A program made the translations under genes and the position numbers. Positions 1 to 64,000 of a stretch of DNA of 64,000 nucleotides are shown piece after piece (position 1 is the stretch's first letter; the number at the start of each line of letters is the position of its first letter). The stretch lies in the NCBI RefSeq assembly GCF_023511815.1, contig NZ_JAIMAV010000002.1, positions 7,352 to 71,351 on the forward strand, given 5' to 3'. Source of the DNA: Alicyclobacillus sp. GTDB lineage: Bacteria; Bacillota; Bacilli; Alicyclobacillales; Alicyclobacillaceae. Under the pieces are notes generated by a model that saw only the letters and a list, made by a program, of their open reading frames with translations, was not told the origin of the DNA and did not search any database.

Positions 1-47
1 GGCTCGATCCCGCCGTCTTCGACACGTTCGTGAAAGAATTCGCGTGA
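1..47 (+). CDS. 3' end of an unidentified upstream CDS (partial; ...LDPAVFDTFVKEFA-stop)
   Basis: Frame is open from the window edge to TGA at 45-47 and is followed by a strong hairpin. Too short to identify. Confidence 0.3.
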   Translation, partial: LDPAVFDTFVKEFA

Positions 48-116
48 CCCGCGCCGCGCGTGTCCATGGGTCCCACATGACGCCGCCGGGCCGACCGCCC
101 GGAGGCGGCACCCAAG

Positions 117-149
117 CGAACGGCCGCCCGACTGTCGGGCGGCCGTTCG
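117..149. terminator. Perfect GC-rich hairpin between convergent genes (15-bp arms CGAACGGCCGCCCGA / TCGGGCGGCCGTTCG, 3-nt loop)
   Basis: Read directly from the sequence. It abuts the NUDIX stop codon (151-153). No clear U-tract on either strand. Confidence 0.45.
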
Positions 150-150
150 G

Positions 151-609
151 TCACTTCGACGCTTGCAGATGGCGCAACAGAATGGGGTGCACCCGCTCGT
201 ACACCGCATCTTTGAGGATGAAGCTCGCATGCGCGGAGGCGCGCACCGCGTCCGGCGCAGGCAGGCCCGGCATGAGGAGAACGTCCACGATCTCGCCGCC
301 GGGCGGTCTCGCGTGCCAGTCCTCCACCACGGCGGCGTACACCCACTTGTACGCCTGGTGATCCGGCACCCAGTACTCGGCAATCCAATGCAAGGATCGC
401 AACGTCGCCCCCGTCTCCTCCCACACCTCGCGCCGCGCCGCGTCCTCCGGGGTCTCTCCGGGTTCCAGCTTGCCCCCCGGTGGTTCCCATCCGCGCGCCG
501 GATGCCGAACCCACAAACTGCACCCGGACACCGCCGGAAACACCAGAACGGCCCCCGGCGCGTGGCGGAAATCCGCATCCAGACTGAGTCGGCCGGCCGG
601 CCGATGCAT
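151..609 (-). CDS. NUDIX hydrolase
   Basis: Nudix box GGKLEPGETPEDAARREVWEETG. GAGGGGGAG RBS 5 nt upstream of the ATG at 609. Confidence 0.85.
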   Translation of the reverse strand: MHRPAGRLSLDADFRHAPGAVLVFPAVSGCSLWVRHPARGWEPPGGKLEPGETPEDAARREVWEETGATLRSLHWIAEYWVPDHQAYKWVYAAVVEDWHARPPGGEIVDVLLMPGLPAPDAVRASAHASFILKDAVYERVHPILLRHLQASK

Positions 610-685
610 GGTGCACTCCCCCTCGCCGCGATCGATGTTACAATGGACGAACAGGACAAAAAGCCCAGGTCAGGAGGGAAACCGA

Positions 686-1024
686 GTGGAATCTGCCAAG
701 CCGTGGTGGAGCGGCGTCCCCGTCCCGGAGGGATGTGTCCTTCGCCGCAAACAGGTCTTCGAGTACACCACCCCGGACGACGTGTACCGAGTGGAGCTGT
801 TCGAGAATCCCGATGGGTCGTGCTACGCCATCGGCGTGCCCGAGCACAGTGAACGGCTCATCGTCTACGGATCGAACGTGGTCGACTCTCCGGAGCTCGC
901 CCTGCGCATCCTCACCGACAAGATCCGGCGCGAAGGGCGGCTGTTCCACCCGTCCGAGCCGGAGCACGACTCCAACGACGCCAACGAAGAGGCGGACGAC
1001 GACCGCGAAGACGGTGAGGTGTGA
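686..1024 (+). CDS. Hypothetical protein with acidic C-terminal tail
   Basis: In-frame GTG at 686 preceded by AGGAGGGA (672-679). Plausible globular composition (VFEYTTPDDVYRVELFENPDGSCYAIGVPEH). No family recognised. Confidence 0.5.
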   Translation: MESAKPWWSGVPVPEGCVLRRKQVFEYTTPDDVYRVELFENPDGSCYAIGVPEHSERLIVYGSNVVDSPELALRILTDKIRREGRLFHPSEPEHDSNDANEEADDDREDGEV

Positions 1025-1123
1025 CCGACGCCTCCACGAAGAGACGGCGCGCGTCGGTCGACAAATGACCCGGGGTCCAACGAAGCCCCGGGTCCATCCG
1101 GTTCCCACGACGCGACCGCCGGG

Positions 1124-1615
1124 TCACCACCACTTGCCGAACACCGCGCCGACCACGGCGCCGAGGATGGCGCCGACCACCACCTCGCGCGGCTCGTGGC
1201 CGAGAATCTCCTTCAAGCGTTCGCCTTCCCGCACCGTGCTCGCGGCCTGCACGGCGATGCCCGACTCCGCCAATTCCATCGCCAACCGGTTGAGCAACAC
1301 GGCGTGCTCTCCCGCATGCCGTCGAATGCCCCCCGCGTCGTACATCACAATCACGGCGAACACCACCGCGGTGGCGAAAACGGGCGATTGCGGCCCGACC
1401 ACATAGGCCAGCGCCACCGTCAGGGCGGCCGCCCCCGCCGCATGGGAACTCGGCATCCCGCCCGCGTCGATGACCTTGTGCAGGTCCCACTCCCGGTACA
1501 GCACGTAATGGAGCGGAACCTTGGCGAGTTGGCCGACCAGGATGGCCGTCACCGCCGCCATGAGGGGCGCGTTGTGCCACAGGCCCAGCAGAAACTGCAC
1601 CAGGTCCGTCCCCAT
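1124..1615 (-). CDS. Divergent PAP2 family membrane protein (YuiD-like, DUF212)
   Basis: GGMPSSHAA and MYDAGGIRRHAGEHA motifs resemble B. subtilis YuiD. Start chosen at MGTDLV, preceded by GGGGAGGA. Confidence 0.85.
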   Translation of the reverse strand: MGTDLVQFLLGLWHNAPLMAAVTAILVGQLAKVPLHYVLYREWDLHKVIDAGGMPSSHAAGAAALTVALAYVVGPQSPVFATAVVFAVIVMYDAGGIRRHAGEHAVLLNRLAMELAESGIAVQAASTVREGERLKEILGHEPREVVVGAILGAVVGAVFGKWW

Positions 1616-1641
1616 CTCCAGATTTCCTCCCCGCATGGCCG

Positions 1642-2718
1642 TCAGAACGTCACGATGTCGTCGAGGACGCTTCGGTCGAGCCGTTTGATCAGTTCGGCCA
1701 GCAGTTGGACCCCGTGATCGAAGTCGTCCTGGTGATACACCGCCGCATGGCTGTGGATGTAACGCGTCGGGTAGCCGATGGCCACCGATGGCACCCCGGA
1801 TCCAAAGGTCTGGAACCGTCCCGCGTCCGTGCCGCCACCCGGGACGACCTCCACCTGCAGGGGGATGCCGGCATCCCGCGCGGTATCCATCACAAAATCA
1901 CGGAAGCGCGGATTGGGCACCATGGTGGCGTCGTACAGGATGAGAATCGGGCCCTCGCCGCAGCGGCTGAGCGCCTCGTGTTTTTTGATCCCGGGGGTGT
2001 CCCCCGCGATTCCGACGTCCAGCGCGATGGCGATATCCGGCTTGACCTCGTGCACCAGCGTCTGAGCGCCGCGCAGGCCGACCTCCTCCTGTGTGGTCGC
2101 ACCCGCGAAGACCACGTTCGGATGCTCCGCCCCCTGAAGGGCACGCAGCAGTTCCACCGCCGTGGCGCACCCCAGCCGGTTGTCCAGCGCCTTGCCCATG
2201 TAAAATTTCCCGTTCGCCAACGGGGTGAAAGGGCTCCAGGGCACCACCGGGTCGCCCGGGCGCACGCCCAGGGCCTCGGCCTCCTCCTTGTCCTTCACCC
2301 CGATGTCGATGAACATGTCGTGGATCTTGACCACCTTGTTGCGTTCCTCGGCCGGCAGCACGTGGGGCGGCTTCGATCCGATGACCCCAACGCGTTCCCC
2401 CTGCCGCGTCAGGACCACCACACGCTGCGCCAGCATCACCTGCGACCACCAGCCGCCGAGCGTCTGAAAGTGGAGGAACCCTTCCTCCGTGATCCGCGTC
2501 ACCATCATGCCGATCTCGTCCAGGTGGCCGGCGACCAGCACCCGGGGGCCGTTCGGATCGCCCGTTTTGCGGCCAACCACACCGCCGAACCGGTCGCGCA
2601 CCAGGGTCTCCGACAACGGCGCCAGGTACGCCTCCATCTGCTTTCTCACCTGCTGCTCGTGCCCCGGGACGCCATGGGCGTCGCACAGGGTCTGAATCAC
2701 GCGTATGCGTTCGTCCAC
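1642..2718 (-). CDS. M42 family metallopeptidase (YsdC/PepA-like aminopeptidase, endoglucanase-like)
   Basis: AGHLDEIG, KALDNRLGCA and QEEVGLRGA motifs. GTG at 2718 has a perfect AAGGAGG RBS. The rest of the 777-aa track ORF is upstream run-on. Confidence 0.9.
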   Translation of the reverse strand: MDERIRVIQTLCDAHGVPGHEQQVRKQMEAYLAPLSETLVRDRFGGVVGRKTGDPNGPRVLVAGHLDEIGMMVTRITEEGFLHFQTLGGWWSQVMLAQRVVVLTRQGERVGVIGSKPPHVLPAEERNKVVKIHDMFIDIGVKDKEEAEALGVRPGDPVVPWSPFTPLANGKFYMGKALDNRLGCATAVELLRALQGAEHPNVVFAGATTQEEVGLRGAQTLVHEVKPDIAIALDVGIAGDTPGIKKHEALSRCGEGPILILYDATMVPNPRFRDFVMDTARDAGIPLQVEVVPGGGTDAGRFQTFGSGVPSVAIGYPTRYIHSHAAVYHQDDFDHGVQLLAELIKRLDRSVLDDIVTF

Positions 2719-2856
2719 TCGCTGGGTCCTCCTTAACTCGGTCACTTGTCCAAATCTCATGGTACCACAAACCATGGCCGCGGCGCAGATGCGCTGCCTA
2801 CACGAATCGGGCGCGGTGCCCATATGTTGAGGGGGAGAAGAAAGGGGAATCAGCCA

Positions 2857-3168
2857 ATGGTGAACATGCATCCCGTGCGGATTGGAGACGTGACCGCCGT
2901 TGCGATTGAAGTCCGTCTGCCGAAGACCAACCTGTTGGCGGTGACGACCGGGCGAGGATACGTCATGTGCGGAGCGCTGGACATCCAGCTGTTGCGAGAC
3001 AAGCTGGCGGACCGAGGGATTGTCGCGGCCCGCGCGGTGGGGGTCCGCACCATCGAGGAGTTGATTGATGGCACGGTGGAATCCTGCACGCAGGCGGCGG
3101 AGGCGATGGGCATCCAGCCGGGGATGCCCGTGCGAGAGGCGGTGCGGCGGATGGTGGAGGCCTCCTGA
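2857..3168 (+). CDS. DUF1805 domain protein (YunC-like)
   Basis: VAIEVRLPKTNLLAVTTGRGYVMCGALD pattern is typical of YunC-like proteins. ATG at 2857 follows a G-rich RBS. Confidence 0.75.
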   Translation: MVNMHPVRIGDVTAVAIEVRLPKTNLLAVTTGRGYVMCGALDIQLLRDKLADRGIVAARAVGVRTIEELIDGTVESCTQAAEAMGIQPGMPVREAVRRMVEAS

Positions 3169-3194
3169 CCTCCCCCCCCGCTGGCGGCGGAACG

Positions 3195-4442
3195 TCACCG
3201 GCTGCGCAATTCGTCCAGTCGGATGGCCCGCTTGTGCACCGTGTGCGCCCACCTGCGGTTCGACTTGGTGAAATACGCCTGCAGCACAACCGGCCCCCAG
3301 GTCCACAGGAAGAAAGGCAGGATGATCAGCCCAACGTACGCGCGCCAGTTCACCCGCTCCAGGAGCAGCGCCAGCGGCATCTGCAGATACAGCAGGACGT
3401 TGACGACCACCCAGAAGCTGGTCGGCAACAGCGCCGTGATGTGGGACACCCACGTGGTCTGCGGGGTGGAGATCTGCAACAGCATCATCAGCGACGTCAG
3501 AAACAGGATGAGAAAGCGCATGGGCTGAAACAGATAGATGCCCGCATCCAGTTTCGCCAGGTTTCGTTCGACAATCCCGGCGCGGATGAGCGGCAACATG
3601 TGCCGCTGCGCACAGTGGAAGTGCCCCTGCATCCAGCGCAGCCGCTGCCGCATCGACGCCATCAGGGTGGTCGGCTTCTCGTCGTACACCTTGGCGTCGT
3701 GCGCCCAGATGGGGTAGATACCGCGTTCGACGCAGCGCACTCCGAACTCCAGATCCTCCGTCAGACCGGTGGCCCCCCACCCCATCTCCCGGAGCAAATC
3801 CATGTCGATGCACAAGCCCGTGCCCCCCAGGGAGCAGGACAGGCCCAGATTCTGACGGGCGTTCTGCCACATACGGTTGCTGTACCAATAGGAGATGGCC
3901 ATCGACACGCTGACCCAGGTGTCGAACGGGTTTTTCACGCCCAGGTACCCCTGAATCACCTTGTGACCGTCGCACAGCCGATCGTTCATGATGCGCAGGA
4001 AGTCAGGCGCGACCAGATTATCCGCGTCGAACATGACAATCGCGTCATAGTGCACACCCGACTTCCACAACCGCTCCAGCATCCATTCGATGGCGTACCC
4101 CTTGCCGCGCTTGTCCTCGCTGTGGCGCACGTGGACGGCGGCGCCGTGCTTGAGCGCGACCTCGCGGGTATGATCCGTGCAGTTGTCGGCGATCACATGG
4201 ACATCGAACAACTCCCGCGGATAGTCCTGCGCCATGAGACTGTCGACCAGCGGTCCGATGACCTGTTGCTCGTCGTGGGCCGGGATGATCACCGCGAACC
4301 GCTTCCGAGGTGCATGCCGCAGAGGTTTCCGCCGGTGCCACACGCCGAACAGCGACAGAACAATCTGGTACACGCCGATGGCGCCGGTGAACACCTGCAT
4401 GAAGGCGTACACCGTATTCAAAAAAACGTGAAACAGGGACAT
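3195..4442 (-). CDS. Family 2 glycosyltransferase, membrane-integrated (processive beta-glycan synthase-like)
   Basis: AVIIPAHDE, FDADN, TEDLEF and QRLRW (QxxRW) motifs plus N- and C-terminal TM segments. GAGAGGGGA RBS. Confidence 0.9.
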   Translation of the reverse strand: MSLFHVFLNTVYAFMQVFTGAIGVYQIVLSLFGVWHRRKPLRHAPRKRFAVIIPAHDEQQVIGPLVDSLMAQDYPRELFDVHVIADNCTDHTREVALKHGAAVHVRHSEDKRGKGYAIEWMLERLWKSGVHYDAIVMFDADNLVAPDFLRIMNDRLCDGHKVIQGYLGVKNPFDTWVSVSMAISYWYSNRMWQNARQNLGLSCSLGGTGLCIDMDLLREMGWGATGLTEDLEFGVRCVERGIYPIWAHDAKVYDEKPTTLMASMRQRLRWMQGHFHCAQRHMLPLIRAGIVERNLAKLDAGIYLFQPMRFLILFLTSLMMLLQISTPQTTWVSHITALLPTSFWVVVNVLLYLQMPLALLLERVNWRAYVGLIILPFFLWTWGPVVLQAYFTKSNRRWAHTVHKRAIRLDELRSR

Positions 4443-4517
4443 TGAACATCCCCTCTCGTCAGTCCGTCATGGTGGGCTCCGCTTGGCGGTGTCCGTCGGC
4501 CTCAACCCACGAATCCC

Positions 4518-4545
4518 ATTGTAGGACTGCCGCTCCATCTGTCAA
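4518..4545 (-). promoter_or_regulatory. SigA-type promoter candidate for the GT2 gene (-35 TTGACA, 16-bp spacer, -10 TACAAT)
   Basis: Minus strand reads TTGACAgatggagcggcagtccTACAAT, about 75 nt upstream of the ATG at 4442. Confidence 0.5.
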
Positions 4546-4662
4546 CGGGAATTGTGGCGAACGATGTCAGTCATACCACGGGCATTCACAATTTGTCATG
4601 GATCCTGTACCATGGACGTGACCTGTCACTCGGATGCCGTGACCCAGAAGGAGGACGACCGG

Positions 4663-5259
4663 TTGGCGGAACACTTGAGCCTGTGGGTATCTCAGTACGG
4701 TATTGTGGCCATCTTCGTACTGATGACACTGGAAAGCGCATGTATCCCCATCCCGAGCGAGGCGGTCGTCCCGTACGCCGGATACCTCGCCTACAACCAT
4801 CAGTTGTCCTTCACCGGTGCCGTCCTCACCGCCACCGCCGCCAACGTCGTCGGCGGGTGGATCGCCTATCTGGTCGGGGCGCGCGGCGGCCGGCCGCTCA
4901 TCCTGCGCTACGGGCGCTACATTCTGCTGAGCGAACGCCACCTGAAGCAGGCGGAGCGTTGGTTCGAGCGCCACGGAGAATGGACGGTGTTCTTCGGCAG
5001 AATGTTACCGGCGCTGCGGACGTTCATCTCGCTGCCCGCCGGCATCGGGCGCATGAACCCCGTCCGGTTCACCCTGTACTCCGCCCTCGGTTCTCTCCCG
5101 TGGAACTTCGCCCTCGCCTGGGCCGGATGGCAGCTGGGCAAACACTGGGAGGCCGTCGGGACATACCTGAAGCCCCTTACATGGTTCGGGGCGGCGGTGC
5201 TGGTTGTTGGGGTGGTCTGGTTCTGGTTCGGCCAACGCCGGCGCCGGCGCGCGGGGTGA
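4663..5259 (+). CDS. DedA family membrane protein
   Basis: LESACIPIPSE and FFGRMLPALRTFISLPAG motifs. TTG at 4663 preceded by AAGGAGGA. An ATG at 4612 is an alternative start. Confidence 0.85.
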   Translation: MAEHLSLWVSQYGIVAIFVLMTLESACIPIPSEAVVPYAGYLAYNHQLSFTGAVLTATAANVVGGWIAYLVGARGGRPLILRYGRYILLSERHLKQAERWFERHGEWTVFFGRMLPALRTFISLPAGIGRMNPVRFTLYSALGSLPWNFALAWAGWQLGKHWEAVGTYLKPLTWFGAAVLVVGVVWFWFGQRRRRRAG

Positions 5260-5270
5260 CGGGTCCCGCG

Positions 5271-5369
5271 ATGGGGCCCTTCGGCCCTTGAGGTCTGTGC
5301 ACCCGTCCGCTGCCGCCCGTGGGTCAGGATGGCGTCATGGGGCCTTTCGGCCCTTGAGGTCTGTGCACC
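5271..5369. repeat. Two copies of a 33-nt element (ATGGGGCCYTTCGGCCCTTGAGGTCTGTGCACC) with a 66-nt period, each containing a GGGCC/GGCCC hairpin
   Basis: Copies at 5271-5303 and 5337-5369 differ at one position. They lie between the convergent dedA-like and HD genes. Confidence 0.75.
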
Positions 5370-5397
5370 GGACCTCGCAAATAAACGCCCCGCGTCC

Positions 5398-6648
5398 CTA
5401 CGCCTTGTGCCCGTACACCAGGGACCGCACCCGCTCCACCACCGGCCCCTCCCCCTCCAGCATCTCCTTCGGCAAGAACAGCCGGTACTCCGTATCCGGA
5501 ATGAGGGAGCGCACGATGCGCGACTCCCGGCTCAGCTCGCTGATGGATCCATCCGTCTTCAGAATCGGAATGCCCTCTCCGCGGTACACGTAGGCCGCGA
5601 TCGCCGAGGAACGCCCGCACACGTAGTAGTCCGGGTGAAATCCCAGCGCCCGCGCCGCGGTCCGCAACGCGGCCCAGGCGGCGCTGTCCGGTTCCGGACG
5701 CGTGACCGCCGCAAACAACCGGCGGTTGACAAAGCGCCGGGCGAGATCGGCCAAGACCGGATCGTCGCACTTCGTCCAGCGGCGAAACGCGTACAACAGG
5801 GTCGATTCGTCCATCTCCAGATAGGCGGCCACGGACACCCGCCCGCTGTCGACGAACAGCGCCGCCAACGGTTCCGGCATCTCGAGCCCGGCGCCCTGGG
5901 CCCACAGTTCCCCGGCGCGCCGCAGGATCTGCCCGACCAGGACATCGCTGCCGATGGTCACCGGGTGCAGGTACACCTGCGTGTACATGAAGTACCGCGC
6001 CAGAATGTACTGCTCCACCGTGTGCACGGCCTGTTCCTTCAAAACCACCTGACCATCCGCCAGGGTCATGGAGCGAACCAGACGCGCCAGCTCGAACCGG
6101 CCGTACGACACCCCGGTGTGCAGGGCGTCCCGCAACAGATAGTCCATCCGGTCCACGTCCAGCTGACTGGTGATCAGCTGTTGGATCACGGAGTCCGACT
6201 GTTTTTGCAACAGACCCACCAGGTCCACCGCGAAGGTCTCGTCCACCTCATCCAGCAGGCCGCGCAGCTCCGGGTCCTCGAGCAGGATGCGGCGCGTCCA
6301 CTGCTCGTGGTGGACATCGTACACACTCTCGAAGGTGTGCGAGAACGGGCCATGGCCGACGTCGTGCAGGAGGGCGGCCGCCAGGGCGAGTTTTCGATCC
6401 CGCTCGTCGCCCGGCCACCCGCACTCCTGCTCCAGGTGCAACAGGACCCGGCGCATGGTCTCGTACGCCCCCAGAGAATGGGTGAACCGGCTGTGCTCGG
6501 CGCCGTGAAACGTGAGGTACGAGGTTCCCAGTTGATGAATGCGACGGAGCCGTTGCACCGCGGCGGTGTTGATGAGGCGCCAAACCCACGGGTCCTCCAC
6601 CAGCACCTCGTCATGCACCGGGTCCTTCAGCACTTTGTTCGTCCACAT
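5398..6648 (-). CDS. HD domain phosphohydrolase, SAMHD1/YwfO-like dNTP triphosphohydrolase family
   Basis: KVLKDPVH..., QRLRRIHQLG, EHSRFTHSLG and LLHDVGHGPFSH motifs. Start chosen at MWTNK (6648). Confidence 0.85.
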   Translation of the reverse strand: MWTNKVLKDPVHDEVLVEDPWVWRLINTAAVQRLRRIHQLGTSYLTFHGAEHSRFTHSLGAYETMRRVLLHLEQECGWPGDERDRKLALAAALLHDVGHGPFSHTFESVYDVHHEQWTRRILLEDPELRGLLDEVDETFAVDLVGLLQKQSDSVIQQLITSQLDVDRMDYLLRDALHTGVSYGRFELARLVRSMTLADGQVVLKEQAVHTVEQYILARYFMYTQVYLHPVTIGSDVLVGQILRRAGELWAQGAGLEMPEPLAALFVDSGRVSVAAYLEMDESTLLYAFRRWTKCDDPVLADLARRFVNRRLFAAVTRPEPDSAAWAALRTAARALGFHPDYYVCGRSSAIAAYVYRGEGIPILKTDGSISELSRESRIVRSLIPDTEYRLFLPKEMLEGEGPVVERVRSLVYGHKA

Positions 6649-6718
6649 GGGCTTGTCCCCCCGGCGGAAGACAGAAAAAGCCCGGCGGGAGGGCTCCCGC
6701 AAGGCTTCGTCATCCGTG

Positions 6719-7072
6719 TTACTCGCAGGACCCGGGCTGACCGGCCTGCGTCGCGGTGCGAAAACTCGATCCACATCCGCACGTGCTCACGGCGTTCGGG
6801 TTGAGGATGCGAAATCCCTGCCCCGTGATGTCGTCGACGTAATCCACCTCCGAGCCGTCGATGAGGCTCAGGGACTCCGGGTCGACCACCACCAGGACGC
6901 CCTTCAACTCGTAACGGTGGTCCCCCTCCTTGGGGGCGTCGAGCGCCATCCCGTAGCTGAACCCCGTGCAACCGCCCGGCTTGACATACAACCGGAGCGC
7001 GCGCTCGTCCTCGCCGCGCCCATCCATCATCTCGCGCAGTTTGCTGGCCGCGCTGTCGGTCAAGGTCACCAT
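6719..7072 (-). CDS. HesB/IscA family iron-sulfur cluster insertion protein
   Basis: RLYVKPGGCTGFSYG and C-terminal STCGCGSSF motifs. AAAGGAGGGG RBS before the ATG at 7072. Confidence 0.9.
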   Translation of the reverse strand: MVTLTDSAASKLREMMDGRGEDERALRLYVKPGGCTGFSYGMALDAPKEGDHRYELKGVLVVVDPESLSLIDGSEVDYVDDITGQGFRILNPNAVSTCGCGSSFRTATQAGQPGSCE

Positions 7073-7156
7073 CGGAACCCCTCCTTTCACACCGATTATA
7101 CGCCAACCGCGGACACGACGGCGCCTGCTTTATACGCCACCGCCGGCACTGTGCGC

Positions 7157-7633
7157 CTACTGTCGCCCCGCCAGCTCGCGAACCACCGCCAGCACGGCCG
7201 CCGCGTGGCCCTCCACCCTCACCTTGGGAAACACCGCGGCGATGGTCCCGTCCGGGCCAACGACGTAGGTGGTTCGTTCAATGCCAAGGCTGGTTTTTCC
7301 GAACATCGACTTCTCCTTGAGGACGTCGAAAGCTCGGCACATCGCCCCGTCCACGTCCGCCAACAGGGGCATGTTGAGATCGTTTTTCTCCGCAAATTTC
7401 TTGTGCGAAGCCACCGAATCCCGCGAGACGCCGTACACGACGGCGCCGACCTCCGCGAACGCGCCCATGTGATCGCGAAAGTCCCTGGCCTCGTTCGTTC
7501 ACCCAGGGGTGCTGTCCTTCGGGTAGAAGAAAAGAACCGACACCTTCCCCAACAGATCCTCCCGAGTCACCGTCTCGCCGGTGTGAGACTCGACGGAGAA
7601 CTCGGGCACCGCGGCACCCACATCCAGGGGCAC
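7157..7633 (-). CDS. bcp: Bcp-type peroxiredoxin with in-frame TGA (7499-7501) at the peroxidatic-Cys position, codon 45; candidate selenoprotein (alternative: pseudogene or sequencing error)
   Basis: Track ORFs 7499-7870 and 7157-7468 share one frame. The joined product reads VLFFYPKDSTPG-[TGA]-TNEARDFRDHMGAFAEVGAVVYGVS..., matching the Bcp FYPKxxTPGCTxEAxxFRD motif. GTG at 7633 is preceded by GAAGGAGGG. Confidence 0.7.
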
Positions 7634-7754
7634 GGGAATCCCTCCTTCGGCTCGGCGCGCCGACACCGCACCGACCCCCGCCGCGGGCCACCCGGGACGC
7701 CGGTATCTTTCGCGAACGGGCGGTGCGTACGGGGTGTCCGCGGGCGGGCTGGCC

Positions 7755-9209
7755 TCACTCGCGGACGACCTTGATGGTGCGGATCTCCGGATCGTCCGGT
7801 CCTTGCACCGGCAGGCCGGCGCGCAGGTTTTCTTCAATATAATCCAAGTTGTCCTTGGAAACCACCTCACCCGGCAACAGGATGGGAATGCCGGGAGGAT
7901 AGACCATGATCATCTCCGCGATGGTGCGCCCGACCGATTCGTGGAAAGGCACCGACTCCGTCTTGGCGTAAAACGCCTCGCGCGGTGACATCCGAAGTTC
8001 GGGCATCGACGGCACCTTGACCTGCACCGTGCGCTTCCCGATCTGATCCTTGTACGCGGCCGAGATCTTCACCAGGGCGTCCACCAGGCGGAGAATGTCC
8101 TCCCGTTCATCGCCCCAGGAGATCACGCACAGGATGTTGTACAGGTCGCTCAGCTCGACCTCGATGTTGAACTCCTCGCGCAGCATCACCTCGACGTCGT
8201 ATCCGCGGATGCCGAGGTCCTTGACGGAGATGATGAGCTTCGTCGGATCCAGCGCAAACGTGGCGCTGTTGCGCAGAATCTCCTTTCCCGGACAGTACAG
8301 GCCGGGAATCTGGTTGATGCGGCGCCTCGCCTCGTCGGCAAGCCGGATGGCTTTCTCCATGCGTTCACGCCCGTGAAGGGCCAGCTCCTTGCGCGCGGCG
8401 TCCAGCGACGCGAGCAGGAGGTACGAGGTCGAGGTGGTGGTCAACATGCTCATGACCACCTGGACGTGGCGCGGATCGATCCGGCCGCGGCGGACGTTGA
8501 GGACACTCGACTGCGTCATCGATCCGCCGAGTTTATGCACGCTCGTCGCCGCCATGTCGGCCCCCGCCTGCATGGCCGACACCGGCAGGTCCTCGTGAAA
8601 CGCGGTGTGAATGCCGTGCGCCTCATCCACGAGAACGGGCACGTCGTATCGGTGCGCGATCTCGACGATCCGCCGCAGGTCGGCCGCCACCCCGAAGTAG
8701 GTGGGATTGATCACCACCAGCGCCCGGGCGTCCGGGTGCTGAATCAGGGCGTCCTCCACCGTCTCGACCGACAGGCCGTGCATGATCCCCAGTTCCGTGT
8801 CCACCTCGGGATGCAGAAACACCGGATGGGCGCCGGAGAGCATGATGGCCGCCAGGACCGACTTGTGCACGTTGCGCGGCACCAGGATCTTCTCCCCGGG
8901 GCCCACGGTGGCCAGCACCATCGCCATGATGGCGGTGCTGGTGCCCTGCACGGAGAAAAAGGTTTCATCCGCCCCGAAGGCCTCCGCGGCCAACGCCTGG
9001 GCCTCCTTGATGATGCCCGTGGGATTGTGCAGGTCGTCGAGCGGCGCGATGTTGATGAGATCGATGGACAGCGCGTTCTCCCCGATGAACGATTGAAACG
9101 CGGAATGCATCCCGCGGCCGCGCTTGTGCGCCGGGATGTGAAATTGGATCGGATTGCGTTTCGCATGCGCCAACAGGGCGCTGAACAGGGGTGTGTCTTG
9201 TTGGTTCAA
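7755..9209 (-). CDS. speA: Arginine decarboxylase (Orn/Lys/Arg decarboxylase family, PLP-dependent)
   Basis: Near-colinear with remembered B. subtilis SpeA (QFHIPxHKxG, FIGENALSIDLINI, FFSVQGTS, ATSVHKLGGS, LTTTSTSYLLLASLD). TTG start at 9209 with GGGAGGAG RBS. Confidence 0.9.
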   Translation of the reverse strand: MNQQDTPLFSALLAHAKRNPIQFHIPAHKRGRGMHSAFQSFIGENALSIDLINIAPLDDLHNPTGIIKEAQALAAEAFGADETFFSVQGTSTAIMAMVLATVGPGEKILVPRNVHKSVLAAIMLSGAHPVFLHPEVDTELGIMHGLSVETVEDALIQHPDARALVVINPTYFGVAADLRRIVEIAHRYDVPVLVDEAHGIHTAFHEDLPVSAMQAGADMAATSVHKLGGSMTQSSVLNVRRGRIDPRHVQVVMSMLTTTSTSYLLLASLDAARKELALHGRERMEKAIRLADEARRRINQIPGLYCPGKEILRNSATFALDPTKLIISVKDLGIRGYDVEVMLREEFNIEVELSDLYNILCVISWGDEREDILRLVDALVKISAAYKDQIGKRTVQVKVPSMPELRMSPREAFYAKTESVPFHESVGRTIAEMIMVYPPGIPILLPGEVVSKDNLDYIEENLRAGLPVQGPDDPEIRTIKVVRE

Positions 9210-9254
9210 CCCGCTCGTCTCCTCCCGCTCTCTCGAAGTCCCCGGGCACCGATG

Positions 9255-9734
9255 TCACGCGTGATCCGGCATCGCGGGAGAGAACGCCGACCGAAAGGCC
9301 TCGCTCGCGTGCTCCCACAGATCCGGACGCAGCGAATGAAGAAAGGACGCCACGTGCCGCACGACCGCGTCCGGGACGCCGGCGAGATCGACCTGGCCCT
9401 TGACGGCCTTCTCCATCTTGTTGACCTGCTCCGCCAGCGACTTGTACCCGACGCCGGCGGCCTCATCCACCCACAGGCAGAAGGGCATGGCCCCGTTGTA
9501 CCCCTGCCCCTCCGGATTCCGGCGAAGGGTGATCCAGAACACCCAGACCTCGCGCGGATTGGGCACCTCCTCCCGCGTCTTGACGAACCGCAACCCGCGC
9601 TCCAGGTTGCTCTTGGCGTGAATGGCCCCATTGTCGATGAACACGCGGTCTCCGTCGACAAACACCGCCGACAGACCGCGCAGGGCATCGTCCGAGCTGT
9701 GCTTCGACTGACCGGTGAGATTCAGTTTTTCCAA
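9255..9734 (-). CDS. Hypothetical cytoplasmic protein
   Basis: TTG at 9734 preceded by GGGGAGG. Own promoter candidate at 9793-9821. No family recognised. Confidence 0.55.
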   Translation of the reverse strand: MEKLNLTGQSKHSSDDALRGLSAVFVDGDRVFIDNGAIHAKSNLERGLRFVKTREEVPNPREVWVFWITLRRNPEGQGYNGAMPFCLWVDEAAGVGYKSLAEQVNKMEKAVKGQVDLAGVPDAVVRHVASFLHSLRPDLWEHASEAFRSAFSPAMPDHA

Positions 9735-9792
9735 GTCAAGACCTCCCCTCGGCCGTCCGGGCAATAGACCTTTGACGCGGCACATCTTCATT

Positions 9793-9821
9793 ATTGTAGC
9801 TTGATGCCCTGGGGATGTCAC
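9793..9821 (-). promoter_or_regulatory. SigA-type promoter candidate (-35 GTGACA, 17 bp, -10 TACAAT)
   Basis: Minus strand reads GTGACAtccccagggcatcaagcTACAAT inside an AT-rich island upstream of the 9255-9734 gene. Confidence 0.45.
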
Positions 9822-9910
9822 ACCTTTTCGGCGGGGTCCCGCGCGCATGAGTTGATGGGAAGTGGGGATGGTACAGGACAGACAGACATGCACAGGGTAG
9901 GGGGAAGCCG

Positions 9911-10534
9911 ATGAAAAAAACCATCCTGGGCGGCCTGGCTGCACTGGTGTGTTTGGGGATGACCGCTCTCAACGCGCCGCCGGCAAGGGCGGAACAGACC
10001 ATCTACAACACCCCGCTGCCGTCCACCATCCGCGTTGCCATCCGGGCGGAGAACCCAAGCGGCGAATCCGACCCGCGCGGGCGGATCCTGTGGGTGCAGA
10101 CGGTGCCGTTCGACGAGTACTGCGAAGATGTGTTGCCCAACGAATGGGTGCCCTCGTGGCACATCGAGGCGTTGAAAGCCGGTGCGATGGCCGTCAAGAT
10201 GTTCGCGTGGTACCACCACCTGCACCCGGTGACCATCGACGGATTCACGTTTGACGTAGACAACACGGTCAACTTCCAGACGTTCCGTTACTGGTCCCGA
10301 CAGCCGGAGACCAACGCCGCGGTGCGGGCCGTGCACAACGCCGTCTATGTGAAACCCAACGGCGAGATCATCGAGCTGAACTACCGAGCCGGTTACCGCA
10401 ACAGCCCCAACTGGCAATACCGGAATGCGCAGAAGATGGCGCAATGGGGCAGCGAGTACTGGGCCGAGCGGGGGCGCAACTGGGTGCAGATCCTGCAGTT
10501 TTACTATATGGACCGCACCCTGCGCTGGATTTGA
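9911..10534 (+). CDS. Secreted SpoIID/LytB domain protein
   Basis: Signal peptide ending in APPARA. FDEYCEDVLPNEWVPSWHIEALKAGAMAVKMFAWYH matches the SpoIID-domain pattern (EEYL..V...E......EALKAQAVAART). Confidence 0.75.
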   Translation: MKKTILGGLAALVCLGMTALNAPPARAEQTIYNTPLPSTIRVAIRAENPSGESDPRGRILWVQTVPFDEYCEDVLPNEWVPSWHIEALKAGAMAVKMFAWYHHLHPVTIDGFTFDVDNTVNFQTFRYWSRQPETNAAVRAVHNAVYVKPNGEIIELNYRAGYRNSPNWQYRNAQKMAQWGSEYWAERGRNWVQILQFYYMDRTLRWI

Positions 10535-10571
10535 TGAGGCCCGACGAAATGGTTGAAGGAGGGAATCCGCT

Positions 10572-11351
10572 ATGACGCACCCATCGCGATGGGGCCACGT
10601 CCTGCTGGTGGCGGCCTGCGCAACCACGTGGACCGTCTTTCCGGGCCCGGCCCGCGCCGAGGGGCATCCCGCGTCCCCGGGGATGAGTCACGTCACGCCC
10701 GCAGTCACGCCCGCGGCAGGGAATCGAACGCCCACCCATCCGGCGCCCGTGTCACCGAAACGGCCGAATCCCGCAAACCCGGCGGCGCCGTCGCAACCCG
10801 TGCCGCCCACCGCGCCGTCTCCGTCCGAGGATGTCCCGGGGCCGGAGGCCCAGCGGCCATCGATGCCCGCGCCGCTGCCACCGCCGACGCCCGGATTGAC
10901 CCAGCCGCAGTTCAGTCCGTACGTTCCCTGGCCGACGTCGAAGCTGCGGGTCCGCGTCATTGACGGTCGCACGCAGCAACCCATCGAGGGGGCGGAGGTG
11001 GTGCTGATTGAGACCGAACAGCGGGCCACCACCGGCCCCGACGGGTACACCCAGTGGATGGACGCGCCCATCATCCGCAACCCGCGCTACCGGCCGATGG
11101 TCGCGGAGCTGCACGGACAGCTCGGGGTCATCGCGTACAAGAACGGATACCGGGATTCCATTCACCTCGGCATCCGCATGCACGAAGGCCTGCCGAGCGA
11201 GACGACGGTCTGGATGTACAAGCTGGGACCGGGGGACACCCGGATTGAGCCCGTGCTCTACCAGGTGCCGTATCATCACGTGTGGCTGGTCGAGCTGGCC
11301 GACAAATTCCGCAGCAAGACGCAACCCGGAGAAGGGCCGGAGCGTCCGTGA
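10572..11351 (+). CDS. Secreted proline-rich protein with C-terminal carboxypeptidase-regulatory-like domain
   Basis: Signal peptide, about 100 aa of Pro-rich linker, then VRVIDGRTQQPIEGAEVVLIETEQRATTGPDGY (CarboxypepD_reg-like). Confidence 0.6.
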   Translation: MTHPSRWGHVLLVAACATTWTVFPGPARAEGHPASPGMSHVTPAVTPAAGNRTPTHPAPVSPKRPNPANPAAPSQPVPPTAPSPSEDVPGPEAQRPSMPAPLPPPTPGLTQPQFSPYVPWPTSKLRVRVIDGRTQQPIEGAEVVLIETEQRATTGPDGYTQWMDAPIIRNPRYRPMVAELHGQLGVIAYKNGYRDSIHLGIRMHEGLPSETTVWMYKLGPGDTRIEPVLYQVPYHHVWLVELADKFRSKTQPGEGPERP

Positions 11352-11419
11352 CGCACCGGCCCCAGGGGGCGTCCCCGTCCAAGGATGAACCACGGCCGGA
11401 ACCGCTGCCGGAGGATCCG

Positions 11420-12583
11420 CTACAGCACCGAAGCAATCCGCCGGGCGGCTTCGCGAAGCCGATCCACCCCATCCAACAGCCCGATGCGGACATATCCCTC
11501 TCCGTGCCCTCCGAAGCCGATGCCCGGGGCGACCATGACGTTCGCCCGCTCCAGCAGGTGATCCGCGAACGACGCGGAGGTGAAGCCCTGCGGCACCGGC
11601 ATCCACACGAAAAACGATCCCTTCGGCGCGGGGACGTTCACTCCGCGCTCGGCCAGCTCACCGAGAAAAGCATCTCGGCGCGCCTGGTAGGTCGCCACAA
11701 GCTCCCGCACGCAATCCTGGGGGCCGGTGAGCGCCGCGACGCCGGCCAACTGCACCGCGGGAAACACCGAAACATAGTAGTGGTCCTGCATCAGGTTGAT
11801 GGCGGCGATCACGTCGGGATGGCCCACCGCGAAGGCCAAACGCCATCCCGCCATGTTGTACGTCTTGCTCATGGTGTAAATCTCGATGCCGGTTTCCTTC
11901 GCGCCGGGGGTCATCAGGAACGAGGGCGGCCGGAAGCCATCGTACCCGATGGCGCCGTAGGCGAAATCGTGAACCAGGATCACCCCGCGCGCCGACGCGA
12001 TCGACACGGCCTCCTCAAAGCAGGCGAGATCCACGGCGGCCCCGGTCGGGTTGTTGGGATAGTTCAAAAACCACAGTTTCGCCCGCTGCCACTGCGCCTC
12101 CGTCACGCCGGAGAGGTCCGGGCGGTACGCGTTCTCGGCGACAATGGGATACGGGACCATCTCCCCGCCCGCCAGCGCGATGCCGGAGAGGTAATCCGGA
12201 TAGCCGGGGTCGGGGACGAGGGCGACATCGCCGGGATTGAGGTAAATTTCACTCAGTTCGACGAGGCCGGTTTTGCCCCCGAAGAGGATGGCGACCTCGC
12301 GTTCGGGATCGAGCTTGACCCCGTACTCGCGATCGTAGAACTCGGCCACCGCGCGTTTGAGCGTCGGCAGACCGGTGAACGGCGAGTACCGGTGGGTCTT
12401 GGGATCGAGGGCGGCTTGACGCAGCGCCTCGACGATGTGCGTCGGCGTGGGCAGATCCGGGTTGCCCTGGCCGAGGTTGATCACGTCGTGACCCGCCCGG
12501 ATCCGCTCGTTCACCCGCGCCACCAGATTGGCGAAAAACTGTTTCGGCAGGCGATCCATTCGTTCCGCCATCGTTGCCTGCAT
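11420..12583 (-). CDS. Class I/II pyridoxal-phosphate aminotransferase
   Basis: NLGQGNPDLPTP, NYPNNPTG and YTMSKTYNMAGWRLAF (PLP-lysine region) motifs. ATG at 12583 with AGGAGGGGG RBS. Confidence 0.9.
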   Translation of the reverse strand: MQATMAERMDRLPKQFFANLVARVNERIRAGHDVINLGQGNPDLPTPTHIVEALRQAALDPKTHRYSPFTGLPTLKRAVAEFYDREYGVKLDPEREVAILFGGKTGLVELSEIYLNPGDVALVPDPGYPDYLSGIALAGGEMVPYPIVAENAYRPDLSGVTEAQWQRAKLWFLNYPNNPTGAAVDLACFEEAVSIASARGVILVHDFAYGAIGYDGFRPPSFLMTPGAKETGIEIYTMSKTYNMAGWRLAFAVGHPDVIAAINLMQDHYYVSVFPAVQLAGVAALTGPQDCVRELVATYQARRDAFLGELAERGVNVPAPKGSFFVWMPVPQGFTSASFADHLLERANVMVAPGIGFGGHGEGYVRIGLLDGVDRLREAARRIASVL

Positions 12584-12726
12584 CCGATCATCCCCCTCCT
12601 GTGGCTCGGGTCCCATTCTCTCACGCCGCAGAGGGACATGCAATCCGGCCGAAGGGGGCGCGGCGATGGGCGTCACCCAATTCGTGAAGCCGCCCGCTGC
12701 GGGCGGCTTCGCGGATCCGCACCCGG

Positions 12727-12987
12727 TCAGGCGTCCTCGTTGCAGATGAGCCACGACGCCCCCGTGTCGTCCCCCGCGTACGCGTGGAACCGCGCGGCGG
12801 CGGTCGGCCAGGCGGCGAGCGCCGCCATCGCCTCCTCCTTCGATCCGTACACCGGTGCGAACGTGTATCCGGCGGGATGCCTTGCACAGTTTTCAATCAC
12901 AATTTGCCACTGGCCCTCGCCGATCTGATGAACGGCAAACGGAAGCCCGTCAATCTCGCGGACGGGCACACCGCGGAGATTCAGCAT
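12727..12987 (-). CDS. Small hypothetical protein
   Basis: ATG at 12987 preceded by GGGAGGGATGGGAG. Balanced composition. No family recognised. Confidence 0.4.
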   Translation of the reverse strand: MLNLRGVPVREIDGLPFAVHQIGEGQWQIVIENCARHPAGYTFAPVYGSKEEAMAALAAWPTAAARFHAYAGDDTGASWLICNEDA

Positions 12988-13069
12988 CTCCCATCCCTCC
13001 CGAAAAGTCCTGGGATCAGCGTGCCCATTCCCGGATTCGACATGCGGAATCGCCGGTCCTCCGGCCCCG

Positions 13070-14248
13070 TCAGTCAAACCGCAACTTCCGCCGCCGCAGC
13101 GACACGCTCAGCGCCAGGCCCACCATGGCGTAGTTGGCCACCACCGAGCTGCCGCCGTAACTGATGAACGGCAGTGTGATGCCGGTCGAGGGGCTGAGGT
13201 ACATATCCATGCCGATGTTCTCGAAAACCTGGAAGGCGAACATCCCAACCATGCCGATGACCAGGTAGGTGCCGAACGTATCCTGCGAGGTGCGAGCGAT
13301 GTGCACCATCCGGTGCAGAAACACGAGGAACAAAAAGATGAGCAGGCTCGATCCGACGAACCCAAACTCCTCCGCGATGGCGGTGAAGATGTAGTCATTC
13401 CACTGGTTGGGGACCCACCCGCCCTGGGTTTCGATGCCATTGAACAGCCCCTCGCCGAAGATCTGGCCGGACCCCACGGCGATCTGCGCCTGCCGAACGT
13501 TGTAGCCCGCGTTGAGCGGATCGTACTCCGGGTCGAGCCAGGTCACGATTCGATCGGCTTGAAACGGCTTGAGCAGGCGGTGTTTCACCAACACGCCGTT
13601 GACGAATTTCTGCGCCTCATCCGGAAACTGCGTGGCCACCACCACCAGCCCCGCCACGATAATGGTGATCACCGCCACAATCAGCACAAAATGAGACCGC
13701 CGGGCGAAGACGGTGTACATGGTCCCGGCGATGGCGAACATCACCAGGGCCTGTCCAAGCGCCGGTTCTTTGAGCGTCAGCACGAACGGCACCGCAAACA
13801 GGGCGAACACCTGCCAACTGTTGCGCAGTCCATAATTCGGAAACTCCTGTTCGTCGACATTGGCCATGTGCGCCGCAATCGCGATGATCATCGTCAGCTT
13901 CGCGAACTCGGACGGCTGCAGACTGATGGGGCCAAAGTCGAGCCACGCGTGCGCACCCATGATGGCCGGGCGAAAGAAGACCGCCACCAACAGGAGGATG
14001 GAGATGCCGTACAACCACCACCGCCATTTTCTCAACGAGCGGTAGTCGTACACAACGAACAACCACATCACGGCGAAGCCGACGGTATGCCACAGGATCT
14101 GCTTGGCCACCGGATGGCTCGGCATGGTCGAGGAGGTCTTGCCGTAGGTGGCGGCCAGGACCGCAAGACATCCGAACACACCGAGCGCCAGCAGGGACCC
14201 GATGAGGGTGAGGTCCAGTTCTTTAAAATTCCGCTTCAGGATATCCAC
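13070..14248 (-). CDS. SEDS family peptidoglycan polymerase (FtsW/RodA/SpoVE), RodA-like
   Basis: About 10 TM segments. LQPSEFAKL, QAQIAVGSGQIFGEG, NDYIFTAIAEEFGFVG and LPFISYGGSS motifs. GTG at 14248 after GGGAGGAAG. Confidence 0.9.
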   Translation of the reverse strand: MDILKRNFKELDLTLIGSLLALGVFGCLAVLAATYGKTSSTMPSHPVAKQILWHTVGFAVMWLFVVYDYRSLRKWRWWLYGISILLLVAVFFRPAIMGAHAWLDFGPISLQPSEFAKLTMIIAIAAHMANVDEQEFPNYGLRNSWQVFALFAVPFVLTLKEPALGQALVMFAIAGTMYTVFARRSHFVLIVAVITIIVAGLVVVATQFPDEAQKFVNGVLVKHRLLKPFQADRIVTWLDPEYDPLNAGYNVRQAQIAVGSGQIFGEGLFNGIETQGGWVPNQWNDYIFTAIAEEFGFVGSSLLIFLFLVFLHRMVHIARTSQDTFGTYLVIGMVGMFAFQVFENIGMDMYLSPSTGITLPFISYGGSSVVANYAMVGLALSVSLRRRKLRFD

Positions 14249-15087
14249 TGCTTCCTCCCATTCTCCGTCCGGCTGAGGGCGGCCAACCAACGCCTGCGCG
14301 CGGCCACCCCCTGTCCCGGGTCGTCCGTGATGATCCCGTCGATCCCCCGTTCGAACCACCGCTCCATCTCGCGAGCGTCGTTGACCGTCCACACCTGAAC
14401 GGGAATCCCCGCTCGGCGGGCGCGCCTCAACCACCGCCCTGTCAGAGTCGGCACCCCCTTCATCCGGTGCGGCACCTGCAGCCACCGAAACGAGGGGCGC
14501 TTCACGTCAAGGCCCGCCTGCAACCGGATCATCGCCGAGAGCGCCTCGCAGGACGACGCGCCCGTGGCGATGCCGGGATGCATGATTCGCAACCGCTCCA
14601 GGACGGTTTGATGAAAGGACGCCGCGAGGACACGGTGCTCGGCGCCGCACGCCACCACCTCGCGGACAAACTGCGCCAGAGATGGCGGATGTTTGGGTTT
14701 GATCTCAAGCGTGAAACGCGCCTCCGGGAAGCGCGTCAACAATTCTCTCAACGTGAGGATGCGGATGCCCCGGCCCCGGTACGGGAAGGTTCGCCCGTCG
14801 GGCGTGAACCGGTGGCCGAAATCCAGCCTGGAGAGCTCCCGCCAAGTCATGTCCTGCACCCGGCCGTGCCCGTCGCTGACGCGATCCACCACCTCATCGT
14901 GCAGGACGACGAGCGTCCCGTCGCGCGCCCACCGCACATCCGCCTCCAGGGCGTCCGCGCCGCGTGACAGCGCCGACTCAAACGACACCAGCGTGTTCTC
15001 CGGCGCGTGCACGGGATCGCCGCGGTGGCCAATGACCAGCGGCCGGGTGAGGGCCGCAAACGGATCCTGGGTCGCCCTGTGTCGCAC
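14236..15087 (-). CDS. Glycerophosphodiester phosphodiesterase
   Basis: VIGHRGDPVHAPENT, LEADVRWARDGTLVVLHD and ITDDP motifs. Start is GTG 15087 or TTG 15093. The 3' end overlaps the SEDS gene start by 13 nt. Confidence 0.85.
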   Translation of the reverse strand: MRHRATQDPFAALTRPLVIGHRGDPVHAPENTLVSFESALSRGADALEADVRWARDGTLVVLHDEVVDRVSDGHGRVQDMTWRELSRLDFGHRFTPDGRTFPYRGRGIRILTLRELLTRFPEARFTLEIKPKHPPSLAQFVREVVACGAEHRVLAASFHQTVLERLRIMHPGIATGASSCEALSAMIRLQAGLDVKRPSFRWLQVPHRMKGVPTLTGRWLRRARRAGIPVQVWTVNDAREMERWFERGIDGIITDDPGQGVAARRRWLAALSRTENGRKQWIS

Positions 15088-15252
15088 CGCCAACCCCCCT
15101 CGGCCGATCTACCCCATTATATCGCCGGACACCGCGGCGGTGCACTGGACATTCTGGGCACTCGCCCGGCCGCACCCGCCCATCGGCCCATACAGTGAAG
15201 CGATCACCCCGGGGCGCCCCAAACCGCCGGCCCCCTGACGAGGAGGTACCCC

Positions 15253-15510
15253 ATGTCCGACCTGACCCATCGCGTGCAACGCTACCTTGGCCGCTGTGTG
15301 CAGTGCCACACCCACTACGGGACATTCTACGGCGTGATGGTGCACTGCACCCCGCACCACGTGATTCTGGCCCCGATTCCGTATTTCCATCTCCGCGGTC
15401 CGACCGGACCCATGGGAGGCGGCCCGCCCTGGGGCGGCGGGGGGTGGAACCTGGCCATCCCGCTGGCTGCCATCCTCGGCATCACCGCCATCGGGATCCA
15501 CTGGTGGTGA
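15253..15510 (+). CDS. Small Cys/His-rich protein with Gly/Trp-rich C-terminal membrane anchor
   Basis: ATG preceded by GAGGAGG. N-terminal CVQCHTHYGTFYGVMVHCTPHH, C-terminal LAIPLAAILGITAIGIHWW. Confidence 0.5.
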   Translation: MSDLTHRVQRYLGRCVQCHTHYGTFYGVMVHCTPHHVILAPIPYFHLRGPTGPMGGGPPWGGGGWNLAIPLAAILGITAIGIHWW

Positions 15511-15624
15511 GCCATCCGCGGCCGCGGCCCGAAGACCTTGCACAAACCGTCGAATCCTGCAGGGAACCGGACGCTTCGCGTCGAACAAACCCTGCTGGTG
15601 ACTTCCGACGGGAAGGTGACGTGC

Positions 15625-17100
15625 ATGCAGGCCAAGCCGCACTCGATGGATTACCCGCTGTTCTTCGCCGTGTTGATCCTGGTCGCCGCCGGGGTCCTGA
15701 CGGTGTTCTCGGCCAGCGCCGCCACGGCGCTGCACGACGGCCTGCCCGCTTCGTACTACGCCGTCCGCCAGCTCGTCGCATCCGTCATCGGCGTGGGGGT
15801 GCTGGCGGCGGTCGTGCGGGTGCCGTACCGCTTCTGGTATCGGCGCGCCCCTGTGCTCGTCCTGATCGGGTACGGGCTGCTGCTGCTGGTGTTCGTCCCG
15901 CACATCGGGATGAATGAAGGCGGCGGTTGGCGTTGGATCGGCCGCGGCTCTCTGCACCTGCAGCCGTCCGAGCTGGCGATCATCTTCAACCTGATCTATC
16001 TCTCGTTTTTCTTCACAAAAAAAGCGATGTTCGCCGGCGACTTCAAGAAAGGCTATTTGCCGGCGATGATCGTCACCGGCATGACGTGCGCGCTCATCCT
16101 CGTCGAGCCGGACATGGGCACGTCGATGACGCTCGCCTTCAGCGCCATCGTGATCCTGTTCGCCTCCGGGGTCGCGCTCAAACCTCTGTTCGCCGTCATC
16201 GGCACGCTCGGCGCCGCCGGGGTGCTGCTCGCCTTCGTGGAATCGTACCGCTCCGCGCGCGTGGAGGGATGGCTGCACCCGTTCCAATACGCGGACAGCC
16301 TCGGGTTGCAGCTGGTGCAGGGCCTCACCGCGCTGTCGGCCGGCGGCTGGTTCGGCCGCGGCTTCGACATGAGCATGGAGAAGCTGGGCTATCTGCCTGC
16401 GCCGTACACCGACTTCGTGTTTCCGGTGTTCGTCGAGGAGTGGGGCCTGGTCGGCGCCATCGCGATGCTGTGCACCTTCTGTTTTCTCATCTGGCGCGGC
16501 TTCGTCATCGCCCGGTATGCGCGGGATCGATTCGGGGCGCTGCTGGCGGTCGGCATCACCGGGATGATTGCCATCAAGACGTTCATCAATCTCGGGGCCG
16601 TGACCGGACTGCTGCCCGTCACCGGGATCCCGTTGCCGTTCATCAGTTACGGCGGCACCTCGCTGGTGATGAACCTGTTCGCCGTCGGATTGCTGCTCAG
16701 CGTCTCCCGGTATACATTGGAGACGGAACCGGAGTTCGATCCGATGGCGGAGGTCATCCCGGTGGATGCGGCGAGCTCCCGCAGGCCGGGCGTGCCGGAC
16801 GGCGGCGCGATGGACCACAACCTGTCGGACCGGCCTGTCCGCCGCCCCGCCGAGGTCCGGCCGCTGCGGCCCTCGGGCCGGACGACACCCCCTTCGTCCT
16901 CGGGCGCACCCGCCTGGCGCAGCCGGCGCGAGACGGCCGCCGCAAAGACCGCGCCGCGTCAGAGCGCCCGCGCCCCGGTCCCGCCGGAGCGGACGTGGGC
17001 CGCGCGGCGCGGGCAGAATTCCTCCGGGCCGAAGGGTGGCAAGCCCCCGGGGAAAGGCTCGGGCAAGAGACGATGGCGGGGATTCAGAAAGGAGCGCTGA
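15625..17100 (+). CDS. SEDS family protein (FtsW-like) with about 130-aa basic Pro/Arg-rich C-terminal tail
   Basis: LQPSELA, ALSAGGWFGRGF, TDFVFPVFVEEWGLVG and LPFISYGGTS motifs. ATG at 15625. Confidence 0.9.
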   Translation: MQAKPHSMDYPLFFAVLILVAAGVLTVFSASAATALHDGLPASYYAVRQLVASVIGVGVLAAVVRVPYRFWYRRAPVLVLIGYGLLLLVFVPHIGMNEGGGWRWIGRGSLHLQPSELAIIFNLIYLSFFFTKKAMFAGDFKKGYLPAMIVTGMTCALILVEPDMGTSMTLAFSAIVILFASGVALKPLFAVIGTLGAAGVLLAFVESYRSARVEGWLHPFQYADSLGLQLVQGLTALSAGGWFGRGFDMSMEKLGYLPAPYTDFVFPVFVEEWGLVGAIAMLCTFCFLIWRGFVIARYARDRFGALLAVGITGMIAIKTFINLGAVTGLLPVTGIPLPFISYGGTSLVMNLFAVGLLLSVSRYTLETEPEFDPMAEVIPVDAASSRRPGVPDGGAMDHNLSDRPVRRPAEVRPLRPSGRTTPPSSSGAPAWRSRRETAAAKTAPRQSARAPVPPERTWAARRGQNSSGPKGGKPPGKGSGKRRWRGFRKER

Positions 17101-17102
17101 CG

Positions 17103-18038
17103 ATGAAACCCATTGAGATGGGACACGACGTGTGGATGATTGACCTGATGGAACAGGACCGGCCGTGCCGTTCCGGCGCCTACGTGATCCTCGACGAACA
17201 ACCGACGGTGATTGAGACCGGCTCGGCCAGGTCCCACGCGCTCCTCATCGAGGGACTGAAGGAACTGGGGCTGGGTCCTGAGGACATCCGGTATGTCATC
17301 GTGACCCACGTGCATCTGGATCACGCGGGCGGCGCCGGCCACATGATGCAGGCGGCGAAACACGCCACCCTGGTGGTGCACCCGCGCGGCGCGCGGCACA
17401 TGGTGGACCCCTCACGGCTGTGGGAGGGCGCGCGCGCCGTCTACGGGGACAAGCTGGAGGCGTACTTCGGCAGCATCCTGCCGGTGCCCGAATCCCGCGT
17501 GCTGGTGCGCGAGCACGGGGAGACGCTGAACATCGGCCGTCGGACGCTCACGTTCTACGACTCCCCCGGACACGCCAAGCACCATTTCACCATTCTCGAT
17601 CCCGTCTCCGACGCCCTGTACGCGGGGGACGCCCTCGGCATTCGCTATCGCACCTGCTTCACCGGATGGGACTTCGAGTGGGTGCTCCCGTCCACGTCTC
17701 CGGTGGATTTCGATCCCGCGGCCGTCCACCGCACGGCCGAGATGCTGGCGCAGCTGCCGTTTCGCTGGGTGTATCACACGCACTTCGGGCGCTCCCCCAA
17801 GGAAGAGGCCATCCGGGATACGGTGCGCGGAGCCGACGCGTTCGCCGATCTCATCGGCCGCATCTTTCACCCCGGCATCCGGCCGGAGACGGTCATGGAC
17901 GCGCTCAGGGCCTGGATTCGGGACGACCTCATCCGGCAGGGCCACCGCCCCGGGGACGACATCGAGGTTCTCGACATCGACGTGGTGCTCGACGCCCTCG
18001 GCCTCATTCACTACGAGCAGCGCCGTCGCCAGGCGTGA
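17103..18038 (+). CDS. MBL-fold metallo-hydrolase
   Basis: VTHVHLDHAGG (HxHxDH) and downstream GH/H ligand residues. ATG lies 2 nt after the ftsW-like stop. Confidence 0.85.
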   Translation: MKPIEMGHDVWMIDLMEQDRPCRSGAYVILDEQPTVIETGSARSHALLIEGLKELGLGPEDIRYVIVTHVHLDHAGGAGHMMQAAKHATLVVHPRGARHMVDPSRLWEGARAVYGDKLEAYFGSILPVPESRVLVREHGETLNIGRRTLTFYDSPGHAKHHFTILDPVSDALYAGDALGIRYRTCFTGWDFEWVLPSTSPVDFDPAAVHRTAEMLAQLPFRWVYHTHFGRSPKEEAIRDTVRGADAFADLIGRIFHPGIRPETVMDALRAWIRDDLIRQGHRPGDDIEVLDIDVVLDALGLIHYEQRRRQA

Positions 18039-18600
18039 ACGGAAAGCGCATCCTCACGGGGTAGACGAGCCGTCCGCCCGCCCGCGTCGACTCGAACAGA
18101 CACAGGGCCTGGGGAACCCAGGACAGCCCGGCGATGGCCGGGCGGGTCATCGCCGCCGCCCGCGGCTCGAGGGCCGTCCAGGCCGTGACGTCCAATTGGC
18201 GGGCGAGCGTCAGGTGCGCACGGTACGGACGATCCTCCAGTTTGACCCAGGGACGCCCCGCCAGCGACTGCGAAAGCGTCCGGTGCAGGGTGGCGAGGGC
18301 GTCGAGGCCCTCGTCTTCCCGCACACCGGCCCACAGCACGCGATTGCGAAGGAAGGTTCCAATCCCCTCCAGCGTGAGGCGGGGCGGTGCCACCGAGGCG
18401 GCGGCCCTTTGACCCACGCGCTCCAGCTCCGGCAACACGCGGTCATCCACCTGGCCGAGGAACAGGCTCGTGATGTGGTACAGGTCGGGCGAAGACCAGT
18501 TCCCCGCCCGAACGCCCAGGGTCCTCAGGTCCCGGCACACCTCCGCCAGGCGGTCTCGAATCTCGTTTGCGACCTCGATCCCGAAAAACAGCCTCGGCAC
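18004..18600 (-). CDS. thpR: RNA 2',3'-cyclic phosphodiesterase (2H phosphoesterase, LigT/ThpR)
   Basis: Two HxT/S motifs (HITSLFLG, HLTLAR) at the typical spacing. Confidence 0.85.
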   Translation of the reverse strand: MPRLFFGIEVANEIRDRLAEVCRDLRTLGVRAGNWSSPDLYHITSLFLGQVDDRVLPELERVGQRAAASVAPPRLTLEGIGTFLRNRVLWAGVREDEGLDALATLHRTLSQSLAGRPWVKLEDRPYRAHLTLARQLDVTAWTALEPRAAAMTRPAIAGLSWVPQALCLFESTRAGGRLVYPVRMRFPFTPGDGAARSE

Positions 18601-18601
18601 G

Positions 18602-18952
18602 TCACCGCCCCCCTGTCCACGCTTCGTACTGGGCCCGGTCGAAGCCGACGATGATCCGGTCCCCGTCGACGAGGATCGGCCGCTTGATCAGCTTCCCGTC
18701 CTGTGCCAAAAGCCGGATCCACTCGTCCTCCGTCAGGGACCTGTCCTTCAGGCCCAGCTCGCGGTAGCGCGTACCCTGCCGATTGACGAACGGCGCGACC
18801 CCCTGTCCGAGAGCCTTCACCCACCGGCGAAGCTGCGCCTCGTCGGGCGGCCGCTCCACCAGGTCGTGAAAGGGCACCCGCACACCGCGCTCCTCCAAAA
18901 AGCGATAGGCGTTGCGGCAGGTCGAACAGCGGCGGTATCCGTAAAATTCCAT
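18602..18952 (-). CDS. ArsC/Spx/MgsR family protein (YusI/YffB-like)
   Basis: MEFYGYRRCSTCRNA...KRPILV pattern. AAGGAGA RBS. Its stop lies 1 nt from the thpR start. Confidence 0.85.
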   Translation of the reverse strand: MEFYGYRRCSTCRNAYRFLEERGVRVPFHDLVERPPDEAQLRRWVKALGQGVAPFVNRQGTRYRELGLKDRSLTEDEWIRLLAQDGKLIKRPILVDGDRIIVGFDRAQYEAWTGGR

Positions 18953-18983
18953 CCCCATTCTCCTTTCGTGCCACGACAGCCCG

Positions 18984-19487
18984 TCAGCGCGCGGGAAACT
19001 CGGTCGCGGCCGTGATGGCGGCGACCACCTTGCCCAACCCCTCCGCATCGGTGTCACGAAATCGCCCCGGCGTGGGACTGTCGATGTCGAGCACGCCAAT
19101 CAACCGGCCCCCCTGCACCATCGGGACGACGACCTCCGACCGCGATGCGGCGTCGCACGCGATGTGGCCCGGGAACTGCAGGACGTCGGGGACGACCACC
19201 GGAGCCCGCAGCTGGGCCGCCGTTCCACAGACCCCTTTGCCCATCGGAATCCGAATGCAGGCCGGCTTCCCCTGAAACGGCCCCAACACCAACTCCTGGT
19301 CCCGTTCCGACCAGAGATAAAATCCCACCCAATTGATGTCCGCCAAGTGCATGTTCAGCAGCGCGGAGACATTGGCCAGATTGGCGACGGCGTCCCGCTC
19401 GCCTTCCATCAGATGCGCGGCCTGGCGCGCCAATTCTCCGTAGAACGCCTCCGGTGTGCTGGCCTCGATGGCCGAAAACGTGTGCAT
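18984..19487 (-). CDS. GAF domain protein (free methionine-(R)-sulfoxide reductase-like, YtsP/MsrC family)
   Basis: WVGFYL...LVLGPFQGKPACIRIPMGKGVCGTAA...GHIACD...VLDIDS pattern. GAGGAGGAGGGG RBS. Confidence 0.85.
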   Translation of the reverse strand: MHTFSAIEASTPEAFYGELARQAAHLMEGERDAVANLANVSALLNMHLADINWVGFYLWSERDQELVLGPFQGKPACIRIPMGKGVCGTAAQLRAPVVVPDVLQFPGHIACDAASRSEVVVPMVQGGRLIGVLDIDSPTPGRFRDTDAEGLGKVVAAITAATEFPAR

Positions 19488-19602
19488 GGGTCCCCTCCTC
19501 CTCGGTGTCGCCGGGGCGCTGGCCGTCCCCAGGCGGACACGCATTTATAGTATAATCCATATGGTGTTTTCGACACGTTCGCTGGCGTCTGGAGGGATTC
19601 CG

Positions 19603-20973
19603 TTGTTCGGGCTGTGGATCGGCAAATGCACGGCGCTGCTTCTGCGCCTGGCGGGACGGCGCGCGACCAGCCTGCCCGGCAAGCTGGCGCTGCGCTTCTC
19701 CCCGCAGATCTTGTCCAAACTCGGCCGCCAGTTGGAGCGGTGCATCGTCGTGACGGGGACGAACGGCAAGACGACCACCGCCAACCTTCTGGCGGGCATG
19801 CTGCGCACGGAGGGGCCCCTCGTCCACAACGCCGAGGGCGCGAACATGACGCAGGGCCTGGTCAGTGCGCTGCTGGCGCACACCGACTGGTTCGGCCGGC
19901 TGCAGGTGAAAACCGCCGTCTTCGAGATCGACGAGGCGACCCTGCCCCAGGTGGCCCCCGACCTGCCCATCCGCGTGGTGGTGGTGACGAACGTCTTCCG
20001 GGATCAGCTGGATCGGTACGGGGAAGTCGACGGCACGCTGTCGAAATTGTTGACCGGAATCAAAAAGACGGACGCGATGCTGGTCCTCAACGCGGACGAT
20101 CCGCTGGCGCACCACATCGGCCTGACCAGCGGCCGCCGCTGCCAGTACTTCGGCCTCGCCCGCACCCACGCCGGTCCGCTGACTCGCCACGCCATGCGCG
20201 ACGGGGCGTTCTGCCTGTCCTGCGGCGAGCGGCTCCACTACGACGGACATTTCTTCGGCCAGCTCGGCCTCTACAAGTGCCCGAACTGCGACTTCATGCG
20301 TCCGATGCCGGATTTTTTGGGGCGCGTGGAACACGGCACCCTGGAGATTCAACAGAACAACCTCCCGCGGGTGCGATTTCAGCTGCCGACGCGCGGCATG
20401 TTCAACGTCTACAACGGCCTCGCGGCCATCAGCGCCGCGCGCGTGTACGGGCTGGACGCCCAGCGGATTGCCCGGGGGCTCGCCGCGTACCGGCCACCCA
20501 TCGGCCGGATGCAGGTGTTCTCCACCAGTCCGGTCAGCATGTTGAATCTGATCAAAAACCCGGCGGGGTGCGACAGTGTGCTCGAGGCGGTGTGCGCGGA
20601 GCCCGGCGACAAACTCCTGTGGATTGCCATCAACGACCAGGCGGCGGACGGCCGGGACGTCTCCTGGCTGTGGGACGCGGACTTTGAGCAGGTCGCGGAG
20701 GACCGGCGCATCCACACCGTGATCGCGAGCGGCATGCGGGCCGAGGACATGGCGCTGCGGCTGAAGTACGCCGGATTGCCGGTGGAGCGCCTGCGCGTCA
20801 TCCCGGACCTGGACGCGTCGCTTCAGGAGGCGTTCGCCATCAGCCGGCAGTACGGCGGCCTGCCCGTGCACTGTCTGGCGACCTACACGGCCCTGTACCC
20901 GACCGCGGAATGGCTGGAGAGGAGCGTGACCCCGGTTGTCCCACTCGCTGCGCATCGCCCATCTGTATCCTGA
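19603..20973 (+). CDS. murT: Lipid II isoglutaminyl synthase subunit MurT (Mur ligase family with DUF1727 C-terminus)
   Basis: VTGTNGKTTT P-loop, CxxC...CxxC zinc ribbon (CLSCGERL...CPNC), IKNPAG and DGRDVSWLWDADFE motifs. TTG at 19603 after GGAGGG. Confidence 0.9.
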   Translation: MFGLWIGKCTALLLRLAGRRATSLPGKLALRFSPQILSKLGRQLERCIVVTGTNGKTTTANLLAGMLRTEGPLVHNAEGANMTQGLVSALLAHTDWFGRLQVKTAVFEIDEATLPQVAPDLPIRVVVVTNVFRDQLDRYGEVDGTLSKLLTGIKKTDAMLVLNADDPLAHHIGLTSGRRCQYFGLARTHAGPLTRHAMRDGAFCLSCGERLHYDGHFFGQLGLYKCPNCDFMRPMPDFLGRVEHGTLEIQQNNLPRVRFQLPTRGMFNVYNGLAAISAARVYGLDAQRIARGLAAYRPPIGRMQVFSTSPVSMLNLIKNPAGCDSVLEAVCAEPGDKLLWIAINDQAADGRDVSWLWDADFEQVAEDRRIHTVIASGMRAEDMALRLKYAGLPVERLRVIPDLDASLQEAFAISRQYGGLPVHCLATYTALYPTAEWLERSVTPVVPLAAHRPSVS

Positions 20974-21676
20974 CCTGTTGAATCTGTACGCGGATCGCGG
21001 GAACATCCAGACGCTCCTCCGCCGCCTGCAATGGCGCGGCATTCCGGCCGAGGTCGTGGAGGTCGGCGCGGGCGATCCGCTGCGGCTGGCCGACTACCAT
21101 CTGGTATTGCTCGGAGGCGGTTCGGACCGCGAACAGGAGATTGTGGCGAGGACCCTGCGCACAGCCCGACAGGAGTGGGTGGACGCCGTGGAGGCGGGGC
21201 TGCCCGTCCTGGCGGTGTGCGGGGGGTATCAGCTGCTCGGGGAATTTTATCAGCTTCCGGACGGGGAAAAGATCCCCGGACTGGCCCTGCTGGACCTGGA
21301 GACGGTGGCGGGAGAGCCGCGGCTCATCGGCAATATCGCCATCGAGTCCCCCGTCTGCGGCACCATCGTTGGATTCGAGAACCACGGGGGCAGGACTCGG
21401 CACCGGCACGAGCCGCTCGGGCGCGTGATCCGCGGCCACGGCAACAATGGGGAGGACGGCCTGGAGGGCGTGCGCTACCGCAACGTCTTCGGAACCTATA
21501 TTCACGGCCCGCTGCTGCCGAAAAACCCGCGCCTGGCCGACTGGATCCTGGAGACCGCCCTCGCGTACGCCGGGATGCCGTCCGCCCTGGAACCCCTGCC
21601 GGACGAGCTGGAGATTGCGGCGCACGAGGCATTTCTCGACCGCCGCATTCGCCAGCCGGATCCCGCCCGCGCCTGA
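20936..21676 (+). CDS. gatD: Glutamine amidotransferase GatD (CobB/CobQ-like, MurT partner)
   Basis: LLGGGSDREQ, AVCGGYQLLG (catalytic Cys) and GTYIHGPLLPKNP motifs. Overlaps the murT 3' end by 38 nt. Confidence 0.9.
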   Translation: MSHSLRIAHLYPDLLNLYADRGNIQTLLRRLQWRGIPAEVVEVGAGDPLRLADYHLVLLGGGSDREQEIVARTLRTARQEWVDAVEAGLPVLAVCGGYQLLGEFYQLPDGEKIPGLALLDLETVAGEPRLIGNIAIESPVCGTIVGFENHGGRTRHRHEPLGRVIRGHGNNGEDGLEGVRYRNVFGTYIHGPLLPKNPRLADWILETALAYAGMPSALEPLPDELEIAAHEAFLDRRIRQPDPARA

Positions 21677-21705
21677 CCCGGGCGCGGGCCTATCCACGCA
21701 TCCGG

Positions 21706-22509
21706 TCAAAAGCCGTACACGCTCATTCCGCCGTCGACGAACAGCGTGTGCCCATTCACATAACTCGACGCGTCGGAGGCGAGAAACACCACCGGTCCAA
21801 TCAACTCCGTGACCTCCCCGACGCGCCCCAGCGGCGTCCTGTCCAACACGTCCCGGAGATACGCCGGGTCGGCGAGCAACGGATCCGTCAGCGGTGTGCG
21901 AAAATACCATGGCGCGATCCCGTTGACGCGCACCCCGTGCGGCCCCCACTCCAGGGCCAGCACCTTCGTCATCTGGATGACACCCGCCTTGGCGGCCGCG
22001 TAGGCCACCCCCGTCCGCAGCGCCACGTGGCCGCCGACCGAGGAGACGTTGATGATGCTGCCCCGCCCCCGTGCCACCATCCCGCGGCCGACTTCCTGAG
22101 CCATGAAAAAGGCCCCTTTCAGGTCGGTGTCCACGACCGTCTGCCAGTCCGCCTCCGAGGTCTCCAACGCCTTTTTTCGGATGTTGAGCCCCGCGTTGTT
22201 GACCAGGACGTCGACGGGACCCTCGTCCTCCACCGCGGCCACACAACGACGGACCGACGCCGTGTCGCGAACGTCGCACCGATGCACGCTGACTGCGGCC
22301 GACGGCCTGGCCTGGCGCACCAGATCCGCCGTCTCCGCCAGCGCCGCTTCGTCACGGCCCACCAACGCCACGTCGGCGCCGGCGCGCGCCAACCCGATTG
22401 CGACCGTCCGCCCGATGCCCCGGCTGGCGCCGGTCACGATGGCTCGGCGGCCCGCCAGTCCGAAGGCCCGCTCCACTTCCCAAGATGTCTCCGTGGTTCT
22501 GTCTGTCAT
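21706..22509 (-). CDS. SDR family oxidoreductase
   Basis: TGASRGIG, NNAG and YAAAKAG (YxxxK) motifs. GGAGGGA RBS. Confidence 0.9.
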   Translation of the reverse strand: MTDRTTETSWEVERAFGLAGRRAIVTGASRGIGRTVAIGLARAGADVALVGRDEAALAETADLVRQARPSAAVSVHRCDVRDTASVRRCVAAVEDEGPVDVLVNNAGLNIRKKALETSEADWQTVVDTDLKGAFFMAQEVGRGMVARGRGSIINVSSVGGHVALRTGVAYAAAKAGVIQMTKVLALEWGPHGVRVNGIAPWYFRTPLTDPLLADPAYLRDVLDRTPLGRVGEVTELIGPVVFLASDASSYVNGHTLFVDGGMSVYGF

Positions 22510-22544
22510 GCTGTCCCTCCGTGTCCTCATCACCCACCGAGCCC

Positions 22545-23273
22545 TCAGACCCGCGGGTCTTTGGGATGCGCCAAACGCCGGCGCACGTCCCCAATCACCT
22601 CACCCTGCCGGTTGACCCCCAGATAGGTGACATCCTCGAGCGATCGCCCGCCCAACCGGCGCACCTGTTCCATCACCCATGCCTCATCCCGGCCCGTCTC
22701 CCGCAGTTTGTCCCGGTCCAATTCCCCATCCACAACCAGCTCCACATACGGCCCCTGGCCCCGGTCGGAGAGATCCGGCCCCTTGACCAAATCGGCCTTG
22801 GAGGCGGATTGGGATTCCTGCGTCGGCAGGATGCTCAGATTCCCGGTCGGCTCCAGGATGGCGTATTCGATGTCTCCGTAGGAAAAATACCCTTTTTCGC
22901 GCAGGAGCATCATGAGGACGTCCAGGTTGACCTTCGTTCGCTTCAAATTCTCCCGCAGAATGGTCCCCTTGTGGATCAGCACCACCGGTTCCCCGCCCGC
23001 GACGCGGCGGAAGCCCCGCACCTTCAGCGCCAGGGTCGCCGCCAACACCGTCGCCGCCGTGAACACGACCAGGCTGTAGCACGCGGCCACCCAGTCCCGG
23101 GTGTTCCCGGCGCCGATCATGTTCGCGGCCAGATTGCCCATGCTCGCTCCGGCCACCCAGTTGAAGAAGGTCAACTGCGTCAGCTGAGTGCTTCCGATCC
23201 ACCGCACCAGGCCCAGTAGCACCGCGAAGGTCACCAGGGTGCTGACGGTCAAATACCCCCACGCCACGTGCAT
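22545..23273 (-). CDS. DUF421 (YetF-like) membrane protein
   Basis: N-terminal TM segments with TQLTQLTFFNWV, then LIHKGTILRENLKRTKVNLDVLMMLLREKGYFSYGDIEYAILEPTGNLSI. Start uncertain (23273, 23312 or 23321). Confidence 0.8.
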   Translation of the reverse strand: MHVAWGYLTVSTLVTFAVLLGLVRWIGSTQLTQLTFFNWVAGASMGNLAANMIGAGNTRDWVAACYSLVVFTAATVLAATLALKVRGFRRVAGGEPVVLIHKGTILRENLKRTKVNLDVLMMLLREKGYFSYGDIEYAILEPTGNLSILPTQESQSASKADLVKGPDLSDRGQGPYVELVVDGELDRDKLRETGRDEAWVMEQVRRLGGRSLEDVTYLGVNRQGEVIGDVRRRLAHPKDPRV

Positions 23274-23363
23274 GCGCGCGCACACCTCCGTCCGGACGGC
23301 CTCTGACGCCATCCGCACCAAGGCTAGCGTGCGCAGGGGAATGCCTCGACAAACGCCAAAGGC

Positions 23364-23726
23364 TCAGCGCCGTGGTACCACCCCAACCGTGCAGCGCGAG
23401 ACGCAGACGAGGCGTCCCTCCTCGTCGCAGATGCGGATATCCCACACCATGGTCGTGCGCCCCTTGTGCAGCGGGGTGGCCGTCGCCGTCACCACGCCAT
23501 CTTTTTTCGAGCGGACGTGATTCGCGTTGATTTCAATCCCGACCGCCGCCTGGCGCTCCTGGTCGATGTTCAGCCAGGTGCCGATGCTGGCCGCCGTCTC
23601 CGCCAACGCCACCGACGCCCCGCCGTGCAGCAGACCGAACGGTTGATGCGTCGGACCGGCCACCGGCATGCGCATCACCACCTTGTCCTTGTCCAACTCC
23701 ACCGTCTCAATGCCGAGGGCCTCCAT
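23364..23726 (-). CDS. PaaI-family hotdog-fold thioesterase
   Basis: QPFGLLHGGASVALAET motif. ATG overlaps the upstream stop (TGATG). Confidence 0.85.
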   Translation of the reverse strand: MEALGIETVELDKDKVVMRMPVAGPTHQPFGLLHGGASVALAETAASIGTWLNIDQERQAAVGIEINANHVRSKKDGVVTATATPLHKGRTTMVWDIRICDEEGRLVCVSRCTVGVVPRR

Positions 23727-24520
23727 CAGCGTGTCAGCCAACTGCGGATCTCCTCCTCGTCCATCCAGGCGAGCGAATCGACCGTCCGCCCGGAGGGGAT
23801 GTATTCCAAGCCAACCATTCCATCGTATCCCATTCGACCGAGAGCGGCGAGCACATTCGCATAGTGAATCTCGCCGGTGCCCGGTTCGTGCCTGCCCGGG
23901 TTGTCCGCAATCTGAACGTGTCCCACGAACCGCTCCACGGCCCGGAAGGTCGCCAGCAACTCTCCCTGGCTTCGCTGCACGTGGTAAAAATCGAATTGCA
24001 ACCGGACGTTGTCGCGCCCGACCGCCTCCAGCAGCGCGACGGCCCGTCCGATGTTCGGCAGCGCAAACCGGGGCATGTCCATCTCGTTGCAGGCCTCGAC
24101 CATCACGGTGCGTCCGAAGCGCCCCAGGATGTCCGCCGCGTACCGCACCCGCTCCACCAACACCGGCCACACCGCTTCCGGTGCGCTTCCCTCCGGGACA
24201 CGACCCGCCAGGCAGTGAAGTTTCGAACATCCGAGCGCCTCGGCGTACCGCAGCGCTTGCTCGACGCTCTCCTCGAACGCCTGTTGGCGATCCGGGTCAC
24301 AGGCCATCCCGCGGTCACCGGCCGCCCAGTCACCCGGCGGAAGGTTGAAAAGGACCACCTCCACGCCGGCCTCGTGGACCGCGTGCCGGACATCCTCCGG
24401 CGGGTGGTCGTACGGAAACTGAAACTCCACGGCCCGAAACCCCGCCCGGCGCGCCGCCGCGAACCGTTCGAGAAACGGCACCTCCTGAAACATCAGGGAC
24501 AGGTTTGGGACTGCGCGCAC
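23726..24520 (-). CDS. hyi: Hydroxypyruvate isomerase family TIM-barrel protein
   Basis: Colinear with remembered E. coli Hyi (NLSLMF, GFRAVEF.FPYD, LPPGDWAAGDRGMAC, QIADNPGRHEPGTGEI.Y). GTG at 24520 after AAGGAG. Confidence 0.85.
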   Translation of the reverse strand: MRAVPNLSLMFQEVPFLERFAAARRAGFRAVEFQFPYDHPPEDVRHAVHEAGVEVVLFNLPPGDWAAGDRGMACDPDRQQAFEESVEQALRYAEALGCSKLHCLAGRVPEGSAPEAVWPVLVERVRYAADILGRFGRTVMVEACNEMDMPRFALPNIGRAVALLEAVGRDNVRLQFDFYHVQRSQGELLATFRAVERFVGHVQIADNPGRHEPGTGEIHYANVLAALGRMGYDGMVGLEYIPSGRTVDSLAWMDEEEIRSWLTR

Positions 24521-24684
24521 ACCCCTCGCTCCTTTCCACAGCGGGAACAGCCACCCGCCCCCGCGGGTGGCTGCTCTCCTCCCGTGCACCCGTCATCCGG
24601 GCCGATGGGTCCGGCACCCGCATCGGATCGGCCGCGTCTCGCCAAAACCGAACCCGGGTGCCCGGCCCCCCTTTGCCGGATGGC

Positions 24685-26640
24685 TCAATCGTTCTCCTTG
24701 TAGAGCTTTTTCAGCTCCTCAATCACGCTCGGATCCGCCAATGTGGTGGTGTCCCCCACCACACGTCCCTCCGCGATGTCCCGCAGGAGGCGGCGCATGA
24801 TCTTCGCGCTGCGGGTCTTCGGCAGCTCCGCCGTGAAGATGATCTCCTCCGGCCGGGCGAGCGCACCAATCTTGTCGACCACGTGCTGTTTGAGATCCTG
24901 GACCAGCGCCTCGTCCGCCGCGACGCCCTCCTTCACGGTCACAAAAGCGGTGATGGCCTGCCCCTTGACCTCGTGGGACCGGCCGATGACCGCGGCCTCC
25001 GCGACGGCCGGGTGATCCACCAGGGCGCTCTCCACCTCCATCGTCCCGATGCGGTGGCCGGAGACGTTGATCACGTCGTCGATGCGCCCGAGCACCCAGA
25101 AGTAACCGTCCTCATCCACCTTGGCGCCGTCGCCGGCGAGATAGATGCCCGGGAACCGGCCGAAGTACGAACGGCGGAACCGCTCGTCGTCTCCCCAGAT
25201 GGTGCGCATCATCGACGGCCAGGGCCTGGTGATGACCAGGTACCCGCCCTGACCGGGGCCCACCGGCTGGCCGTCCTCGTCCACCACCGCCGCCGAGATC
25301 CCGGGCACGGGGCGGGTCGCCGAGCCCGGTTTGGTCGCGACGAGCCCGGGCAACGGAGCGATCATCGCACACCCGGTCTCCGTCTGCCACCAGGTGTCGA
25401 CGATGGGTACCCGACCTTTGCCGATGTGTTCGTGATACCACATCCACGCCTCCGGGTTGATGGGTTCGCCAACGGATCCCATCAGACGGATGGAGGACAG
25501 GTCGTATTTCGCCGGGATCTCCGGCCCCCATTTCATGAACGTCCGGATGGACGTCGGCGCGGTGTAGAAGATGGTCGCGCCGTACTTCTCGACGATTTCC
25601 CAGAACCGCCCGCGATGCGGCCAATCGGGCGCGCCCTCATACAGGATGACCGTCGCCCCCGCCGTCAACGGCCCGTACACGATGTAGGTGTGTCCCGTCA
25701 CCCAGCCGATGTCGGCGGTGCAGAAGAACACGTCGGTATCCTTCAGGTCAAAGACCGTCCGCATGGAGGTGTTCGCGCCGACCAGGTACCCGCCGGTGCT
25801 GTGCACGATGCCCTTCGGCTTCCCCGTCGTGCCGGAGGTGTACAGCAGGAACAGCACGTCCTCGGCGTCCATCGGCTCCGCCGGGTACGGGGTCTTTGGC
25901 ATCTGCGCGGCCAACTCGTCCCAGTACAGGTCGCGGCCGGGCGTCATCTGCGCCCCCGAGGCTTCGCCCACCCGGCGGACGACGAGCACCTTCTCCACCG
26001 GGGTTTCCGCCACCGCCTCATCCGCATTCGCCTTGAGCGGCACGAGTCCCCCGCGCCGCCAGCCGGCGTCCGCCGTGATGAGCACGCGGGCGTCCGCGTC
26101 GAGAATCCGCTCCCGCAGCGCCTTGGCCGAAAAGCCGCCGAACACCACGGAGTGAATGGCCCCGATCTTGGCACACACCAGGATGGAGATGGCCAGCTCC
26201 GGGATCATCGGCAGGTAGATGGTCACCCGGTCCCCTTTGCGGACCCCCAGGTGATGGAGCATGTGCGCGGCGCGATCCACCTCGCGCCCCAGCATATCGT
26301 ACGTCAGCACGCGGCTGTCGCCCGGTTCGCCCTCCCACACGATGGCCGCCTTGTTCTTGCGCGGACCCTCCCGGTGCCGGTCCACCGCGTTGTACGCGGC
26401 GTTCAGCTTGCCGCCGAGGAACCATTTCGCGTGCGGAGGATCCCACTCCAACACCTTCGTGAAGGGTTCGAACCAGGTCAGGTTCTGCGCCTGTTCCGCC
26501 CAGTACGCCTCCGGATCGGCGGCGGCCCGCTCGTAGATGCCGGGATCGTTGAAATTGGCCTGCGCCCTGAAGGCCTCCGACGGCGGAAACACGCGATTCT
26601 CCTGCAACAGCGCGTCCAGCTTGTTCGATTCCGCGGACAC
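24685..26640 (-). CDS. acsA: Acetyl-CoA synthetase (AMP-forming)
   Basis: [40 protein letters not shown] and [12 protein letters not shown] motifs. GTG at 26640 with AGAGGAG RBS gives a typical 651 aa. Confidence 0.92.
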
Positions 26641-27009
26641 GGCAAACGCTCCTCTCTTCCTCCGCCCTCCGTTCCTGATCCGGGGGGTGCGCCCCAAGCG
26701 CCGCGGCGCAACCGCTTTCACCCTCGCGCCGGCCGCCCGCGCCGCCACCGCAGCGAGGCGTCCCGCGTGATCCGACGGCCCCTGCCGCGGACCGCAGGCC
26801 ACCGGAAAGACGGAAACTTTCTGTACAATCGTCTCTAGCATATCACATGCCAGCCTTGATATGCCAGATCCACACCGGCCCCCCTGAACCTCGAGGATTC
26901 CGCATCCTTCAACCGCCTTCCGCCCGCACGAAGGTGACAAGCACCTTCGAATGAGCGAAGAACCGAGGATTCCACGCCCTGCAACCGCGTCTCGCCCCGT
27001 CCCGCCGGG

Positions 27010-27984
27010 TCAGTACTGACGTTCCAGATCCACGACGCCCTCCAAGGGCCGTCCGTCGCACCAAGCACGCAGATTGCGCAGAAACACGGCGGTGACGTCG
27101 TCCACCTCACTCGGCCCGGACAGATGCGGGGTCACATACACGCCCGACATCCGCCAGAACGGATGTCCGGTGGGAAGCGGTTCCGTCTCGAACACATCGA
27201 GAATCGCGGCCCCAAGATGACCGGATTCCAGCGCGTGGATGAGATCCGCTTCTCGGATCAGCGCCCCGCGTCCCACGTTGACCACCGCCGCCCCCGGCCG
27301 AAGCCGCGACAGGACGCGATCGCCCACGATGTGCCGGGTCTCGTCCGTCAGCGGCAGGGTCAGCACGAGGACATCGAGCCCCGCGGCGAAGTCCTCCCAA
27401 TCATCCGGGCCGAAGTGCTCGTCCACGATGTCCGCGCGCTCGCCGCTGCGGCTCAATCCCCGCACCGGCATGTGAAACGCCCGTCCCAGGCGAACCACCG
27501 CCTGGCCGATGGCCCCGAGCCCGGCGACCCCCAGCCGCCGCCCCCGCAGCGTCCCGGGGACAAATGGATCCCACCGCCCATCCCGCTGCGCCCGCCGCAT
27601 CCGCTCCACGCCCTTGAAATGATGGAGCAAAAAGGCGAACACGTACTCGGCGATGGGAACCCCGAACGGGCCGACGACCCGGGTGACCACGACCCCTGGT
27701 GGGATCAGGTGACGGGCGGCGCAAAGATCGTCCACACCGGCCCCCATGGATTGAATCCAGGTCAGCCGCCCGGCGGATGAAAGCAGGCGCACGGGCACGC
27801 GCCACCCGAACAGCACCTCCGCCTCGGGCAGATGCTCCGCCGCCTCCCGCTCGTCGGATGCCACCCGGATCCGCGTCAGACCGGCGGATCGCAGGCGGTC
27901 CGCATACGCCCGCGCCTGATGGGGACGGGGTTCGTAGACGAGAATCACAGGGTCCGATGAACGCTCGCGAGCCGGCATCGTCAT
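27010..27984 (-). CDS. D-isomer-specific 2-hydroxyacid dehydrogenase (NAD-binding)
   Basis: GVAGLGAIGQAV, NVGRG and ILDVFETEPLP...TPHLSG motifs. Confidence 0.88.
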   Translation of the reverse strand: MTMPARERSSDPVILVYEPRPHQARAYADRLRSAGLTRIRVASDEREAAEHLPEAEVLFGWRVPVRLLSSAGRLTWIQSMGAGVDDLCAARHLIPPGVVVTRVVGPFGVPIAEYVFAFLLHHFKGVERMRRAQRDGRWDPFVPGTLRGRRLGVAGLGAIGQAVVRLGRAFHMPVRGLSRSGERADIVDEHFGPDDWEDFAAGLDVLVLTLPLTDETRHIVGDRVLSRLRPGAAVVNVGRGALIREADLIHALESGHLGAAILDVFETEPLPTGHPFWRMSGVYVTPHLSGPSEVDDVTAVFLRNLRAWCDGRPLEGVVDLERQY

Positions 27985-27987
27985 GGG

Positions 27988-29325
27988 TCAGGTCCCCCTT
28001 TCAACAGAATGTACCGGCGCCTGGCGCCGTTTCAGCACCACATGTTCGAGCAGAAGGACGAGCCCCACTCCGACAATCAGCCCGTTGTCGAGCAGATACG
28101 CGAGCACCGGGGGCAGGCCCGCCCAGGCCTGGCTCGGGATGAAAAAGACGCCGACCCCCGCCATCACGGACAGGGTGACGACGAACAGGTCGCGCTGGTC
28201 GAGCGCCAGCGCCTGAAAATCCTTGAGTCCAAAGCCGAGCAGCTGCCCGAACACTGTGAACAGGGCCGCGTACCCCACCGACTCGGGCAGGGTGGACAGC
28301 GCGTGTCCGACGGCGGGCACCAGCCCGAGCAGGGTCAGCGCGAAGGCGGCGATGAGAAACGGCAGCCGCGAGGCCACCCCGGTCAACGCGACCAGGCTGG
28401 CTGAGGTGGACAGCGGCACCATGCCCACCGTGCCGAACATTCCGGCCATCAGCGTCCCCGCGCCCGACACCAGCGTCCCTCGCCTCAGGCCGCGTTCGTC
28501 GACCGGTTGGCGGGCGGCCTGAACCATCACCTGCACCGATGAGACCACGTTGGAGAGCAGGATCACCATCGTCAGCATACCGGTCAGCACAATGCCGCTG
28601 TGCCAACTGGGCGTCCCGAACGGGAACCACGCGGGCAAGGCCACCCACGCCTCCGTCCGCGGACCGGGGTTTGTCCACCCGAGCAACCCGTAGAGTGCCC
28701 AGCCCACCCCCAGCGTCACCAGCACCGAGAGACTTCGCCACAGCCCTCTCCCCCGCACCGTGAGCCAGACCGACAGCCCGACGAGTCCGACGGAGATCGC
28801 CGCCTGCAACGGCTGGACCCGGCCCGTCGCCGAGACGCCGAGCATTCCGCCGAGCAGGGACTGGGCCAGCTGCAGGGCGAGCAGCGTCATGAACGTCCCC
28901 GTGACGGCCGGGGTGAACCATCGCTGAACACGCGCCATCCAGCCGAACCCGGCCAGCACCAGATACACCAGCGCGGCCAGGCACAGCGCCAGCTCGAGAT
29001 CGCGCAACAGGCCGTCGATGGACGCCCCCTGCTCCCGTGTGATCTGAATCAGCACTACCCACACCCCCCACCACATGCCGGCCGGACCTTCGATGATCGG
29101 CAGCCGATGGCCGACCGTCACCTGCAGCAGGGTGATCACGCCGCTGACGAAAAACGTGCGATCGACAAATGCGCTGGCCTCCGCGGGTGAGAGCCCCAGC
29201 TGCGCACCGAGAACCACCGGGACGGTGACCACGCTGGCCAGCATGAACATCAACCACTGAACGGCGGCCAGCGCCGTCACGGCAGCGCCCGGCCGCTCTG
29301 CGAGAGCAAAAAAACGCCCTTCCAC
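27988..29325 (-). CDS. NCS2-like (xanthine/uracil permease superfamily) transporter, divergent
   Basis: About 12 TM segments. PFGTPSW...GTLMAGMFGTVGMVPLSTSASLVALTGVASR resembles the NCS2 signature region. GTG at 29325 after AAGGGAGGGG. The rest of the 825-aa track ORF is run-on. Confidence 0.75.
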   Translation of the reverse strand: MEGRFFALAERPGAAVTALAAVQWLMFMLASVVTVPVVLGAQLGLSPAEASAFVDRTFFVSGVITLLQVTVGHRLPIIEGPAGMWWGVWVVLIQITREQGASIDGLLRDLELALCLAALVYLVLAGFGWMARVQRWFTPAVTGTFMTLLALQLAQSLLGGMLGVSATGRVQPLQAAISVGLVGLSVWLTVRGRGLWRSLSVLVTLGVGWALYGLLGWTNPGPRTEAWVALPAWFPFGTPSWHSGIVLTGMLTMVILLSNVVSSVQVMVQAARQPVDERGLRRGTLVSGAGTLMAGMFGTVGMVPLSTSASLVALTGVASRLPFLIAAFALTLLGLVPAVGHALSTLPESVGYAALFTVFGQLLGFGLKDFQALALDQRDLFVVTLSVMAGVGVFFIPSQAWAGLPPVLAYLLDNGLIVGVGLVLLLEHVVLKRRQAPVHSVERGT

Positions 29326-29405
29326 CGCATCCCCTCCCTTCGGCTGCCAAACGGGCGGATCCAAGGACGAGTTCTGCATTATACTGGACGTTGGCGCGCC
29401 GGACG

Positions 29406-29442
29406 CCGGCGCCATCCGCATAAAAATCCGGCGCCATCCGCA
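29406..29442. repeat. 15-nt direct repeat CCGGCGCCATCCGCA x2 (22-nt period) in a divergent promoter region
   Basis: Exact copies at 29406-29420 and 29428-29442, between the permease (minus) and AEC transporter (plus) starts. Confidence 0.6.
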
Positions 29443-29460
29443 CAGAAATGAGGGAAAGCC

Positions 29461-30369
29461 ATGGGCGCGTACTGGGCGACCCTGCTCGACGTGACGATTC
29501 CCATCCTGTTGGCCGTGTTCGCCGGAGGGCTCCTCGGACGCCTGCGCCCGGTGAACACCCAGAGCGTCGCCGACGTGGCCATGTACATCCTCGCCCCCGC
29601 CCTCGTCCTGCACGCCCTGGTCGGCGGAGACACCGGGCGGGACGCCCTCGATGTGGCCGCGTTCACCCTGGTCGATCTCGCCGGTCTCTGGATCCTCACC
29701 GCGCTGACCGGGCGGATCCTTCGGTTCACCAAGGCGCAGCGGGCGGGACTTATGTTGACCACCCTGTTCAGCAACGCGGTCAACTACGGCCTGCCGGTGT
29801 GCCTCTTGGCGTTCGGCCAGACCGGTTATCGGCAGGCCGCCCTGTACGTGGTCGGCCAGTCGTTTCTGCTCTTCAGCCTCGGCGTCTACCTCGCGTCCGC
29901 GGGCACGCGCGGCCCGGGAGCGGCCCTGGCGGAGGTCCGCAAAACCCCGGTGATCTACGCCGCCGTCGCCGCCGCCGCGCTGGCCGCATGGGGTGTCCAC
30001 TGGCCCGGCGGCATCGACAGTGCGCTCGGCATGCTCGCCGACGCCTACCCCGCCCTCGCCCTGATGGTGCTCGGGCTGCAGCTGGCGCGGACCGACTGGC
30101 GCCAGGGGCTGCGGAGCACGCCGCTGTGGGTCGGCATCCTGCTCCGGCTCATCGCCGCCCCGCTGATCGCCAAGGGCGCCCTGTGGGTGCTCGGCATCCA
30201 CGGGACGCTGGCGTCCGTGCTGTTCGTCGAGGCGTCCATGCCGGCGCCGGTCAACGCAGCCGTGTTCGTGGAACAGTTCGGGGGCGAACGCAGTCAGGTG
30301 GCGATGACCGTCGCCATCACCACCGCGGTGTCCTTCCTCATCCTGCCCTGGCTGGTGAACGCCAGTTGA
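29461..30369 (+). CDS. AEC (auxin efflux carrier) family transporter
   Basis: About 10 TM segments. FSNAVNYGLPV and EASMPAPVNAAVF are typical of the family. Confidence 0.88.
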   Translation: MGAYWATLLDVTIPILLAVFAGGLLGRLRPVNTQSVADVAMYILAPALVLHALVGGDTGRDALDVAAFTLVDLAGLWILTALTGRILRFTKAQRAGLMLTTLFSNAVNYGLPVCLLAFGQTGYRQAALYVVGQSFLLFSLGVYLASAGTRGPGAALAEVRKTPVIYAAVAAAALAAWGVHWPGGIDSALGMLADAYPALALMVLGLQLARTDWRQGLRSTPLWVGILLRLIAAPLIAKGALWVLGIHGTLASVLFVEASMPAPVNAAVFVEQFGGERSQVAMTVAITTAVSFLILPWLVNAS

Positions 30370-31354
30370 TGGCCCCCATCCCGCGCACCGCCGCGGCCAG
30401 CTCGCGAAGGTCCCGCTCCCGTCTGCGCAAGAGCCGCTGCGCCTCGGCGACCGAGACCCGCACAAAGCGGAGGGTGTCCCCCGGCTTGAGCTGGGCGACC
30501 AGGGGCAGATCCGCCCGGATCACCTGGCCAATCTTCGCATAGCCACCGGTGGTCTGCCGATCCGCCATCAGGAGGATGGGATTTCCGTCCGGGGGGACCT
30601 GAACCGTCCCCATCGTCACCGCCTCCGACAACAGCTCGCGTGGCGCGGTCAGCGCGAGCGCTGGGCCCTGCAACCGGTAACCCATGCGGTCCGACTGGCT
30701 GCCGACGGTGAAGGCCGCCTCGAAGAACGCCGCACGGCTCTCTTCGCGAAACCAATCCGCCTGCGGCCCATCCATCACACGGACGGCGATGTCCCCCCGG
30801 TAGCGCGGTCGGACCCGGTGCGAGGCGGACCAGGAGGCGACGGCCACCGCGTCCCCCTCCGGCGCCGCCAGCCACTGAGATGCCAGGGCGCCCGGCGTCC
30901 GCCAGGTCAGGACATCGCCCGCCGCAAGCGCTCTGCCGTCGTGCCCGCCGATGCCGGCGCGCAGGTACGTGCTCGCCGATCCCAGCACCAATGGGACATC
31001 CCAGCCTCCCGCCACGGCCAGGTACGCCCGGCAACCCGCCCGCGCACCGCCAAATTCCACCACCGTGCCCGCGCGCACTCGGATCGGGCGCCACAGCGGG
31101 AGCCGAACCCCCGCGGCGGTCGCCGACAGATCCCCTCCGCAGATGGCGATGACGGCGTCCGCGTCAAAGGCCAGGGACGGGCCGACCAGCGTCATCTCCA
31201 GGGTGGGGGCGTGATCCTCGTTGCCGACGAGGAGGTTGGCGACGCGATGCGCCACCTCGTCCATCGCGCCGCTGACGATGACGCCGTGGCGCTGATGCCC
31301 CACGCGCCCCAGATCCTGCACCGTGGTCAACAGGCCCGGCCGAAGCACCCGCAT
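30338..31354 (-). CDS. pxpC: 5-oxoprolinase subunit C / KipA-like (allophanate hydrolase subunit 2 family)
   Basis: LLTTVQDLGRVGHQRHGV, SQSDRMGYRL and TTGGYAKI motifs. ATG overlaps the pxpB stop (ATGA). Confidence 0.88.
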   Translation of the reverse strand: MRVLRPGLLTTVQDLGRVGHQRHGVIVSGAMDEVAHRVANLLVGNEDHAPTLEMTLVGPSLAFDADAVIAICGGDLSATAAGVRLPLWRPIRVRAGTVVEFGGARAGCRAYLAVAGGWDVPLVLGSASTYLRAGIGGHDGRALAAGDVLTWRTPGALASQWLAAPEGDAVAVASWSASHRVRPRYRGDIAVRVMDGPQADWFREESRAAFFEAAFTVGSQSDRMGYRLQGPALALTAPRELLSEAVTMGTVQVPPDGNPILLMADRQTTGGYAKIGQVIRADLPLVAQLKPGDTLRFVRVSVAEAQRLLRRRERDLRELAAAVRGMGAINWRSPARAG

Positions 31355-32049
31355 CACCGCGCGTCCCCTCCTTCCCACAGGGCGTCGAACGTCTCGCGCG
31401 AAATGGGTTCAAAGCGGACGATGTCCCCGGCCGACAGCAGAGTCGGCGGATCCTGCTCGGGCCGGAACAGGCGAATCGGCGTCCGTCCAATCAACTGCCA
31501 ACCGCCCGGCGTGGAGATGGGGTACACCCCGGTCTGCATCCCGGCGATGCCGACGGTCCCGGCCGGAATGGACACCCGCGGCGTCGCGCGCCGTGGCGCA
31601 GCGATCCGCTCGGACATGCCACCCAGATACGGAAAGCCGGGCGCGAACCCGATCATGTACACGACGTACGCCCCCTGGCTGTGGATGAAAATCACCTCAT
31701 CCTCCGTCAGCCCGTTGTGTGCCGCGACCTCTCCGAGGTCCGGTCCGAACTCCCCCCCGTAACACACCGGGATGCGAACCTCGCGCGGCGGGGGCAGCGG
31801 TTCGTCGCCGAGCGCTTCGACCTGCCGCGCCAACCACCCCTCCACCTGTGCGAAATCCGCTCGCATCGGATCGTAAAAGACCGTCACGGTCGTGAACGCG
31901 GGGACCAATTCCACGAACCAGCGCGGTGCCGCCCGCTCGATGGCCCGCTCCAATCGACGAACCCGCCGGTGTGTCTCGGGGTCGATGGTCTCGCCCAGGC
32001 GAACCACGGCGGCGCTGTCTCCCAACGGGGTAATGGCTGTCGTCTGCAA
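31354..32049 (-). CDS. pxpB: 5-oxoprolinase subunit B / KipI-like (allophanate hydrolase subunit 1 family)
   Basis: YVVYMIGFAPGFPYLGG and GIAGMQTGVYPISTPGGWQLIGRTP motifs. TTG at 32049 after AGGAGGA. Confidence 0.88.
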   Translation of the reverse strand: MQTTAITPLGDSAAVVRLGETIDPETHRRVRRLERAIERAAPRWFVELVPAFTTVTVFYDPMRADFAQVEGWLARQVEALGDEPLPPPREVRIPVCYGGEFGPDLGEVAAHNGLTEDEVIFIHSQGAYVVYMIGFAPGFPYLGGMSERIAAPRRATPRVSIPAGTVGIAGMQTGVYPISTPGGWQLIGRTPIRLFRPEQDPPTLLSAGDIVRFEPISRETFDALWEGGDAR

Positions 32050-32104
32050 CGTTCCATCCTCCTGGTTGAGTGTCCTCGTACAGGATACCACACCGGGATG
32101 CGAA

Positions 32105-32134
32105 CGGCCCGGCCCCACAGAGAGGGCCGGGCCG
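32105..32134 (-). terminator. GC hairpin (11-bp arms CGGCCCGGCCC / GGGCCGGGCCG) downstream of the lipoprotein gene
   Basis: Read directly from the sequence. No convincing U-tract. Confidence 0.35.
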
Positions 32135-32302
32135 CGGGATGCGGTCTGCCGGAGGGGATGCGCGAGTCCTGGACGCGTACGAGTTCAGGGCGCCGGAAGG
32201 ACATGCCTCCACATCGGACGCCGGAATCGCCCTTGAGAAGACTCCTGGCGTGGATCGTATGCGATTCCCCGCGTGCGGGCCGCATCCGATCCGGCGCCGG
32301 AC

Positions 32303-32818
32303 TCAGGTGGCGAAACTGGCCAACCCAATCTGGCCGGTGTCCGTCTGTGCCAACAGATAGGTCCGCGGGGTGGGGAGGGCGTGGCCGCCGATGTGCCACA
32401 TCACGCGCCACGAACCATCGGCGCCGATGGCCGACGATCCGATGGCCTGCAACCCCGCGGAGCTCTGCAGGTAGTACTCGCCACGGCGCACCTCCACATT
32501 GCCGGGAGGCACGTAGTACACGGTGACACGGCGGCCCTGCCAGCGCGCGTCCCGGGAATACACCTGAATGTCGCCGCCGCGGCGCAGCACGAGGATGGTC
32601 GGCGAAGGCTGACTGCGGCGGGGCAGGTTGAGCGTCACGGGAGGTCCGGCGAGATCGCGCGGCAGCCCGTGGACCGCCATCGCACCGGCACCGGTGGCGG
32701 TCTGATTGGCGGCCGGGGGCACGGCGAGGTGGTCGCACCCGCCGACGCCTGCCGCGAGCAGGCATCCGATGGCGAGAGCCGCCCTGCCCGTCCAACTCCT
32801 GATCCGACGATGCGCCAT
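32303..32818 (-). CDS. Hypothetical lipoprotein
   Basis: Signal peptide ending in the lipobox-like LAAGVGGC. AGAGGAG RBS before the ATG at 32818. Confidence 0.55.
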   Translation of the reverse strand: MAHRRIRSWTGRAALAIGCLLAAGVGGCDHLAVPPAANQTATGAGAMAVHGLPRDLAGPPVTLNLPRRSQPSPTILVLRRGGDIQVYSRDARWQGRRVTVYYVPPGNVEVRRGEYYLQSSAGLQAIGSSAIGADGSWRVMWHIGGHALPTPRTYLLAQTDTGQIGLASFAT

Positions 32819-32992
32819 GTTATCACGCTCCTCTGGAATGACGGCCAACTCAATTCAGGCTTACCATGCCTGTCCGCTCCGCCGGTTATGCAGGGCGGGT
32901 CCTGTCGAAACGTGCCAAGATTCGACAACGGGATTTGACAAATTTTTCAGACCCGCAGGTGTAAGCTGGACACCAGAGACGCCAAGGGGGGG

Positions 32993-33802
32993 ATGGCCGT
33001 GTCCATCGAAGGGTGGGTGTACAGACGAGGTTTGTCCGTCGCGGTGGCGGCGGCGGCCCTGTGCGCGGCCGGATGGGCGCTGTCCGCGCACGCGGTGCCG
33101 CGCGGGGCATCGCCACCGAGCGGCACGGTTCGGGCGCCGGCCGGCGCGGATGGAGTGGGCGCCGTGATGGCGTCCGGGCGGAGCCGTGCGGACCAGGCGT
33201 CCCCGGGATCGGCCGAGGGGGATGCGGACGACCCGCTCCCAAACGGTCCGCCGGTCCTCACCTGGACCTCGGACGGCGTGCGCTACCGGGCCGTCCATCA
33301 CGTCGCGCGGTGGAACCCGGCCACCGGTCGGTGGGAACCGATCTCTCCCGATGTCACCGAGGCGTGGCAGCCCGGGGAGGACGGGTTTGGCGTCGACGGC
33401 ATCACCGCCGTCGCCCAGGCGGGGGAGGTCCTGTGGACAGGGACACTGGCGGGCGCGGTGGCCATCGGCCAACCCGGCGGCGTGTGGCGCCGAGTGGACG
33501 ACGGATTGCCCGCGCGCACCGTCAGCGCCATCGCCCCGGCCCCCGGGGCCGATGGCGCGCGGATGGCCGTGGTGGCCTTCGCCGGGTACGGATCGGCCAC
33601 TCCCGGCCAGCCGGGACACGTCTTTCTGACCACCGATGCCGGCGGCACCTGGCGGGATCTGACCGGCAATCTGCCCGACGCCCCCGTGACCGCGGCGCGC
33701 TGGACGCCAACGCCGGACGGTCCGCGGCTGTCGGTGGCCGAGGGGGAGGTCTGGTACACCATGGCGCAACCCGGGCGCTGGAGCCGGGACGGACACCCGT
33801 GA
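32993..33802 (+). CDS. Secreted protein with BNR/Asp-box repeat (beta-propeller-like)
   Basis: Signal peptide. TTDAGGTW matches the Asp-box SxDxGxTW. Confidence 0.6.
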   Translation: MAVSIEGWVYRRGLSVAVAAAALCAAGWALSAHAVPRGASPPSGTVRAPAGADGVGAVMASGRSRADQASPGSAEGDADDPLPNGPPVLTWTSDGVRYRAVHHVARWNPATGRWEPISPDVTEAWQPGEDGFGVDGITAVAQAGEVLWTGTLAGAVAIGQPGGVWRRVDDGLPARTVSAIAPAPGADGARMAVVAFAGYGSATPGQPGHVFLTTDAGGTWRDLTGNLPDAPVTAARWTPTPDGPRLSVAEGEVWYTMAQPGRWSRDGHP

Positions 33803-33845
33803 ACCCCGGCTCCGGGAGGCCTTTACTCCGAAGGCGAGCGTGACA

Positions 33846-33871
33846 TAAAACAACCCGCCCCGAAGGGCGGG
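33846..33871 (-). terminator. Rho-independent terminator (CCCGCCC-ttcg-GGGCGGG then TTGTTTT on the minus strand)
   Basis: Read directly from the sequence. About 150 nt downstream of the M16 peptidase stop. Confidence 0.6.
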
Positions 33872-34021
33872 CGCGACCCACGGGAGGGTGTCGCGATACG
33901 GTATGTCGGCGTGATACAGCATACGCGACCGGCCCCCCTCCCCCACGGTGGATGACAGGCACCGTTCGCCCGATTCCCTGCCCTCGTCCGTCCCGGGGTC
34001 AGCCGCGAGTCGGATTTCCGC

Positions 34022-35311
34022 TCACGCCTGTTTGGGCAGGACCACAGAAACGGCCCGCCGCTCTGGCAACAGGTGCTCACGCAGGCGGCGATCCGCGTCC
34101 GCGAGCGTCAGGCGCTCCAGAATCTCCACGGTCTGAAACAGATCCGCCCCCCGGAACAGATAGCTCGCGAAGTGGCGGGCGATGTAACTCGGCGAATCGA
34201 GGGCCGCCATGAAGCGGCCGATGGACTTGCGGCGGCAGCGCTCGAACGCCTCCGCGTCCAGCCCCTCGTTTCGCGCCCGCTCCAGATGGCGTTCAATCCG
34301 CTCCGCCAACGCATCCGGGTCGGGCGTGTTCCCGCCGACGACGGAGTACCCGTATTCCGGTGTGCGCTCGTACTCCCACGAAAACTGTTGGTCAATCAGC
34401 CCCTCGCCAATCAGTTCGTCGAACAGATCGCTGCTGCGGCCGAACAGCACATCGAGGACAACCCCGGTCACGAGTTCGCGCTCGAGAATCTGCGGCCCCG
34501 CCGGCATCGGATCCGGGTCCTTCCACCCGATGAGGCATCGCGGCTGGTGCACCGCCAGGCGGGCCTCCGCGCGCGGGTGGTTGACGGAGGGCGGCTCCTT
34601 CGGCCGATCCCGTTCAATCCGCGGCATCTCCGAAAACGATTTGCGCGCCTGGTTGGTGCGGATGACGTCCATGGCGGATTCGGGATCGAACCCGCCGACG
34701 GCGAACAGCACCATGTTCGACGGATGGTAGAACGTCCGGTAGCACCGGTACAGCGTCTCCTTGTCGATCCGCTGGATGCTCTCCACCGTCCCCGCGATGT
34801 CCATCCGCACCGGATGCACGTGATACAGAGCCTTCAGCAGCCCGTAGAACACCCGGGTGTCCGGGTTGTCGTCGTACATCCGGATCTCCTGGGCGATGAT
34901 GCCCTTCTCCTTGGCGACGTTTTCATCGGTGAAGTACGGGTCCTGGACGAAATCCAGGAGGATCTCCAGGTTCTCGTACACGTCCTGGGTGCTCGAAAAC
35001 AGATACGACGTGATGTCGAACGTGGTGTACGCGTTGGCCGAAGCCCCGTGCCGGGCGAAATCTCGGAACACATCCCCGTGCTCCGATTCGAACATCTTGT
35101 GCTCGAGAAAGTGCGCGATGCCGTCGGGCACGGTGATGAAATCCTCGTCCCCTCCCGTGCGAAACGTGCTGTCCACCGACCCGTAGTGCGTGGTGAAGGT
35201 CGCGAAGGTCTGCTGAAATCCCGGTTTGGGCAACAGGTACACGTTCAGGCCGTTGTCGAGCGTCTCCTGGTACAGCACGTGCCCGAGGCGGGGGTCCTTG
35301 TGTTCACGCAT
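34022..35311 (-). CDS. M16 family zinc peptidase, catalytic subunit (YmfH-like)
   Basis: HFLEH (HxxEH) zinc motif followed by downstream E. ATG at 35311. 8-nt overlap with the upstream partner gene. Confidence 0.9.
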   Translation of the reverse strand: MREHKDPRLGHVLYQETLDNGLNVYLLPKPGFQQTFATFTTHYGSVDSTFRTGGDEDFITVPDGIAHFLEHKMFESEHGDVFRDFARHGASANAYTTFDITSYLFSSTQDVYENLEILLDFVQDPYFTDENVAKEKGIIAQEIRMYDDNPDTRVFYGLLKALYHVHPVRMDIAGTVESIQRIDKETLYRCYRTFYHPSNMVLFAVGGFDPESAMDVIRTNQARKSFSEMPRIERDRPKEPPSVNHPRAEARLAVHQPRCLIGWKDPDPMPAGPQILERELVTGVVLDVLFGRSSDLFDELIGEGLIDQQFSWEYERTPEYGYSVVGGNTPDPDALAERIERHLERARNEGLDAEAFERCRRKSIGRFMAALDSPSYIARHFASYLFRGADLFQTVEILERLTLADADRRLREHLLPERRAVSVVLPKQA

Positions 35312-36623
35312 TCGCGTTCCCCTCTTCCCCGCGCAGAAAGTACACGGTGTCCAGCTGCAGCCGGTTCGCCGCCGCCACCACATCCTGGCGCTCCACCGCC
35401 AGAATGGCGTCCATCAGCTCGTCCATCGCCCGCACCCGGCCGGCCAGCACGCCACCGAAATGGATGTCCGCCACCGCCGCCGGCACGTCGAGCGACTGCC
35501 GATACTGGTTGACCAGGCCCCTCTTGGTGAACGACAGTTCGTCATCCGTCACCTCGCCTTGTTGCAAGGCGCGCACCTGTTCAACGATGATGGCCTCGGC
35601 CCGGTCTCGGTGAACCGGATCGATCCCGGTCTGGATCAGGACCAACCCGGACAAGGCGTCCACGCGGCTCGACGCGTAATACGCGAGGCTGGCCTTCTCG
35701 CGCACGTTCTGAAACAGCTTGGAATGCGGAAATCCTCCGAGGATCCCGTTGGCCACCAGCAGAGCGGGGTACTCGTCCGCACGGTACGGGATCCCCGTGC
35801 GATACACCAGATTCAACTTGCCCTGCTGCACCGGTTGGGCGTCCACCACCCGCTTGGGTTCACCGCCCCGAACGGGCACCGGTTCAACGGGTCCGGACGC
35901 AGATCGGTCCGCCCCGTCGACGCCGGCCTGGCGGATGGCGGACGACCAGGCGGTGAGCAGCCGCTCTGCCAGAGCGGACGGATCGCCGAAGGCCCCGATG
36001 GCGTACAGGTGGACCTCCGCTTCCTGCAAAAACCGGCGATGCGCCGCGTACAGCCCGTCCGGCGTCACTGCGTCCAAGTCCTCCGCGTATCCCAGCCGCG
36101 GCAGGCCCTCGGGAAGCCCGGCCAGCGCTTCCGCCAGCGCGCGCTCCATCGCCCAGGCGATCTTGTCGTCAAAGACGCTCTCAATGCGCCTACGGTGCAG
36201 GCCGCGTTCCCGCTCGACATGTCCCTTCGCAAACCCGTCCCCCTCCACCAGGGGATCGGTCACCGCCTCGAGCATCAGCCGCAGGCCCTCCTCGAAGACC
36301 CCGGCGGCGCCCTCGAGACGCCCCTCCTCGGGCACGCTCAGATACACCTCGGCGATGTGCCGGTCGGCCCGTTTCCCGATGCCGCTGCGCAGCACCGCGC
36401 CGAACAGGTCGTCCGTCCGCCGCGTGATAGCGAGGGCCGACGGGTACGACCGCGTCCCCTCCAACCACAGATACGGCAGAAGCGCGGTGGGTGTCACCGA
36501 GGGTCTGGAGATGGGCGTGACCAATTTCGCGACCAGATGGCGTGTCCGAAATTGATCCGTCGGCAGGGTGTGAACATGGAATCGTCCTTGATGGACCGTG
36601 TGAAATGTGGCCATTTCGGACAC
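35304..36623 (-). CDS. M16 family peptidase-like protein, non-catalytic partner (YmfF-like)
   Basis: M16 fold pattern, but HxxEH is replaced (PYLWLEGT). Start is 36623 or 36614. Confidence 0.85.
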   Translation of the reverse strand: MSEMATFHTVHQGRFHVHTLPTDQFRTRHLVAKLVTPISRPSVTPTALLPYLWLEGTRSYPSALAITRRTDDLFGAVLRSGIGKRADRHIAEVYLSVPEEGRLEGAAGVFEEGLRLMLEAVTDPLVEGDGFAKGHVERERGLHRRRIESVFDDKIAWAMERALAEALAGLPEGLPRLGYAEDLDAVTPDGLYAAHRRFLQEAEVHLYAIGAFGDPSALAERLLTAWSSAIRQAGVDGADRSASGPVEPVPVRGGEPKRVVDAQPVQQGKLNLVYRTGIPYRADEYPALLVANGILGGFPHSKLFQNVREKASLAYYASSRVDALSGLVLIQTGIDPVHRDRAEAIIVEQVRALQQGEVTDDELSFTKRGLVNQYRQSLDVPAAVADIHFGGVLAGRVRAMDELMDAILAVERQDVVAAANRLQLDTVYFLRGEEGNANA

Positions 36624-36808
36624 CCCTCGCTTTCCAGGGCCCAGCGCCCCGGCGGCCGTGACCTTCGGAGGCGCGGACGGATTCGGGAAACGCGCCTGAC
36701 GCCCGCTGTGACCGGGATCGCCGCATCCACCGGGGGCGGGGCCCTTGGCACTTCGTCATCCAGTATGGGCGAATCGGAGGGGACTTATCAACGGAACCGC
36801 CCTTCGGA

Positions 36809-37141
36809 TCAGTAAAATCCGGCTTTTCGGCCCAACTGGTTTCGCGCCGCCGCCTGGGCCATATCGAAATCGGTCCGTGAAATGATCTGCGCGTCACGGA
36901 TCCACCGTTGCACCTCGCGGTCAATCTTGGGCGCAACATACTTGGGCGATCCGTGACGCGCAATCAATTCCTGCTTCGTGATCTGGTGGCGGGTCATGCA
37001 GTGGACATTGGTGAGCGCCTCCAGCAACTCTCCGCAGACCGGACACTGGAACAATGAGATCCCTTCCTTCGCTTTTTTTGCATCCATATGGGGCTCATTC
37101 GGGCGGTATTCCAGCCCGGAACCGTCCGGTACGAAAAACAT
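36809..37141 (-). CDS. Small protein with CxxC-x10-H-x4-H zinc-finger-like motif (Ros/MucR-like spacing)
   Basis: FQCPVCGELLEALTNVHCMTRHQITKQELIARHG. No clear RBS at either ATG (37141 or 37090). Confidence 0.45.
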   Translation of the reverse strand: MFFVPDGSGLEYRPNEPHMDAKKAKEGISLFQCPVCGELLEALTNVHCMTRHQITKQELIARHGSPKYVAPKIDREVQRWIRDAQIISRTDFDMAQAAARNQLGRKAGFY

Positions 37142-37193
37142 GAGTTTACAGACATTTTAGCGGAAAGCGCGGTGGAGGAGCAACCGCCGGAAA

Positions 37194-37230
37194 GGAGGCG
37201 GCCGCCGCCCGAGAACGCGCGGCCGCCTCC
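37194..37230 (-). terminator. Perfect 12-bp hairpin (GGAGGCGGCCGC / GCGGCCGCCTCC, 13-nt loop), TTTCC follows on the minus strand
   Basis: Read directly from the sequence. Lies between the ndh stop and the zinc-finger ORF. Confidence 0.5.
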
Positions 37231-37283
37231 TCCCGTTCGCGGATATATGAACACCCTCTCGGGCGGGTGGGGCAACCCATCCC

Positions 37284-37351
37284 CTGCTTGCCGGGCCCGC
37301 CGCCCCGCGTGCCCGGTCCGCCGCTCTGCTTGCCCGGCCCGCCGCCCCGCG
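37284..37351. repeat. 26-nt direct repeat CTGCTTGCCSGGCCCGCCGCCCCGCG x2 (42-nt period)
   Basis: Copies at 37284-37309 and 37326-37351 differ at one position. Intergenic, downstream of ndh. Confidence 0.65.
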
Positions 37352-37399
37352 GCCGGCCCACACCGCATCGTATGCACCTGAGCCCGAAAGGGCGCCGGG

Positions 37400-38578
37400 T
37401 CAAGCCCGCACGAACAGCCCCCCGATGTCCGCCAGCCAGCGCAGCTTGCTGCCGGTCTTCAACCAGGCGGCGATCCGGCCCCGCACCCGGCGCTTCTTCT
37501 CGCCCACCATTCCGATGGCGTCCCTGCGGCCCAAGGACGCCAGGGTTCCCGCGAGGTGCGGCTCAAAGGGTTCCAGAGAGCCTCCCTTGATGCAGGCGTA
37601 CAGCTGCTGTCCGACATGTGCCCCCATCTGGCCGGCCAATTGCGCCGTCGGCGGGAAGGGGCGTCCGTCCGGCCCCATCCACACCGCGCTGTCGCCGATG
37701 ACGAACACGTCCTTGTGGCTGGTGGACTGCAGATACTCGTTGATGAGCGCACGTCCCCGCCGCTCGACGGCCAGGCCGGAGTTCGCCACCAGGCTGTGCC
37801 CCCGCACACCGCCCGTCCAGATCATCGTGCGGGTTTCAATCTGGTCTCCATTCTTCAAGTGAACGATGCCGTCGTCCATCTGCACGACCGGCTGACCGGT
37901 GAGGAAGGTCACCCCGCGTTCCTCGAGGCTCTGCCGGGCCCGGGCGACCAAATCCTCCGGAAATCCGGGCAGAATGGTGGGCATCGCCTCCACACAGAAC
38001 AGTCTCACATCGCCACGGTCTATCCCCAGGCGCGCGCACCATCCCGGCATGGCGTCGGCCAGTTCTCCCACCAGTTCGATGCCGGTCAGGCCGCCCCCGC
38101 CGACGACAAACGTCGCGTCCGCGCGGTCCTTCGTCTGCCGGTACGACTCCAGGCACCGTTCCACGTGCGCCCGGATGCGGTTGGCGTCGTCCACCGACTT
38201 GAGGGTGAAGCTGTTCTCCCGCAGCCCCGGAATGCCGAAGTACTCCGTCTCGCTGCCGAGGGCCACCACCAGGTAATCGTACGAAAGCGTGGTCCCGCCG
38301 GACAGATCCACCGCGTGGTCATCCGGCCGGATGGCGGTCACCTCTCCAATCCAGAGATCGATGTTCTTTTTACCGAGCAACCGGTCGAGCGGAAGCTGGA
38401 CATGGCGGTCCTCCACCGCGCCCGCCGCCGGCAGGTGCAGCTCGGTGATCAGCTGGTGATACGGCACCCGGTTCACCACGGTGATACGCGCCGCCTCCGC
38501 GGTGAGCATCCGCCTCGCCTCCAGCGCGGCCTGCAACCCCGCGTAGCCCGCGCCGAGCACCACCACATGTTTGCTCAT
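37400..38578 (-). CDS. ndh: Type II NADH dehydrogenase (NAD(P)/FAD-dependent oxidoreductase)
   Basis: VVVLGAGYAG and VVGGGLTGIE dinucleotide-binding motifs plus VFVIGD. ATG at 38578. Confidence 0.9.
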   Translation of the reverse strand: MSKHVVVLGAGYAGLQAALEARRMLTAEAARITVVNRVPYHQLITELHLPAAGAVEDRHVQLPLDRLLGKKNIDLWIGEVTAIRPDDHAVDLSGGTTLSYDYLVVALGSETEYFGIPGLRENSFTLKSVDDANRIRAHVERCLESYRQTKDRADATFVVGGGGLTGIELVGELADAMPGWCARLGIDRGDVRLFCVEAMPTILPGFPEDLVARARQSLEERGVTFLTGQPVVQMDDGIVHLKNGDQIETRTMIWTGGVRGHSLVANSGLAVERRGRALINEYLQSTSHKDVFVIGDSAVWMGPDGRPFPPTAQLAGQMGAHVGQQLYACIKGGSLEPFEPHLAGTLASLGRRDAIGMVGEKKRRVRGRIAAWLKTGSKLRWLADIGGLFVRA

Positions 38579-38736
38579 GTTCTCCACTCCCTCTGTCTTC
38601 TACCGCGGATCGAGCACGCCCCGAACGGCCGCGGCGAAGTCTTTGCCGCGACGCGCGCGGGATCGCGCCTTCACATCCCTCCTCATCTTACCAGGGTGCC
38701 TTGGCAAGTCAATGACGGTCCGCACGGTCCAGCCGG

Positions 38737-38764
38737 TTGAAAAATTCAAGGGGACTGGTATATC
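38737..38764 (+). promoter_or_regulatory. SigA-type promoter candidate for the ferredoxin gene (-35 TTGAAA, 16 bp, -10 TATATC)
   Basis: AT-rich island about 45 nt upstream of the GTG at 38810. Confidence 0.4.
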
Positions 38765-38809
38765 ATGAAACTAGTTTGTTACTTCATCCTGTGTGAGGAG
38801 GAGACCCGC

Positions 38810-39046
38810 GTGGCATTCGTCATCACCTCGCCTTGCATCGGCGAAAAGGCCGCTGATTGTGTGGAAACCTGCCCGGTGGACGCGATTCACGAAGGGGAAG
38901 ATCAGTACTACATTGATCCGGACACCTGCATCGACTGCGGCGCCTGCGAGCCGGTGTGCCCGGTGTCGGCCATCTACCAAGAGGACTTCGTGCCCGAAGA
39001 GGAGAAGTCGTTCATCGAGAAGAACCGCAACTTCTTCCGCAAATAA
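38810..39046 (+). CDS. 7Fe-type ferredoxin ([3Fe-4S][4Fe-4S])
   Basis: CIGEKAADCVETCP and CIDCGACEPVCP cluster motifs. GTG after GAGGAGGAG. Confidence 0.9.
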   Translation: MAFVITSPCIGEKAADCVETCPVDAIHEGEDQYYIDPDTCIDCGACEPVCPVSAIYQEDFVPEEEKSFIEKNRNFFRK

Positions 39047-39080
39047 GTCCACGTCGGGGCTCTCCCCTGATTCGGCAACA

Positions 39081-39114
39081 ACGACCCGCGGCCGCCTGCC
39101 GCGGGTCGTTTGAT
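39081..39114 (+). terminator. Rho-independent terminator after the ferredoxin gene (11-bp arms ACGACCCGCGG / CCGCGGGTCGT then TTTG)
   Basis: Read directly from the sequence, 35 nt after the stop. Confidence 0.7.
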
Positions 39115-39195
39115 GTCCCCCATATGGGCGCTCCAGTGTGTGACGCCGGGCTTCGACCGCCGGACCCGCCTGCCGCGGGTCGTTTGATGTCCCCC
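39092..39195. repeat. 30-nt direct repeat CCGCCTGCCGCGGGTCGTTTGATGTCCCCC x2 (74-nt period); the terminator distal arm plus tail is duplicated
   Basis: Exact copies at 39092-39121 and 39166-39195. Confidence 0.75.
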
Positions 39196-39291
39196 GTGCG
39201 GGCGCGAGGGTCCGCGCGGCATCCAGGGGACGTGCCGCGGCGCGCGCCGCAAGACGACGGGCGGGTATAAGACGGCGAGGATGCACGCGCG

Positions 39292-40581
39292 TCAGCCGCG
39301 GGACCGGATCCGCCAACCGCCCAGGCCGCCTGCGCGCTCCGCCCGCCCCACACCCCCCCGGTCTTCGCGCGGTGCGCCTTGACGAGCGCTCTTTCGCAGC
39401 AGAACCCACGTCCCGATTTGGACAAATCCCAGGACACAGGCGAACACGCCAATCCCCCGGGCGGACGGGTTCGTGGCCGACAGGGCGATGAACGCCGCAA
39501 TCCCCGCGACGCGCCCGATGTTCTCGAACACCTCGCGGAGAATGACGTGCTCCGCCTGCGTGCCGTCCTCCCCCGCCACGCGGCTCACGCCGTCGAAGAT
39601 GGTGCCCTGCAGCGGAACCAGGAACATCGGCAGGCAGACGGCGATGGCCGCACCGTATACGACGATGAGGCCCGCGGTGACCGGGCGAAGAAACAGAAGA
39701 GCGGCCGCCGCCATGCACAGGCTTCCCACCAGGCACACCCCCAGGCGGTTGTTCTCGTTGACCCAGCGGCTGACGAGAAAAAACGACACCGCCGAGAGCG
39801 CCCCTTGCAACAGCAGAAACTCGCCCAGGCGCATCTCGCTTCCGGTCGCCACGTACATCAGAAGCCCGATGAGAAACAGGAACACCCCTTCGCGCAGGCC
39901 GTACACCAGACAACCGAACAGGATGAGCCGCCAAAAGGGGGTGCGCATCGCCCGGTTCCAGGCAGTTCGGAGGCGCAGCCGGCCCGGATCGAACCTGGCC
40001 CGCAGAAACCCGCTGAACACCGTCGCCACGACGAACAACCCGAGCGAGAGTGCGAAGATCACATGATACCCGGTCAGCCCGCCCAGCCGGTCCTCGATGG
40101 TGATGAGATACCCGGCCACGGGCGGCGCGACGATTCCGGCCAGGGCCCCCATTACGCCGTTGAGGCCGTAGAACCGTTCCCGGGCACCCGTCTTGGTCAG
40201 GCGAACGCTGAGCCAGTTGAAGGAAAACCAGTAGAAGCCGGCCGCCGTGCCCATCACGGCACCGAGCAACAACGGCAATCGCGCGATCCGCTCGCCCCCG
40301 GCGAGCGTCAGCAGGTAGAACAGCACGTGCATGATGACGCCCGCCCGCAGCGTGAACACGCCGCCGTACCGCTTGGCCGCGGCCCCGGCGGCCACGAACG
40401 CCGCGGGCATCAGGCTGTAGATGGCGAGGTTATACCAGCCAATGGCACCGTAGCGATGATCGACCTTCCACAGATACACGTTGACGAAGGTGTTTGACAG
40501 AGCCACAGACAGCGCGAACGTGCAGCTGATGGCGAGCAGCCACCGCGCTGGCGACGACAGCCGTGCGCGTGCTGGGCGCAT
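39292..40581 (-). CDS. MFS transporter
   Basis: About 12 TM segments in a 6+6 arrangement with a central basic loop. No specific subfamily recognised. Confidence 0.8.
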   Translation of the reverse strand: MRPARARLSSPARWLLAISCTFALSVALSNTFVNVYLWKVDHRYGAIGWYNLAIYSLMPAAFVAAGAAAKRYGGVFTLRAGVIMHVLFYLLTLAGGERIARLPLLLGAVMGTAAGFYWFSFNWLSVRLTKTGARERFYGLNGVMGALAGIVAPPVAGYLITIEDRLGGLTGYHVIFALSLGLFVVATVFSGFLRARFDPGRLRLRTAWNRAMRTPFWRLILFGCLVYGLREGVFLFLIGLLMYVATGSEMRLGEFLLLQGALSAVSFFLVSRWVNENNRLGVCLVGSLCMAAAALLFLRPVTAGLIVVYGAAIAVCLPMFLVPLQGTIFDGVSRVAGEDGTQAEHVILREVFENIGRVAGIAAFIALSATNPSARGIGVFACVLGFVQIGTWVLLRKSARQGAPREDRGGVGRAERAGGLGGWRIRSRG

Positions 40582-40606
40582 TCCATCCCCTCCTTGCGCG
40601 TTGCGG

Positions 40607-41104
40607 TCACATCGCGGGCGGCGGCAATACCGGCGCGGCCGTGGCGGAACGATCGGCCATCACCGGCTCGGCGAACCGCAGGACCTCATCCCCTGCGCGA
40701 AAGTATTGTTTGCCGGCGGGATCGAACAAAAGTCCGTCCCGGGTCAATTCCAGCACGCGGTCCGCCCGCCCGGTGCGGCCGTACAACACCAGCACGCCGG
40801 CGATCTCCCGGCTCCCCGTGCGCACCTGAACCTGCGGGGCATCCCCCATGGCCCGCATCAAGGCCTGAAAGGCGTCGCCGTCGCTCCAGCGCCGCACCGC
40901 CACCGGCCACCGGTCCCCCAGGTTTCGAAACAGCTGGACCGAACCCTCCGCCTCCAGGGACAGGTGGCACACGCTTCCAAGCGTCGGAACGGGTTCGGCC
41001 GCCGATACCCGCGCGCCCGGCGACAGGGTCAGCGTGGTGCTGGTCAGGCACAGCAACAGGGCCCCGAGCGCCACGCCCGTCCGCATCCGATCCAGGTACC
41101 GCAT
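40607..41104 (-). CDS. Secreted hypothetical protein
   Basis: ATG at 41104 after GAGGGGGTG. Signal peptide (ALGALLLCLTS...VSAAEP). Confidence 0.55.
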   Translation of the reverse strand: MRYLDRMRTGVALGALLLCLTSTTLTLSPGARVSAAEPVPTLGSVCHLSLEAEGSVQLFRNLGDRWPVAVRRWSDGDAFQALMRAMGDAPQVQVRTGSREIAGVLVLYGRTGRADRVLELTRDGLLFDPAGKQYFRAGDEVLRFAEPVMADRSATAAPVLPPPAM

Positions 41105-41195
41105 CGCCTCATCACCCCCTCGCCATGGGGACACTGGACAACCCATCCCGGATTGCCATCCGCGCGTAGTGTACCCGAGTTGCCACAGCCCAACA

Positions 41196-41251
41196 CGGAA
41201 AGGGGCGCGGTCGCGGCGGCTCTTGATTTCGAGCCATCGCGCCCGCGCCCC
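41196..41251 (-). terminator. Long GC hairpin (14-bp arms, one mismatch) followed by TTTCC on the minus strand, downstream of icmF
   Basis: Arms at 41202-41215 and 41238-41251, read directly from the sequence. Confidence 0.5.
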
Positions 41252-41328
41252 CATCGCCATGAGGATTGGCGGACCTTCCACGGAGAGATTCGCGATCCCG
41301 CACGGGGCATCGGCGCCCCCGTCCTGGG

Positions 41329-44300
41329 CTACATGTTCCGCCGGTACTGCCCCCCGACCTCGTACAGCGCGTGGGTGATCTGCCCGAGGCTCGCCACGCG
41401 CACCGTTTCCATCAATTCGGCGAAGATGTTGCCGCCGCTTCGCGCCACCTGCTTGAGACGGGCGAGTGCCGCCGGCGCCTCGGCGGCGTGCGCCGCCTGG
41501 AACGCGCGCAGGTTCCGCAGCTGAAGGTCCTTCTCCTCCTTCGAGGCCCGGGCCAGCTCAATCTTCGGCGGGACGTAGTTCGGATCGAGCGTCTTGGGAT
41601 TGATGAAGGTGTTCACGCCGATGATGGGGAGTTTCCCCGAGTGCTTCAGATGCTCGTAGTACAGCGACTCCTCCTGGATCTTGCTGCGCTGATACTGCGT
41701 CTCCATCGCCCCGAGGACGCCGCCCCGGTCGTTCAGGCGCAGGAACTCCTCCAGGACCGCCTCCTCCACCAGGTCGGTCAGCTCCTCGATGATGAACGAC
41801 CCCTGCAGCGGGTTCTCGTTTTTCGCGAGGCCGAATTCGCGGTTGATGATCATCTGAATCGCCATCGCCCGGCGGACGGACTCCTCGGTCGGCGTCGTGA
41901 TGGCCTCATCGTACGCATTCGTGTGCAGAGAGTTGCAGTTGTCGTAGATGGCGATGAGCGCCTGCAGCGTCGTCCGGATGTCGTTGAAGTCAATCTCCTG
42001 CGCGTGCAGTGAACGGCCCGACGTCTGGATGTGGTACTTCAACTTCTGGCTGCGCTCGTTGCCGCCGTACAGGTGCTTCATCGCCACCGCCCAGATCCGG
42101 CGGGCGACGCGGCCAATCACACTGTACTCTGGGTCCATGCCGTTGCTGAAGAAAAACGACAGGTTCGGCGCGAACTCGTCGATCTTCATCCCGCGGCTGA
42201 GATAGTACTCCACATAGGTGAAGGCGTTGGCCAGGGTGAACGCCAGCTGCGTGATGGGATTCGCCCCCGCCTCCGCAATGTGGTATCCGCTGATGCTCAC
42301 CGAGTAGTAGTTGCGCACCTTGTGATCGATGAAGTACTGCTGGATGTCCCCCATCATCCGCAGGGCAAACTCCGTCGAGAAGATGCACGTGTTCTGGCCC
42401 TGGTCCTCCTTGAGGATGTCCGCCTGAACCGTGCCGCGCACCGTCTGCAGCGTTCGCTCCCGGATGGCGCGGTACTCCTCCTGTGTCGGTTTGCGGCCCG
42501 TCTCCCGTTCAAACTTCTCGACCTGCTGATCGATCGCGGTGTTCAGATACATCGCCAGGATGATGGGCGCGGGCCCGTTGATGGTCATCGAGACGCTGGT
42601 GTTGGGCGCGCAGAGATCGAATCCGGCGTACAGCTTCTTCATGTCGTCGAGCGTGCACACCGACACCCCGCTCTCGCCGACCTTGCCATAGATGTCCGGC
42701 CGTTCGTCCGGGTCCTCCCCGTACAGGGTGACGCTGTCAAACGCGGTGGACAAGCGCTTGGCGGGATCGTTCTGGGAAAGGAAGTGGAACCTCCGATTGG
42801 TGCGCTCCGGCGTCCCCTCCCCCGCGAACTGGCGGCGCGGCTCCTCCTCCGTGCGCTTCAAGGGGAATACGCCGGCGGTGAACGGGAACTCGCCCGGCAC
42901 GTTCTCCTTCATCGACCAGCGCACAATCTCGCCCCAGTCCTGGAACTTCGGCAGCACCACGCGCGGAATGCGCGTGCCCGACAACGACGTGGTGTACAGC
43001 GGCTGGCGGATCTCCTTATCGCGGACCTTCGTCACGAATTCATCGGCCTGGTACCGGCGCACCTTCTCCGGCCACGACTCGAGAAGGCGCCTCGTCTCTG
43101 GGTCGAGCTCGGCCCACGCCTTCTCGCGCAAGGCCTCGAGCGCCCGGCGCGCCGCATCCCGGTCCGCGTCACCGCCCGATCCCGCCGCAGCGACCCCGCT
43201 TTGGGCATCCGCCGCGCCCTCCGTCCGCACCGCTTCCAAGGCGCCCTGCAGCTGGTATGCCCGCCGCGCCTTTTCCGCCTCCTCCTCGACCCGATTTCGG
43301 TACGCGCGCACGGTGCGCACCACGTCGAGAAGATACTGCGACCGCTCGCCCGGGATGATGGCCCGCTTTCGCTCGGACGCATCCGCCACCGGATAGGTGC
43401 TCTCCCAGGCCGTTTTGCAGCGTTCATTGATCACGCGGATGAGCGCTTTGTACAAAACGTCCGTCCCCGGGTCACCGAACTGGCTCGCGATGGTCCCGTA
43501 CACCGGCATCTCTTCCAACGGCCGGTCAAACCAACCGCGGTTGCGCTGCACCTGCTTGCGCACATGGCGCAGGGCGTCCTCGGAACCGCGGCGATCGAAC
43601 TTGTTGATGGCCACCAGATCCGCGTAATCGAGCATGTCAATTTTCTCGAGCTGCGAGGGCGCGCCGAACTCCGCCGTCATCACGTACAGCGACACGTCGG
43701 CCACGGACACGATGTCCGCGTCCCCCTGGCCGATCCCGCTGGTCTCCACCACCACCAGGTCGAACCCGGCCGCCTTGGCGATGTCGATGGCCTCGCGGAT
43801 GGCGCCCGACAGTTCACTGCGCGAGCGCCGCGTCGCGAGGCTGCGCATGTACACGCGCGGATTGTGGATGGCGTTCATCCGGATGCGGTCGCCGAGCAGC
43901 GCTCCACCCGTCTTCTGGCGGGATGGATCAATGGAAAAGATGGCGATCCGCTTTTCCGGGAAATCCTCGAGGAACCGCCGGACCATCTCGTCGGTGAGCG
44001 AAGACTTCCCGGCCCCGCCGGTCCCGGTGATCCCGACGACGGGCACGGGCCGCACCGCCGTCCGGTCGGCCGCCCGCCTCCGGATCTCATCGATCACGCG
44101 CGCATGCAGGCCCTCATCCTCTCCCGGCTGTTCCACGAAAGTCACGAGACGGGCGATGGCGCGGGGATCCGCGTGCTGGAGCGCGGAGAGCGCCTCCTCC
44201 ACCGGCAGCGGGTTCTCCGTTTGTTCGCAGACCCGGACCATGTGATTGATCATCCCCTGCAGGCCCATTCGGCGACCGTCGTCCGGCGAGAAGATCTTGT

Positions 44301-44760
44301 CGACGCCGTAGGCCTCGAGCTCCCGGATCTCCTCCGGGATGATCACGCCGCCGCCGCCCCCGAAGACGCGGATGTGGCCCACGCCGCGCTCGCGCAGGAG
44401 ATCGACCATATATTTGAAGAATTCCATGTGCCCGCCCTGATACGAGCTCACCGCCACACCGTGCGCGTCCTCCTGGATGGCCGCGCTGACAATCTCGTCG
44501 ACGCTGCGGTTGTGCCCGAGGTGGATCACCTCGGCGCCGGTGGACTGAAGGATCCGCCGCATGATGTTGATGGCGGCGTCATGGCCGTCGAACAGGCTCG
44601 ACGCGGTCACGAACCGGACGGGCCGCCGCGGGCGGTGCGGCTCCTTCTCCTGCGTATCTGCCCACGGATTGGCGTCCGTCCGCCCCGGCGCCCTGGCGTC
44701 CGTTTGTGAAGCGCTTTCATCCCGGGTCTGAACCGGCCGTTCGGTCAAATTGGTGGACAT
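41329..44760 (-). CDS. icmF: Fused isobutyryl-CoA mutase IcmF (B12-binding domain + MeaB-like GTPase + mutase barrel)
   Basis: N-terminal [10 protein letters not shown] (B12-binding DxHxxG), central [13 protein letters not shown]-loop, C-terminal methylmalonyl-CoA-mutase-like region. 1143 aa from the ATG at 44760. Confidence 0.92.
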
Positions 44761-44782
44761 GGTGGCCACACTCCCTCTGCAA

Positions 44783-45409
44783 TCATGCGTTGAATCGGGC
44801 TTTGCACGCCTCAAGAAGAATGTCGACCTGTTGTTCGACGAACTCGGTGAACGAAACGTCGTGGAGTCCCCAGCGGCGGAACGCCCACATCTGTCCCATC
44901 ACCACGATGTCGTGGGCGAGCAGCGGGATCTCGCGTTCGTCCGCGCCGATGGACCCGTCGGCCACTCCGGCCCGCAGCAGGTCGGCGAACACGTCCGTGA
45001 TCGCCTGCTCTTCCCGCAGCACCTCGCGCAGATACGGGGAGGGGAGGGACTTGCTCTCCTGATAGATCAGGAGGATGTCCGTCTGCATCCGCTCGATGAC
45101 CCCGTAGAACGCCCGGATGGCCTGCCGCAACCGGCCCGCGCCGGATTCGGCCGGGGACAGGCTCGCCTCCAGCTGTTCTCGCATCGCTCGATGGATGTGC
45201 TGGCAGACGAGAAAGAGGATGTCCTCCTTGCTCTTCACGTACTCGTAGACCGCGCCGTTGGAGAGCCCGCTCTCCCGCGCGATCTCGCGCGTCGTCGTCT
45301 TGTGAAACCCTTTTTCGGTGAACAGCTTCACGGCCGCCTGCACAATCTGCGCCCGCCGCTCCCGGATCCGATCCGGGTCCTTGACGTTGCTCTCAATCGT
45401 GATGGCCAC
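44783..45409 (-). CDS. TetR/AcrR family transcriptional regulator
   Basis: HTH region [36 protein letters not shown]. Ends 22 nt upstream of icmF. Confidence 0.9.
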
Positions 45410-45428
45410 CTCGGCACCTCGTTTCCGA

Positions 45429-45444
45429 CTGAGCGCTCGCTCAG
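45429..45444. promoter_or_regulatory. Perfect palindrome CTGAGCG-CT-CGCTCAG, candidate TetR autoregulatory operator
   Basis: Lies 20 nt upstream of the TetR GTG, just downstream of a TACACT -10-like hexamer on the minus strand. Confidence 0.4.
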
Positions 45445-45484
45445 ATTCAGTGTACGGCACGGGGCGCGCCGGCGTCAACCGCAC

Positions 45485-45916
45485 CTAGCCCCAGATCCGC
45501 CGAATGGCCGCACCCAGCCACGCCCCGCAAAGGCACAGGAGCGCACCGAGGATTCCCGTGAAGAACAGCGTCGCCGCCCCGGACACCGCACCGCCGCCCA
45601 TCCCGAGGATCCCCGCGACGCGCTCGGCGAGCCGTCCCACCGGCTGACCCGCCACCGCCCGCAGGCCGAGCGGCAGCAGCCAACCGAAAAACCCGGCCAG
45701 CACCGCCGCCCCCGCCACCCGCGACGCTCCCCGCAGCCCCAACCCCAACACCGCGCCGGCGACAACGCCGGCGTACCACAGTCCAAAGTGATCCGCCAAC
45801 CACACCGCCGCCACGCCCGATGCCCCCGACAGGACCGTCACCCAACCGCTCGACGGCCGCAGACGCCTTCCGGAACGAATCTCATACACGGGCAAGGACC
45901 GCCCCAACTCCACCAC
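45485..45916 (-). CDS. Hypothetical membrane protein (3-4 TM)
   Basis: Starts just after the acylase stop, with a GGGGGG run preceding GTG. Hydrophobic Gly/Ala/Leu-rich segments. No family recognised, and a GC-driven artefact is not excluded. Confidence 0.45.
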   Translation of the reverse strand: MVELGRSLPVYEIRSGRRLRPSSGWVTVLSGASGVAAVWLADHFGLWYAGVVAGAVLGLGLRGASRVAGAAVLAGFFGWLLPLGLRAVAGQPVGRLAERVAGILGMGGGAVSGAATLFFTGILGALLCLCGAWLGAAIRRIWG

Positions 45917-45932
45917 GCACACCCCCCGGATC

Positions 45933-48572
45933 TCACGGTGTCAGCGTCCACGTCGCCCGCACCACAGGATGCGATCCCGCTTGACCGCTCGGCGCCGCAT
46001 CCTCCACCCGCCACACGGGACGGTAGCGCCCGTCCCACCACAGCGGGATCCCGTCGTCGTACCAGGGGGAAGCCGGATTCTCGCTCTGTCCGCCCGGATA
46101 GACGCCCTCGGCCCCCGCGCCCCAGTCGACGATGAAGCGCCAGCTCGGCCCCGCCTTCGACACCAGCCCGCCGCTCGCCGCGTCGACCGTCCAGCGGTCG
46201 CCGCCGCTCGGCCGGGGGCCGTACCCCAATGCGGGAATCTGCGCCAACGAGGGGAACTGCCGCGCGTGGAGTCTGCCCCACGTCCAATCCGCGGGTTGGC
46301 CGCCCAATTGCTTGGACAGATCCGCCACCGCCTCGCTGAACGCCTGGCGCATCACGTCCTTCGCGGTCCTCGGCGCGCGCCCCGGCGCCGTGAAGGCGGG
46401 GTTGTTCGGATCGAAGAGGGTCCAGGCCTCCAGGTCCTGGTTGAGCGAGGTCAATCCCGGGCCCACCCGCAGATCCGGATCCTGTTCCACCGGCACGTGG
46501 AGGGCGTCCCACCAGGGTTGGAACGTGTCCGTCAAATAGCGGTTCCAGAACGTCCACCACACGCTGGCCGCCGCCGAGTTGACCGCCATATCCCCGTCCC
46601 ATGTGGACAGCAGGTTCCGGGCGGCCCGCTCCTGTGCGGACAACGCCTGCCCGTCCAAGGCCTGCAGCAGTTTGGGCACCACCCGCTGCGCCAACAGGTC
46701 ATGGGTGTCGTTCTGCAGCGCCTCAAAATCCCGCATCGTCAGCATGCGACCCTTCTCCAGCGCGTCGTGGATCTGGGAGGCGCGGTATCCGGCGTCGAAG
46801 AAGTCCAACGTCGTCCCGATGTAGTAGGGATAGTCCGGTCCCACCTCGCGCTGATTTGCGGAGAACACGATGTGCGTGGGGGGATTGAACACCTGCGGGA
46901 TGTCGTCAAACGGAATCGTCCCGACGATGTCCGACTCTCCGGTCCCCGGCAGAGGCAACCACGGGTCGCCGTTGGGGATGATGGGATAATACCCGGCGGA
47001 GATGAGACCGATGTTCCCCGCGTCGTCCGCGTAGACGAAGTTCTGGGAAGGCGCGTGCCAGTTTTGCAGCGCATCGCGAAATTGCGTCCAATTCTGCGCC
47101 CTCAGCACTCCCAGGAGCACCTGCATGTCCGGCGAGGGCAGCGCCCCAATCCAGTCCACCGACAGCGTCTGACCCTTGGTCGTCATCACGGGCCCGTGAA
47201 CCGTCATCCACACCGTCAGGTGTTCGGGTGCGCGCCCTTTGACGGGGATGTCGTACTCGATCTTTTGCATGTCTCGCCAGGCGCCCTTCCAGTAGTACTG
47301 GTGGGGATGCGCCGAATCCGTCTTCTCTTCGTAGAAGAACGTCGCCTGGTTCTGCACGTTCGTCAGGCTCCATGCGATGTGCTGGTTCTTCCCGATCAAC
47401 ACCACCGGCGTCCCCGGAATGCTGACACCGCTGAAGTCATACGAGGGCGATCTCGCGGCCACCTGGTACCAAATCGCGGGCAGGGTCTGATTCAGGTGCG
47501 GATCGCCCGCCAGCATCGGCTTGCCGGACGCGGTCCGGGTGCCGTCCACGGCCCAGTTGTTGCTGTTCGATCCGTGGTGGATCGCCCCCGCCGGCAGGTC
47601 CTTCAACCGGCCGAGGACATCCAGAATGGCGGTGGTCATCGCCGCCGCCCCGCGCGAGGTGGCGTCCGCCGCAGCGGCCGCGGAGTCCTCCATGCCCGGT
47701 GTCGCCCGCGGCCCCGCCCCGGCGGACGGCGAAGGGGCGAAGGCCTCCTTGGAGAGCGACGCGGGGGTCGCCGTCAGGGACGGCTCCATCGGGGCGGGCG
47801 GATCCTTGCGGTAGGGGCCGGGATCGTACGGATGCTGTGCGTTGGGCGGCAGCACCGGGAACCACGCCATCGTCCGGTCGTAGCCGAGCGACTGCACCAG
47901 CAGGGCGTAGTCGAGCGGCGTCGTGGTGAAATCGAGCGTCTGCGTCATGTCCCCCTGGATGACCAGCGTGTCCACCGGCGTCCACGGCGCGGGTTCGTAC
48001 CCGAGAAGTTTGAACATCATCGGCAGCGTCCCCCGCGCCCGCTCCTCCCGGATGCAGGCGTTCACGCCGTCCGTGTAGGCCAACAGCGCCATGCGGGCGG
48101 GATCGTCCGGCTTCATCTGGTTCCACTCCCGCTCGGCGGTCCGCACAAGACCCAGCTGCAGCTCGAGCTCGTCGGAGGGCAGCGCCTTGGCCCCGACGAT
48201 CTCCGACAGCCTCCCCTCCCCCTGGCGGCGCATCAGATCCATCTGAAACAGGCGGTTTTTCGCGTGCAGATACCCCATCGCCAGGAACAGGTCGTGGTCG
48301 GTTCGGGCGTCGATATACGCGGTGCCCGCCTCGTCAAACCGCACCTGGACCGGCTGCACGAGACCCGGCAGCCGAAGCGCGGTGTCACCGGGCAGCATGG
48401 CGTCGCGAGCCGACGCCCACACCCCTGTCCCCGGGTTGAACGCCGCGCCCAGCGGCGGGAGAGGGCCCGCTCCGAACGCCGCCAGATACACCAGGGATCC
48501 CGTCGCAGCCGCCGCGACCACCACATTCGCCCATCTTCCCATGCGCCGACGCACGCTTGCACCGCCCTCCAC
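45933..48572 (-). CDS. Penicillin acylase family (S45, Ntn-hydrolase) protein
   Basis: DLFLAMGYLHAKNRLFQMD, the GSNSNNWAV (Ser nucleophile region) and GDPHL motifs. Start uncertain (48542, 48554 or 48572). Confidence 0.9.
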   Translation of the reverse strand: MEGGASVRRRMGRWANVVVAAAATGSLVYLAAFGAGPLPPLGAAFNPGTGVWASARDAMLPGDTALRLPGLVQPVQVRFDEAGTAYIDARTDHDLFLAMGYLHAKNRLFQMDLMRRQGEGRLSEIVGAKALPSDELELQLGLVRTAEREWNQMKPDDPARMALLAYTDGVNACIREERARGTLPMMFKLLGYEPAPWTPVDTLVIQGDMTQTLDFTTTPLDYALLVQSLGYDRTMAWFPVLPPNAQHPYDPGPYRKDPPAPMEPSLTATPASLSKEAFAPSPSAGAGPRATPGMEDSAAAAADATSRGAAAMTTAILDVLGRLKDLPAGAIHHGSNSNNWAVDGTRTASGKPMLAGDPHLNQTLPAIWYQVAARSPSYDFSGVSIPGTPVVLIGKNQHIAWSLTNVQNQATFFYEEKTDSAHPHQYYWKGAWRDMQKIEYDIPVKGRAPEHLTVWMTVHGPVMTTKGQTLSVDWIGALPSPDMQVLLGVLRAQNWTQFRDALQNWHAPSQNFVYADDAGNIGLISAGYYPIIPNGDPWLPLPGTGESDIVGTIPFDDIPQVFNPPTHIVFSANQREVGPDYPYYIGTTLDFFDAGYRASQIHDALEKGRMLTMRDFEALQNDTHDLLAQRVVPKLLQALDGQALSAQERAARNLLSTWDGDMAVNSAAASVWWTFWNRYLTDTFQPWWDALHVPVEQDPDLRVGPGLTSLNQDLEAWTLFDPNNPAFTAPGRAPRTAKDVMRQAFSEAVADLSKQLGGQPADWTWGRLHARQFPSLAQIPALGYGPRPSGGDRWTVDAASGGLVSKAGPSWRFIVDWGAGAEGVYPGGQSENPASPWYDDGIPLWWDGRYRPVWRVEDAAPSGQAGSHPVVRATWTLTP

Positions 48573-48728
48573 GTACCAACCGTTTGTTCACTTTCAGTAT
48601 AATCGGTGGATTGGTAAAAGGATAGAGAGAAATGAAACGCCTGCAAGGCCGGGGCGGCGCCGGCGTCGTTTCCTTCCTCCTCGAAAATTGGTATGCTGTG
48701 TCCGAACCATCGCGAGGAGGCCTGCGAC

Positions 48729-49583
48729 GTGCCGGAAACGAAAGAGGACCGCATTCTGCTGGGCGCCAACGTCTCGGTCGCGAAGACCGGCCTGTTGGCC
48801 GCCGTCGAAGAGACCATCTCGTACGACGCCAACACCTACATGATTTACACCCGCAGCAACCGGGGTGGAAAAGCACGGCCCATCACCGAGTTCCACCGCG
48901 ACGAGGGACTCGCCCTGATGGCCGAACACGGGATTGTCGATCCGGTGGTGCACCTCTCCTACCTGGTCAACCTGGCGAGCCCGAAGGAGGACACCTGGGA
49001 ATACGGCGTCTCGGTGCTCAAAGAAGAGATTGAACGGGTGGAATACCTGGGCTTCCGCTACATCGTCATGCACCCGGGCAGCCACGTGGGGGAGGGCGAG
49101 GCGTACGCCATCCGGCGGATCGCCGAGGCGCTCAACAGCATCCTCACCGGCGAGGAGAAGCTGTACATCTGTTTGGAGACGATGGCCGGGGACGGATCGA
49201 AAGTGGGGAACTCCCTGGAGGAGATTGCGGAGATCATCAGCCTCGTCCATCACCGGGACAGGCTGGCCGTGTGCATCGACACCTGCCACAACTACAGCTT
49301 CGGCTACGACATCGTGAACGACTTCGACGGATTCCTGCATCGCTTTGACGAGGTGATTGGCCTCGACCGCCTCAAGGTCGCGCACATCAACGACTCGAAG
49401 CATCCGCAGGGTTCGCGCAAAGACCGGCACGCCAACATCGGCGAAGGGTCCATCGGTCTGGAGGCGCTCAAGCGCATCGTGCATCACGAGGTGCTCCGCG
49501 GGATCCCGCAGATCCTCGAGACGCCGGGCGGCAAGTACAAAAGCGAGATCGATCTCCTGCTCGACCGCACCCCCACCGTCTGA
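48729..49583 (+). CDS. nfo: Deoxyribonuclease IV (endonuclease IV)
   Basis: Colinear with remembered B. subtilis YqfS/Nfo (VMHPGSH, LETMAG, CIDTCH, HINDSK...RKDRHANIG, ILETP). GTG after GAGGAGG. Confidence 0.92.
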   Translation: MPETKEDRILLGANVSVAKTGLLAAVEETISYDANTYMIYTRSNRGGKARPITEFHRDEGLALMAEHGIVDPVVHLSYLVNLASPKEDTWEYGVSVLKEEIERVEYLGFRYIVMHPGSHVGEGEAYAIRRIAEALNSILTGEEKLYICLETMAGDGSKVGNSLEEIAEIISLVHHRDRLAVCIDTCHNYSFGYDIVNDFDGFLHRFDEVIGLDRLKVAHINDSKHPQGSRKDRHANIGEGSIGLEALKRIVHHEVLRGIPQILETPGGKYKSEIDLLLDRTPTV

Positions 49584-49765
49584 CGACCCGCCCCGGCGCA
49601 TCCCCCAACAAGGGGTCACCCGGCGCCGGGGCGGCCCCGGTTTGCACAGAATCCTCTCTCAATTCCATCCATTATTTTGCACCGAGGCTCGATAGCAGGT
49701 TTATCTTTCCTCTCCTCTGTCCATGCTGGTAGAGAACGTAACCCGCATGGAAGGAGGAGGAAGAC

Positions 49766-50491
49766 GTGAATCGCAGTGAACGCGCCTGGCTCGCCGCCCT
49801 CGCGGGGTTGATCGCGGCGCCCGTCGTCGCCGGTGCGGCCGTGCTGTTGCCCACCACGACGTTGATAGACGACCGAATGCCGAGTTTCCACTTTCAGCCC
49901 ACCGAGGTGTACACCGTCAAACCGGGGGACACCCTCTGGAATCTCTCGGACCGGCTCGGCGTCCCTGTGGCGCAGCTCATCGCCGACAACCAGATTGTCA
50001 ATCCGGACATGCTGCACGTCGGGCAGAAGCTGATCTACCATCCCCCCGGCTGGCGGGACCCGGTCCGCTCCCTGCTCGGCTACGAGGTGCGCCGGACCCA
50101 GGACCCGGCACCGCAGACGCTGACATCCCGCAGCGGGGATCCCCTGCAGTTCCTGCCCCAGGGAACGCGCGTCATCTACTGCACCCTGACGGCCTACACC
50201 GCCGGCTATGAATCGACCGGAAAGCTGCCGGGTGATCCCCTGTACGGCGTGACCTCCACCGGCAAGCACGTGGTCGAGGGAGAAACCGTGGCGGTCGATC
50301 CGCGCGTCATCCCCTACGGCACCCGCGTCTTCATCCCGGGCGTCGGCTATCGGATCGCCGAGGACACCGGCGGAGCCATCGTCGGCAACCACATCGACAT
50401 CTATTACGACGACGTGCGGGTGGCCCGCAAATTCGGTGTGAAATACCACGTCCCGGTCTACATCCTGCCGAGCGATTCGAGCAACGCCTGA
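49766..50491 (+). CDS. LysM + 3D domain cell-wall protein (YuiC-like)
   Basis: LysM (YTVKPGDTLWNLSDRLGVPVAQLIADN) and 3D domain (VAVDPRVIPYGTRVFIPGVGYRIAEDTGGAIVGNHIDIY). GTG after GAAGGAGGAGG. Confidence 0.85.
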   Translation: MNRSERAWLAALAGLIAAPVVAGAAVLLPTTTLIDDRMPSFHFQPTEVYTVKPGDTLWNLSDRLGVPVAQLIADNQIVNPDMLHVGQKLIYHPPGWRDPVRSLLGYEVRRTQDPAPQTLTSRSGDPLQFLPQGTRVIYCTLTAYTAGYESTGKLPGDPLYGVTSTGKHVVEGETVAVDPRVIPYGTRVFIPGVGYRIAEDTGGAIVGNHIDIYYDDVRVARKFGVKYHVPVYILPSDSSNA

Positions 50492-50520
50492 CGGGCCGCC
50501 GCCCCGGCGGCCCTCCCGCG

Positions 50521-50574
50521 GGACCACGCAAAGGCCCTGGACCACGCAAAGGCGCGGGACCACGCGAAGGCGCG
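50521..50574. repeat. Three tandem 18-nt units (GGACCACGCRAAGGCSCK)
   Basis: Units at 50521-38, 50539-56 and 50557-74, read directly from the sequence. Intergenic. Confidence 0.8.
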
Positions 50575-50582
50575 GGCGCCGA

Positions 50583-50662
50583 CGCGCGTCACCGAGACCC
50601 GTCGGACGCCCTTTGGGAGGCGCGCGCCGCCGCGCGTTACCGGGACCCGTCGGACGCCCTTT
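50583..50662. repeat. 32-nt direct repeat (CGCGCGTYACCGRGACCCGTCGGACGCCCTTT) x2, 48-nt period; the second copy covers the last codons and stop of the small membrane-protein gene
   Basis: Copies at 50583-50614 and 50631-50662 differ at two positions. Confidence 0.75.
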
Positions 50663-50897
50663 TGTTGCGCAGCCATGCGCCGACCCAGCAGCCGAGCCAG
50701 GCGAGCATCACGTACAGCAACACCCACGACCAGAAGGTCAGGCTGAACCACGCCCACAGGGCCGCCAGCGTGCCGAACAGAACCAAGAACGTGCTGAGCC
50801 ACGCCGCCCGCCACAGATAGTACAGAACCAACGGAACGAAAAACGACAGCAGCGGGAACACGCCCGCGATCCACGTCATCACCCATCCGCCGAGCAT
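50637..50897 (-). CDS. Small Trp-rich membrane protein (3 TM)
   Basis: ATG preceded by AAGGGGAG. Three hydrophobic segments. No family recognised. Confidence 0.6.
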   Translation of the reverse strand: MLGGWVMTWIAGVFPLLSFFVPLVLYYLWRAAWLSTFLVLFGTLAALWAWFSLTFWSWVLLYVMLAWLGCWVGAWLRNKRASDGSR

Positions 50898-51076
50898 AGG
50901 ACACTCCCCTTGAAACCGACAGGATTCTCGTCACCGGCGCCCATCCCCGCCAACCCCGACCGATCGCCGCCCAGCCAGCGATTCCCGCCGTCATGACTTC
51001 CAGGCCCCTACACCGTCCATCCCGCGAAGCCCCCGGCCCCCTCATCCCCCAAGCGGCCTTGCATCCGCGGACCCCT

Positions 51077-53113
51077 TCACATGAAGCGGTGCCGCGCCGT
51101 CCGCCGACCGGCTGCCAGTTCCGCCCGAACCGCCGCCAGCAGGGCCGCGGCCACCTCCCCCTCGTGCGCCACCAGGTCTTCCTCCGTCCAACCCCCGGCG
51201 CGGAGGATGGCCAATCCTCTGTCGACCAGCTCCCAGGCGACCCACGGGTTCGGGACCACTTCGCCCAACGTCCGCGCCAGCCGCAGCCGGTTCACGGGGC
51301 CATCCGGCGGCTCCCTCCCCTCAGGGCCGTGAGGGGGCCGCCTGGCTTCATCGGGGAACTCGCTCGGCGAACCGTGCCCGTCGGTCACCGGACGCCCGGT
51401 TCCCGGCGGACGAAGCCGCCCAAGCCCGGAAAGCGCCAGCCCCCGCCCCGAGCTCGGCCCCTCGGGTGTCCACGCCGGCGCAGGCGTGCTCGATCGCGCC
51501 GCCACCGGTCCCTCCCCGGCCTCCCCCGAATCCGGTGCCCGCCGCGCCACCCGTTCCGCTGCCGGCGCATCACGGCGCCGGACCTTCGGGTCGCGGCCGG
51601 TCAGGACGTCGCCTGTTGGAACGCCGATGGAGTCGTGGACGGCGGGATCGTGGCCAGCGGGGCCGGGGCCGGCCGGCGGAGCCGTCGAGACCTGGACCAT
51701 GGCCGCGAGATCGCCAAGACCCTCTCTGGACAGCTCCTCCCGGATGGCAGAGACCAGGTCGCCCGCCTCGCGCCGAAAACAGAACACGTAACTCTCATCG
51801 AGCATCGGGATCCCCGTCTTTTGCACGTACGGCTGACGCAGGATCCGGCCGACCAGCTGCGTCATCGCGATCGCGGAGGAAGGGTTCGTCAGGACCGTCA
51901 ACACATACGCGAACGGGCAGTCCCACCCCTCCTGTAGGGCCTGTCTGGTGATGATGAACCGCACCGGACAGCTGCGCGCGAGCAGGTCCATGCCCTCGAT
52001 GTCGTCCCGCTCGCTCGACTTGACCGCAATCTGGTCCCGCGGAACGCGATGCGTGTGCACCAGCTCCCAGACCACGTCGTCGGCGTGGATGCGCCCGCTG
52101 GTCCGCTGATCCCGGCCGGTTCGCTCCACCTGGATCAGGCAGATGGGGCGGATGTACCGTCCGGATGCCGCCTCGAACTGCCGGGCGGCCTCCTCCAACC
52201 GGGCGCGCCACCGCACGCTCTCGGCGAGCGCGTCCTGCCAGTGCGGACCCGGCGCGTTCACCACGTGCAGGTCGAGTTTCACCATCTGCTCGGCCAAAAG
52301 TTCCCGCCCCGAGACACGGACGAGCACCGGGCTGCGCGCGGGCGGTGTCGCCGACAGCTCCACCATCAGGCTCGGATTGAAATTTAGGAGGGTCCGCTGC
52401 GCCCCCGCGCTGTACGCCCGCTGTCCTTCGTCGAGGATGAGCAGGGGTTCCGCCATGCGCAGCACATTGCCGAGCGAGGTTTTCACCTGCACCCCGAGCG
52501 GATCCTCCAACGACCCGTGGTGATCCAGGTTGGGCCAGCGTTCCAACAGGCGCCGGTGCGCGGGCCCGTCCCACTCCGGCGGAAAAAACGGCTCCCACCC
52601 GCCCTGATCTTGAAACAATCGCAGCGTCCGCCCATCGCGCCGGTTCGCCGACGGCAGCATCAACACCAGGATCACCAGCTGCTCCGCCAGATCAAGCGGA
52701 TGAAAGCGATCCGTCTTCTCCACCACCCGCACGCGTCCGCCGGTGGTCACATCCAGAAACTGGCGGTAGGGGTGCCCCCGGTCCCGCAGGGCCGCGAGCG
52801 TCTGCCGATAGATGCATCGGGTGGGCACCACCCAGAGCACGAGGCCCGTGCGCCGCCCCAAATAGAGGCGTTGCGCGAGGTCCATCACCCGCACGGCCAG
52901 GTACGTCTTGCCGCCGCCCGTCGGCAGCTGGATGCAAAACGCGGGCACCGGACGGCCCGACCCGGTTCGTCTTGGCCGATGCGGGGCGTCCGACACCGCC
53001 CGCCAGGCCCGCTCCACGAAATCCGGTCCGCCATCCCGCTCGGCCGCCAGCGCGCGCAGATACCGCTCCACAGCGTGCAGTGCCCGCGTCTGGTACGCCT
53101 TGAGCGGCATCAT
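51077..53113 (-). CDS. ResIII/DEAD-box superfamily-2 helicase, Type III restriction Res-like, with no recognisable endonuclease domain
   Basis: QLPTGGGKT (motif I), LILDEGQRA (motif II), LSATP (III), QALQEGWDCP and LVGRILRQP (VI). ATG overlaps the mod stop (ATGA at 53110-53113). C-terminal part is Pro/Gly/Arg-rich. Confidence 0.85.
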   Translation of the reverse strand: MMPLKAYQTRALHAVERYLRALAAERDGGPDFVERAWRAVSDAPHRPRRTGSGRPVPAFCIQLPTGGGKTYLAVRVMDLAQRLYLGRRTGLVLWVVPTRCIYRQTLAALRDRGHPYRQFLDVTTGGRVRVVEKTDRFHPLDLAEQLVILVLMLPSANRRDGRTLRLFQDQGGWEPFFPPEWDGPAHRRLLERWPNLDHHGSLEDPLGVQVKTSLGNVLRMAEPLLILDEGQRAYSAGAQRTLLNFNPSLMVELSATPPARSPVLVRVSGRELLAEQMVKLDLHVVNAPGPHWQDALAESVRWRARLEEAARQFEAASGRYIRPICLIQVERTGRDQRTSGRIHADDVVWELVHTHRVPRDQIAVKSSERDDIEGMDLLARSCPVRFIITRQALQEGWDCPFAYVLTVLTNPSSAIAMTQLVGRILRQPYVQKTGIPMLDESYVFCFRREAGDLVSAIREELSREGLGDLAAMVQVSTAPPAGPGPAGHDPAVHDSIGVPTGDVLTGRDPKVRRRDAPAAERVARRAPDSGEAGEGPVAARSSTPAPAWTPEGPSSGRGLALSGLGRLRPPGTGRPVTDGHGSPSEFPDEARRPPHGPEGREPPDGPVNRLRLARTLGEVVPNPWVAWELVDRGLAILRAGGWTEEDLVAHEGEVAAALLAAVRAELAAGRRTARHRFM

Positions 53114-54762
53114 CCGCCATCCCCCCGCACCTGGAAGAGGGCGTAAGGCAGCTGGGCGAACTCGACGCCGGCGGCCTCCAGAAGCGCATCGTCCACCCAT
53201 CGGGCGGGCGCGAACACCACGCGGCGGCGCCATCCCGGCGGACCGAGCATGCGCAGGTATTCCGGCGTGATGGACAGCGACTTGAGGATCTCCAGGTCCG
53301 GCTCGTAGACCAGATAGACCTCGGCATCGCGCCCCGCTCCGATGAAGCCCCGGCGCCGGTCCATCGCCTCCGGCCGGAACGGCTCGCCCGTCGCCGTGTG
53401 AAACACGTAGCGGGCCAGCTCCTCATAGGCGGGCAGCGTCCGGCCCGAAAGCAACCCCTCCGGGTCAAGGGGCGCTCCGACCCGGTAGAACGAGAACGAC
53501 CCGCCCGTCCCGCGCCGCAGCGTCTCGTCGTGTGCCTCCGGCACTCCCCGGATGACGCGCCGGACCCGCTCCGCCGTGATGGTGTCCGCGTAGGCCTCCA
53601 TCTCCATCAGGATGAAGCGGCGGCACCCGCCGTCCGCCCGATTCAGGTCAAGCACCGCGTGAGCGGTCGTTCCGGACCCGGCGAACGCGTCGAGCACGAT
53701 GACGTCGGGGCGGGCGGTGGCGAATCGGATGAGGCGCTGAATCAACGCGACCGGCTTCGGATTGTCGAACACCCGGCCGCCCAGGATCTGCGCCGCCTGG
53801 TGATGCCCGGTCGGGCGCAGGTCGGTCCACAGATTGCTGAGCAACGGGCGCCGCCCCGGTGGGATGTAGTGCTCCGGCATCCCGGTCGCGGACAGGCGCA
53901 ACAGGTCCACCGGTTGGCCGGTCCGCTGCACTTCCTCGAGGTACCATCGGTCGATGTTCTCCTGTGTGACCGGCAATCCCTGTTCCCCAAGGTCCGAGAG
54001 CATCCGCTCGTAGTTCCGGATGGCCTGAAGGCTTCGCGCCTCCGCCCAGCGCCACTGCCCCCGCTCGGGCGTGATGCCGAATAGCGGATAGCGCATCGTC
54101 GGCCGGTCCGTGCCCCGCCAGTGCCGGTTCCACCCGCCGGGCCGCGGGTCCTCCTCGTCCGCGTGGACTTTCTGAAAGCGCACATCCGGATTCCGCGAGT
54201 ACACCAGAATGGACTCGTAGCCGTTGGACAGGGCGCCGATGGTGTCGAACTGCGCCTGCACGTTCTTCGCGCCGCGCCGGACGACGATGGTGTCGCGGTA
54301 ATTCTCCTCGCCGAAGACCTCATCCATCAGGCACCGCAGGTGGTGGATCTCGTTGTGGTCGATGCTGACAAAGATCACCCCGCCCGGCGCAAGCAGCTCC
54401 CGCAGCAGCCGGAGGCGCGGCATCATCATGCACAGCCACTTGTCGTGGCGCGACAGATCGTCGCGGTCCACCACCCGGCCGAGCCACGCCTTCAGCATGG
54501 GTGCGTTGACATTGTCGTTGTACACCCACGACTCGGTGCCCGTGTTGTACGGCGGATCGATGTACACCACGTCGACGCGTTCCCGGTACTGCGGGAGCAG
54601 CGACTTGAGCGCCGCCAGGTTGTCCCCGTGGATGATCAAGTTGTCCTCGAGACACACCCGATCCGTCAAACTCCGCTCCGGCACCGGGATGAGTTCGTGG
54701 AAGGGCACGGTGAGGTGATGGCTCTGAACAAACGATTTCCCTTTGAATTGAAGCGTCGGCAT
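53110..54762 (-). CDS. Site-specific DNA methyltransferase, beta-class (Type III Mod-like; DPPY implies N6-adenine or N4-cytosine)
   Basis: Motif IV IDPPYN precedes motif I DAFAGSGTT (beta-class order). GGAGGAG RBS 7 nt before the ATG at 54762. Confidence 0.9.
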   Translation of the reverse strand: MPTLQFKGKSFVQSHHLTVPFHELIPVPERSLTDRVCLEDNLIIHGDNLAALKSLLPQYRERVDVVYIDPPYNTGTESWVYNDNVNAPMLKAWLGRVVDRDDLSRHDKWLCMMMPRLRLLRELLAPGGVIFVSIDHNEIHHLRCLMDEVFGEENYRDTIVVRRGAKNVQAQFDTIGALSNGYESILVYSRNPDVRFQKVHADEEDPRPGGWNRHWRGTDRPTMRYPLFGITPERGQWRWAEARSLQAIRNYERMLSDLGEQGLPVTQENIDRWYLEEVQRTGQPVDLLRLSATGMPEHYIPPGRRPLLSNLWTDLRPTGHHQAAQILGGRVFDNPKPVALIQRLIRFATARPDVIVLDAFAGSGTTAHAVLDLNRADGGCRRFILMEMEAYADTITAERVRRVIRGVPEAHDETLRRGTGGSFSFYRVGAPLDPEGLLSGRTLPAYEELARYVFHTATGEPFRPEAMDRRRGFIGAGRDAEVYLVYEPDLEILKSLSITPEYLRMLGPPGWRRRVVFAPARWVDDALLEAAGVEFAQLPYALFQVRGDGG

Positions 54763-54861
54763 CCCGCCACTCCTCCGGCACCGGGTAGCCTTTCGGCCGT
54801 CCCCGCCTTTCGGCTGGCCCCTGGCCTCAGATCCCTTCTCGCATCCGTGGCTTGTAATAGG

Positions 54862-54890
54862 ATTGTATCCGTTTGCAGAATTCGGGACAA
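54862..54890 (-). promoter_or_regulatory. SigA-type promoter candidate for mod-res (-35 TTGTCC, 17 bp, -10 TACAAT)
   Basis: AT-rich island about 100 nt upstream of the mod ATG and downstream of the fad operon terminator. Confidence 0.45.
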
Positions 54891-54935
54891 CGGCCCCTCG
54901 TCCGTCGCTCCATCCGCCGAGTCCTCAAAGGAGCG

Positions 54936-54973
54936 TAAAAAGGCCGTGTCCACGAGGATGTCGTGGACACGGC
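54936..54973 (-). terminator. Rho-independent terminator of the fadN-fadA-fadE operon (13-bp perfect stem then CTTTTT on the minus strand)
   Basis: GCCGTGTCCACGA-ggatg-TCGTGGACACGGC at 54943-54973, preceded on the plus strand by AAAAAG. Confidence 0.8.
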
Positions 54974-55129
54974 GCAGGTTCTCACACCCCATCACGGGCC
55001 CGGCGACAGCCGGTGCGCCTCCATTCGCAGAACCGGGGCCCGGCGTCCGACGCACAGGCCACAGGTGCGGTGCAGAGGCCGGGGGCCGACGGCTTGATCC
55101 TGAGGATGGCCCGGGGTCATCCAGGCCCG

Positions 55130-56902
55130 TCAGGCCTGGTACGCCTCCGCCTCCAGCACCCGCTGGGCGATGCGGCGTTTGATCAATTTCTGATTGACCG
55201 GCTGCACCCGGGTCAACTTGCGCAGGACCGCCAGCTGCGTGCGCAGGGTGTCGCCCTCCTCCATCGCGGAGAGCACCCGCTTCGCCCGGGCTTCGATGCG
55301 GTCGAACGCCTCCCGGGCGTACACCTGGACCATGTCGACCTTGTTGGTCGCATCCTGCCCCTTCTCGAGGGCCTTCTTTGTCCGCAACAACGCGCTCTCG
55401 AGGGCGTAGATCTCGATGATGATGTCCGCGAGATCGGAGAGGATCTCCTGCTCCTCCTTGAGCGCCTGCATGTATTTCTGCACCGCGAGCCCGCCCGTGA
55501 ACAGGAACACCTTTTTCGCCATCTCGAGGATGTGGGTCTCCGCACCGAGCGGCGCCGACTCATCCGGCAGCGGGAGCATGCCCATCAGCTCCTGCTGCAG
55601 CCCCTGGGCGGCCTGCATCAGCGGCAGCTCGCCCTTGAGCGCCTTGCGCAGGAGCATGTCGGGGATGAGCAGCCGGTTGATCTCATTGGTCCCTTCGAAG
55701 ATACGGTTGATGCGCGAGTCGCGGTACATGCGTTCAATCGGGTACTCCTGGATGAATCCGTATCCGCCGTGAATCTGAACCCCCTCGTCCACGACGAAGT
55801 CGAGGGCCTCGGACGCGTACACCTTGTTGACCGAGCATTCCAGCGCGTACTCCGCGATGGCCTTGGCGGCGCTGGCGCCGTCCACCCGGCCGCCGAGGGA
55901 TTCCAACTGCCGGTCGATGTCGCCCGTCGCCCGATACGCCATGCTCTCGGTGACGTAGCCGCGGATGTTCATGTCGGCGATCTTCTGTTGGATCAGCGGG
56001 AAGTTGGCAATCGGCGTGCCGAACTGTTTGCGCGACTTCGCGTAGCGCACCGCCGTCTGCAGCGCCGCCTTGATCCCGCCGACGCACCCCACCGCGAGCT
56101 TGTAGCGGCCGATGTTCAGGATGTTGAAGGCAATCAGGTGGCCCTTGCCCGGCTCACCCAGCAGATTCTCGACCGGCACCGGCACGTCCTCGAGGATCAG
56201 CGGCCGGGTCGAGGACGCCTTGATGCCCATCTTCTTCTCCTCCGGCCCGGTGGAGACACCCGGGAAGCTACGCTCGACGATGAACGCCGAGAACTTCTCC
56301 CCGTCAATCTTCGCGTACACCACGAACACATCGGCGAATCCGGAGTTGGTGATGAACTGCTTCGTCCCGTTGAGGATGTAGAACTTGCCGTCCTCCGACA
56401 GCCGGGCGGTGGTCTTGGCACCGAGCGCGTCCGATCCGGAGCCCGGTTCGGTCAGCGCGTAGGCGGCGATCCACTCGCCGGACGCCAGCTTCGGCAGATA
56501 TTTGCGCCGCTGGGCGTCATTGCCGAAGAACACAATCGGCAGCGTGCCGATGCCCGTGTGCGCCCCGTGGCTGAGGGCGAACGAACCGCCCCAGGTCATG
56601 TTCTCCGCAATCAGCGCGGAGCTGACCTTGTCGAGTCCGAGCCCGTCGTACTCCTCCGGCACGTCCGCGGCGAGCAGCCCCAGTTCGCCCATCTTGCGCA
56701 ACAGCTGCACCGTCAGCTCCCAGTCCTGATGCTCCAGGCGCTCCTGGTTGGGTTGAACCTCGTTTTGCACGAACGACCGCGTCGTCTCCGCAATCATCTG
56801 ATGTTCCTGGGTGAAATCCTCCGGGGTGAAGACGTCGGACGGCGCCGCCGTCTCAATGAGGAACGCTCCGCCCTTGGTCAGCTTCTTCTCCTCCGTCGCC
56901 AT
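55130..56902 (-). CDS. fadE: Acyl-CoA dehydrogenase (long form, YusJ/FadE-like)
   Basis: ACAD motifs (ALTEPGSGSD, GEPGKG) and a roughly 590-aa long-form architecture. AAGGAGGAA RBS. Confidence 0.92.
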   Translation of the reverse strand: MATEEKKLTKGGAFLIETAAPSDVFTPEDFTQEHQMIAETTRSFVQNEVQPNQERLEHQDWELTVQLLRKMGELGLLAADVPEEYDGLGLDKVSSALIAENMTWGGSFALSHGAHTGIGTLPIVFFGNDAQRRKYLPKLASGEWIAAYALTEPGSGSDALGAKTTARLSEDGKFYILNGTKQFITNSGFADVFVVYAKIDGEKFSAFIVERSFPGVSTGPEEKKMGIKASSTRPLILEDVPVPVENLLGEPGKGHLIAFNILNIGRYKLAVGCVGGIKAALQTAVRYAKSRKQFGTPIANFPLIQQKIADMNIRGYVTESMAYRATGDIDRQLESLGGRVDGASAAKAIAEYALECSVNKVYASEALDFVVDEGVQIHGGYGFIQEYPIERMYRDSRINRIFEGTNEINRLLIPDMLLRKALKGELPLMQAAQGLQQELMGMLPLPDESAPLGAETHILEMAKKVFLFTGGLAVQKYMQALKEEQEILSDLADIIIEIYALESALLRTKKALEKGQDATNKVDMVQVYAREAFDRIEARAKRVLSAMEEGDTLRTQLAVLRKLTRVQPVNQKLIKRRIAQRVLEAEAYQA

Positions 56903-56989
56903 GTCGGTTCCTCCTTCTCATCGGGCCCGCCTCACGCGGGCCCGTCTTCCAATCACCCAATCACCGCTGAATCCCAAACCGCCAACACG

Positions 56990-58171
56990 TCAGGAGACGC
57001 GCTCAATGACGCCGGCCGCCCCCATGCCGCCGCCGATGCACATGGTGACCAATCCGTAGCGGCCGCCCCGGCGCGCCAACTCGTTGATCAGCGACACGGT
57101 CAGGCGGGCTCCGGTGCAGCCCAGGGGATGCCCCAGTGCAATGGCGCCGCCGTTGACGTTCACCCGCTCCTCATCCAGCTCGAGGGCGCGGATCACCTGC
57201 AGCGCCTGCGCGGCGAACGCCTCGTTGAGCTCGATGAGGTCCACGTCGGCAAGGCGCAGTCCGGCCAGTTTCAGCGCCTTCGGCACCGCCGCCACCGGAC
57301 CGACGCCCATGATGTCCGGATCGACCCCCGCCACCGCGAAGGAGCGGAACACCGCCAGAGGCCGAAGGCCGAGTTCCTGCGCCCGATCCGCGGACATCAC
57401 GAGCACCGCCGCCGCCCCGTCGCTGGTCTGCGAGCTGTTGCCGGCCGTCACCGTCCCGTTGACGCTGAAGGCCGGGCGCAGCTTGGCCAGCGCCTCGAGC
57501 GAGGTGTCGCGACGGACGCCCTCGTCGGTGTCGAACACCGTGGTCGTCGTCACCGGCTTCCCGTCCGGCCCGAGGGTGGTCTGACGCACCTCGACCGGGA
57601 CAATCTCATCTTTGAACTTGCCCTCGTCAATCGCCGCGGCCGCCCGCCGGTGGCTGCGCAGGGCGAATTCGTCCTGCGCCTCCCGGGTGACGCCGAAGCG
57701 CTTGGCGACTTCCTCGGCGGTGTGGCCCATCGACATGTAGGCCTCCGGATAATGATCCGCGAGGTACGGGTTGGGCGAGATGTTGTAGCCCCCCATCGGG
57801 ATGAGGCTCATGGACTCCACGCCGCCCGCGATGACCACGTCCGCCATGCCGGACATCACCTGCTGGGCCGCCATGGCGATGGTCTGCAGCCCGGATGCGC
57901 AGAACCGGTTCACCGTCACCCCCGGCACCGTGGTCGGCATCCCGGCGCGCAGCGCGATGATGCGCGCCATGTTCATGCCCTGCTCCGCCTCCGGGATGGC
58001 GCACCCGATGAGGACATCCTCCACGTCCTCCGGGCGCACGCCCGGCGCCCGGTTCAGCAATTCTTTGATCACGACCGCGCCCAAATCGTCCGGCCGCGTG
58101 GTTCGCAGGCTGCCCTTCGGCGCCTTGCCAATCGCCGTGCGAACGCCGGCGACGATCACCGCTTCTCTCAT
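56990..58171 (-). CDS. fadA: Acetyl-CoA C-acyltransferase (thiolase)
   Basis: [10 protein letters not shown] (active-site Cys), NEAFAAQ and [16 protein letters not shown] motifs. Confidence 0.92.
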
Positions 58172-58257
58172 GCCCATCTCTCCTCGGTTCGGGCCCGCGC
58201 GTCCCTTTGGAAAGCGGCCCGGTCATGCTCCAGCACCCGGTGAAACCGTGATCGATC

Positions 58258-60666
58258 TCAGTTGCGCAACGGCTTGCCCGTCTGCAACATGTGCTGCATG
58301 CGCTGCTGCGTCTTCGGCTCGCCGATGAGGCTGAGGAACGCTTCCCGTTCGAGATCGAGCAGGTACTGTTCCGACACCAGCGTGCCGCGGCGAACCGAGC
58401 CGCCCGTGAGCACGCGAATGAGGTGCTGCGCGATCTTTTCATCGTGATCGGAGATGTACCCGGCTTTCTTCATGCCGAACACCCCGATCTTCAGCACGGC
58501 CGCACCATCCTCGCCAATCACCGGAATCGGCCGCGGCGCGGGCGGTGTGTACCCCGCGCGGGCGAGGCCGAGCGCGGCCTGTTTGGCGTCGTGCAGCAGG
58601 TGGTCGGGATTGACCGTGATGCCATCGGTCTTCCGCAGATACCCGAGCTTCTGCGCCTCTCGCGCGCTGGTCGCCACCTTGGCGAGCGCGATGTTCTCAA
58701 ACGCGCGCCGCACGAAGTTGTCCAGCCGCGTGTCGACGGCGCCCTCCGCCCCCTCGATGGCGCGGATGAGCATCTCCTTGTTGCCGCCCCCGCCGGGGAT
58801 GAGCCCGACGCCGACCTCCACCAGGCCGATGTAGGTCTCGCCCGCCGCCTGGATGCGATCCGCCGGGAAGCACACCTCCGCCCCGCCGCCGAGGGCGTAG
58901 CCGAACGGCGCCGCGACAACCGGTTTGTCGAGGTACTTCAGCCGCAGCAGCGCCTGCTGCAGCTGATGCACGGCGAGGTTGATCTCGTCCCAGTTCTCGT
59001 CCTGGGCCTCCATCAGCATCAGCATCAGGTTGGCGCCGACGCAGAAGTTGGGCGCCTGATTGCCGATGACCAGAGCCTCCCAGTTGGCCGAGACCTCGTC
59101 GGCCGCCACCTGGATCATCTGCACCACGTCGGGCCCCAGGGCCTGTTTCGGCGAGTGAAATTCCAGGCACAGCACGCCGTCGCCGAGATCGACCAGGCTC
59201 GCCGCCGCGTTGCCGCGCACCAATCGGCCCCGCTCCTTCAACCGGGCCAGGGAGATGACCTCGGCCGGCTCCTCCACCGCCCGGTATTCGCCCTTGCCGA
59301 TGTAGAAGGTCGGCGCCTGCCCCGGTTCACGCCGGTAGAAGGACGTGCACCCGGTGGACAGGAGCTCCTCCACAAACGCGGGGATGCGATCCCCCTCGGC
59401 GCGCATCCGCTCGACGCTCGGCACAAGCCCGATGGCATCCCACGTCTCGTAGGGACCGAGTTCCCAATTGAAGCCCCACTTCATCGCGTTGTCCACCGAG
59501 ACGATGTCATCGGCGATCTCACCCTGCCGCTCGGCGGTGTACAGCAACACCCGCTTGAGCACATTCCACACGAACTGTGAGGCCGGGTCCTTGCCCGAGA
59601 CCAGCGTCTTCAGCCGCAACGCCGCCGTCGGTTGGTTCTTCGCCGCTTCGAGCGCCGGCGACTGCACACGGCGGCGCGGCCGGTACTCGAAGGTCTCCAG
59701 GTCGAGCGCGAGGATCTCGCGCTTTCCATCCGGACCCTTGACGCGTTTGAAAAAGCCCTGGCCGGTCTTCTCCCCGAGCCACCGGTTGGCGACCATCCGC
59801 TCGAGGTACGGCGGGATGGCGAAGGTCTCCTTCTCCGCCGGATCGGCCACCGAGGCGCGGACGTTGTTGGCCACGTGGACGAAGGTGTCCAGTCCGACGA
59901 GGTCCAGGGTACGGAAGGTGGCGCTCTTCGGACGTCCCATGACCGGGCCGGTGAGGGCGTCCACCTCGTCGACCCCAAGGCCAAACTTGTTCATCTCGTC
60001 GAGGGTCACCATCAAACCGTATGTGCCGATTCGGTTGGCGATGAAATTCGGCGTGTCCTTGGCGAGCACCACGCCTTTGCCGAGCACGCGCTCGCCGAAG
60101 CGCCGCATGAACGAGACGATCTCCGGGTCGGTGTCCGGCCCCGGGATGATCTCGAGCAGCTTCATGTAGCGCGGCGGATTGAAAAAGTGCGTGCCGAGGA
60201 AGCGGCGCCGGAAGTCCTCGCCGCGCTCCGCCGCCATCGATGCGATGGAGATGCCGGAGGTGTTGGAGCTGATCACCGCGTCCGGCCGGACGACGGGTTC
60301 CAGCTTCGCAAAAAGCGCTTTCTTGGCGTCCAAATTTTCGACGATAGCCTCAATCACCCAGTCACACGCCGCCAGGCGCCCGAGGTCGTCCTCCAGGTTC
60401 CCGGTCTCAATCTTCGCCGCGTCCTCCTCCGTGTAAAAGGAGGCCGGCTTGGCGCGCAGCGCGGCCTGCAACCCGCGGTTGACGATGCGGTTGCGCACGG
60501 CCTTGGACGAGAGCGTCAGTCCCCTCTTCGCCTCGTCTTCCGTCAGTTCGCCGGGCGCGATGTCCAACAGGACGACGGACAGGCCCACGTTGGCCAGGTG
60601 CGCCGCGATGGCCGCACCCATCACGCCGGCGCCGATGACGCCCACCTTGCGTATCTTGCGGGTCAA
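58258..60666 (-). CDS. fadN: 3-hydroxyacyl-CoA dehydrogenase / enoyl-CoA hydratase fusion (YusL/FadN-like)
   Basis: N-terminal VGVIGAGVMGAAIA Rossmann motif, C-terminal crotonase region (AAPFGYALGGGAEV). TTG start after GGAGGAG. Confidence 0.92.
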   Translation of the reverse strand: MTRKIRKVGVIGAGVMGAAIAAHLANVGLSVVLLDIAPGELTEDEAKRGLTLSSKAVRNRIVNRGLQAALRAKPASFYTEEDAAKIETGNLEDDLGRLAACDWVIEAIVENLDAKKALFAKLEPVVRPDAVISSNTSGISIASMAAERGEDFRRRFLGTHFFNPPRYMKLLEIIPGPDTDPEIVSFMRRFGERVLGKGVVLAKDTPNFIANRIGTYGLMVTLDEMNKFGLGVDEVDALTGPVMGRPKSATFRTLDLVGLDTFVHVANNVRASVADPAEKETFAIPPYLERMVANRWLGEKTGQGFFKRVKGPDGKREILALDLETFEYRPRRRVQSPALEAAKNQPTAALRLKTLVSGKDPASQFVWNVLKRVLLYTAERQGEIADDIVSVDNAMKWGFNWELGPYETWDAIGLVPSVERMRAEGDRIPAFVEELLSTGCTSFYRREPGQAPTFYIGKGEYRAVEEPAEVISLARLKERGRLVRGNAAASLVDLGDGVLCLEFHSPKQALGPDVVQMIQVAADEVSANWEALVIGNQAPNFCVGANLMLMLMEAQDENWDEINLAVHQLQQALLRLKYLDKPVVAAPFGYALGGGAEVCFPADRIQAAGETYIGLVEVGVGLIPGGGGNKEMLIRAIEGAEGAVDTRLDNFVRRAFENIALAKVATSAREAQKLGYLRKTDGITVNPDHLLHDAKQAALGLARAGYTPPAPRPIPVIGEDGAAVLKIGVFGMKKAGYISDHDEKIAQHLIRVLTGGSVRRGTLVSEQYLLDLEREAFLSLIGEPKTQQRMQHMLQTGKPLRN

Positions 60667-60695
60667 GGTCTCTCCTCCTCGAACCGGCCGCTCGA

Positions 60696-60709
60696 ACCGA
60701 CCAGTCGGT
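60696..60709. promoter_or_regulatory. Perfect palindrome ACCGAC-CA-GTCGGT in the fadN 5' leader, candidate FadR/TetR-type operator
   Basis: Lies between the AT-rich promoter-like island (60723-60755) and the fadN RBS. Confidence 0.4.
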
Positions 60710-60874
60710 AGATTGATCGACTTTTATGATATCAGAACCATCTTCATTTCAACAAGCCCCGAGAGGGGCCGGCCGCGCGTGATCGCTCGATCGATCGCGC
60801 GGAGCGGCCCACCCGCGAGAGGCGCCGGGCGGGGATGACGCATCCCGGCGCGCCGCGCGGACCGGGGCGCCGGG

Positions 60875-61816
60875 TCACGCCTGCGGCAGGGCCTCGTAGT
60901 TGCGGAATTTCTCAATCGCCTCCGCGAACGCCGCCGCAAGGCGGTCCGTCACCGGTGTGGCACCCGGCCGCCGCCACAGATCAATCGGTTGGGTCACCGG
61001 CGGCAGGAGGGTCTCCGGCGCCGCATCCGGCAGCGCGTCGAGCGCCGGCCGCACAGAGGCATCCACGAACACGCGGGCGATGGGCAGGATCTCCTGCGTG
61101 GTGCTAGTGACGAACACCTCCTCCACCTCGCCGAGGCGCGACAGCGGGATCGCCTCCTCAATCACCGGAACCCCGGCCTCCCGCGCCAGCCGAAGGACGA
61201 ATTGACGCGTGATCCCGCCGAGGATGCGGCGGTTCGCCGGATGCGTGTGGACCTTGCCGCCGAGGACAAACCACAGGTTGCTGCTCGCGCCCTCGGTGAT
61301 GATCCCGTCGCGCACCAGCATCGCTTCCGCCGCGCCCGCGCGCCGCGCCGCTTCCTTGGCGATGACGTTGGGCAACAGGTTGATGCTCTTGACGTACGCG
61401 TTCGGCCAGCGTTCGTCAGGCAGGGCCAAGAGTGATGCGCCCGGCGCGTGCACCGGCGCGGAGGCGGGGCGGACCACCAGGCTGACGTTTGGGCGAACCT
61501 GCGGGAACACGTGCCCGCGAACCGCCGAGCCGCGCGTGACCTGCAGATACACGCTCGCCTCCGCTTCGCCGCTGCGCCGTATGGCCTCCGCGATCAGTTC
61601 CAACCACTCCTCTCGGGAATGGGGATTGGCGAGGTCCATGACGCCAAGGCTCCGCTCCAGGCGGACCAGGTGTTCCTCCGCCAAGAACGCGCGACCTCCG
61701 TACACCCGGATGACCTCGTACACCCCGTCGCCGAACTGATGCCCCCGTTCTTCCAGCGGCACGTGGGCGCCGTCGGGATCGACAAACTGACCATTGAAAT
61801 ACGCAACCACGGGCAT
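60875..61816 (-). CDS. dat: D-amino-acid (D-alanine) aminotransferase, class IV
   Basis: RGHQFGDGVYEVIRVY, YVKSINLLPNV and THPANRRILGGITR closely follow remembered B. subtilis Dat. ATG at 61816 after GGGGGGAGAGGG. Confidence 0.88.
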   Translation of the reverse strand: MPVVAYFNGQFVDPDGAHVPLEERGHQFGDGVYEVIRVYGGRAFLAEEHLVRLERSLGVMDLANPHSREEWLELIAEAIRRSGEAEASVYLQVTRGSAVRGHVFPQVRPNVSLVVRPASAPVHAPGASLLALPDERWPNAYVKSINLLPNVIAKEAARRAGAAEAMLVRDGIITEGASSNLWFVLGGKVHTHPANRRILGGITRQFVLRLAREAGVPVIEEAIPLSRLGEVEEVFVTSTTQEILPIARVFVDASVRPALDALPDAAPETLLPPVTQPIDLWRRPGATPVTDRLAAAFAEAIEKFRNYEALPQA

Positions 61817-61894
61817 TCGCCCTCTCCCCCCATCGTCCGGCGGCCCGCCGCACGTGGCCTCGGCCGCCGGGATCTCCAGACCCGGTGTAAAATT

Positions 61895-61903
61895 TGGTAC
61901 AAT
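61895..61903 (+). promoter_or_regulatory. Extended -10 promoter candidate (TGgTACAAT) for hit
   Basis: Sits in the only AT-rich patch of the dat/hit intergenic region, about 90 nt upstream of the ATG at 61991. Confidence 0.4.
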
Positions 61904-61990
61904 GGGAGCGCGCAGGGATGTCCCACAGCGCCACCCAACCCGCGCGTTCGCCTTTGGGCGGGACGCGGCGGTGCAACAGGAGTGAGTCCG

Positions 61991-62335
61991 ATGAGCGATT
62001 GCATCTTTTGCAAGATCGTGGCCGGCGAGTTGCCCTCCAAGACCGTCCTCGAGACGGATCAGGTCCTCGCCTTCCACGACATCCGCCCACAGGCCCCCGT
62101 GCACGTGCTGATCATCCCGAAGCGGCACATCCCCTCCGCGCACGCCCTCGCGCCGGAGGACGCGGCGGTGCTCGGCGAGATTCACCAGGCCGCCCGCCGG
62201 GTGGCGGAGGAGCTCGGCGTCGCCGAAAAAGGGTACCGCCTGGTCACCAACGTCGGATTTCACGGCCAGCAGACCGTGCCGCACCTGCACTACCACCTGC
62301 TCGGCGGCCGTCAGCTGCAGTGGCCCCCGGGTTGA
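61991..62335 (+). CDS. hit: HIT family (histidine triad) nucleotide hydrolase
   Basis: CIFCKI N-terminus and the HLHYHLLGG histidine triad. Confidence 0.9.
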   Translation: MSDCIFCKIVAGELPSKTVLETDQVLAFHDIRPQAPVHVLIIPKRHIPSAHALAPEDAAVLGEIHQAARRVAEELGVAEKGYRLVTNVGFHGQQTVPHLHYHLLGGRQLQWPPG

Positions 62336-62361
62336 TCCGGGCGGCCGCTGCCAGGGGCCGT

Positions 62362-62814
62362 TCAGTCCTCAGCGGAATCCCCCACGCCCGGATCGGGCAC
62401 CGGTGCACCGTTCAACACCAGGTGCGGAACGATGCGCGCGGACAGGGACGCGGATGCCGAGCAGTACTTCTCCTCACTCAGATGAATCGCCCGCCAGGCC
62501 TTGGCCGGTTGCACATCTCCGGTGATGCGGTACGTCAGGTGAATCTCGGTGAACGCCTGCGGATACTCCTCGCGCCGAGTGCCCACCGCCTCGATGTCGA
62601 GGGCCTCCAGGGGCTGGCGCATCCGCTCCAGGATCATCGTCACGTCGATCCCGGTGCACCCGGTCAAGCCCATCAACAGCAATTCCATCGGACGGGCGCC
62701 TTTGTCCTCTCCTCCGGCATCCGGTTTCGCGTCGATGGACACCGTGTGTCCCGATGCGCCCGTCGCCGAAAAGTGCCGCTTGCCGTGCCAGGTGGTGGTC
62801 ACGCGCATCTCCAC
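62362..62814 (-). CDS. OsmC family peroxiredoxin-like protein
   Basis: MELLLMGLTGCTGID and EEKYCSASASL (two conserved Cys). Start is GTG 62814 or ATG 62808. Confidence 0.85.
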   Translation of the reverse strand: MEMRVTTTWHGKRHFSATGASGHTVSIDAKPDAGGEDKGARPMELLLMGLTGCTGIDVTMILERMRQPLEALDIEAVGTRREEYPQAFTEIHLTYRITGDVQPAKAWRAIHLSEEKYCSASASLSARIVPHLVLNGAPVPDPGVGDSAED

Positions 62815-62959
62815 GCCGCACGCCTCCCTTCGCCCCCATTGTACCGCGGCCGCCGCCGCGGTGAAACCAGGACTCGCCACAAAGTCCAAACCGTTCGAAG
62901 ATGGACGGGCCGCCTCGCCGCGGCGGGCGCCCATGCGGCGGCGGAGCCACCCGGCGGCA

Positions 62960-63316
62960 TCACCTTACGGTGATGGTCCCGCGCAGGCCGGGTTCCGGTC
63001 TCCCGCCCGTATCCGAATAGTACGGAAACGATCCGCGTTTGTCGGGCGTGAACGTCGCGGTCGTGCGCTCGCCCGGCGCCAGGTTGGGGGTGAAGATGTA
63101 AAAGTCGGGGATCACCAGGTTGTGCGTCCGGGTCCCCGCGTTGACCACGGTCAGATGGACCGGTTGATTGTAGGTGGCCGTGATGCTGGACGGCTCAATG
63201 CCCGTGTCGCGCAGCGTCACCTGTACGCTGACCTGTGCCCGGGCCGTCGTCACGGCGCCGCACACGACCGTCGTCCACATCAGGCTGAGGCACACCGCCA
63301 TCGCCCTCGCGCCCAT
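62960..63316 (-). CDS. Secreted cupredoxin-fold protein apparently lacking type-1 copper ligands
   Basis: Signal peptide. VTLRD.GIEPSSITATYNQPVHLTVVNAGTRTHNLVIPDF...GTITV follows the cupredoxin_1 pattern, but the C-terminal Cys/His/Met positions read YYSDTGGRPEPGL. Confidence 0.7.
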   Translation of the reverse strand: MGARAMAVCLSLMWTTVVCGAVTTARAQVSVQVTLRDTGIEPSSITATYNQPVHLTVVNAGTRTHNLVIPDFYIFTPNLAPGERTTATFTPDKRGSFPYYSDTGGRPEPGLRGTITVR

Positions 63317-63409
63317 GGTTGGCCTCCTCGCGCATCCTGCCAGGTTTGACCCTGGAAGTTTTCCCCGCGGACCCCATCGGCATGTGACCGCACAAAGCCG
63401 ACCCGGTGA

Positions 63410-63910
63410 TCAGCCGAAGAGCTCCAGCGTCCCCCCGGCATCCTGCCACCACGCGGCGACGGCCCCCGCCAGGGCGCCGTGCAGGGCGCCGCCGGCGACA
63501 TCGGTCAGATGGTGCAGCCCGCAGTACACGCGGGAGATGCACAAAAGCACGGCGAGCCCCAGCAGAATCGGCCCATACACGGGCACGTGCACAAAGCTGA
63601 CCGCCAGGGCGAGCGCCCCGGTGGCATGGTTGCTGGGAAACGCCTGTCCACCCGCGTGGCCGACGAGCGGGGCGAACCCCGCCGTCTCGAAGGGGCGCGG
63701 GCGGTTCACCCAGCGCGAGATCGGTTCGTTGATGGCGCGAGCCACCACGGCCGCCACCACGCCGCCCACCCCGCAGGAGGCCGCCCTGGTCCCCGGTACG
63801 CCCGGCGGCCAACCGAAGGAGGCCAGCACCATGAGCGACAGCATCACCACGGGCGTCACCCGGGCCACCACCGCCATCGCCGCATTCAGGCCGGGATGGC
63901 GCCGCCACAC
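63410..63910 (-). CDS. PAP2 family phosphatase (undecaprenyl-diphosphatase BcrC-like); the 5' end may extend beyond the window
   Basis: RWVNRPRP (KxxxxxxRP), PSNH and SRVYCGLHHLTDV motifs. The frame stays open from the GTG at 63910 to the window edge at 64000. Confidence 0.85.
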   Translation of the reverse strand: MWRRHPGLNAAMAVVARVTPVVMLSLMVLASFGWPPGVPGTRAASCGVGGVVAAVVARAINEPISRWVNRPRPFETAGFAPLVGHAGGQAFPSNHATGALALAVSFVHVPVYGPILLGLAVLLCISRVYCGLHHLTDVAGGALHGALAGAVAAWWQDAGGTLELFG

Positions 63911-64000
63911 CTTGAGGAGGTGGAGGGTGACGGCGTGATCGATCCGCTCGGCCCACGCCCCCTCGGTGAAGGTGCGATCACGCCCCTCCCGGTCGGTCCG

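Follow-up and report, generated by a model that had tools for sequence, protein, structure and literature searches.

An Alicyclobacillus Bcp/PrxQ peroxiredoxin gene with a conserved in-frame TGA at the peroxidatic position is a probable selenoprotein gene

The bcp locus was analysed in a 64-kb stretch of Alicyclobacillus sp. DNA, referred to here as the window. The gene order is YwhD, an Orn/Lys/Arg-type decarboxylase, bcp, HesB/IscA and an HD-domain protein, and it is identical in every relative compared. Exact look-up identified the neighbouring HesB/IscA and PLP decarboxylase proteins as MCL6515434.1 and MCL6515436.1, respectively, from an Alicyclobacillus sp. MAG, and the consecutive numbering suggests that MCL6515435.1, the one accession between them, is the GenBank protein for bcp. 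The coding part of the locus comprises the following features.

7157..7633, minus strand: full-length bcp/prxQ gene of 158 codons, including the putatively recoded UGA, plus a TAG stop (from translation, Pfam and PDB matches)
7499..7501, minus strand: in-frame TGA at codon 45, in the slot of the peroxidatic Cys (Cp); predicted selenocysteine (Sec) codon
7641..7647, minus strand: AAGGAGG, a Shine-Dalgarno-like motif 7 nt ahead of the GTG start codon (7631-7633; read from the sequence)

Translation of minus-strand positions 7157-7633 gave 159 codons with one internal stop (VPLDVGAAVPEFSVESHTGETVTREDLLGKVSVLFFYPKDSTPG-stop-TNEARDFRDHMGAF...GRQ-stop), and the two listed ORFs, 7499-7870 and 7157-7468, have a common frame. 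The translation confirmed the original prediction of a single Bcp frame, with correct coordinates, in which a TGA is the only interruption (...VLFFYPKDSTPG-TGA-TNEARDFRDHMGAF...). The GTG at 7633, which had been proposed as a start supported by a ribosome-binding site, indeed has AAGGAGG 7 nt upstream. The upstream decarboxylase gene ends at an ordinary UGA stop, implying that there is no genome-wide reassignment of the genetic code. When the window was scanned for further in-frame TGAs between coding-like halves, only adjacent same-frame genes came up. As to existing annotation, a gene model of 181 aa spans the TGA in the sister NCBI assembly GCA_023512275.1, and a 124-aa C-terminal fragment is annotated in two A. 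macrosporangiidus isolate genomes; the C-terminal half of the window product has its best database match in this fragment. Literature searches on Alicyclobacillus selenocysteine or selenoproteins and on macrosporangiidus returned nothing about the TGA-containing bcp gene.

The product of bcp is a thioredoxin-fold peroxiredoxin of the Bcp/PrxQ subfamily (COG1225). With Cys substituted at the TGA, residues 5-133 matched the Pfam family AhpC-TSA (PF00578) with E = 7.3e-39 and 133 bits (cutoff 26), and the best PDB matches were all Bcp/PrxQ proteins, Xanthomonas PrxQ (XcPrxQ; 5iiz and 3gkk) giving E values of about 5e-40. With C at the TGA, the NCBIfam equivalog cutoffs were not reached (PrxQ NF053650, 148.7 versus 260 bits; PRK09437 NF006960, 127.5 versus 140 bits), and the assignment is therefore made at the level of the family and not of the equivalog. 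Alignment with the XcPrxQ structures bore out the claim that the TGA at codon 45 takes the place of the catalytic Cys: the codon aligns with the peroxidatic Cys in FYPKDSTPG-C-T, and the active-site motif PxxxTxxC is present as YPKDSTPG-TGA-T, with Thr42 retained and TGA in the Cp slot. The distal active-site Arg is also common to both proteins, R120 (GIERTT) of the window aligning with Arg123 of XcPrxQ.

In the same alignment, a resolving Cys is absent from both canonical positions. The residue at Cp+5, where E. coli-type Bcp carries its resolving Cys, is Arg50, and the alpha3-type resolving Cys84 of XcPrxQ (NFCAKQ) aligns with Ala81 (KFAEK) of the window protein. The earlier statement that Ala occupies the resolving position thus holds for the alpha3-type position and fails for Cp+5. 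The Bcp of a relative described below (L208), unlike that of the window, has a Cys at Cp+5. A resolving Cys is not obligatory in the Bcp family, and 1-Cys Bcp proteins exist.

The window protein was compared with known families. A Cys-type relative, the thioredoxin-dependent thiol peroxidase of A. acidocaldarius, is 66% identical to it. The Sec-containing Bcp WP_011365628.1, which we take to be a Geobacter protein, is 43% identical over its full length, has the same fold and 156 aa compared with 158 aa in the window, and shows an identical active site, FYPKDSTPG-U-T, with Sec at the peroxidatic position. This protein, with the sequence ...FYPKDSTPGUTKEANGFRD... (deep-Sep supplement, PMC12013277), is the reference for 'Peroxiredoxin (Prx), COG1225 (Bcp), TxxU', one of the commonest selenoprotein families of bacteria (PMC9312934 Table 1); Sec-Prx occurs in 78 organisms and ranks as the seventh most common family (PMC5029168 Table S3). 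A hairpin follows the UGA in many members, as it does in the window. The family was first catalogued in Deltaproteobacteria and Clostridia, which are mostly anaerobic, whereas the window comes from the aerobic, thermoacidophilic Alicyclobacillaceae, and the window gene differs further in having no G in positions 1-2 of the hairpin loop and no resolving Cys. The Sec-Bcp family is thus already known; the window gene is very probably a new member of it, for which the annotation of the sister assembly already reads through the TGA.

The original prediction had used PrxU of Eubacterium/Peptoclostridium acidaminophilum (Sohling et al. 2001) as comparator. PrxU is the precedent cited for Sec-Prx, a thioredoxin-dependent peroxiredoxin experimentally shown to carry Sec at the peroxidatic position. 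It is not the closest relative, a place that belongs to the Bcp-type Sec-Prx: PrxU represents another peroxiredoxin subfamily with a 233-position model (NF040737), and the window protein scored 40.7 bits against a cutoff of 270 and is not a member. In addition, the signature FYPKDxTPG-TGA-T was found in at least 120 metagenome contigs, and in 75 of the 82 matches listed the frame runs on intact for 95 codons or more beyond the TGA.

Bcp orthologues of relatives were aligned, as the original prediction had proposed. The result showed that the same codon is TGA in seven syntenic loci: L082, L083 and L084, which are A. macrosporangiidus DNA from three independent sequencing runs; L085, the MAG GCA_023512275.1; and L208 (from GCA_021820805.1), L209 (from ENA) and L210 (from JGI), which were found by a search with the C-terminal part and in which the TGA is followed by TKEAC, TKEAS or TKEAV. 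Besides the window, TGA is therefore kept in at least four divergent syntenic Alicyclobacillaceae-type lineages at 58-78% protein identity, making at least five with the window. The five TGA lineages align without gaps, and no other stop or frameshift was present in any TGA lineage aligned. Cys codons occupy the position in other orthologues, TGT in L001 and TGC in A. kakegawensis (L002), and the Bcp proteins of A. acidocaldarius and A. sendaiensis also have Cys there. The TGA and Cys forms interleave in a neighbour-joining tree, which is based on 155 residues and is indicative only; the nesting of L001 beside A. macrosporangiidus L082 is clear from the identities, the Bcp proteins of the two being 87% identical. 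Zhang et al. (2006; PMC1794560, Fig. 4) described Cys revertants that keep remnant SECIS elements, and L001 resembles them in having TGT yet keeping the hairpin; the direction of change may be either Sec to Cys or Cys to Sec.

Strong purifying selection acts on both halves of bcp. In a Nei-Gojobori comparison of the window with A. macrosporangiidus, synonymous change has reached saturation (pS about 0.73), and dN/dS is 0.09 upstream of the TGA (codons 2-44, 43 codons) and 0.04 downstream of it (codons 46-155, 110 codons). Given these low ratios at synonymous saturation and the absence of other stops and frameshifts, a pseudogene, a sequencing error and a split into two polypeptides are each hard to square with the data.

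Three features were recognised at the RNA level 3′ of the UGA.

7430..7498, minus strand: zone of suppressed synonymous substitution, codons +1 to +23 directly 3′ of the UGA; predicted RNA-level (SECIS) constraint
7448..7483, minus strand: candidate SECIS hairpin, alignment columns 19-54 in the window (MFE and consensus folds)
7427..7447, minus strand: second predicted hairpin, columns 55-75, with an 8-bp stem and the loop CGUGU, over the GAVVYGV codons

Only codons whose residue is conserved entered the count of synonymous substitutions. In the comparison of the window with A. macrosporangiidus (L082), 3 of 19 such codons differ in codons 46-68 compared with 66 of 117 gene-wide (hypergeometric P = 1e-4, in a post hoc test on the lowest such stretch in bcp). 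Across the five TGA lineages, same-residue codon pairs differ at 34% in +1 to +23, compared with 62% upstream and 65% far downstream; this block is the lowest of 126, with a trough of 17% at +16 to +23.

The candidate SECIS hairpin is built on a 7-bp core stem that pairs columns 23-29 with 44-50, corresponding to 7473-7479 with 7452-7458 in the window and to nucleotides +20 to +26 with +41 to +47 after the UGA. Above this stem lie a one-nucleotide break, a short upper stem (columns 31 and 33 with 42 and 40) and the 6-nt loop AUGGGC, which begins 30 nt after the UGA. The sequences of all TGA lineages, each folded on its own, adopt this same architecture with a loop of about 6 nt, and in the six-sequence TGA alignment 93.5% of the stem cells are paired compared with 27-54% when the partners are slid. 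The stem-loop that the original prediction had expected after the UGA is thus present in all TGA lineages, as a different hairpin from the one proposed: CGAACG and CGUUCG can pair in the window, but this pairing becomes weaker in relatives and is in competition with the conserved stem. Covariation is weak, with a single compensatory pair that 72 of 500 shuffles equal, and the support for the hairpin therefore comes from conservation and not from covariation. The Cys-type genes L001 and L002 form a similar stem as well, since it is partly dictated by the conserved FRD...EFA residues. The fold of the window hairpin has z = -1.0 to -1.6; over the 60 nt after the codon, z is -1.6 for the window and -2.5 for L082. 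No Rfam match was obtained in 7380-7540.

No substitution occurs among the six TGA sequences in the 18-nt core of the second hairpin, GGCGCCGTCGTGTACGGC, and the hairpin lies 59 nt from the UGA, too distant for the published SECIS model. Its sequence is nearly identical in the Cys-type L002, suggesting that it may not be Sec-specific.

The published model of the bacterial SECIS element prescribes a loop of 3-9 nt, a G in the first two loop positions, a spacing of 16-37 nt and an energy of at most -7.5 kcal/mol (PMC13188914 Fig. 2). Our own strict coding of these rules was applied to 74 distinct metagenomic TGA-type and 59 Cys-type Bcp genes, both sets having been retrieved for other purposes and the Cys controls being mostly distant Cys-type Bcp loci from a search of genome contigs. 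The scan was passed by 32 of the 74 TGA genes and by 1 of the 59 Cys genes (Fisher P = 3e-9), and the 60 nt after the codon fold more stably in the TGA set than in the Cys set (Mann-Whitney P = 4e-6). A. macrosporangiidus, which was not among the matches listed in the Bcp search of genome contigs, passes the scan together with L001, with the element UUCCGC-GAUCACAUG-GCGGAG, a spacing of 24 and -7.6 kcal/mol. The window hairpin fails, with no G in loop positions 1-2; in the window, Met-Gly-Ala in place of Met-Ala-Glu breaks the small stem of A. macrosporangiidus and L001. Given that bSECISearch misses about 13% of known bacterial selenoprotein genes (PMC12013277), this failure is a caveat and not a refutation.

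Genes of the Sec machinery were also sought. Neither Pfam analysis of 28 ORFs nor tblastn with E. coli SelA, SelB and SelD found selA, selB or selD in the 64-kb window, and selA, selB, selD and tRNA-Sec were likewise absent from the Alicyclobacillaceae loci of the relatives, about 20 kb each; tblastn covered 1.9 Mb in total and gave nothing relevant. SelA homologues were seen on plasmids, from distant taxa. No genuine tRNA-Sec occurs in the window, where no Rfam tRNA-Sec match was obtained even at E<=10. The tRNA-SeC called by ARAGORN at 24376-24455 was rejected as a false positive: it is only 80 nt long, has no Rfam tRNA-Sec match and sits inside ORF 23726-24589, a xylose-isomerase-like TIM-barrel (AP_endonuc_2) gene (Pfam E = 1.4e-43).

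The distribution of the Sec trait has been surveyed by Peng et al. (2016; PMC5029168), whose data set does not include A. macrosporangiidus. SelD/A/B are present in A. contaminans, and seven selenoproteins are recorded for A. pohliae (now Effusibacillus); the survey scores A. acidocaldarius, A. acidoterrestris, A. herbarius and A. hesperidum as Sec-negative. The view that a Sec-Bcp would be unusual in an aerobic Bacillales-like genome proved overstated, as the same survey lists many Sec-positive Bacillales and about 40% of Sec users are aerobic.

Several explanations other than Sec insertion have to be weighed. That bcp is a pseudogene, inactivated by a TGY to TGA nonsense mutation and yielding no protein or only a 44-residue peptide, is highly unlikely. 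It would take a single transversion from TGT, the codon of the close relative L001; Prodigal-type callers do split the gene; and selABCD were seen neither in the window nor in the relatives' loci. Yet the TGA persists across synonymously saturated lineages with both halves at omega 0.04-0.09 and free of further stops and frameshifts, the reading frame is conserved through the ten codons that separate the TGA from the next Met, and the signature recurs with intact frames in the metagenome contigs counted above. A very recent loss of function, confined to the window's own lineage, is conceivable. It is barely conceivable that the TGA is a sequencing or assembly error for TGC or TGT. The window does come from a MAG and a single base separates TGA from TGT, but the TGA is found in independent assemblies from different projects (Logan SRR4233913, SRR15214113 and SRR15214112; NCBI GCA_023512275.1 and GCA_021820805.1; ENA ERZ27237243; JGI 3300077723), and both A. 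macrosporangiidus isolate genomes annotate the C-terminal fragment. It is extremely unlikely that the gene is split and yields two polypeptides, one of 44 residues from the N-terminal part and one of 103 residues from the C-terminal part, started at the ATG at 7468. In the window and in A. macrosporangiidus, 10 codons do separate the TGA from this ATG (Met56), but L209 and L210 (LNQEF) do not conserve the Met as a start and no ribosome-binding site precedes it. Furthermore, the stretch from the TGA to the Met shows in-frame conservation of the protein sequence (T-N/K-E-A-x-x-F-R-D), and the C-terminal product would have no peroxidatic residue.

Another possibility is read-through with insertion of another amino acid. 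The UGA would, for example, be decoded by near-cognate insertion of Trp or Cys, or by a tRNA-Sec-like tRNA delivering Cys, in a lineage that lacks the standard pathway of Sec synthesis. The departure of the window hairpin from the canonical bacterial SECIS loop rule fits this possibility, as do the many Alicyclobacillus species without the Sec trait and the lack of Sec machinery in the window and the relatives' loci. It is nevertheless very unlikely, because the family to which the gene belongs is catalogued as a selenoprotein family with the identical TxxU motif, the recoded site is the catalytic Cys slot, a hallmark of Sec, two members of the Alicyclobacillaceae have SelA/B/D, and the loop-rule failure weighs little given the bSECISearch miss rate (PMC12013277). 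We give a similarly slight chance to a broader version, in which selection keeps the UGA in a lineage without canonical selA, selB, selC and selD and decoding proceeds by non-Sec read-through or by a divergent recoding system with an atypical two-hairpin element. Such an element would have no loop G and would include the invariant second hairpin 52-72 nt downstream. In a milder version, the Alicyclobacillaceae may use a distinct class of bacterial SECIS.

The original prediction that the UGA is recoded as Sec is supported by the conservation of the TGA, the Cys orthologues, purifying selection, the RNA-level constraint with its hairpin, and the identity of the TxxU motif. On this sequence evidence, bcp very probably encodes a Sec-containing Bcp/PrxQ, here a 1-Sec enzyme, that would be decoded by the standard bacterial SelB/SECIS route. 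In the predicted pathway, translation would begin at the GTG at 7633, and the mRNA hairpin 16-50 nt downstream of UGA codon 45 would recruit SelB carrying Sec-tRNA(Sec), so that Sec would be inserted at this codon in place of termination. The product would be a protein of 158 residues, roughly 17 kDa, with Sec as its peroxidatic residue (motif T-P-G-U). Given that both canonical resolving-Cys positions are unoccupied, the enzyme would act as a 1-Sec peroxidase, in which reaction with peroxide would yield a selenenic acid, which thioredoxin or another thiol would then reduce directly.

If decoded as predicted, bcp should be annotated as one selenoprotein gene and not as two fragments or a pseudogene, and the hosts of Sec-Bcp would gain an aerobic, thermoacidophilic, spore-forming lineage. 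The case leaves knowledge of selenoproteins unchanged; its residual interest lies in a hairpin that does not follow the canonical loop rule and in the way Sec and Cys forms alternate between closely related lineages. Because of this interleaving, A. macrosporangiidus with TGA and L001 with TGT and a retained hairpin make a convenient natural Sec/Cys pair, which would allow one to ask what advantage Sec gives a peroxiredoxin when conditions are oxidative, hot and acidic.

Comparison of bcp, the Bcp/PrxQ peroxiredoxin gene with TGA at the codon of the peroxidatic cysteine (Cp), with its syntenic orthologues showed that one 18-nt stretch, encoding GAVVYG, is invariant among the TGA lineages.

Window 7430-7447, minus strand: 18-nt stretch GGCGCCGTCGTGTACGGC, codons GAVVYG

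Every synonymous site of these codons was identical across all TGA lineages (compared: the window, L082, L085, L208, L209 and L210) and also in L001, and synonymous sites outside the stretch were saturated. As a near-identical version is present in the Cys-type orthologue of Alicyclobacillus kakegawensis, the constraint may not be Sec-specific.

L001, a syntenic contig from JGI 3300076269, is a close relative of A. macrosporangiidus, the two Bcp proteins being 87% identical, and it carries TGT (Cys) at 5131-5133, where its sister A. macrosporangiidus has TGA. The downstream hairpin is retained in L001 despite the TGT, and L001 was positive in the SECIS scan, a strict coding of the published bacterial model. 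Either L001 reverted recently from Sec to Cys and its SECIS is a remnant, or its Cys form is pre-adapted for conversion.

HesB-like proteins are among the commonest bacterial selenoprotein families, and a HesB/IscA gene in its Cys form lies directly downstream of bcp.

Window 6719-7072, minus strand: HesB/IscA gene, Cys form
Window 7095-7156, minus strand: short bcp-hesB spacer, holding a direct repeat of TGGCGTATAA

The encoded protein scored 65 bits against the NCBIfam model IscA_HesB_Se, below the cutoff of 85. The bcp-hesB pairing was kept in all relatives with loci reaching beyond bcp (L208 and L210 not resolved). The spacer repeat copies occur in the context …GGTGGCGTATAAAGCAGG…GGTTGGCGTATAATCGG…. 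Of these copies, the second makes up a TATAAT-like box that lies upstream of hesB.

Elsewhere in the window, ARAGORN called an 80-nt tRNA-SeC with anticodon TCA at 24376-24455 (minus strand). This call was rejected as a false positive: it lies entirely within ORF 23726-24589, a xylose-isomerase-like TIM-barrel gene (AP_endonuc_2), and has no Rfam tRNA-Sec match. Such a spurious call could misdirect selC hunts in this GC-rich genome. Separately, a ~1189-codon ORF at 41329-44898 (minus strand) combines a B12-binding domain, a MeaB-type GTPase and a methylmalonyl-CoA-mutase domain, a fused mutase architecture like that of IcmF.

TGA-type Bcp genes occur in pairs on two metagenome contigs; the two genes of each pair differ from one another and lie within a few kb.

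L158 361-392 and 4128-4159: TGA-type Bcp genes
L163 2763-2794 and 4340-4371: TGA-type Bcp genes

The A. macrosporangiidus Bcp has a Gly/Ser-rich C-terminal tail of ~25 residues (SGASGGEAGSGGNGNGAQGPERGV), which is missing from the window Bcp, L001 and all other relatives.

L082 10300-10375: Gly/Ser-rich C-terminal tail
L085 11980-12054: Gly/Ser-rich C-terminal tail

One TGA lineage, L208, keeps a Cys at Cp+5 (9968-9985, U-T-K-E-A-C), so its Bcp could form a Sec-Cys selenenylsulfide. No Cys is found at this position in the window, A. macrosporangiidus, L209 or L210. Close Bcp orthologues thus seem to include both chemistries, 1-Sec and Sec/Cys.

What the first reader, a model, noticed from the sequence alone, without database searches (positions are those of the whole stretch)
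51077..54762. Stand-alone MTase-helicase islet (Type III-like mod-res) inserted among housekeeping genes
Seen in sequence: a 550-aa beta-class DNA methyltransferase (IDPPYN before FAGSGTT) is translationally coupled through an ATGA overlap (53110-53113) to a 678-aa SF2 helicase with ResIII-type motifs (QLPTGGGKT, LILDEGQ, SATP, QALQEGWDCP, GRILRQ). The pair has its own promoter-like TTGTCC-17-TACAAT (54862-54890), immediately after the strong fad-operon terminator. It sits between fadE and yuiC-like genes that look like core chromosome. No integrase, transposase or tRNA flanks it, and its composition looks like the host by eye. Established knowledge: the mod-then-res order, the DPPY beta-class Mod and the ResIII helicase define Type III R-M. 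Inference: this is the only defence-like module in the window, and it is atypical (see the separate finding on the Res C-terminus).
Basis: partly seen in the sequence, partly recalled or inferred. Interest (0 to 1): 0.7.

Follow-up and report, generated by a model that had tools for sequence, protein, structure and literature searches.

The report
Type III mod-res lacking its nuclease
This is an old, chromosomally fixed Type III restriction-modification gene pair whose restriction subunit has lost its DNA-cutting domain, yet its ATP motor and its partner methyltransferase are still preserved by selection, so it very probably methylates DNA but cannot restrict by itself.

Summary
A 550-aa beta-class methyltransferase (53110-54762, minus) overlaps by ATGA a 678-aa SF2 ATPase (51077-53113, minus). 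The pair lies behind a strong terminator and a promoter-like site, between fadE and a yuiC-like gene.

Both proteins belong to a large Type III family (PADLOC MTase_III and REase_III). However, Res matches only positions 71-520 of an 883-position model. Family members are about 835-845 aa and end in a domain with a nearly invariant PDF...ETKG motif, which aligns on the EcoP1I catalytic stretch. The window protein and its Alicyclobacillus macrosporangiidus orthologues (662-670 aa) lack that domain. No remnant DNA was found, and residues 486-600 are degenerate and predicted disordered.

The same fadE-mod-res-DUF2651-yuiC synteny occurs in A. macrosporangiidus. Two outgroups have fadE next to yuiC or nfo with no mod-res, so this is an old insertion. 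Full-length relatives sit in mobile or defence contexts.

Mod (dN/dS 0.11-0.19) and the Res ATPase core (0.13-0.21) remain under purifying selection, with all helicase motifs intact.

Verdict: a restriction-dead Type III derivative that is not a decaying pseudogene. It is a variant of a known kind and of moderate interest.

The parts
54943..54973 (-). Intrinsic terminator of the upstream fadN-fadA-fadE operon. It marks the upstream boundary of the module.
   Evidence: A 13-bp stem (9 GC pairs) with a 5-nt loop, followed by CTTTTTAC.
54862..54890 (-). Promoter-like site TTGTCC-17-TACAAT upstream of mod. A GGAGGAG ribosome-binding site lies about 8 nt before the mod ATG.
   Evidence: It is the only consensus match in 50400-55300, where shuffles give a mean of 0.3. 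The sequence was read. Function is not shown.
53110..54762 (-). mod: a 550-aa Type III beta-class DNA methyltransferase. It has an N-terminal module with DPPY, a central target-recognition domain (about aa 160-335), an FAGSGTT SAM-binding motif and a C-terminal domain.
   Evidence: Pfam PF01555 at 8e-34. PADLOC MTase_III PDLC03644 covers 1-542 of the protein and 1-539 of 542 model positions. The alignment with six Mods shows conserved ends and a variable centre. dN/dS is 0.11-0.19. There is no simple-sequence repeat tract.
51674..53113 (-). res codons 1-480: the RecA1/RecA2 SF2 ATPase ('translocase') core. The Walker A (PTGGGKT), DEGQ, SAT and Q..GR..R motifs are all intact.
   Evidence: PADLOC REase_III PDLC03653 at 6.1e-125, covering residues 40-478. 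AF2 pLDDT is mostly above 90. The best Foldseek match is EcoP15I Res 4zcf_C at E 9e-13. The motif residues sit in invariant columns. dN/dS is 0.13-0.21, Fisher p 9e-27 to 6e-40.
51314..51658 (-). res codons 486-600: a degenerate G/P/R/A-rich segment, predicted disordered. It replaces a structured beta-rich domain of full-length relatives.
   Evidence: pLDDT is about 30, against a structured 497-555 region in the P0004 model. For res codons 481-608, which contain this segment, GC is 0.77 but GC3 only 0.79. Over aa 480-610 there are 49 gap columns and 38% identity to the A. macrosporangiidus orthologue, with dN/dS 0.3-0.5.
51077..51289 (-). res codons 609-678 plus the stop codon: a retained helical 'spacer' segment (VPNPW...). 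Homology to full-length Res ends here, and the nuclease domain that should follow is absent.
   Evidence: pLDDT is about 90 and the segment is helical. It aligns to P0004 only up to about residue 632-654. dN/dS is 0.32-0.44.
50898..51076 (-). A 179-nt spacer between the res stop and the DUF2651 start. It is present only in the window genome and shows no similarity to the missing nuclease domain.
   Evidence: DNA alignment with L002 and L003. tblastn of full-length relatives against the window finds nothing beyond 51158.
50637..50897 (-). An 86-aa membrane protein (orthologues carry Pfam DUF2651). It has its own ribosome-binding site and may be co-transcribed, but it is probably a host neighbour rather than part of the system.
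   Evidence: It is 75-79% identical to the A. macrosporangiidus genes recorded as PF10852. It is absent downstream of full-length Res in L084-L088. No terminator-like site lies between the res stop and its start.

Best explanation
A complete Type III R-M operon was inserted between fadE and the DUF2651/yuiC genes in an ancestor of this Alicyclobacillus lineage. A deletion then removed the C-terminal PD-(D/E)xK endonuclease domain of Res, and the adjoining spacer domain decayed.

Proposed mechanism, inferred by analogy with EcoP15I:
1. A Mod dimer recognises a short asymmetric site through its target-recognition domain.
2. It methylates one strand with SAM, most likely adenine N6.
3. The shortened Res still docks on Mod and on the neighbouring DNA.
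4. Res hydrolyses ATP and may switch the complex into a sliding state.
5. No cleavage follows, because there is no nuclease.

The module therefore acts as a methylation module with an ATP motor, marking self or regulating the genome epigenetically. It is not a self-sufficient restriction enzyme.

Shown here: loss of the domain, shared ancestry of that loss, and purifying selection on Mod and on the ATPase core.
Inferred: methyltransferase activity, ATPase activity, formation of the complex and the biological role.
For: - Family assignment. PADLOC MTase_III matches Mod over its full length, and REase_III matches Res at 6.1e-125 but only over model positions 71-520 of 883.
- Missing domain. Alignments with 10 and 97 relatives show that the typical length is 830-850 aa. 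These relatives carry a C-terminal domain with nearly invariant QGW, (P)DF and V.E.KG. The window protein, P0002 and P0003 stop before it.
- Identity of that domain. The family's PDF...ETKG aligns on the EcoP1I stretch PDF...IETK.
- No remnant. tblastn finds no nuclease remnant in any frame of the window, L002 or L003. Two other short family members (L090, L091) still carry it out of frame.
- Structure. The RecA core is modelled with confidence, residues 486-600 are disordered and 609-677 are helical. The best PDB match is EcoP15I Res.
- Shared synteny with A. macrosporangiidus, and empty sites in two outgroups.
- Selection. dN/dS is 0.11-0.19 for Mod and 0.13-0.21 for the Res core, with p below 1e-26.
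- Relative rate. The ratio of Res-core identity to Mod identity is the same as in intact systems: 0.73/0.77 and 0.94/0.94 against 0.87/0.88 and 0.71/0.73.
- Literature. An isolated EcoP15I Tr domain (Res 1-705) keeps ATPase activity and DNA binding (PMC3333885). Mod2 is a standalone methyltransferase and the Res helicase core contacts ModA (PMC4490356). Res truncations that remove the endonuclease domain are predicted to inactivate restriction in H. influenzae (PMC1976455).
Against: - No methylome, expression or biochemical data exist for this locus or for A. macrosporangiidus in the sources searched.
- Mod does not need Res in studied systems, so the selected role of the nuclease-less ATPase is unexplained.
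- In EcoP15I the E domain contributes to the Mod contact (PMC3333885), so the shortened Res might bind Mod more weakly.
- The nuclease identity of the missing domain rests on a motif, predicted secondary structure and a statistically weak hhalign match (E 0.011, probability 3.9%). Pfam and PDB sequence searches of that domain found nothing.
- Only three or four genomes carry the short form, and dS between the window and A. macrosporangiidus is near saturation (0.9-1.1).
Confidence: 0.62

Rival explanations
1. It is still a defence system. The Mod/short-Res complex senses unmethylated sites and loads or slides with ATP, and the damage to foreign DNA is done by a nuclease supplied in trans. That nuclease could be a separately encoded homologue of the lost domain, another Type III enzyme or a host nuclease. 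Alternatively, the complex blocks foreign DNA without cutting it.
For: - Strong purifying selection on the ATPase core and intact motifs call for a motor-dependent function.
- Type III cleavage is known to combine a site-bound enzyme with a trans-acting one (abstract of PMC6158743, listed).
- Full-length relatives of the same family circulate on plasmids and islands in other Alicyclobacillus species.
Against: - No nuclease-domain homologue exists anywhere in the 64-kb window or in the 22-kb loci of A. macrosporangiidus.
- The neighbouring genes are housekeeping genes.
- No non-nucleolytic Type III defence came up in the papers searched and read here.
- The rest of these genomes could not be searched.
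Confidence: 0.17
2. It is a decaying relic. Only Mod, or nothing, is functional. The short res is an expressed but useless remnant kept open by chance, by translational coupling or by its recent history.
For: - The nuclease domain is gone, and residues 486-600 have lost codon-position signal and accumulate indels.
- Overall, Res is the fastest-evolving gene of the neighbourhood: 61% identity against 91-93% for FadE.
- Loss of res function with retention of mod is documented elsewhere (PMC1976455).
Against: - The 480-codon core has dN/dS 0.13-0.21 over dS 0.27-0.96, with no frameshift or stop in three genomes.
- Every invariant helicase residue of the family is retained.
- The rate relative to Mod is the same as in intact systems.
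- The truncation and the degenerate linker are shared by both lineages, so the core has stayed constrained after the loss.
Confidence: 0.16
3. It is a canonical, self-sufficient Type III R-M system, as first read, with cleavage carried out by the unusual C-terminus.
For: Both genes score very strongly as Type III components, in the standard order and with coupled translation.
Against: - The C-terminal 190 residues comprise a disordered low-complexity stretch and a helical segment homologous to the family's spacer.
- They contain no D...ExK motif.
- The catalytic domain conserved in at least 90% of relatives is missing.
Confidence: 0.03

Closest known systems
EcoP15I / EcoP1I (prototype Type III R-M, Mod2Res1; PDB 4ZCF)
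   Same: - mod-then-res operon.
- Beta-class Mod with DPPY and FxGxG flanking a target-recognition domain.
- Res with tandem RecA domains and all SF2 motifs; the best structural match of the window Res model is 4zcf_C at E 9e-13.
- A helical spacer follows RecA2.
   Different: - Sequence similarity is very low (phmmer E 3.7e-4, only around motifs V-VI), so this is a separate Res clade.
- The window Res ends inside the spacer and has no endonuclease domain. In EcoP1I that domain holds the PD...ExK stretch aligned.
- Part of the spacer is degenerate.
Full-length members of the same family (PADLOC REase_III PDLC03653 with MTase_III PDLC03644/03640), e.g. A. herbarius P0004 (838 aa) and the A. acidocaldarius plasmid protein P0006 (835 aa)
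   Same: - 51-62% identity over the ATPase core.
- Same Mod architecture and same gene order.
   Different: - They keep a structured beta-rich domain (about 497-555) and a C-terminal domain of about 175 aa with the PDF...ETKG motif.
- They sit next to integrase, Mrr, SMC-like ATPase or NERD genes, or on a plasmid.
- The window copy is truncated and embedded in core genes.
Phasevarion-associated Type III systems with inactivated res (H. influenzae 86-028NP, N. meningitidis modA11; Fox et al. 2007, PMC1976455)
   Same: - Res loses its C-terminal endonuclease domain while mod is retained (722 aa against 930 aa in H. influenzae).
- The system is proposed to shift from restriction to methylation-only or epigenetic roles.
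   Different: - Those are strain-level frameshifts in which the full-length res DNA is still present, and mod is phase-variable through repeat tracts.
- Here the domain-coding DNA is deleted.
- mod has no repeat tract.
- The truncated state is shared across species, and the ATPase core stays under purifying selection.
Engineered EcoP15I Tr domain (Res 1-705; Wyszomirski et al. 2012, PMC3333885)
   Same: It is a Res consisting of the motor only. In vitro it still hydrolyses ATP, with Mod facilitating this, and binds DNA. This is the activity proposed for the window protein.
   Different: - It is a laboratory construct.
- It separated from Mod at high salt, which the authors took to mean that the E domain helps the Mod contact.
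- Whether the natural short Res compensates for this is unknown.
Solitary (orphan) DNA methyltransferases derived from R-M systems (Oliveira et al. 2014, PMC4176335)
   Same: A methyltransferase kept in the chromosome without a working cognate nuclease, under stronger purifying selection than the R component.
   Different: - The partner gene is not lost; it persists as a constrained ATPase.
- That study found that solitary genes rarely arise by in-situ degradation of complete systems. This locus would be one such case.

Membership tests
Type III restriction-modification system | Mod subunit: beta-class amino-methyltransferase (motif IV DPPY, then the target-recognition domain, then motif I FxGxG) | tested here: met
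   IDPPYN at about aa 68-73 and FAGSGTT at about aa 360. Pfam PF01555 at 8e-34. PADLOC MTase_III matches over the full length.
Type III restriction-modification system | Res subunit with SF2 helicase-like ATPase motifs (Walker A, DExx, SAT, motif VI) | tested here: met
   All motifs are present in invariant columns. Pfam ResIII at 3.3e-10. PADLOC REase_III at 6.1e-125. The best fold match is EcoP15I Res.
Type III restriction-modification system | Res carries a C-terminal PD-(D/E)xK endonuclease domain | tested here: not met
   The REase_III profile is matched only over positions 71-520 of 883. The alignment ends before the family's PDF...ETKG domain. No remnant exists in any frame of the window. 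The C-terminus is modelled as disordered followed by helical.
Type III restriction-modification system | mod upstream of res in one operon | tested here: met
   ATGA overlap at 53113-53110. There is a single promoter-like site upstream. The only terminator-like matches inside the two genes are short 5-7-bp stems.
Type III restriction-modification system | ATP-dependent cleavage that requires two inversely oriented unmethylated sites, and methylation of one strand of an asymmetric site | not testable with these tools
   This needs biochemistry and a methylome. No Alicyclobacillus methylome paper was found.
Phasevarion (phase-variable Type III mod with dispensable res) | Simple-sequence repeat tract in or before mod that gives ON/OFF switching | tested here: not met
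   TRF finds only short arrays of about two copies in mod-res (13-, 15- and 21-nt units) and a 2.5-copy 6-nt run. A regex scan of mod-res and its upstream region finds no homopolymer of 7 or more and no repeat of a 2-6-nt unit with 5 or more copies.
Phasevarion (phase-variable Type III mod with dispensable res) | res inactivated by loss of the endonuclease domain | tested here: met
   The domain is absent, but through deletion shared across species rather than a strain-level frameshift.
Solitary / orphan methyltransferase | No cognate restriction gene adjacent | tested here: inconclusive
   No functional nuclease gene is adjacent, but a constrained res-derived ATPase gene is translationally coupled to mod.
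Other methyltransferase-plus-helicase defence systems (BREX, DISARM) | Matches to their signature proteins (PglX/BrxC/PglZ; DrmA/B/C/D) | tested here: not met
   In PADLOC, 23 of the 25 Mod families shown and 6 of the 7 Res families are RM Type II/III models. The others are an orphan MTase model, mad2 (2.6e-9, partial) and PDC-M23B (0.0012). The neighbouring genes are fad, DUF2651, yuiC and nfo.

The most novel reading that the evidence does not exclude
The Type III motor has a selected function that needs no nuclease of its own. In this lineage a Mod2/Res(ATPase-only) complex has been kept for a long time as a working machine. It could be an ATP-driven sliding complex that interferes with unmethylated invading DNA or hands it to another nuclease. 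It could instead be a motor-assisted methylation system with an epigenetic role in a free-living thermoacidophile, with no phase variation involved.
Probability: 0.4. Interest if true: 0.65.

Novelty: new variant of a known kind. Interest (0 to 1): 0.45.

Why it matters
- **Annotation.** Tools that score proteins by profile (PADLOC here, and by extension similar tools) would very probably call this a complete Type III R-M system, yet it cannot cut DNA on its own. That matters for defence-system censuses.
- **Biology.** Losses of the Res nuclease are known as recent strain-level events in phase-variable pathogens. Here the loss is old, shared between species and followed by continued purifying selection on the ATPase. 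This points to a nuclease-independent role for the Type III motor, or at least to a stable route from restriction to domesticated methylation.
- **Testability.** A. macrosporangiidus has sequenced isolate genomes, so the methylated motif, the ATPase activity and any phenotype may be directly testable.

Tried and rejected
- **Frameshift or split gene.** tblastn of eight relatives against all six frames of the window found nothing beyond P0004 residue about 632. This reading is rejected for this locus. It holds for two unrelated short family members, L090 and L091.
- **Pfam scan of the C-terminal domain of three full-length relatives at E up to 10.** No nuclease family was found.
- **Profile (A5) search of PDB sequences.** The only hit was one to Integrator subunit 8 that looks like chance.
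- **Foldseek of the full-length P0004 model.** The list is dominated by helicases, so the nuclease fold could not be checked separately. The E domain is also disordered in 4ZCF (PMC4490356).
- **hhalign of A5 against the EcoP1I Res C-terminus.** It aligns the catalytic motif, but with weak statistics.
- **Phase variation.** No repeat tracts were found.
- **Mobility marks.** There is no tRNA. A 31-nt, 71%-complementary inverted repeat brackets mod-res but was judged chance in 70% GC DNA.
- **Genome scan with FadE.** Only two of the 80 loci were informative outgroups.
- **Representative search.** About 10-15% of the top clusters are shorter than 700 aa, but most may be contig-end fragments, so the frequency of true nuclease-less forms could not be estimated.
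- **DUF2651 as a system component.** Rejected as unsupported, because it is absent from the full-length loci.

Full report
**1. What is there**

On the minus strand, the fadN-fadA-fadE operon ends at 55130. A strong hairpin terminator follows at 54973-54943, and a promoter-like TTGTCC-17-TACAAT lies at 54890-54862.

Two overlapping ORFs come next:
- mod, 53110-54762, 550 aa.
- res, 51077-53113, 678 aa. Its ATG overlaps the mod TGA as ATGA.

The 718-aa ORF in the mechanical list starts inside mod. All homologues begin at M(M)xLKxYQ, which is the 678-aa start.

Downstream come a 179-nt spacer, an 86-aa membrane protein gene (50637-50897) and, convergently, a LysM+3D (yuiC-like) gene (49766-50491).

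The database holds the identical Res protein from an Alicyclobacillus sp. MAG, named only 'DEAD/DEAH box helicase family protein'.

**2. Family assignment**

- Mod is a Pfam N6_N4_Mtase (8e-34). It matches PADLOC MTase_III models at 7.5e-129 and 4.3e-115, the second over the whole protein.
- Mod has DPPY before FxGxG, with a variable central region between conserved ends, as Type III Mods do.
- Res matches Pfam ResIII and PADLOC REase_III PDLC03653 at 6.1e-125, but only over model positions 71-520 of 883.
- The AlphaFold model of Res has a confident two-RecA core. Its best PDB match is EcoP15I Res (4zcf_C, E 9e-13).

**3. The missing domain**

More than 7000 database proteins match Res, and typical lengths are 830-850 aa. 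In alignments with 10 and with 97 relatives, these proteins continue past the window protein. They carry a domain of about 175 aa with nearly invariant QGW, (P)DF and V.E.KG.

In the model of the full-length relative P0004, D755 lies just before one strand and E776-x-K778 lies in the next. This is the classical PD-(D/E)xK arrangement.

A profile of this domain aligns PDF...ETKG on the EcoP1I Res stretch PDF...IETK. From my own recollection of the literature, not checked here, those are the catalytic residues D898, E916 and K918. The alignment statistics are weak, and Pfam and PDB sequence searches gave nothing. The nuclease identity is therefore well founded but not proven.

The window Res and two A. 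macrosporangiidus proteins (670 and 662 aa) stop before this domain. tblastn finds no trace of it in any frame of the window or of their loci.

In addition, residues 486-600 replace a structured beta-rich domain of the relatives with a G/P/R/A-rich stretch:
- It is predicted disordered, with pLDDT about 30.
- It has lost the codon-position GC signal: GC is 0.77 but GC3 only 0.79 over codons 481-608.
- It is full of indels.

A helical segment (609-677) homologous to the family's spacer is kept.

**4. History**

A. macrosporangiidus (two assemblies and one read-set assembly) has the same order: fadN, fadA, fadE, mod, short res, DUF2651, LysM/3D, nfo, penicillin amidase.

Protein identity to the window:

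| Protein | Identity to window (%) |
|---|---|
| FadA | 93-94 |
| FadE | 91-93 |
| Nfo | 90-91 |
| YuiC | 85-86 |
| Mod | 76-77 |
| DUF2651 | 75-79 |
| Res | 61 |

Two outgroups have empty sites:
- In Alicyclobacillus sp. SP_1 (L004), fadE is followed by a small 101-aa ORF and then nfo.
- In a Bacillota MAG (L006), fadE is followed directly by yuiC.

The pair is therefore an insertion, but an old one. It is shared by at least two species-level lineages (dS about 0.7 in flanking genes), and its composition is fully host-like.

The truncation point and the degenerate linker are shared, so the nuclease was lost before these lineages split.

Full-length relatives in A. herbarius, another Alicyclobacillus MAG and an A. 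acidocaldarius plasmid lie beside integrase, Mrr, SMC-like ATPase or NERD genes. None has a DUF2651 gene downstream. The small gene is thus not a recognisable part of the system.

**5. Is it dead?**

Nei-Gojobori estimates:

| Gene or region | dN/dS |
|---|---|
| Mod | 0.11-0.19 |
| Res codons 1-480 | 0.13 (dS 0.27) to 0.21 (dS 0.96) |
| Res codons 480-610 (degenerate linker) | 0.3-0.5 |
| Res codons 610-680 (helical tail) | 0.32-0.44 |
| FadE | 0.07-0.10 |

The deficit of non-synonymous changes in the core is highly significant (Fisher p 9e-27 and 6e-40). Every helicase motif residue that is invariant in the family is retained.

The ratio of Res-core identity to Mod identity in this clade is 0.73/0.77 and 0.94/0.94. 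In intact systems it is 0.87/0.88, 0.71/0.73 and 0.70/0.72. The ATPase core has therefore not relaxed since the nuclease was lost. A plain pseudogene is unlikely.

**6. How it most likely works**

By analogy with EcoP15I:
- Mod2 is a standalone methyltransferase that modifies one strand of an asymmetric site.
- The Res helicase core contacts ModA and the downstream DNA (PMC4490356).
- An engineered motor-only Res (residues 1-705) keeps ATPase activity and DNA binding (PMC3333885).

I infer a Mod2/short-Res complex that methylates and hydrolyses ATP but cannot cleave. What the motor is selected for is unknown.

**7. Comparison with known cases**

The closest precedent is the loss of the Res endonuclease domain in phase-variable Type III systems of Haemophilus and Neisseria (PMC1976455). 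Those are recent frameshifts with the DNA still present and with repeat-driven switching of mod. Here there is no repeat tract, and the DNA is deleted.

Two other short family members that I checked are frameshifted or split genes. They still encode the domain downstream, out of frame.

Oliveira et al. [quoted passage not shown] This locus is such a case, with the unusual twist that the R gene survives as a constrained ATPase.

**8. Verdict**

- Novelty: a new variant of a known kind.
- Interest is moderate, at 0.45.
- The main open question is what the nuclease-free motor does. It is testable in A. macrosporangiidus.

Noticed in passing
window 50517-50662: An 18-bp unit repeated 3.2 times (CGGGACCACGCAAAGGCC, 50519-50576) is followed by a 43-nt direct repeat in two copies (91% identical, 48-nt spacing). 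The second copy overlaps the DUF2651 stop codon. Both lie in the convergent gap between the yuiC-like gene and DUF2651. A 28-nt core of the direct repeat has no other copy in the window.
   Followed up: partly
window 50898-51076: A 179-nt spacer between the res stop and the DUF2651 start exists only in the window genome. In A. macrosporangiidus the short res ORF runs into the DUF2651 ribosome-binding site and start. The spacer shows no similarity to the lost nuclease domain.
   Followed up: partly
window 51029-51059 and 55056-55086: A weak 31-nt inverted repeat (71% complementary) brackets mod-res almost exactly. One arm lies in the spacer after res, the other between the fadE stop and its terminator. 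It is probably chance in 70% GC DNA.
   Followed up: no
window 51290-51673: The DNA coding for Res residues 481-608 has the highest GC of the region (0.77) but a lower GC3 (0.79) than the neighbouring genes (0.85-0.90). This is the signature of a stretch that no longer evolves as constrained coding sequence although it stays in frame.
   Followed up: yes
L084 1-13229 (A. herbarius AUMH01000014.1): The full-length relative sits in a compact defence island: an Mrr_cat nuclease, a tyrosine integrase, Type III mod-res, and an 845-aa SMC/AAA_13-like ATPase directly downstream.
   Followed up: no
L090 1-9989 (ENA ERZ21862620 contig): There are two ResIII-type genes on one contig, with DDE transposases between and after them. 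The second res is split into a 662-aa ORF and a 146-aa ORF, and the nuclease domain is in a different frame. This is either a frameshift or a long-read indel error.
   Followed up: partly
L004 11931-12236 (Alicyclobacillus sp. SP_1): At the position occupied by mod-res in the window, this outgroup has only a 101-aa ORF between fadE and nfo. It has neither a yuiC-like nor a DUF2651 gene, so the interval downstream of fadE varies among Alicyclobacillus genomes.
   Followed up: partly

What the first reader, a model, noticed from the sequence alone, without database searches (positions are those of the whole stretch)
51300..51690. Res-like helicase has a low-complexity Pro/Gly/Arg stretch where Type III Res enzymes carry their nuclease
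Seen in sequence: after helicase motif VI and about 40 further residues, the protein becomes roughly 130 aa of low complexity (STAPPAGPGPAGHDPAV...RRRDAPAAERVARRAPDSGEAGEGP...GRLRPPGTGRPVTDGHGSPSEFPDEARRPPHGPEGREPPDGP). It then ends in about 74 aa that look folded (VNRLRLARTLGEVVPNPWVAWELVDRGLAILRAGGWTEEDLVAHEGEVAAALLAAVRAELAAG, 51077-51299). I could not find a PD-(D/E)xK-like motif here or in the other frames of this stretch. Established knowledge: canonical Type III Res (for example EcoP15I) carries a C-terminal PD-(D/E)xK endonuclease that is essential for cleavage. Inference, two readings. (a) The restriction half has decayed, and the frame stays open only because GC-rich DNA rarely generates stops, leaving an effectively orphan MTase. 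(b) It is a nuclease-less MTase-helicase module that acts through a different effector or the unknown C-terminal domain.
Basis: partly seen in the sequence, partly recalled or inferred. Interest (0 to 1): 0.65.

Follow-up and report, generated by a model that had tools for sequence, protein, structure and literature searches.

The report
Type III Res helicase lacking nuclease
A restriction-modification gene pair in a hot-spring Alicyclobacillus relative has lost the DNA-cutting domain of its Res protein, yet related lineages have kept the methylase and the Res motor intact, so the pair probably no longer cuts DNA and serves some other purpose, most likely methylation.

Summary
Residues 477-604 of a 678-aa Res-like helicase (window 51302-51685, minus strand) are Pro/Gly/Ala/Arg-rich and predicted disordered. 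They are followed by about 70 helical residues, and no PD-(D/E)xK motif occurs in any frame.

The placement of the nuclease is wrong. Relatives are about 840 aa, and their putative nuclease (invariant D...ExK) lies after the helical segment. It does not lie where the low-complexity stretch is. The window protein stops right after that segment, so the nuclease domain is absent. The low-complexity stretch replaces a roughly 100-aa middle domain.

The same truncated form sits at the same chromosomal site, between an acyl-CoA dehydrogenase gene and a DUF2651 gene, in Alicyclobacillus macrosporangiidus. More distant Alicyclobacillus have an empty site there.

After the truncation the helicase stayed under purifying selection (dN/dS 0.13-0.21), as did Mod (0.11-0.19) and, more weakly, the C-terminal helices (about 0.3). 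The low-complexity linker is relaxed (about 0.5, many in-frame indels).

"Decayed, open by chance" therefore fits only the linker. The pair is a conserved nuclease-less Mod-translocase module. It most likely methylates without restricting, and Res may be kept because Mod needs it. It is a variant of a known kind, of moderate interest.

The parts
53110..54762 (-). mod: Type III beta-class amino-methyltransferase, 550 aa, apparently intact (DPPY at VVYIDPPYNTG, FxGxG at DAFAGSGTT)
   Evidence: Pfam N6_N4_Mtase E 8e-34. PADLOC MTase_III PDLC03644 matches profile positions 1-539 of 542. It is 76% identical to the A. macrosporangiidus orthologues with dN/dS 0.11-0.19. The N- and C-terminal domains are close to the Mod that partners a full-length Res in A. 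herbarius, and only the central recognition region differs.
51077..53113 (-). res: truncated Type III Res, 678 aa plus stop; the ATG overlaps the mod stop (ATGA)
   Evidence: The PADLOC REase_III model PDLC03653 is matched only at profile positions 71-520 of 883, whereas the full-length relative P0004 matches 70-878. The best structural match of the model is EcoP15I Res 4zcf_C, E 8.5e-12.
51686..53113 (-). SF2 helicase/translocase core (aa 1-476): Walker A PTGGGKT, DEGQ box, SATP, QxxGRxxR
   Evidence: Every column that is invariant across the 43-sequence alignment, which includes the window protein, lies in this part apart from two, including the helicase motifs. pLDDT is mostly 85-98. dN/dS is 0.20 to A. 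macrosporangiidus and 0.13 between the two A. macrosporangiidus lineages. 182 of 193 highly conserved family columns are unchanged.
51302..51685 (-). Low-complexity, disordered linker (aa 477-604) standing where relatives have a roughly 100-aa middle domain
   Evidence: Composition and pLDDT <50. It is 29% identical to the orthologues, with net length differences of 81 and 105 nt, both multiples of three. dN/dS is about 0.5 in the close pair. No other frame matches the middle domain.
51398..51442 (-). Short island inside the linker (aa 558-572, GRGLALSGLGRLRPP), a possible remnant of the family's YEMD..RIxW element
   Evidence: pLDDT is about 81 for residues 561-570. It aligns with LAALGQIRW of A. 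macrosporangiidus and with YEMDLVxRIxW of full-length relatives. The homology is weak: the in-frame score is about 2 sd above shuffles.
51080..51301 (-). C-terminal helical segment (aa 605-678, VPNPW motif). It corresponds to the helical element that precedes the nuclease domain in full-length relatives
   Evidence: tblastn E down to 2e-9 against full-length relatives. N622 is invariant and P621, P623 and W624 nearly so. Four helices with pLDDT 72-92. dN/dS is 0.3-0.39. Every other protein that matches it through this motif continues into a PD..ExK domain.
54862..54890 (-). Promoter-like site (TTGTCC-17-TACAAT) upstream of mod
   Evidence: Consensus scan only: 1 site found against 0.2 expected.
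54943..54973 (-). Terminator-like hairpin (13-bp stem plus T run) after the acyl-CoA dehydrogenase gene. It marks the upstream edge of the inserted mod-res unit
50637..50897 (-). DUF2651 small membrane protein gene, the downstream boundary of the insertion. It is not part of the system
   Evidence: Synteny. In relatives without mod-res it directly follows the acyl-CoA dehydrogenase gene.

Best explanation
This is a Type III restriction-modification operon (mod, then res, translationally coupled) that entered the chromosome between the acyl-CoA dehydrogenase and DUF2651 genes in the common ancestor of the window organism and Alicyclobacillus macrosporangiidus.

**Shown.**
- Res lost its whole C-terminal domain, the one that carries the family's invariant D...ExK signature. 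The ORF now ends just after the helical VPNPW segment.
- The roughly 100-aa middle domain between helicase and helices has degenerated into an indel-rich, disordered Pro/Gly/Ala/Arg linker.
- The Mod methyltransferase, the Res helicase core and, more weakly, the C-terminal helices have stayed under purifying selection since then.

**Inferred.**
- The truncation was a 3' deletion.
- The product is a Mod2-Res(translocase-only) complex. It still recognises its site, methylates it and hydrolyses ATP, but cannot cut DNA.
- It works as a chromosomal methylation module without restriction.
- The Res motor is kept because Mod depends on it for stability or activity. Two Type III systems from thermophiles are reported to need it this way.
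- The linker acts only as a flexible tether that keeps the C-terminal helices attached.
For: **Architecture.**
- Of the 120 best homologues, nearly all are 817-859 aa. Only the window protein and two A. macrosporangiidus proteins (670 and 662 aa) are complete short forms.
- The alignment places the window's last 74 aa on the VPNPW helices of relatives. Those relatives continue for about 170 aa with invariant E716, D755, E776 and K778 in P0004 numbering.
- That domain is predicted as alpha-beta-beta-beta-alpha-beta, with D before one strand and ExK at the end of the next.
- Its best structural matches are PD-(D/E)xK nucleases, though weakly.
- In 80 species genomes, 75 relatives are at least 780 aa and 73 of those carry the E[TSM]KG motif. 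The only complete short one is A. macrosporangiidus.
- No remnant of the missing parts exists in the window.

**Orthology and age.**
- The gene order is identical in the window and three A. macrosporangiidus-type contigs: thiolase, ACAD, mod, res, DUF2651, LysM/3D, nfo.
- The site is empty in three more distant Alicyclobacillus lineages.

**Selection.**

| Region | dN/dS |
|---|---|
| Helicase | 0.13-0.21 (p = 1e-26 against neutrality) |
| Mod | 0.11-0.19 |
| C-terminal helices | 0.3-0.39 (p = 6e-5 and 0.04) |
| Linker | about 0.5 |

- Helicase motifs are intact.
- The ATGA mod/res overlap is conserved.

**Precedents.**
- An engineered EcoP15I Res 1-705 without the endonuclease domain keeps ATPase and DNA binding (PMC3333885).
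- M.DthLIII and M.FnoB1III methylate only when Res is co-expressed (PMC8259958).
Against: - No methylome, expression or biochemical data exist for this organism or for A. macrosporangiidus in what I could reach.
- Whether this Mod needs Res is untested. I could not establish whether DthLIII and FnoB1III Res belong to the same roughly 840-aa subfamily.
- In EcoP15I the endonuclease domain contributes to Mod binding (PMC3333885), so a truncated Res might bind Mod poorly.
- The truncated clade shows somewhat more changes at highly conserved helicase columns (9-11 of 193) than full-length members do (mean 3.9). The window lineage is slightly faster than A. macrosporangiidus (40 against 23 unique changes, p about 0.03 with some outgroups). 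This is compatible with partial relaxation.
- The nuclease assignment of the family's C-terminal domain rests on motif, topology and weak fold matches (Foldseek E >= 0.14). There is no Pfam hit and no profile match to the EcoP1I nuclease.
Confidence: 0.55

Rival explanations
1. It is a nuclease-free defence or DNA-surveillance module. The Mod-Res complex still detects unmethylated sites and uses its ATP switch to slide on DNA. It acts by obstruction, or by recruiting a separate effector through the conserved C-terminal helices.
For: - The helicase and C-terminal helices are under purifying selection.
- The helices are kept in frame despite linker indels.
- Other Res relatives sit in defence islands, for example A. 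herbarius with Mrr, an integrase and an AAA_13/SMC-like gene.
Against: - No candidate effector is present. The neighbours are housekeeping genes conserved in synteny, and they are also adjacent in genomes that lack mod-res.
- PADLOC matches only Type III R-M models.
- The Mod recognition region is conserved between lineages (68-85% identity) and is not diversifying. The locus is chromosomal and vertically inherited. Both features look more like domestication than arms-race defence.
Confidence: 0.2
2. The restriction half is simply dead. Res is a non-functional relic, Mod is effectively an orphan methyltransferase, and the res frame is open because GC-rich DNA rarely makes stop codons.
For: - The nuclease domain is gone.
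- The linker is relaxed and decaying, and more so in the window than in A. macrosporangiidus.
- Three of six frames are stop-free in the linker, and P(open by chance) is about 0.22.
- There are slightly more changes at conserved helicase positions.
- Res truncations that remove the endonuclease domain are known in Haemophilus and Neisseria phasevarions (PMC1976455).
Against: - Helicase dN/dS is 0.13 between two lineages that both carry the truncation (35 non-synonymous against 85 synonymous differences, p = 1e-26) and about 0.2 to the window copy at dS about 0.95.
- 476 helicase codons have no stop or frameshift in four copies.
- All motif residues are intact.
- The C-terminal helices are retained in frame.
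Confidence: 0.1
3. It is a split enzyme. The nuclease domain is encoded by a separate gene elsewhere in the genome and joins the complex in trans, so restriction is retained.
For: - The conserved C-terminal helices could be a docking surface.
- The representative search returned a 267-aa protein (P0122) that consists of only the helical segment plus the PD..ExK domain. It may be just a fragment.
Against: - Nothing like the nuclease domain exists in the 64-kb window or next to the truncated res in the three A. macrosporangiidus-type loci.
- The rest of these genomes could not be searched.
Confidence: 0.08
4. It is an artefact. A sequencing or assembly frameshift makes a normal Res look truncated, and the low-complexity stretch is an out-of-frame translation.
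For: Pro/Gly/Arg/Ala-rich translations are typical of wrong frames in GC-rich DNA, and the codon-position GC signal is flat in the stretch.
Against: - No other frame matches the family's middle domain.
- There is no DNA for a nuclease domain downstream. The DUF2651 gene starts 180 bp after the stop.
- Independent metagenome contigs agree without gaps.
- Three independent genome assemblies of the sister species have the same architecture.
Confidence: 0.02

Closest known systems
Canonical Type III R-M enzymes (EcoP15I/EcoP1I; Mod2Res1)
   Same: - The gene order is mod then res.
- Mod is a beta-class enzyme with DPPY and FxGxG motifs.
- Res has an SF2 helicase core whose best structural match is EcoP15I Res (4zcf_C, E 8.5e-12). 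Profile homology to EcoP1I Res has 92% probability.
- A helical element follows the helicase, as the helical spacer does in EcoP15I (PMC4490356).
   Different: - There is no endonuclease domain.
- The family is only distantly related to EcoP15I (about 840 aa against 970 aa, with sequence similarity confined to helicase motifs).
- The region between helicase and C-terminal helices is disordered low-complexity sequence.
The widespread roughly 840-aa Res family (PADLOC REase_III PDLC03653), e.g. Alicyclobacillus herbarius P0004
   Same: - It is 51-62% identical over the helicase.
- It has the same VPNPW helical segment.
- The partner Mod has very similar N- and C-terminal domains.
   Different: Full-length members have a folded middle domain (FEGKxYLPxF...YEMD...RIxW) and a roughly 170-aa C-terminal D...ExK domain. 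The window protein has neither.
Phasevarion-type Type III systems with truncated res (Haemophilus influenzae 86-028NP, Neisseria modA11; PMC1976455)
   Same: The C-terminal endonuclease domain of Res is lost while Mod stays active. The system shifts from restriction to methylation only.
   Different: - Those are recent strain-level frameshifts in phase-variable systems of host-adapted pathogens, and what remains of res is regarded as inactive.
- Here mod has no simple-sequence repeat.
- The truncation is old: it is shared across lineages at dS of about 0.9.
- The remaining helicase is under clear purifying selection.
Engineered EcoP15I Tr-domain enzyme (Mod + Res 1-705; PMC3333885)
   Same: Res is reduced to its translocase part. 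In that construct ATPase activity and DNA binding persist and cleavage is impossible.
   Different: It is a laboratory construct, and its Tr domain dissociated from Mod at high salt. The natural protein keeps an extra helical C-terminal piece.
Res-dependent Type III methylation (DthLIII, FnoB1III; PMC8259958)
   Same: Both come from thermophile hosts. That work gives a documented reason for selection to keep Res for methylation rather than restriction.
   Different: Those Res proteins carry a PD-(D/E)xK motif. Their relationship to this subfamily was not tested. Those systems make m4C, and the base modified here is unknown.

Membership tests
Type III restriction enzyme, Res subunit | SF2 helicase/ATPase core with Walker A, DExx box, motif III and motif VI | tested here: met
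   - Pfam ResIII E 3e-10.
- PADLOC REase_III E 6e-125.
- Motif residues are invariant.
- The fold is closest to EcoP15I Res.
Type III restriction enzyme, Res subunit | C-terminal PD-(D/E)xK endonuclease domain | tested here: not met
   - The ORF ends after the helical segment.
- The PADLOC profile is matched only to position 520 of 883, against 878 for a full-length relative.
- There is no remnant in any frame.
Type III restriction enzyme, Res subunit | Adjacent, co-oriented Type III Mod (beta-class amino-methyltransferase) | tested here: met
   - The mod gene lies at 53110-54762(-).
- PADLOC MTase_III matches over its full length.
- DPPY and FxGxG motifs are present.
- An ATGA overlap joins it to res.
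Type III restriction enzyme, Res subunit | ATP-dependent cleavage requiring two inversely oriented unmethylated sites | not testable with these tools
   This needs biochemistry. Cleavage is predicted to be absent because the catalytic domain is absent.
Phasevarion (phase-variable Type III Mod with inactive Res) | Simple-sequence repeat tract in mod that causes ON/OFF switching | tested here: not met
   Tandem Repeats Finder finds only two weak two-copy repeats (13 and 17 bp) in 53000-55200 and no repeat tract.
Phasevarion (phase-variable Type III Mod with inactive Res) | res inactivated by frameshift or truncation | tested here: inconclusive
   The endonuclease domain is lost, as in H. influenzae 86-028NP (PMC1976455). 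However, there is no frameshift, and the remaining helicase has dN/dS 0.13-0.21.
Res-dependent Type III methyltransferases (DthLIII/FnoB1III type) | Mod is inactive unless Res is co-expressed | not testable with these tools
   The only support is indirect: Res is retained under selection although it cannot cut.
BREX / DISARM (methylase-plus-helicase defence without a classical restriction nuclease) | Signature genes (PglZ/PglX/BrxC, or DrmA/DrmB/DrmC) in the same locus | tested here: not met
   PADLOC matches only REase_III and MTase_III models. The neighbours are fatty-acid oxidation genes, DUF2651, LysM/3D and nfo.

The most novel reading that the evidence does not exclude
The Res motor of a Type III system has an essential job other than restriction. 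Here it has been stripped down to that job, giving an ATP-driven translocase that partners a methyltransferase. It may be an obligatory activator of methylation, or a non-cutting sensor of unmethylated DNA that signals through its conserved C-terminal helices. This module would then be a natural minimal system for separating the motor function of Type III enzymes from cleavage.
Probability: 0.25. Interest if true: 0.6.

Novelty: new variant of a known kind. Interest (0 to 1): 0.4.

Why it matters
Loss of the Res nuclease in Type III systems is known, but as recent strain-level inactivation where res is written off as dead. Here the truncated Res has been inherited vertically through speciation with its helicase, its coupling to mod and its C-terminal helices under selection. 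That argues that the Type III motor does something useful without cutting.

This connects to the unexplained report that some thermophile Type III Mods methylate only when Res is present. It offers a natural nuclease-free complex in which that dependence, or a non-cutting role of ATP-triggered sliding, could be tested.

It also gives annotators a practical rule. In this roughly 840-aa family the nuclease is the last 170 residues, so the length of res, not the presence of a ResIII domain, tells whether the system can restrict.

Tried and rejected
**1. Hidden frameshift.**
- tblastn with the post-helicase parts of 11 full-length relatives against all frames of the window found only the helical segment.
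- Translating the A. macrosporangiidus linker in the other two frames gave scores of 31-53, inside the shuffle range (47 ± 9).
- A DNA-level MAFFT alignment suggested a compensated 5/11-nt gap pair. I do not trust it, for that reason.

**2. Sequence-based proof that the family's C-terminal domain is a nuclease.**
- No Pfam family was found for 20 members at E <= 5.
- phmmer and hmmsearch against PDB sequences hit only helicase regions.
- hhalign of the C-terminal profile against EcoP1I Res gave a meaningless match (probability 0.5%).
- Foldseek gave only weak hits (E >= 0.14), though the top ones are PD-(D/E)xK nucleases.
- The assignment therefore rests on the invariant E...D...ExK pattern and the predicted topology.

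**3. Fusion of the 74-aa C-terminal segment to other partners.**
- An exhaustive phmmer search of 1.84 billion representatives gave five hits.
- These were the orthologue, two Res C-terminal fragments that continue into PD..ExK, and two Ala-rich multi-stretch matches that I take to be spurious. I did not fetch the sequences of those last two.
- No new partners were found.

**4. Tandem repeats as the cause of low complexity.** Only trivial two-copy repeats were found, so the stretch is compositionally biased and not repetitive.

**5. An intermediate form.** I looked for a full-length Res at the same chromosomal site in sister lineages. The three lineages examined have an empty site instead.

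**6. The window organism's species.** It is not among the GTDB representatives. The nearest is A. macrosporangiidus, and the sequence occurs in hot-spring metagenomes.
Full report
**What is in the window.**
- On the minus strand a 550-aa methyltransferase gene (mod, 53110-54762) is followed by a helicase gene (res). The long ORF listed as 51077-53233 really starts at MMPLK, with its ATG at 53113 overlapping the mod stop as ATGA. This gives 678 aa.
- Mod matches Pfam N6_N4_Mtase and a PADLOC Type III methyltransferase model over its full length (positions 1-539 of 542).
- Res matches Pfam ResIII.
- Res matches the PADLOC Type III restriction-enzyme model PDLC03653 only over profile positions 71-520 of 883.

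**Check of the observation.**
- Coordinates 51300-51690 correspond to residues about 475-605.
- Residues 477-604 are 66% P+G+R+A+S and 12% hydrophobic, against 39% and 33% in the helicase part. Entropy is lower.
- The DNA there is 77.6% G+C, and the GC3>>GC2 periodicity seen across the helicase disappears.
- There is no meaningful tandem repetition.
- An AlphaFold model built with 43 aligned sequences gives high confidence for the helicase and pLDDT below 50 for 484-557 and 573-601.
- The same model shows a small island near 558-572 and four confident helices at 609-673.
- So both the low-complexity stretch and the folded-looking last 74 residues are real.
- Metagenome contigs from hot-spring samples cover 51038-51640 without gaps, so the stop codon and the stretch are not assembly errors.
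Three of six frames have no stop in the stretch, and a random 128-codon frame of this composition stays open with probability about 0.22.

**Where the nuclease belongs.**
- A search of 5.8 billion proteins found thousands of relatives, and nearly all of the best 120 are 817-859 aa. Apart from four shorter entries (two annotated partial, two on short contigs), only the window protein and two Alicyclobacillus macrosporangiidus proteins (670 and 662 aa, 61-65% identical) are short.
- In the alignments the full-length family has four parts:
  - a helicase of about 476 aa;
  - a middle domain of about 100 aa (FEGKxYLPxF...YEMD...RIxW);
  - a helical segment with an almost invariant VPNPW motif;
  - a last domain of about 170 aa with invariant N712, E716, D755, E776, K778 and G779 in P0004 numbering (...YPDF...VxETKG...).
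- A model of that C-terminal part (pLDDT 78) shows an alpha-beta-beta-beta-alpha-beta unit. The Asp lies just before one strand and ExK at the end of the next.
- Its best structural matches are PD-(D/E)xK nucleases (a hantavirus cap-snatching endonuclease, TnsA, R2 restriction-like endonuclease), but only weakly (E >= 0.14).
- Pfam and sequence profiles do not recognise the domain.
- The order helicase, helical spacer, endonuclease is also that of EcoP15I (PMC4490356).
- The window's last 74 residues align with the VPNPW helices (tblastn E to 2e-9), and the ORF stops a few residues after them.
- So the nuclease is not replaced by the low-complexity stretch. It is missing from the end, and the stretch replaces the middle domain.
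- Nothing resembling either missing part is found in any frame of the 64-kb window.
- In 80 species-representative genomes with a relative, 75 ORFs are at least 780 aa and 73 of those have the E[TSM]KG motif. Of the five short ORFs, three run off contig ends, one looks broken, and the only complete one is A. macrosporangiidus.

**History of the locus.**
- The A. macrosporangiidus copies lie in the same gene order as the window: 3-hydroxyacyl-CoA dehydrogenase, thiolase, acyl-CoA dehydrogenase, mod, res, DUF2651, LysM/3D, nfo, penicillin amidase.
- A fourth copy from a metagenome has the same arrangement up to the contig end, just inside DUF2651. It is 98.8% identical to one of them.
- Flanking housekeeping proteins are 91-94% identical to the window's, with dS of about 0.7.
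- In three more distant lineages the acyl-CoA dehydrogenase gene is followed by DUF2651 (or, in strain SO9, by LysM/3D) with no mod-res between them. These are a metagenomic one, Alicyclobacillus sp. SO9 and A. contaminans, with ACAD 80-82% identical.
- The pair was therefore inserted once in the ancestor of this small clade.
- All copies end at the same place in the alignment, next to DUF2651. The truncation is therefore most simply a single ancestral event.
- A terminator-like hairpin after the dehydrogenase gene and a promoter-like site upstream of mod fit an independent transcription unit.
- By contrast, the full-length relative in A. herbarius sits among an integrase, an Mrr nuclease and an SMC-like ATPase.

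**Selection after the truncation.** I computed Nei-Gojobori estimates on codon alignments.

| Region | dN/dS | Note |
|---|---|---|
| Helicase core | 0.20-0.21 window to A. macrosporangiidus; 0.13 between the two A. macrosporangiidus lineages | 35 non-synonymous against 85 synonymous differences, Fisher p = 1e-26; both lineages carry the truncation |
| Mod | 0.11-0.19 | |
| C-terminal helices | 0.3-0.39 | p = 6e-5 and 0.04 |
| Linker | about 0.5 in the close pair | only 29% identical to the window copy |

- The linker spans (EGLGDL to VPNPW) are 483, 402 and 378 nt long, all multiples of three.
- The linker is more degenerate in the window than in A. macrosporangiidus. The latter still shows LAALGQIRWEHVTLASIRNLRPL, which resembles the family's YEMD..RIxW....L element.
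- The window protein shares every column that is invariant across the 43-sequence alignment, including the helicase motifs.
- The truncated clade has somewhat more changes at highly conserved helicase columns (9-11 of 193 against a mean of 3.9). The window lineage is slightly faster. Some relaxation is therefore possible.
- The Mod recognition region is 68-85% identical between the lineages, so the specificity is probably shared.
- Mod carries no repeat tract.

**Interpretation.**
- The reading "decayed and open by chance" holds only for the linker.
- The helicase, its translational coupling to mod and the helical tail have been maintained. This is a nuclease-less Mod-translocase module.
- What it does is inferred. 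An EcoP15I Res cut down to residues 1-705 keeps ATPase and DNA binding (PMC3333885). Loss of the Res endonuclease domain accompanies the shift of Haemophilus and Neisseria Type III systems to methylation-only roles (PMC1976455). Two thermophile Type III methyltransferases were active only when Res was co-expressed (PMC8259958).
- I therefore favour a chromosomal methylation module without restriction, in which the Res motor is kept because Mod needs it. The linker would serve as a flexible tether.
- Less likely alternatives are:
  - a non-cutting defence or sensing role, possibly through a partner of the C-terminal helices;
  - a nuclease supplied in trans from elsewhere in the genome, which I could not search;
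  - a relic still decaying;
  - an artefact, which the data exclude.

**Comparison and novelty.**
- The protein is homologous to Type III Res. Its best structural match is EcoP15I Res (E 8.5e-12), and profile homology to EcoP1I Res is 92%.
- It fails the defining nuclease feature, so it should not be annotated as a restriction endonuclease.
- It differs from phasevarion-type truncations in three ways: it is old, it is not phase-variable, and its helicase is under selection.
- It is not BREX or DISARM.
- I rate it a new variant of a known kind, of moderate interest.

Noticed in passing
window 50519-50576: An 18-bp unit (CGGGACCACGCAAAGGCC) is repeated 3.2 times in the short gap between the convergent DUF2651 and LysM/3D genes. 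Its function is unknown, and it may be part of a shared terminator region.
   Followed up: no
window 50898-51076: There is a 180-bp spacer between the res stop and the DUF2651 start. In A. macrosporangiidus the two genes overlap instead, and the last residues of Res differ (RRTARHRFM against ...SHDGRWKDPCSRDG). The 3' junction has therefore been remodelled since the lineages split.
   Followed up: partly
window 51594-51667: One hot-spring metagenome contig (run X4) appears to skip 72 nt (24 codons, in frame) inside the low-complexity stretch. Support is weak: one contig, with 26 letters on the shorter side. If real, it is a population-level in-frame length variant of the linker.
   Followed up: no
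window 54862-54973: A strong terminator-like hairpin (54943-54973, 13-bp stem plus T run) follows the acyl-CoA dehydrogenase gene. It is followed by a promoter-like TTGTCC-17-TACAAT site (54862-54890) upstream of mod.
   Followed up: no
L088 7852-8023; L089 10773-11755; L090 10773-11187: The more distant Alicyclobacillus lineages have an empty site. The acyl-CoA dehydrogenase gene is followed directly by DUF2651 or LysM/3D, without mod-res. In L088 the 170-bp intergenic region contains a hairpin-like GC-rich palindrome.
   Followed up: partly
L004 4033-13229: The closest full-length relative (A. herbarius, 838 aa) lies in what looks like a mobile defence island. That island carries an Mrr-type nuclease, a tyrosine integrase and an 845-aa SMC/AAA_13-like ATPase immediately downstream.
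   Followed up: no
L079 (Chloroflexia MAG), match 6001-7946: A relative whose ORF is only 549 aa, with no recognisable start and not at a contig end. It is probably a frameshifted pseudogene, the ordinary kind of res decay, unlike the window case.
   Followed up: no
window 53114-53233: The ORF extends 40 codons upstream of the real start (MAPPRGVRARPMGG...). That part overlaps the end of mod in another frame and lacks coding GC3 periodicity. It is not part of the protein.
   Followed up: yes
L002 12302-13258 vs L003 and window 48572-48693: An M23 peptidase gene lies between nfo and the penicillin amidase gene in one A. macrosporangiidus strain. It is absent from the other strain and from the window.
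   Followed up: no
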